A DNA stretch of 12,935 nucleotides from Gemmatimonadales bacterium (GTDB lineage Bacteria > Gemmatimonadota > Gemmatimonadetes > Gemmatimonadales > GWC2-71-9). Positions within the stretch are counted from its first letter, which is position 1. Every line of letters begins with the position of its first letter. The stretch lies in contig JBDIWC010000080.1 in assembly GCA_039794085.1 (NCBI GenBank), forward strand, positions 1 through 12,935, written 5' to 3'. Made by a program: the position numbers and the translations under genes. A model generated the notes under the pieces. It searched no databases and was not told the origin of the DNA. It saw nothing but the letters and a program-made list of their open reading frames with translations. This document shows, piece by piece, positions 1 through 12,935 of this stretch.

Positions 1-55
1 GGGTCAGGAGGGTACGGAACCTGGGGACGGGGACGAGAACTTTCGTGTGACACCG

Positions 56-89
56 TCGTGAGCGAAGGACTTCAGTCCGTCGCTCACGA
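56..89. repeat. REP-like palindrome / hairpin
   Basis: TCGTGAGCGA-A-GGAC-TTCA-GTCC-G-TCGCTCACGA: 14 paired positions with one A/G mismatch and a 4-nt loop. Lies just downstream of the minus-strand ORFs. Confidence 0.7.
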
Positions 90-101
90 AACTCCGTGAA
101 C

Positions 102-239
102 CTACCGGCTTCCAGCCGGTAGTGGTTCATTTGCCCGGGTACCCGCGACCATCTCCCCCATCAGCGTCGTGAAGGCCTCGGTGGCGTTCGGGGCCAGGGT
201 CAGCTCGAGGAGCCAGGAGACTTCGGTGGAGGATGGCAC
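102..239 (-). pseudogene. Truncated antibiotic-biosynthesis-monooxygenase (ABM / quinol monooxygenase-like) N-terminal fragment, 45 aa
   Basis: GTG at 239 with AAAGG 6 nt upstream. The translation STEVSWLLELTLAPNATEAFTTLMGEMVAGTRANEP fits the first strand and helix of ABM domains ending in ...EP. It stops 7 codons later instead of continuing into the usual G-x-L-x-Y-E-W strand. Confidence 0.55.
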
Positions 240-268
240 AAGGAACCTTTCGTGTGACGAAGGAGAAG

Positions 269-628
269 CTAGGGGGTCACCGGACGCCGGACAACGCGGG
301 TACCATCCGCCGCAAACCCATCGGTGGAACCCGACCGATCCCGGAGACGACGCAGGAACCAGGTCACGGAGTCTTCTCCGTACAGCGGAACCACAATCCG
401 GGTATGCTTGGGATACACCTTCCCCGGCCGGAGACCGACTGCCCTGGCGAGTCGTGCCGCCGAGCGCGCCGCCGTCCGACTCTCCAGTACCAACCGGACT
501 TCGGAGCCCTTCTTGTAGGTGGCGGAATCGCCATTGCGATCCTCCGCCGGACGTCGAATGTAGCCGCTCGCCCGAAACAGGGCCATCAGGGCTGTCTCGG
601 CGGACCGGCGCGATTTCGGGTCGGGCAT
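269..628 (-). CDS. Hypothetical 119-aa basic protein with a LAGLIDADG-like fold signature
   Basis: ATG at 628 with a GGGAGAG SD. LMALFRASGYI resembles the LAGLIDADG helix, followed by EVRLVL, a helix, GKVYPK and IVVPLYGEDSVTWFLRRL in the expected order of secondary elements. Confidence 0.65.
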   Translation of the reverse strand: MPDPKSRRSAETALMALFRASGYIRRPAEDRNGDSATYKKGSEVRLVLESRTAARSAARLARAVGLRPGKVYPKHTRIVVPLYGEDSVTWFLRRLRDRSGSTDGFAADGTRVVRRPVTP

Positions 629-721
629 GGCGGAACTCTCCCGGTGGTTCAGGAACGAGCGGCTTCGAGCACAGGACACTTGAACTTCTCACCACTAGAT
701 GATTGAGGCAAGGTGTCGGGG

Positions 722-756
722 TGGGGAGCGGGGAACAGGCGGTAGGCGGTAGGGGA
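722..756. repeat. G-rich heptamer tandem repeat
   Basis: TGGGGAG CGGGGAA CAGGCGG TAGGCGG TAGGGGA. Confidence 0.6.
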
Positions 757-787
757 GCAGCGAGCGTCTTGGCGCACCCGCTTCGAT

Positions 788-809
788 AGATTCCTCGCCT
801 CGGGATGGC
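788..809 (+). repeat. Degenerate copy of the AGATCCCTCG...TCGGGATGAC palindromic repeat
   Basis: AGATTCCTCGCC------TCGGGATGGC aligns with 10911-10938 with a 6-nt internal deletion. Confidence 0.5.
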
Positions 810-846
810 TCCGGTGGAACGCATCATTCCCCAAGACCCCACCGGC

Positions 847-871
847 AGGGCGACGCAAGCGTCGCCCCTAC
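847..871 (-). repeat. GTAG-type REP element, copy 1
   Basis: Minus strand reads GTAG-GGGCGACGC-TT-GCGTCGCCC-T. It is 23/25 identical to 12581-12605. Confidence 0.8.
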
Positions 872-894
872 ACCCCACACCCTACTCCCTGCTC
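867..894. repeat. C-rich heptamer tandem repeat attached to the REP
   Basis: CCTACAC CCCACAC CCTACTC CCTGCTC. Confidence 0.65.
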
Positions 895-903
895 CCTCGT
901 GGT

Positions 904-909
904 TAGATT
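904..909 (+). promoter_or_regulatory. Candidate -10 box of a leaderless leuS promoter
   Basis: TAGATT (TANNNT) ends 7 nt before the ATG at 917, with no SD in between. Confidence 0.5.
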
Positions 910-916
910 CCGCGCC

Positions 917-3352
917 ATGAATGTCTCCAAATACCTCCCCGAGGCGGTCGAGGCGAAGTGGCAGGCCCGCTGGGCCCACGACGGAACCAACGAGGTCGAT
1001 CTCAACGACGCCTCCCGTCCCTTTTACAACCTGATGATGTTCCCCTACCCCTCGGCGGAGGGGCTGCACGTGGGGAATCTCTTCGCCTTTACCGGGGCTG
1101 ATGTGTACGGGCGGTTCCAGCGTCTGCGCGGGTATCAGGTGTTCGAGCCGATCGGTTTCGATGCGTTCGGGATCCATTCCGAAAACTTCGCCCTCAAGGT
1201 GGGTGCCCACCCGGCCGACCTGATTCCGCGGAACATTGCCAATTTCCGGCGCCAGCTAAAGCGGTTCGGAGGGATGTTCGACTGGCGGCACGAGCTCTCC
1301 ACGACCGACCCCGCCTACTACCGGTGGACCCAGTGGCTCTTCCTGCAGCTGTACCGGGCCGGGCTCGCCTACCGGAAGAAGGCCGCCGTCAACTGGTGCC
1401 CCTCCTGCAAAACGGTGCTTGCCAACGAGCAGGTGGAAGGGGGGGTATGCGAGCGGTGCAAGTCCCCGGTGGAACAGCGCGCCTTGGAGCAGTGGTTCTT
1501 CCGGATCACCGACTACGCGGAACGGCTCCTCGCCAACCTCGACGATTCAACCAAGATGGATTGGTCGGACACGACCACGACGGCCCAGCGGAACTGGATT
1601 GGACGGAGCGAGGGGGCGGAGGTCATCTTCCGGGTGGAGAACCACGACGTCCCCGTTTTCACGACCCGGCCCGACACCCTCTTCGGAGCCACCTTTCTGG
1701 TGCTCGCACCGGAGCACCCTCTGGTGGATGTCATCGCGACCGATGCGCAGCGGGACGCCGTTCACGCCTACCGCCAGGCCGCAGCGGCCCAGGACCTGGT
1801 GACCCGGAAGGTGGGCGGGCGGGACAAGACCGGTGTTTTCACCGGAGCGATGGCGCGGAACCCCGGCACGGGGGAGAAGGTTCCGGTCTGGGTCGCGGAT
1901 TACGTGCTGATGGAGTACGGGACCGGCGCCATCATGGCGGTGCCGGGGCACGACGAGCGCGACCTGGCGTTTGCCCGGGCCTTTGATCTTCCGGTGGTCC
2001 GCGTTCTCGCAGCCCCGGAGGATGATGCCGCCACTCCGATCACCGACGCCGACATGGACACCGCTGATCGCCGACTGGTCAACTCGGGCTCGTACGACGG
2101 CATGTCCCCGGGGGATGGGGCGGCGGCGATCTCACGTGATCTCGCCGCTCGGGGGGAGGGCCGGTCCGTCGTGCAGTACCGTCTTCACGACTGGTGCATC
2201 TCACGGCAGCGCTATTGGGGCCCCCCGATCCCCATCATCCACTGCGACACCTGCGGTCCGGTGCCGGTGCCGGAGGAGGACCTCCCGGTGCTTCTCCCCC
2301 GCATCGACGACTTCACGCCGGATGATTCGGGCATCTCGCCCCTCGCCCGGCACGAGGAGTGGTATTTCGCTCCCTGTCCCTCCTGCGGCGCGCCGAGCCG
2401 TCGGGAAACGGACGTCTCCGACACCTTTCTCGACTCGGCCTGGTACTATCTGCGCTACACCAGCACCGATTGCGACGACCGCGCCTTCGATGCGGACCGC
2501 GTGTCCCGCTGGCTTCCGGTGGCCAGCTACATCGGCGGGAATGAGCATGCGGTGCTCCATCTTCTGTACAGTCGTTTCGTGGCGATGGTGCTGCACGACC
2601 AGGGTCTCCTCCCCTTCGAGGAGCCCTTCCGGCGTTTCCGCGCGCACGGCCTGATCGTCAAGGATGGCGCCAAGATGTCGAAGTCGCGGGGGAACGTGGT
2701 CATCCCCGATGAGTACATCGCCACCTGGGGGGCCGACACCTTCCGGCTCTATCTGATGTTCCTCGGCCCCTTCCAGGCGGGCGGGGATTTCCGGGACAGC
2801 GGAATCAGCGGACCTCGGCGTTTCCTCGACAAGGTGTGGGAGCTCGTCGATCGATCGATCCGGGAGGATGCGGACGGGGAGATCGAGAAGGCGGGACTGG
2901 CCCGCTGGCACCGGACGGTGAAGAAGGTGACGGACGACTACGAGTCGCTCAACTACAACACGGCGATCGCGGCGATGATGGAGATGCTGAACGTGCTCCG
3001 CGAGTCCAACTGTTGCGAACGCCGCCTGGTGGAGGATTTCGTGGTGATGCTGGCTCCCCTCGCGCCGCACTTCGCCGAGGAGTGCTGGGAGCGGCTGGGG
3101 CACGGGACCTCGGTGTTCGAGGCCTCCTGGCCCGCGTACGATGCCCGCCTGCTGGTGGAGGACGTGGTGGAGGTCGTGGTGCAGGTGAACGGAAAGACCC
3201 GCGGAAAGGTGACCGTGGTGCGCGACGCCCCGGAATCTGTGGTGGTGGCCCTGGCGCGGGAGGAGGAAGGTGTGGCGAGAAACCTCGGCGCCCGGGAGAT
3301 CCGGAAGGTGGTCCACGTACCGAACCGGCTGGTGAACCTGGTGGTGGGGTAG
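917..3352 (+). CDS. leuS: Leucine--tRNA ligase (811 aa)
   Basis: MFPYPS..GLHVGN (HIGH motif), KMSKS, CP1 editing motifs FTTRPDT and [52 protein letters not shown], and C-terminal VQVNGK. Start placed at ATG 917 rather than GTG 899. Confidence 0.98.
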
Positions 3353-3375
3353 GGTCCCCCCCCTTCTCCCCGCAC

Positions 3376-3424
3376 CGGGTATTGGGGACTGGGTGTTGGG
3401 GACTGGGGAGGGGGTGTTGGGTAG
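3376..3424. repeat. G-rich heptamer tandem repeat (STRR-like)
   Basis: CGGGTAT TGGGGAC TGGGTGT TGGGGAC TGGGGAG GGGGTGT TGGGTAG. Confidence 0.75.
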
Positions 3425-3451
3425 GGTTGGCCTCCGACTCCCGGCTCCCCC

Positions 3452-3486
3452 CTTCCCACTTCAAACTTCACACTTCAAACTTCCTC
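3452..3486. repeat. CTTCnnn heptamer tandem repeat
   Basis: CTTCCCA CTTCAAA CTTCACA CTTCAAA CTTCCTC. Confidence 0.8.
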
Positions 3487-3491
3487 CTCCC

Positions 3492-3497
3492 TATATT
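3492..3497 (+). promoter_or_regulatory. Candidate -10 box for the MCP operon
   Basis: TATATT lies 28 nt upstream of the ATG at 3526 in otherwise GC-rich DNA. No convincing -35 box. Confidence 0.4.
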
Positions 3498-3525
3498 GCG
3501 TCGGTTCCCCAATCCCCAAGGCGCC

Positions 3526-5181
3526 ATGGCCGCTCGAACCATCTCCCTGAGTCAAAGGATCAACCTGACCGGAGTGGCGCTCATCGCGCTCCAGAGCCTG
3601 CTCATCATCTGGTTGACCTCGGACAGCGCGGCCCGGGAGCACAATGGAAGCACCGATGCACAGCTCACCGCGCTGGTGAGGTCCGCGGCGGCTCTGGCGG
3701 TGTCCGATCCGGCTGATAGCGCGCGAATCGTGGGACCTGTGGGGGTCATGAACCTGGAACGCCTGACCTATGGAGAGACCGGGCGAACCGGTGCACCCCT
3801 TCGGGAGAGGATGGTCCTCATGGTGGTGGACGGATCGGGGGGACTCCTCTGGGCCTCCGATTCTTCCCGGGCCAACCCCGGCCTCCTGGGGGAGGAGCGG
3901 GATCGGCCCGCGGCGGGCGAGGTCGAAACCCGGAGGTTGGTGGGTCTCCGGATCGCCGCCACCCGGATCCGCGGTACCGACCGGTACGTGGTGGCCTCGG
4001 CACCGGACACGGCGTTGCGGTTCGACAGCACCGTCCTCCGCTTCGTGGCGGTCTTTTCCGCCGTGGGGCTCGGTCTCTTCCTCTTCGCCGCAGTCTGGAT
4101 CAACCGCAACATTATCAAGCCCCTGGGTGCCACCCAGGCAATCCTGACCCACGTCGCCTCGGCCGACCTCCGGGTGACCCAGGGGGAGATCGATGCAGTC
4201 GGCGGAGGGCCGGTCACCGAGGCGCTCCGCGGCATGATCCGGCATCTCCACGGACTGGTCACCACCATTCGGAACTCCTCCACCGACTCGGCGGCGCTCG
4301 CGGAGGAGATCTCCGCCGCGACCGAGGAGATGACCGCCTCGACCGAGGAGGTGGCCGGCACCACGGCCGACCTGACCGAGCGGGCCTCCGCCCAGGCCGG
4401 CGTGACCCGGGTGCTGGCGGACGATGCCTCACGGATCCTGGCCATCGGGCAGGAACTGGCGGCGGGAGCCCAGCAGGCGGCGAGCCGGAACGAGGCCCTC
4501 ACGGCCCTGGTTCGCCGCCACCAGGAAGGATTGGAACGGAGCACCCGGGATCTCGAGATCCTGGCGGAGGAGGTGGCCGCCGGAACCCGGGAGGCGGAGG
4601 AACTGGAGGAATCGGCCGGAGCCATCGAGGCGTTCGTCCAGCAGACCCAGGCGATCGCCAAGCAGACCCACATGCTCGCCTTGAATGCGGCCATCGAGGC
4701 GGAACGCGCCGGGGAGGAGGGCCGAGGATTCACCGTGGTGGCGGACGAAGTGCGGAAACTCGCCACCCGGGCCCAGGATGCCGCGGCGGTGACCCGGGCG
4801 ACGGTCGCGGAGACGGTCAAACGAGTGCATGCCGCCCGGGAGCGGCTGCTGCGGCTCGGGGCGGGAGGGCTCAAGGCACGGGATGCCGCCCGGGCCGCCA
4901 CCGAGGGGCTGCAGCAGGTCACCGCCGAAGCGGAGGAAACGGATGCCTGGGCCAAGGGGATCTCCCGGTCCGCACACGATGTGCGCGAATTGATCGAGGG
5001 GGCGCACAACCGGATCAAGGAGATCTCCGCGCAGGCCGAGGACTATGCGGCGGCGGCCGAGGAGATCGCCGCGGCGTCGGAAGAGATGAACGCGTCCACC
5101 GAGGAGGTGGCGGCCTCCGCCGGCCAGCTGGCCGAGGCGTCGAACCGGCTGATGGCGGCGATCCAGCAGTTCAAGATCTGA
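3526..5181 (+). CDS. Methyl-accepting chemotaxis protein (551 aa; TM - sensor - TM - HAMP - signalling domain)
   Basis: ATG 3526 after AAGG. Two hydrophobic segments ([37 protein letters not shown]), HAMP start IIKPL, hairpin tip [34 protein letters not shown], and methylation-type repeats [18 protein letters not shown] and [18 protein letters not shown]. Confidence 0.93.
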
Positions 5182-5196
5182 AGCGGAGGACGCATC

Positions 5197-6357
5197 ATGG
5201 CGCACACGGGGATCACCGTGACGGCGGCGGCACGCGCCGTGGTCCTTTCGGCAGCCGGTATCGTGGTCGGGCTCATCTGGGACATCTCCTGGCACCGGAC
5301 CATCGGCCGGGACACGCTGTTCAGTCCACCGCACGTGCTCGAGTACATTGCCGCGAGCGTGGCGGGGGTGTCCTGCGGGTGGCTCATCCTCCAGACCACC
5401 TTCGATGGCCGGCGCTCGGCCGATCGGGCGTCCGCCGTGGCCTTCTGGGGGTTCCAGGGTCCGCTCGGCGCCTGGATGACCGTCTGGGGCACCTTTGCGA
5501 TGCTCGCTTCGGCGCCCTTCGACGACTGGTGGCACAACGCCTATGGCCTCGACGTGGAGATCCTCAGCCCGCCTCACGTGATCCTGCTTTTCGGCATGCT
5601 GGCGGTGGTGCTCGGGGCCGTGCTCATGGCGGTGGCGGTTCAGAACCGCGAGGGAGAATCAAGTCGGCGGTTCACTCTCCTGTACGCCTTTGCATCGGCG
5701 ATGCTGCTGCTGATTCTCACCACGGCGGCCTTCGCCTACACCGCGTTTCCCAACACCTTTCGGGGCCCGTCGTTCTACCTCGTGTCCGCCATGGCCTATG
5801 TGCTGCCCCTGGTGGTGGTGGCCCGGTCGGCCCGGCGCCGGTGGCCCGCCACGACGGCGGCTCTGCTCTACCTCGGAGTGTCCCTCGGGCTGAGCTGGAT
5901 CCTGCAGGCGTTTCCCGCCGTGCCGAAACTCGCGCCGATCTACCGGGAGATCACCCACATGGTTCCCCCGCCGTTCCCCCTCCTGCTGGTGGTGCCCGCG
6001 CTGGTGATCGACCTGCTGGTGCGGCGGGACCAGCGTCGCGGCTGGCCCGACTGGGGACGCGCCCTCGTGACCGGGCCCCTGGCCCTGGTCGCCTTCTTCG
6101 GCGTGAACTGGTTCTGGGGCGACTTCCTCCTCTCCGAATCGGCTCGCAACGCTCTGTTTGCCATGGATCAATGGGAGTACTTCAGCCGTCCCGGGTCGTG
6201 GCAGTACGAGTATTGGGGCCTGTCCCGGAGGGCGCCCCCGGGAAGCTTCGACTGGGCCTCCTTCGCCGGCCCCTTCGGCATCGCCGGTCTCCTGGGGATC
6301 GCCAGCGGCCGGATCGGGCTCTGGCTCGGAAACTGGCTCGGGAGAGTCACACGGTGA
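5197..6357 (+). CDS. Polytopic membrane protein (386 aa) with two PmoC/AmoC-like metal-binding motifs
   Basis: GGAGG SD at 5185-5189. Roughly 10 hydrophobic segments by eye. Motifs WDISWHRTIGRDTLFSPPH (D29/H33/H46) and FDDWWHNAYGLDVEILSPPH (D109/H113/H127). The CDS is confident; the function is inferred. Confidence 0.85.
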   Translation: MAHTGITVTAAARAVVLSAAGIVVGLIWDISWHRTIGRDTLFSPPHVLEYIAASVAGVSCGWLILQTTFDGRRSADRASAVAFWGFQGPLGAWMTVWGTFAMLASAPFDDWWHNAYGLDVEILSPPHVILLFGMLAVVLGAVLMAVAVQNREGESSRRFTLLYAFASAMLLLILTTAAFAYTAFPNTFRGPSFYLVSAMAYVLPLVVVARSARRRWPATTAALLYLGVSLGLSWILQAFPAVPKLAPIYREITHMVPPPFPLLLVVPALVIDLLVRRDQRRGWPDWGRALVTGPLALVAFFGVNWFWGDFLLSESARNALFAMDQWEYFSRPGSWQYEYWGLSRRAPPGSFDWASFAGPFGIAGLLGIASGRIGLWLGNWLGRVTR

Positions 6358-7835
6358 CGCGGGCCCTGCGACGCCTGGGGGTTCCAGTGTTCCTTGCTGG
6401 AGTGGTGGTCGCGCTCAGTGGGCATGTCGGGAGTCCCGACACCTGGTTCGAGGGGATGGCGGGGCCCTATCGCGTACAGGTGGTTGTGCGGGCACCTGGA
6501 GTGGTGCCCGGTCTGGCCCAGATCACGATCCGGACATTCGATGACCGCGTGACCGGTGTGTTGGTGACGCCGGTGGTCTGGAATGCCGCGGAGGGAGGTG
6601 CGCCCCCGCCCGATCGGGGGAAGCCGGTGCCGGGCGCTCCGGGCACCTGGTCGGCGGAGCTCTGGTTCATGTCGCCCACCACCTACAACCTCCGGCTGGT
6701 GGTCGAGGGAGACGAGGGGGAAGGCACGGCCGTGATCCCGGTGACCGCCGTTGCGACCCGGATCCTCCCGATGACCCGCGGGTTCGGACTCATGCTGGCG
6801 GGGCTCGGTCTTTTTCTCGGGGTGGGACTGCTCACCATTCTCCGGGCCGCGGCGCGGGAGAGCGTCCTCGCCCCGGGGGAATCGCCCACCCCGCGCGACA
6901 GGCGGCGAGGGTGGATCGTTCTGGCTCTCGGAGCGCCCGCTCTGGCCGGTCTCGTGTGGGGGGGATTGGTGTGGTGGCAGAGGGAGGAGGAGGCGTATCG
7001 CCGGGGGCTGTACCAGCCGCTGGACGTCGAGGCGCGAGTGGACACGAGTGGCAGCGGACTCGTCCTGGCGCTGGAGGTGACCGACCAGGCGTGGAAGGCC
7101 CGGAACTGGACACCCCTCCTTCCGGATCATGGCAAGCTCATGCACCTCTTTGCCGTGGCGGTGGAGGGAGACGGGTTCGCGCATCTGCATCCGGTCTCCG
7201 CCGACACGACCACGTTCACGACCCCCCTTCCCGAGCTCCCCTCCGGCCGGTACCGCCTCTTTGCCGACGTGGTGCACGAGAGCGGATTCCCCCGCACCTT
7301 CGTGACGGAGGTGGAGATCCCCGCTGGCGAACCGGGTCCTGAGGGAGACCCCGACGATGCCTGGACCTCGGCGCCTCCGGCTGATTCGGTGTTCACCCAT
7401 CCCGATGGCGCCACGGTCCGGTGGTTGCGGAGCGGGAACCCCGTCGTGGGAGAGGAGGCGGGACTCCGGTTTCAGGTGATGGATTCCTTGGGAACGCCGG
7501 TGGCTCTGGAGCCCTACATGAGCATGCGCGGCCATGCGATGGTGGCCCGGGAGGACGGCGGCGTGTTCGTGCATCTCCATCCGAGTGGCACCATCTCCGC
7601 CGTGGCGCAGCAGGCGCTCACCGTCCGCCTGCCGACCGATACCGTGTTTGGCTCGGTATCGCGGCGTCTCGACTCCCTGGCCCTGCCGATGCCCCACCCG
7701 ATGGAGCCCATCGGTGAGCTGGCCTTCCCCTGGGCCTTTCCCGAGCCGGGACGCTACCGGGTCTGGGTCCAGACCCGGTGGGGCGGGGAGGTACCGACGG
7801 CGGTGTTCCAAGTGGTGGTGGAAGATAGACGATAG
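6354..7835 (+). CDS. His/Met-rich membrane-anchored extracytoplasmic protein (493 aa), putative copper-binding
   Basis: GTG start overlaps the upstream TGA (GTGA), with a GGAGAG SD at 6341-6346. Signal-peptide-like N-terminus followed by HVGSPD, two central TM helices, and a duplicated C-terminal module (DHGKLMH..AHLHP..GRYRLFAD / YMSMRGH..VHLHP..GRYRVWVQ). Confidence 0.85.
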   Translation: MTRALRRLGVPVFLAGVVVALSGHVGSPDTWFEGMAGPYRVQVVVRAPGVVPGLAQITIRTFDDRVTGVLVTPVVWNAAEGGAPPPDRGKPVPGAPGTWSAELWFMSPTTYNLRLVVEGDEGEGTAVIPVTAVATRILPMTRGFGLMLAGLGLFLGVGLLTILRAAARESVLAPGESPTPRDRRRGWIVLALGAPALAGLVWGGLVWWQREEEAYRRGLYQPLDVEARVDTSGSGLVLALEVTDQAWKARNWTPLLPDHGKLMHLFAVAVEGDGFAHLHPVSADTTTFTTPLPELPSGRYRLFADVVHESGFPRTFVTEVEIPAGEPGPEGDPDDAWTSAPPADSVFTHPDGATVRWLRSGNPVVGEEAGLRFQVMDSLGTPVALEPYMSMRGHAMVAREDGGVFVHLHPSGTISAVAQQALTVRLPTDTVFGSVSRRLDSLALPMPHPMEPIGELAFPWAFPEPGRYRVWVQTRWGGEVPTAVFQVVVEDRR

Positions 7836-7865
7836 GCGGTTGGGGGCGAATTACATTCGCCCTAG

Positions 7866-7928
7866 CCCGGGGCTTTCGCCCCGGGCTCGGTGGTGCGGCC
7901 GTTCACACGGCCGGGTGCTTACCCGGAT
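7866..7928 (-). repeat. 63-bp multi-hairpin repeat, copy A (left arm of an inverted pair)
   Basis: 59/63 identical to the reverse complement of 10754-10816. Contains the hairpins GCCCGGGGC-TTTC-GCCCCGGGC and CGGCCGT-TCAC-ACGGCCG. Confidence 0.9.
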
Positions 7929-7963
7929 TCCCGCAGTGCGGTCCACCACCCCTCACGGCCGCC

Positions 7964-7998
7964 CCTCGAACTTCACCCTTCGAGCTTCACACTTCTCT
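7964..7998. repeat. CTTCnnn heptamer tandem repeat
   Basis: CCTCGAA CTTCACC CTTCGAG CTTCACA CTTCTCT; same family as 3452-3486. Confidence 0.75.
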
Positions 7999-8000
7999 CA

Positions 8001-8045
8001 GGGCTTTCGCCCCGGCTCGGCGGTGCGCCCGTTCGCACGGCCGGG
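8001..8045 (-). repeat. Partial, degenerate copy B of the 63-bp repeat
   Basis: GGGCTTTCGCCCCGGCTCGGCGGTGCGCCCGTTCGCACGGCCGGG aligns with 7870-7915 in direct orientation. Confidence 0.85.
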
Positions 8046-8117
8046 ACTCTCCCGCTGCCACCCTACTTTCCCTGCGCCCCCGTGGGTGCGCTGCTTGCGG
8101 CGCTGGCCAAAATAGCC

Positions 8118-8561
8118 TCACCGAACCACGATGGTCATCAAACCGAAGACTTCCTCCATACTCGTGATCCGGGCGAAGATTCCGACCGTTCCGACCGCGA
8201 CGCCGCGAACCCACGCGCTGGTGTCCGAGTCGGGGGAGAGCACGACCGCACTGTCGGGGCGGGCCTCCCATCGGATCACGAACGGCACCCCCGACAGGCA
8301 GGAGGTGAATGCTTGAGTTGGGCGTGCCGCTACGTGGACGGAGTCACCCACAGACACGGTGTCTCTCTGGGGCGTCAGTCCCACAGGGGAGCCGAGACAT
8401 GTATCGTTGGGGGGAGGGGGAAACTCAACCGGGTTTCCCCCGCAGGCTGTCAGGAGCCCCGCGACGGCGAGTACTTGCCGCACTGCGGCGGCCAAGCTTG
8501 GCGGGGGCCTCTGACACGACACGGAATCAGCCGCATTCGCGCTCCGGTGGAGCGACAACAT
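8118..8561 (-). CDS. Putative lipoprotein with a bacterial Ig-like (Big_2-type) domain
   Basis: ATG overlaps the upstream TGA (TGATG) with an AAGGGGG SD. Lipobox VLAVAGLLTA-C. TPQRDTVSVGDSV...W...VRGVAVGTVGIFA follows the Big_2 pattern. The start could be further downstream. Confidence 0.7.
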   Translation of the reverse strand: MLSLHRSANAADSVSCQRPPPSLAAAVRQVLAVAGLLTACGGNPVEFPPPPNDTCLGSPVGLTPQRDTVSVGDSVHVAARPTQAFTSCLSGVPFVIRWEARPDSAVVLSPDSDTSAWVRGVAVGTVGIFARITSMEEVFGLMTIVVR

Positions 8562-10477
8562 CAGAGACCCCCTTGGTTGTAGAGATTGAAGAGCCAGAGT
8601 TGGCGGAAGTAGGCCTTGTCCCAGGTCGGTGGTAGCGTGGCGGACACCGTGATCTGGTTGTACAGCCGGCCGGTTGCGAAGTACCGCTGCTGAGTCGTAG
8701 GGTTGATCGCGGTCTGTGGATCAAATGGCGGGGAGAGGTCAGGTGTGTCGAGGCAGTAGATGAACTGGTCGATCCCACCCAGTTTCGTGTCCCAGATTCC
8801 TGTGGAGGCGTCCCTCAGGGCACATGACTGGAACACCTGAACTATTAAGTTGCCCGGCCATGTTACCTGGTCATCATCTGTCCCACTCTCGTTCTGCGGA
8901 CCGTTTGGATCGGAAGGCCCATCCACCAGGTCGTAGAGAAATCCCGACACGGCGCCCTCTACGATCGAACCGTTCCCGACCATTCTGTCGGGATTATCCT
9001 CAGCCCTGAAGTCCGAGTACCTTTGATTCTGGAAGATCTTGCTACCCCCGACCCACGCCGAGAAAAAATCCGCGAATCCCTCCGTAAGCGCACAGGTCAG
9101 TGTTGTCTCCGTACCCGGGAAATGTGGATTCGGACAACCTGTCGGAAGCTGCCACTTTTCGATGCCTTCATACTGATAGCCATGTCCGTACTCATGCATC
9201 ACCACAAAGACCCCATCCTCCCCGAACGCTCCCGGGTTCTTCATCAGAACAACCTCAGTGAAGCACCCGAAGTCCGGGTGGCAATAGCTGATATCAACGT
9301 CCGGGTCGTCATAAATGTCAGATGCCCAGATCAGCATGCTGCTGCGGGAGTGCCCGAACTTGGTGAATGCCTGTGGGACAAACTCCTCCATGATGGAGAA
9401 TGAGCTGCCCGCTACATCGTTGTTCACCAAGAGGAGGTTCCCCGCCGTGCCAGTAAAGGCGGCGAGAAATGACCCGACGGATGCCCCATTCTTCCCCTTC
9501 CCGACTGACACCAGGCCCTGCATTGTGTACTCCCCCTCGGCATACTCGAACCCGTCAGGACAAACCACTGTGAAGTCCCCATTGCTGGATACGGTACTGA
9601 CACTCGGCCCCTCGAAGAGGTCCCACTCCAGCACCTCGGGACTGCTTCGGCCGAAACAGACTACCGACAACTGACCCCCGCGAATCCCGACATTCTGATT
9701 GAGCAAGAAATCGTGATACTTGACGGAGCCCTGCACCGTCGCCTGGGACCCCATCGCCAGCCCCTCCACCGTTCCTGCAGGCCGAGGCCTGGGCCGGGGA
9801 AACCTTACCCCGTAGGCGCCGTACTCAAACCGGAAGGCGGGATCCACCACCGTGCTGTCCCAGCCGTTGGTGAGGCGCCCTCCTTCCGGGGTCACCAGCA
9901 GCCAGAGTACCCGGCTCGCGCTGTTCAGAACGGTTGTTCCATCCGGGAGCCTCTCCACCGGGGCCGCGGTGGCGGTGGCGAGCACCCGGTAGTACCCCGG
10001 CGCGTCGTATGTGATGGAGGATTCAAGACTCGTGCTCGCCGCCACTCCCAGGCCTCCCTGCCAGTTCCGCAGGGTCGCATGGCTCCGGCCCTGATTCGCC
10101 GCGCGACTCGCGGCGGGAAGGTCGAGCCGCTCCAGGGTGAACCGGACATCGGTGGCGGACACCCGTCCCGCCAGGCGAGCGGTGACCACGATCGGAACTC
10201 CCGGTCTCAGGCTCCCGGCGGCAAAAATCTCGACATCGGCAAAGGGGATGGTGGGGTGCTCGGTGATCACTTCCCCGGCGCTGCCCCCAGCCACCACAGC
10301 CTGTTGAGGAAGGGTGCCTCCGGGGGCGGTCGCATCCGGTGCACACCCGAACAGGGCCACCAGGCCGATGAAGACAATACCACGGAAGCTCAGGTATGGA
10401 AACGACTTATGACGGCCCAGTGGCCCTGCGGCTCTGGGGCTCTTGGGCTCTGCGAAAACCAGCAATTCACACCTCAA
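8561..10477 (-). CDS. Putative lipoprotein zinc metallopeptidase (gluzincin-like, about 634-638 aa)
   Basis: Lipobox IVFIGLVALFG-C. VVMHEYGH at 9182-9196 followed by ALTEGFADFF (third-ligand Glu at 9080-9082). Start uncertain: TTG 10477, or TTG 10465 behind a GAGGTG SD. Confidence 0.8.
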   Translation of the reverse strand: MRCELLVFAEPKSPRAAGPLGRHKSFPYLSFRGIVFIGLVALFGCAPDATAPGGTLPQQAVVAGGSAGEVITEHPTIPFADVEIFAAGSLRPGVPIVVTARLAGRVSATDVRFTLERLDLPAASRAANQGRSHATLRNWQGGLGVAASTSLESSITYDAPGYYRVLATATAAPVERLPDGTTVLNSASRVLWLLVTPEGGRLTNGWDSTVVDPAFRFEYGAYGVRFPRPRPRPAGTVEGLAMGSQATVQGSVKYHDFLLNQNVGIRGGQLSVVCFGRSSPEVLEWDLFEGPSVSTVSSNGDFTVVCPDGFEYAEGEYTMQGLVSVGKGKNGASVGSFLAAFTGTAGNLLLVNNDVAGSSFSIMEEFVPQAFTKFGHSRSSMLIWASDIYDDPDVDISYCHPDFGCFTEVVLMKNPGAFGEDGVFVVMHEYGHGYQYEGIEKWQLPTGCPNPHFPGTETTLTCALTEGFADFFSAWVGGSKIFQNQRYSDFRAEDNPDRMVGNGSIVEGAVSGFLYDLVDGPSDPNGPQNESGTDDDQVTWPGNLIVQVFQSCALRDASTGIWDTKLGGIDQFIYCLDTPDLSPPFDPQTAINPTTQQRYFATGRLYNQITVSATLPPTWDKAYFRQLWLFNLYNQGGL

Positions 10478-10495
10478 TTGTGGAAGGATTACTCA

Positions 10496-10524
10496 AAAGT
10501 AGTGAGCAATCAGAGCCACGTCAA
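10496..10524 (-). promoter_or_regulatory. Sigma70-type promoter for the lipoprotein cassette
   Basis: Minus strand TTGACG (10524-10519) - 17 nt - TACTTT (10501-10496), about 20-30 nt upstream of the start codon. Confidence 0.6.
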
Positions 10525-10753
10525 GTGCCACGTTCCTGGTTGATGTCAACAATTCGAACATTCTTCTGCCACTCTGATCCTGATATATAGTGTCCAAGGG
10601 TGAGGTGACCCTCAGGGTAGCAACAACCTTCCGTCGATTCAAGCATACTGTCCAAGTCGCCGGCTCTCCGTGCGCCAGCTCACAATGTCTCAGTCTCTGT
10701 TTTCGGTGTTCAGCGTCGGCGCTCGATGTGCCCGGTGATTCCGATGAGGCGAG

Positions 10754-10816
10754 ATCCGGGTGAGCACCCGGCCGTGTGAACGGCCGCACCGCCGAACCCG
10801 GGGCGAGAGCCCCGGG
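10754..10816 (+). repeat. 63-bp multi-hairpin repeat, copy C (right arm of the inverted pair)
   Basis: Its reverse complement matches 7866-7928 at 59/63 positions. Confidence 0.9.
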
Positions 10817-10910
10817 TAAAACGGCTGGTGCCCGGATCATCTCCAGACCCCGCCATTGCAGCGGGCTGCGGTCGACGCGACCGGCGGGAAGTGCACCAAC
10901 CCGTCTCCAC

Positions 10911-10938
10911 AGATCCCTCGCCTGTGGCTCGGGATGAC
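10911..10938 (+). repeat. REP-like palindromic repeat AGATCCCTCG...CTCGGGATGAC
   Basis: AGATCCCTCGCCTGTGGCTCGGGATGAC is an imperfect hairpin (ATCCC...GGGAT). It lies downstream of selO, with a degenerate copy at 788-809. Confidence 0.6.
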
Positions 10939-10990
10939 TCCGCGCATTGAACGGAAAACTGCCGCCCACCTGCAGAAGTTATGGGAGATG

Positions 10991-12451
10991 TTACGAGGAA
11001 CAGCTCACCGACAGATGCCGGGCCCAGGCCGGCGGTGACTCGGCGTACTCCGCGAAGCCCTCCCGCTCGACATGGGGCGTCCGGAGGAGGACCCGGAGCC
11101 GCTCGATCTCTCCGAAATCCCTGTGGTCCACGGCGTTCCGGATGGCCCGCTCGGCGAGCCAGTTGCGGAGCACATACGCGGGGTTCACGCCATTCATGCG
11201 GACCTTCCGTTCGGCATCGATGCTTCCCCCCCCCTCGCGCCGGAGCCGCTCCGCGTACTGACCCAGCCACTCGTCGAAGGCTGCCGCTTCCTGGAAGAAC
11301 CGCCGGAGAGATGCTGCCGCGAGGGGTTGGTCCACCTCCATGTCGCCGAGGGCGCGGAAGAAGCGGGTGTAGTCCACCGCGTGTTCCTGAAGCAGCGCCA
11401 GCAGCCGGGCCAGCAGATCTCCGTCTCCCTCCTCTTCCGTGGCGAGCCCCGCCTTCCGTCGCAACAGGTGGAGCATGCGATCCTCGAATACCGGCCGGTA
11501 CCGATCGAGCGCCGCGACCGCCTCCGGCTCGTTCAGGATGCCGAGCATTGATTCAGCGAGACGGGTGACATTCCAGAGCCCGATGCCCGGTTGGTTGCCG
11601 AAGGAGTAGCGGCCGTCGTGGTCGGAATGGTTGCAGATGAAGCCGCCGTCGTAGGCGTCGAGGAAGCCATAGGGGCCGTAATCGAGCGTGAGACCGAGGA
11701 TCGACATGTTGTCGGTGTTCATCACGCCGTGCGCGAAACCCACCGCGGCCCACTCCGCCATCAGTGCCGCCGTGCGCTCCACCGCCTCCTGTAGCAGCCG
11801 CAGGTGCCGGTCGGGAAGTCCGGTCCAGTCCGGGAAGTGATTGGCGATGACATGGTCGGCCAGTTGTGTCACCAGGTCGTGCTGGCTCCTGCTCGCGAAG
11901 AACTGGAAGGATCCGAAGCGGACATGGGTCGGGGCGAGCCGGAGCAGGGTCGCCGCCGTTTCCACCGTCTCCCGTTCGACCGGCAGGTCGCTTCCGGCGA
12001 TCCCGAGGGCCCGGGTGGTCGGGATGCCGAGTCCCGCCATCGCCTCGCTGCAGAGGAACTCCCGGATGGAGGAGCGGAGGACGGCGCGTCCGTCGCCGAA
12101 GCGGCTGTAGCGGGTCTTCCCGGCGCCCTTGAGGTGGAGGTCCCATCGCGCCCCCGCTTCCGTCAGGACCTCGCCCAGGAGGATGGCGCGACCGTCGCCA
12201 AGCTGCGGAACCCAGACGCCGAACTGGTGACCGGCGTAGACCATGGCGACGGGGTCGGCGCCGGGGGGAACCTCGTGGCCGCTGAGCAGGGGGAGAAGCG
12301 ATGTGGGGTCGAGGCCTGGGTCGAGGCCCAGGAGCTGGGCGGCGTCGGGACTGAAGGCCACCAGGTGGGGATCCGGGATCGGCGTGGGACGGATCCGCTC
12401 ATGGAACGCCTCGGGGAGGCGCGCATAGCTGTTGTCGAAGCGGAAGAGCAT
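10991..12451 (-). CDS. selO: Protein adenylyltransferase SelO (YdiU family, 486 aa)
   Basis: FDNSYARLP, YAGHQFG, LGDGRA, KGAGKTRYSRFGDGRAVLRSSIRE, GFAHGVMNTDN, DYGPYGF, NPAYVLRNW and C-terminal SCSS. Start placed at ATG 12451. Confidence 0.97.
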   Translation of the reverse strand: MLFRFDNSYARLPEAFHERIRPTPIPDPHLVAFSPDAAQLLGLDPGLDPTSLLPLLSGHEVPPGADPVAMVYAGHQFGVWVPQLGDGRAILLGEVLTEAGARWDLHLKGAGKTRYSRFGDGRAVLRSSIREFLCSEAMAGLGIPTTRALGIAGSDLPVERETVETAATLLRLAPTHVRFGSFQFFASRSQHDLVTQLADHVIANHFPDWTGLPDRHLRLLQEAVERTAALMAEWAAVGFAHGVMNTDNMSILGLTLDYGPYGFLDAYDGGFICNHSDHDGRYSFGNQPGIGLWNVTRLAESMLGILNEPEAVAALDRYRPVFEDRMLHLLRRKAGLATEEEGDGDLLARLLALLQEHAVDYTRFFRALGDMEVDQPLAAASLRRFFQEAAAFDEWLGQYAERLRREGGGSIDAERKVRMNGVNPAYVLRNWLAERAIRNAVDHRDFGEIERLRVLLRTPHVEREGFAEYAESPPAWARHLSVSCSS

Positions 12452-12456
12452 GTGGA

Positions 12457-12462
12457 AGTATA
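12457..12462 (-). promoter_or_regulatory. Candidate -10 box of a leaderless selO promoter
   Basis: Minus strand TATACT-TCCAC-ATG; no SD. Confidence 0.6.
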
Positions 12463-12580
12463 GCCCGCGAGGTCCCTCCAGGCGCTCGGCATTGTGCAAG
12501 GCCGTTCCGAGCGGAATCTCAGGATCGGTCAGCGCACAATGCAACGCGCCTTCCGGGACCTCGCGGGTTCGGGTGCTTCA

Positions 12581-12605
12581 AGGGCGACCCATGCGTCGCC
12601 CCTAC
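12581..12605 (-). repeat. GTAG-type REP element, copy 2
   Basis: Minus strand GTAGGGGCGACGCATGGGTCGCCCT, 23/25 identical to 847-871 and followed on the plus strand by the same CCTACAC heptamers. Confidence 0.8.
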
Positions 12606-12662
12606 ACCCTACACCCCAAGCCGGCCGAGCCGGAACCAAAGAGGCGCGTCGGGGTCGCGTGG

Positions 12663-12690
12663 GTTCCCCGGGGCCTTCGCCCAGGGGAAC
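12663..12690. repeat. Hairpin related to hairpin 1 of the 63-bp repeat
   Basis: GTTCCCCGGGGC-CTTC-GCCCAGGGGAAC: 12-bp stem with one mismatch; the core resembles CCCGGGGC-TTTC-GCCCCGGG. Confidence 0.55.
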
Positions 12691-12821
12691 GCCAACCGCT
12701 TGGCCACGGAGCAAGTTGACTCGGGTTCACCAGACGTGTCCATCCACTTCAGGGTTGGGCTCTTCCAGCTTCGGCATGGGTTCCTGTCCCTCCGGAGCCC
12801 TCTCCCCGCCCCCAGAGCCAA

Positions 12822-12902
12822 CCACAAGAAGCACAAAAGGCACAAAACCTCTCCCCCCCTGGCAGAGGGGCGTGCCTCTTGTGACTTCTGTGCTTTTTGT
12901 GG
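12822..12902. repeat. 24-bp inverted repeat built of CACAA(A/G)AAG-like units
   Basis: CCACAAGAAGCACAAAAGGCACAA (12822-12845) versus the reverse complement of 12879-12902, CCACAAAAAGCACAGAAGTCACAA: 21/24 match, 33-nt spacer. Confidence 0.8.
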
Positions 12903-12935
12903 CCATTCCCCTCGCCCGCCTGACCATCCGAATCC

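Follow-up and report, generated by a model that had tools for sequence, protein, structure and literature searches.

Among described systems, the closest to the locus treated here are the copper membrane monooxygenases (CuMMOs) pMMO and AMO, whose subunits are encoded by the three genes xmoC, xmoA and xmoB. Passages of two reports describe the catalytic copper site of these enzymes, and the way in which it is loaded, as still disputed (PMC13058606, PMC12804982). The ligands given for AMO in the relevant part of the second report are D136/H140/H153 with D146, and N207/H211/H225 with E218 (PMC12804982). In the sections of the published CuMMO phylogeny that we drew on, archaeal AMO is used as the outgroup and the word 'fusion' does not occur (PMC6215863).

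The locus and its neighbourhood

The window, that is, the whole stretch of 12,935 nucleotides that was analysed from a Gemmatimonadales genome, contains a pair of genes, here called A and B, with the following surroundings.

899-3352, + strand: leuS, ordinary, by family match
about 3529-5181, + strand: methyl-accepting chemotaxis protein (chemoreceptor) gene, 3' of leuS, its stop 15 nt before gene A
5185..5190, + strand: Shine-Dalgarno-like GGAGGA ahead of gene A, from the sequence
5197..6357, + strand: gene A, ATG at 5197 to TGA at 6357, 386 aa
6354..6357, + strand: GTGA start/stop overlap in the sequence, coupling B to A
6354..7835, + strand: gene B, GTG at 6354 to TAG at 7835, 493 aa
10991-12544, - strand: selO, ordinary, by family match, ending a run of unrelated genes past gene B

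The coupling of the two genes proposed in the initial annotation was confirmed in the sequence at 6354-6357. Each gene is single-copy in the genome, the named best protein matches of the pair are from Gemmatimonadota, and close relatives of A have an N-terminus 15-16 residues longer. The adjacency of the chemoreceptor gene and gene A is kept in one close relative and not across the wider family. Further along the window, the frame at 8561-10477 (-) encodes 638 aa with lower GC, a lipoprotein-like start and an H-E-x-x-H motif; Pfam and NCBIfam searches gave no family for it, and it is perhaps an unnamed secreted metallopeptidase. Two short frames, at 269-679 (-) and 8118-8561 (+), had no family matches either; the first we take to be a possible LAGLIDADG-like remnant, and the second could encode a small exported Ig-like protein.

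Gene A and its relation to PmoC and PmoA

The model of A has ten membrane helices (pLDDT 94.7, pTM 0.93), the N-terminal ones at residues 8-35, 44-69, 90-116 and 125-155. Four features are distinguished.

5197..5652, + strand: residues 1-152, four helices equivalent to PmoC/AmoC helices 3-6, from hhalign, HMM ranking and the model
5281..5334, + strand: CuC-like triad D29, H33 and H46, with R38 and D39 in between, aligned to PmoC D-x-x-W-H...R-D...H
5521..5577, + strand: CuD-like triad D109 (Asn in PmoC), H113 and H127, with conserved D119, from the PmoC alignment
5653..6354, + strand: residues 153-386, PmoA/AmoA-like six-helix domain with the ECF S-component fold

Both of the motifs first noted in A are present, as D29-x3-H33-x12-H46 and D109-x3-H113-x13-H127. 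The bare double-motif pattern is matched by 10 of 21,424 six-frame frames of the genome, so that the motif needs further support. When A was searched against 177,635 PDB sequences, the only two matches at E<=10 were PmoC chains, weak ones (E 0.052 and 1) with both motifs in register; with the family profile PmoC again came first, among six matches (E 0.011). AmoC is also the most frequent Pfam match in the A family, reaching E<=1 in 18 of 106 members and the cut-off in none. Against real CuMMO subunits, taken from 30 Binatia loci and two plasmids, hhalign aligned residues 1-152 with PmoC at P 93-94%, E 9e-8 to 3e-7 and a score of 50-53, whereas the reversed profile reached P <1% and none of 25 decoy membrane profiles scored above 20.9. 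An HMM of the same residues placed PmoC, of which the set held 17, at ranks 2-16 among the best 16 matches, ahead of all other genome frames. The alignments, HMM ranks and PDB matches together bear out the earlier suggestion that A is a distant relative of PmoC. PmoC is absent from the structural match lists for A, in which each entry appears once and is represented by PmoA.

The two copper-site signatures claimed for A likewise hold, since all six residues align with those of PmoC and are intact in 90 of 106 aligned relatives. Individually, D29, H33 and H46 are kept in 104, 92 and 105 of the 106, and D109, H113, H127 and D119 in 104, 96, 98 and 93; 16 relatives lack at least one ligand, often through a change of His to Gln. 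Spacing within the triads is that of PmoC as judged from 13 of 19 sequences, those with a match to both patterns; the other six had no match to the CuD pattern. Among the Binatia loci (L106-L126), 6 of 17 PmoC-like proteins, after thinning, had no match to the CuD pattern used, and there may on this sequence pattern be a Binatia CuMMO clade with an altered CuD region. Compared with AMO, D39 of A stands at the place of D146, and V120 at that of E218 with the conserved D119 adjoining. The ligands lie at the ends of the four N-terminal helices in the model which, given the alternating topology, would place them on one membrane face.

The likeness to PmoC/AmoC (Pfam PF04896; PDB 7s4l_C, 6cxh_C) therefore comprises two D/N-x3-H-x12/13-H triads of identical internal spacing, the R-D of the first loop and four helices in the same order. 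The differences are that A lacks the first two of the six PmoC helices and starts at the equivalent of TM3, has Asp in its second triad where PmoC has Asn, separates the triads by 80 residues against 71-74, scores 10.5 bits with AmoC against a family cut-off of 26.7, and is fused to the next subunit.

That next subunit corrects the initial annotation, which held that the locus has no pmoA: the second half of A is a PmoA-like domain. Both the PmoA/AmoA fold and the six-helix S-component fold were found in it, and in the structural ranking PmoA stands above every S-component. Unlike PmoA/AmoA (Pfam PF02461; PDB 7s4l_B, 6cxh_B, 9cl6_B, 9leg_A), to which its identity is 10-17% with no Pfam match, this domain shares one chain with a PmoC core, and its D-W-D-F-W-x-D-W-K-D loop is replaced, the aligned region of the A family reading E-x(4-5)-P-N-x-x-H. 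The family positions E180 and H189 belong to this loop, which bears the signature motif of PmoA; in this copy of A and its three closest relatives they are Ala and Arg (5734-5763, + strand). E180 and H189 are present, for instance, in the A of the cultured Chondrinema litorale (WP_284688389.1, with its B as WP_284688390.1). It is highly probable that A as a whole is a homologue of the PmoC core plus PmoA. ECF S-components (5edl, FolT, PanT, BioY, RibU, ThiT, NikM, CbiM, BtuM) differ from A in that A is fused to a metal-site domain and has no linked ECF module. Their A-x-x-x-A of helix 1 appears in this copy as A164-x3-A168, and in the family position 164 is Ala in 40 of 106 members and position 168 Gly or Ala in 100 of 106; this helix face would pack on the PmoC-like half.

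Gene B, its linkage to gene A and related architectures

The model of B (pLDDT 93.1, pTM 0.88) consists of a signal-peptide-like helix, His24, three beta-sandwich domains and two membrane helices, divided as follows.

6423..6758, + strand: domain 1 (residues 24-135), a CrdA/YtkA/CopC-like Ig sandwich with invariant His24
6777..7004, + strand: membrane hairpin, helices 142-169 and 180-217 with a basic loop, from sequence and model
7026..7823, + strand: domains 2 and 3, duplicated sandwiches by sequence comparison (domain 2 vs 3, P 88%)

The hydrophobic N-terminal helix covers residues 2-21, and His24 would become the N-terminus after cleavage, the -3/-1 residues here being L/G. The PmoB-like topology first described for B is supported. 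B resembles PmoB/AmoB (Pfam PF04744) in that a signal peptide is followed by a His, a beta domain, a pair of membrane helices and one or more further beta domains, and in the position of its gene after C and A, but it has three beta domains where PmoB has two. Moreover, domain 1 contains no His besides His24, the H-x-H motifs lying in domains 2 and 3, so the CuB site, which joins an N-terminal His to an H-x-H in the first domain, is not complete. CuB is also absent in verrucomicrobial pMMO, according to a passage of PMC13058606.

Domain 1 is similar in fold to the periplasmic copper proteins CrdA (9ll2), CopC (5icu) and the YtkA family. Domains 2 and 3, with H259, M263-H264, H277-x-H279 and H308, then H394 and H407-x-H409, and with H-x-H-P motifs, are homologous in sequence to a stand-alone, unnamed H-x-H-P family found beside copZ/copA-type genes. 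Profile-profile comparison of B with PmoB gave no collinear match (P 6%) and one local match of 27 columns (P 60%) to the C-terminal domain. The best structural neighbours of B are CBM56, CrdA, fibronectin-III, filamin and CopC sandwiches; AmoB (9leg_B) stands at Foldseek rank 37 amid generic sandwiches (E 7e-6, TM 0.13-0.16), and with the whole 493-residue model as query AmoB/PmoB fall outside the top 50 of both structural alignments. On the profile result, the missing H-x-H of domain 1 and these neighbours, kinship of B with PmoB is not supported.

The tight linkage of the pair across genomes, a check that had been suggested, is conserved. In the best 80 of 575 genome loci, B lies downstream of A in 77, and in 76 at most 233 bases from the end of the match; in the other three the sequence stops within 190 bases. 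An even sample of 251 phylum genomes contained A in 59, B in 57 and both in 56, one genome (G186) adding 1 to each count. A ligand check that covered 57 of the 59 A genomes (59 copies in all), with the present genome and G186 left out, found all six ligands in 56 copies; the three copies without the full set, two of one genus lacking both motifs and one with H33Q, belong to the three genomes without B. Partner and metal sites have therefore been lost together, in about two independent events. These three copies (L130, L131 and L132; genomes G117, G153 and G054) sit in a recurring cluster of sulfotransferase, PD40 propeller, SDR, acyl-CoA-ligase-like and glycosyltransferase genes, and are possibly a subfamily repurposed in lipid or surface-glycan synthesis. 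Elsewhere, A and B are separated by a GMC oxidoreductase and other genes (L133, genome G039, 5627-10136) or by an HTH_23, transposase-like gene (L020, 9183-10319). No other conserved gene was found in 137 frames flanking the pair; SDR genes occupy seven of them, a weak signal for so common a family. The family, named just 'hypothetical', is large: of 8,000 scored candidates, 5,787 clusters reach E<=0.001 (1,940 representatives at 50% identity). Its members come from Gemmatimonadota, Acidobacteriota, Verrucomicrobiota, Binatia, Rhodothermia and Bacteroidota.

An actinobacterial branch was also seen, six of eight matching records having been inspected. Four plasmid proteins of 475-496 aa contain both triads and then an A-like half, followed by an A-x-A-His-Asp-Pro-Gly site, a single sandwich and a single membrane helix. 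They repeat in one chain the design of A plus a sandwich with an N-terminal His, although in profile comparison homology of their sandwich with B was not significant. Copper or heavy-metal genes are close by in all four cases, but not in that of a fifth, frameshifted copy. Two further relatives of actinobacterial type (P0394, P0395; about 840 aa) end in a short-chain dehydrogenase domain, a possible hint of an electron donor or a coupled step.

Possible roles of the pair and comparison with the CuMMOs

In A, PmoC helices 3-6 are fused to a PmoA-like domain with both triads kept, and B adjoins whenever the triads are intact. The reading that we prefer, at slightly less than even probability, is that of a copper protein of the inner membrane with A and B as its two subunits, deeply related to the CuMMOs and most likely engaged in O2-dependent oxidation. 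Copper would sit in the triads, on the periplasmic side of the membrane and at the upper end of a channel; the corresponding channel of AMO is formed by AmoC TM3-6 plus AmoA TM1, the same helices as in A. B would be anchored to A by the membrane hairpin, in the manner of PmoB, and its N-terminal His and the H-x-H sites would collect copper with which A is loaded or re-loaded. O2 might then be activated on a small or lipid-like substrate, other than methane or ammonia, entering from the membrane, with electrons presumably drawn from the quinol pool or another unlinked donor. Copper binding and catalysis are here deduced from these likenesses. More tentatively still, the pair could be a widespread minimal CuMMO scaffold of two subunits in which the CuC/CuD centre is live and the substrate or role is new, PmoA/AmoA being an S-component-fold domain that was joined to a four-helix metal module and is served by a periplasmic copper-capture subunit.

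Copper handling is the next possibility, a little less probable again: B would capture periplasmic copper and hand it to A, whose triads and S-component-like domain would import the ion, store it or alter its redox state, and CuMMOs would have evolved from such a device. Its logic is comparable to that of CopC-CopD, YcnI-YcnJ and 'anglerase'-permease fusions. However, the main two-gene branch lies outside copper operons, and plasmids are biased towards metal islands. Just 10 of the 56 genomes with the pair have an EcfT/CbiQ gene, compared with 56 of the other 195 (one genome, G161, adding 1); A is therefore no ordinary ECF subunit. No EcfT/CbiQ was present in the 137 flanking frames, and A has no sequence similarity to three CbiM proteins. 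The copper enzyme NosZ is not enriched in genomes with the pair (12 of 56, against 83 of 195 others), PmoA outscores the S-components, and the S-component fold is also used in receptors and MreD (PMC11109136, in its section 6). It is unlikely that A uses the same Asp/His scaffold for a metal other than copper (Zn or Fe), as a membrane enzyme or a transmembrane reductase acting, for example, on an envelope lipid. That the pair is a bona fide, unrecognised methane, ammonia or short-alkane monooxygenase is very improbable, for although the six catalytic-site ligands and five channel helices are all kept, AmoC scores far below its cut-off, the PmoA signature loop and CuB are absent, the genome has no PQQ alcohol dehydrogenase above the family cut-off, and the distribution is patchy (59 of 251 phylum genomes), with no true PmoA in a 401-genome search of the phylum sample.

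A natural single chain with both triads and five channel helices, and without CuB, offers a direct test of the disputed catalytic site and its loading, as well as a simpler expression target. If the CuMMO-scaffold reading is true, the family would be the first outgroup for CuMMO evolution, exposing the origin of these enzymes, and could serve as a small model, perhaps amenable to expression, of the pMMO/AMO active site that is in dispute. An oxygenase would mean that bacteria common in soil and water carry out an unrecorded oxidation; a copper-handling function would make the pair a new copper system and a candidate for the ancestral state. We found no description of the A-B family in the parts of the literature covered, and the supplements of PMC13058606, PMC12804982, PMC6215863 and PMC12537917 might bear on its novelty.

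Canonical amo/pmo genes, which the initial annotation missed at the locus, are missing from the whole genome, which is 94.7% complete: the AMO, AmoC and Monooxygenase_B models gave nothing above cut-off in it, and neither A nor B has an AMO or Monooxygenase_B match. The only AmoC match in the genome is gene A itself (E 0.08). The Monooxygenase_B search was silent, as was its control, and true PmoB profiles reached at best E 1.6. The view of the pair as a distant CuMMO relative, taken in the initial annotation, stands for A, which has a PmoC core and a PmoA domain as well, and is not supported for B. Where a CuMMO has xmoC, xmoA and xmoB at family-model scores, there are two genes here, and the six-helix PmoC, the PmoA loop and the CuB site are all absent. 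The CuC ligands Asp, His and His are represented by D29/H33/H46, and the CuD ligands Asn, His and His, in register and with Asp for Asn, by D109/H113/H127. The A-B pair falls outside the CuMMOs in its subunit number, family scores, CuB site and PmoA loop, yet what it retains resembles a CuMMO core stripped to its essentials.
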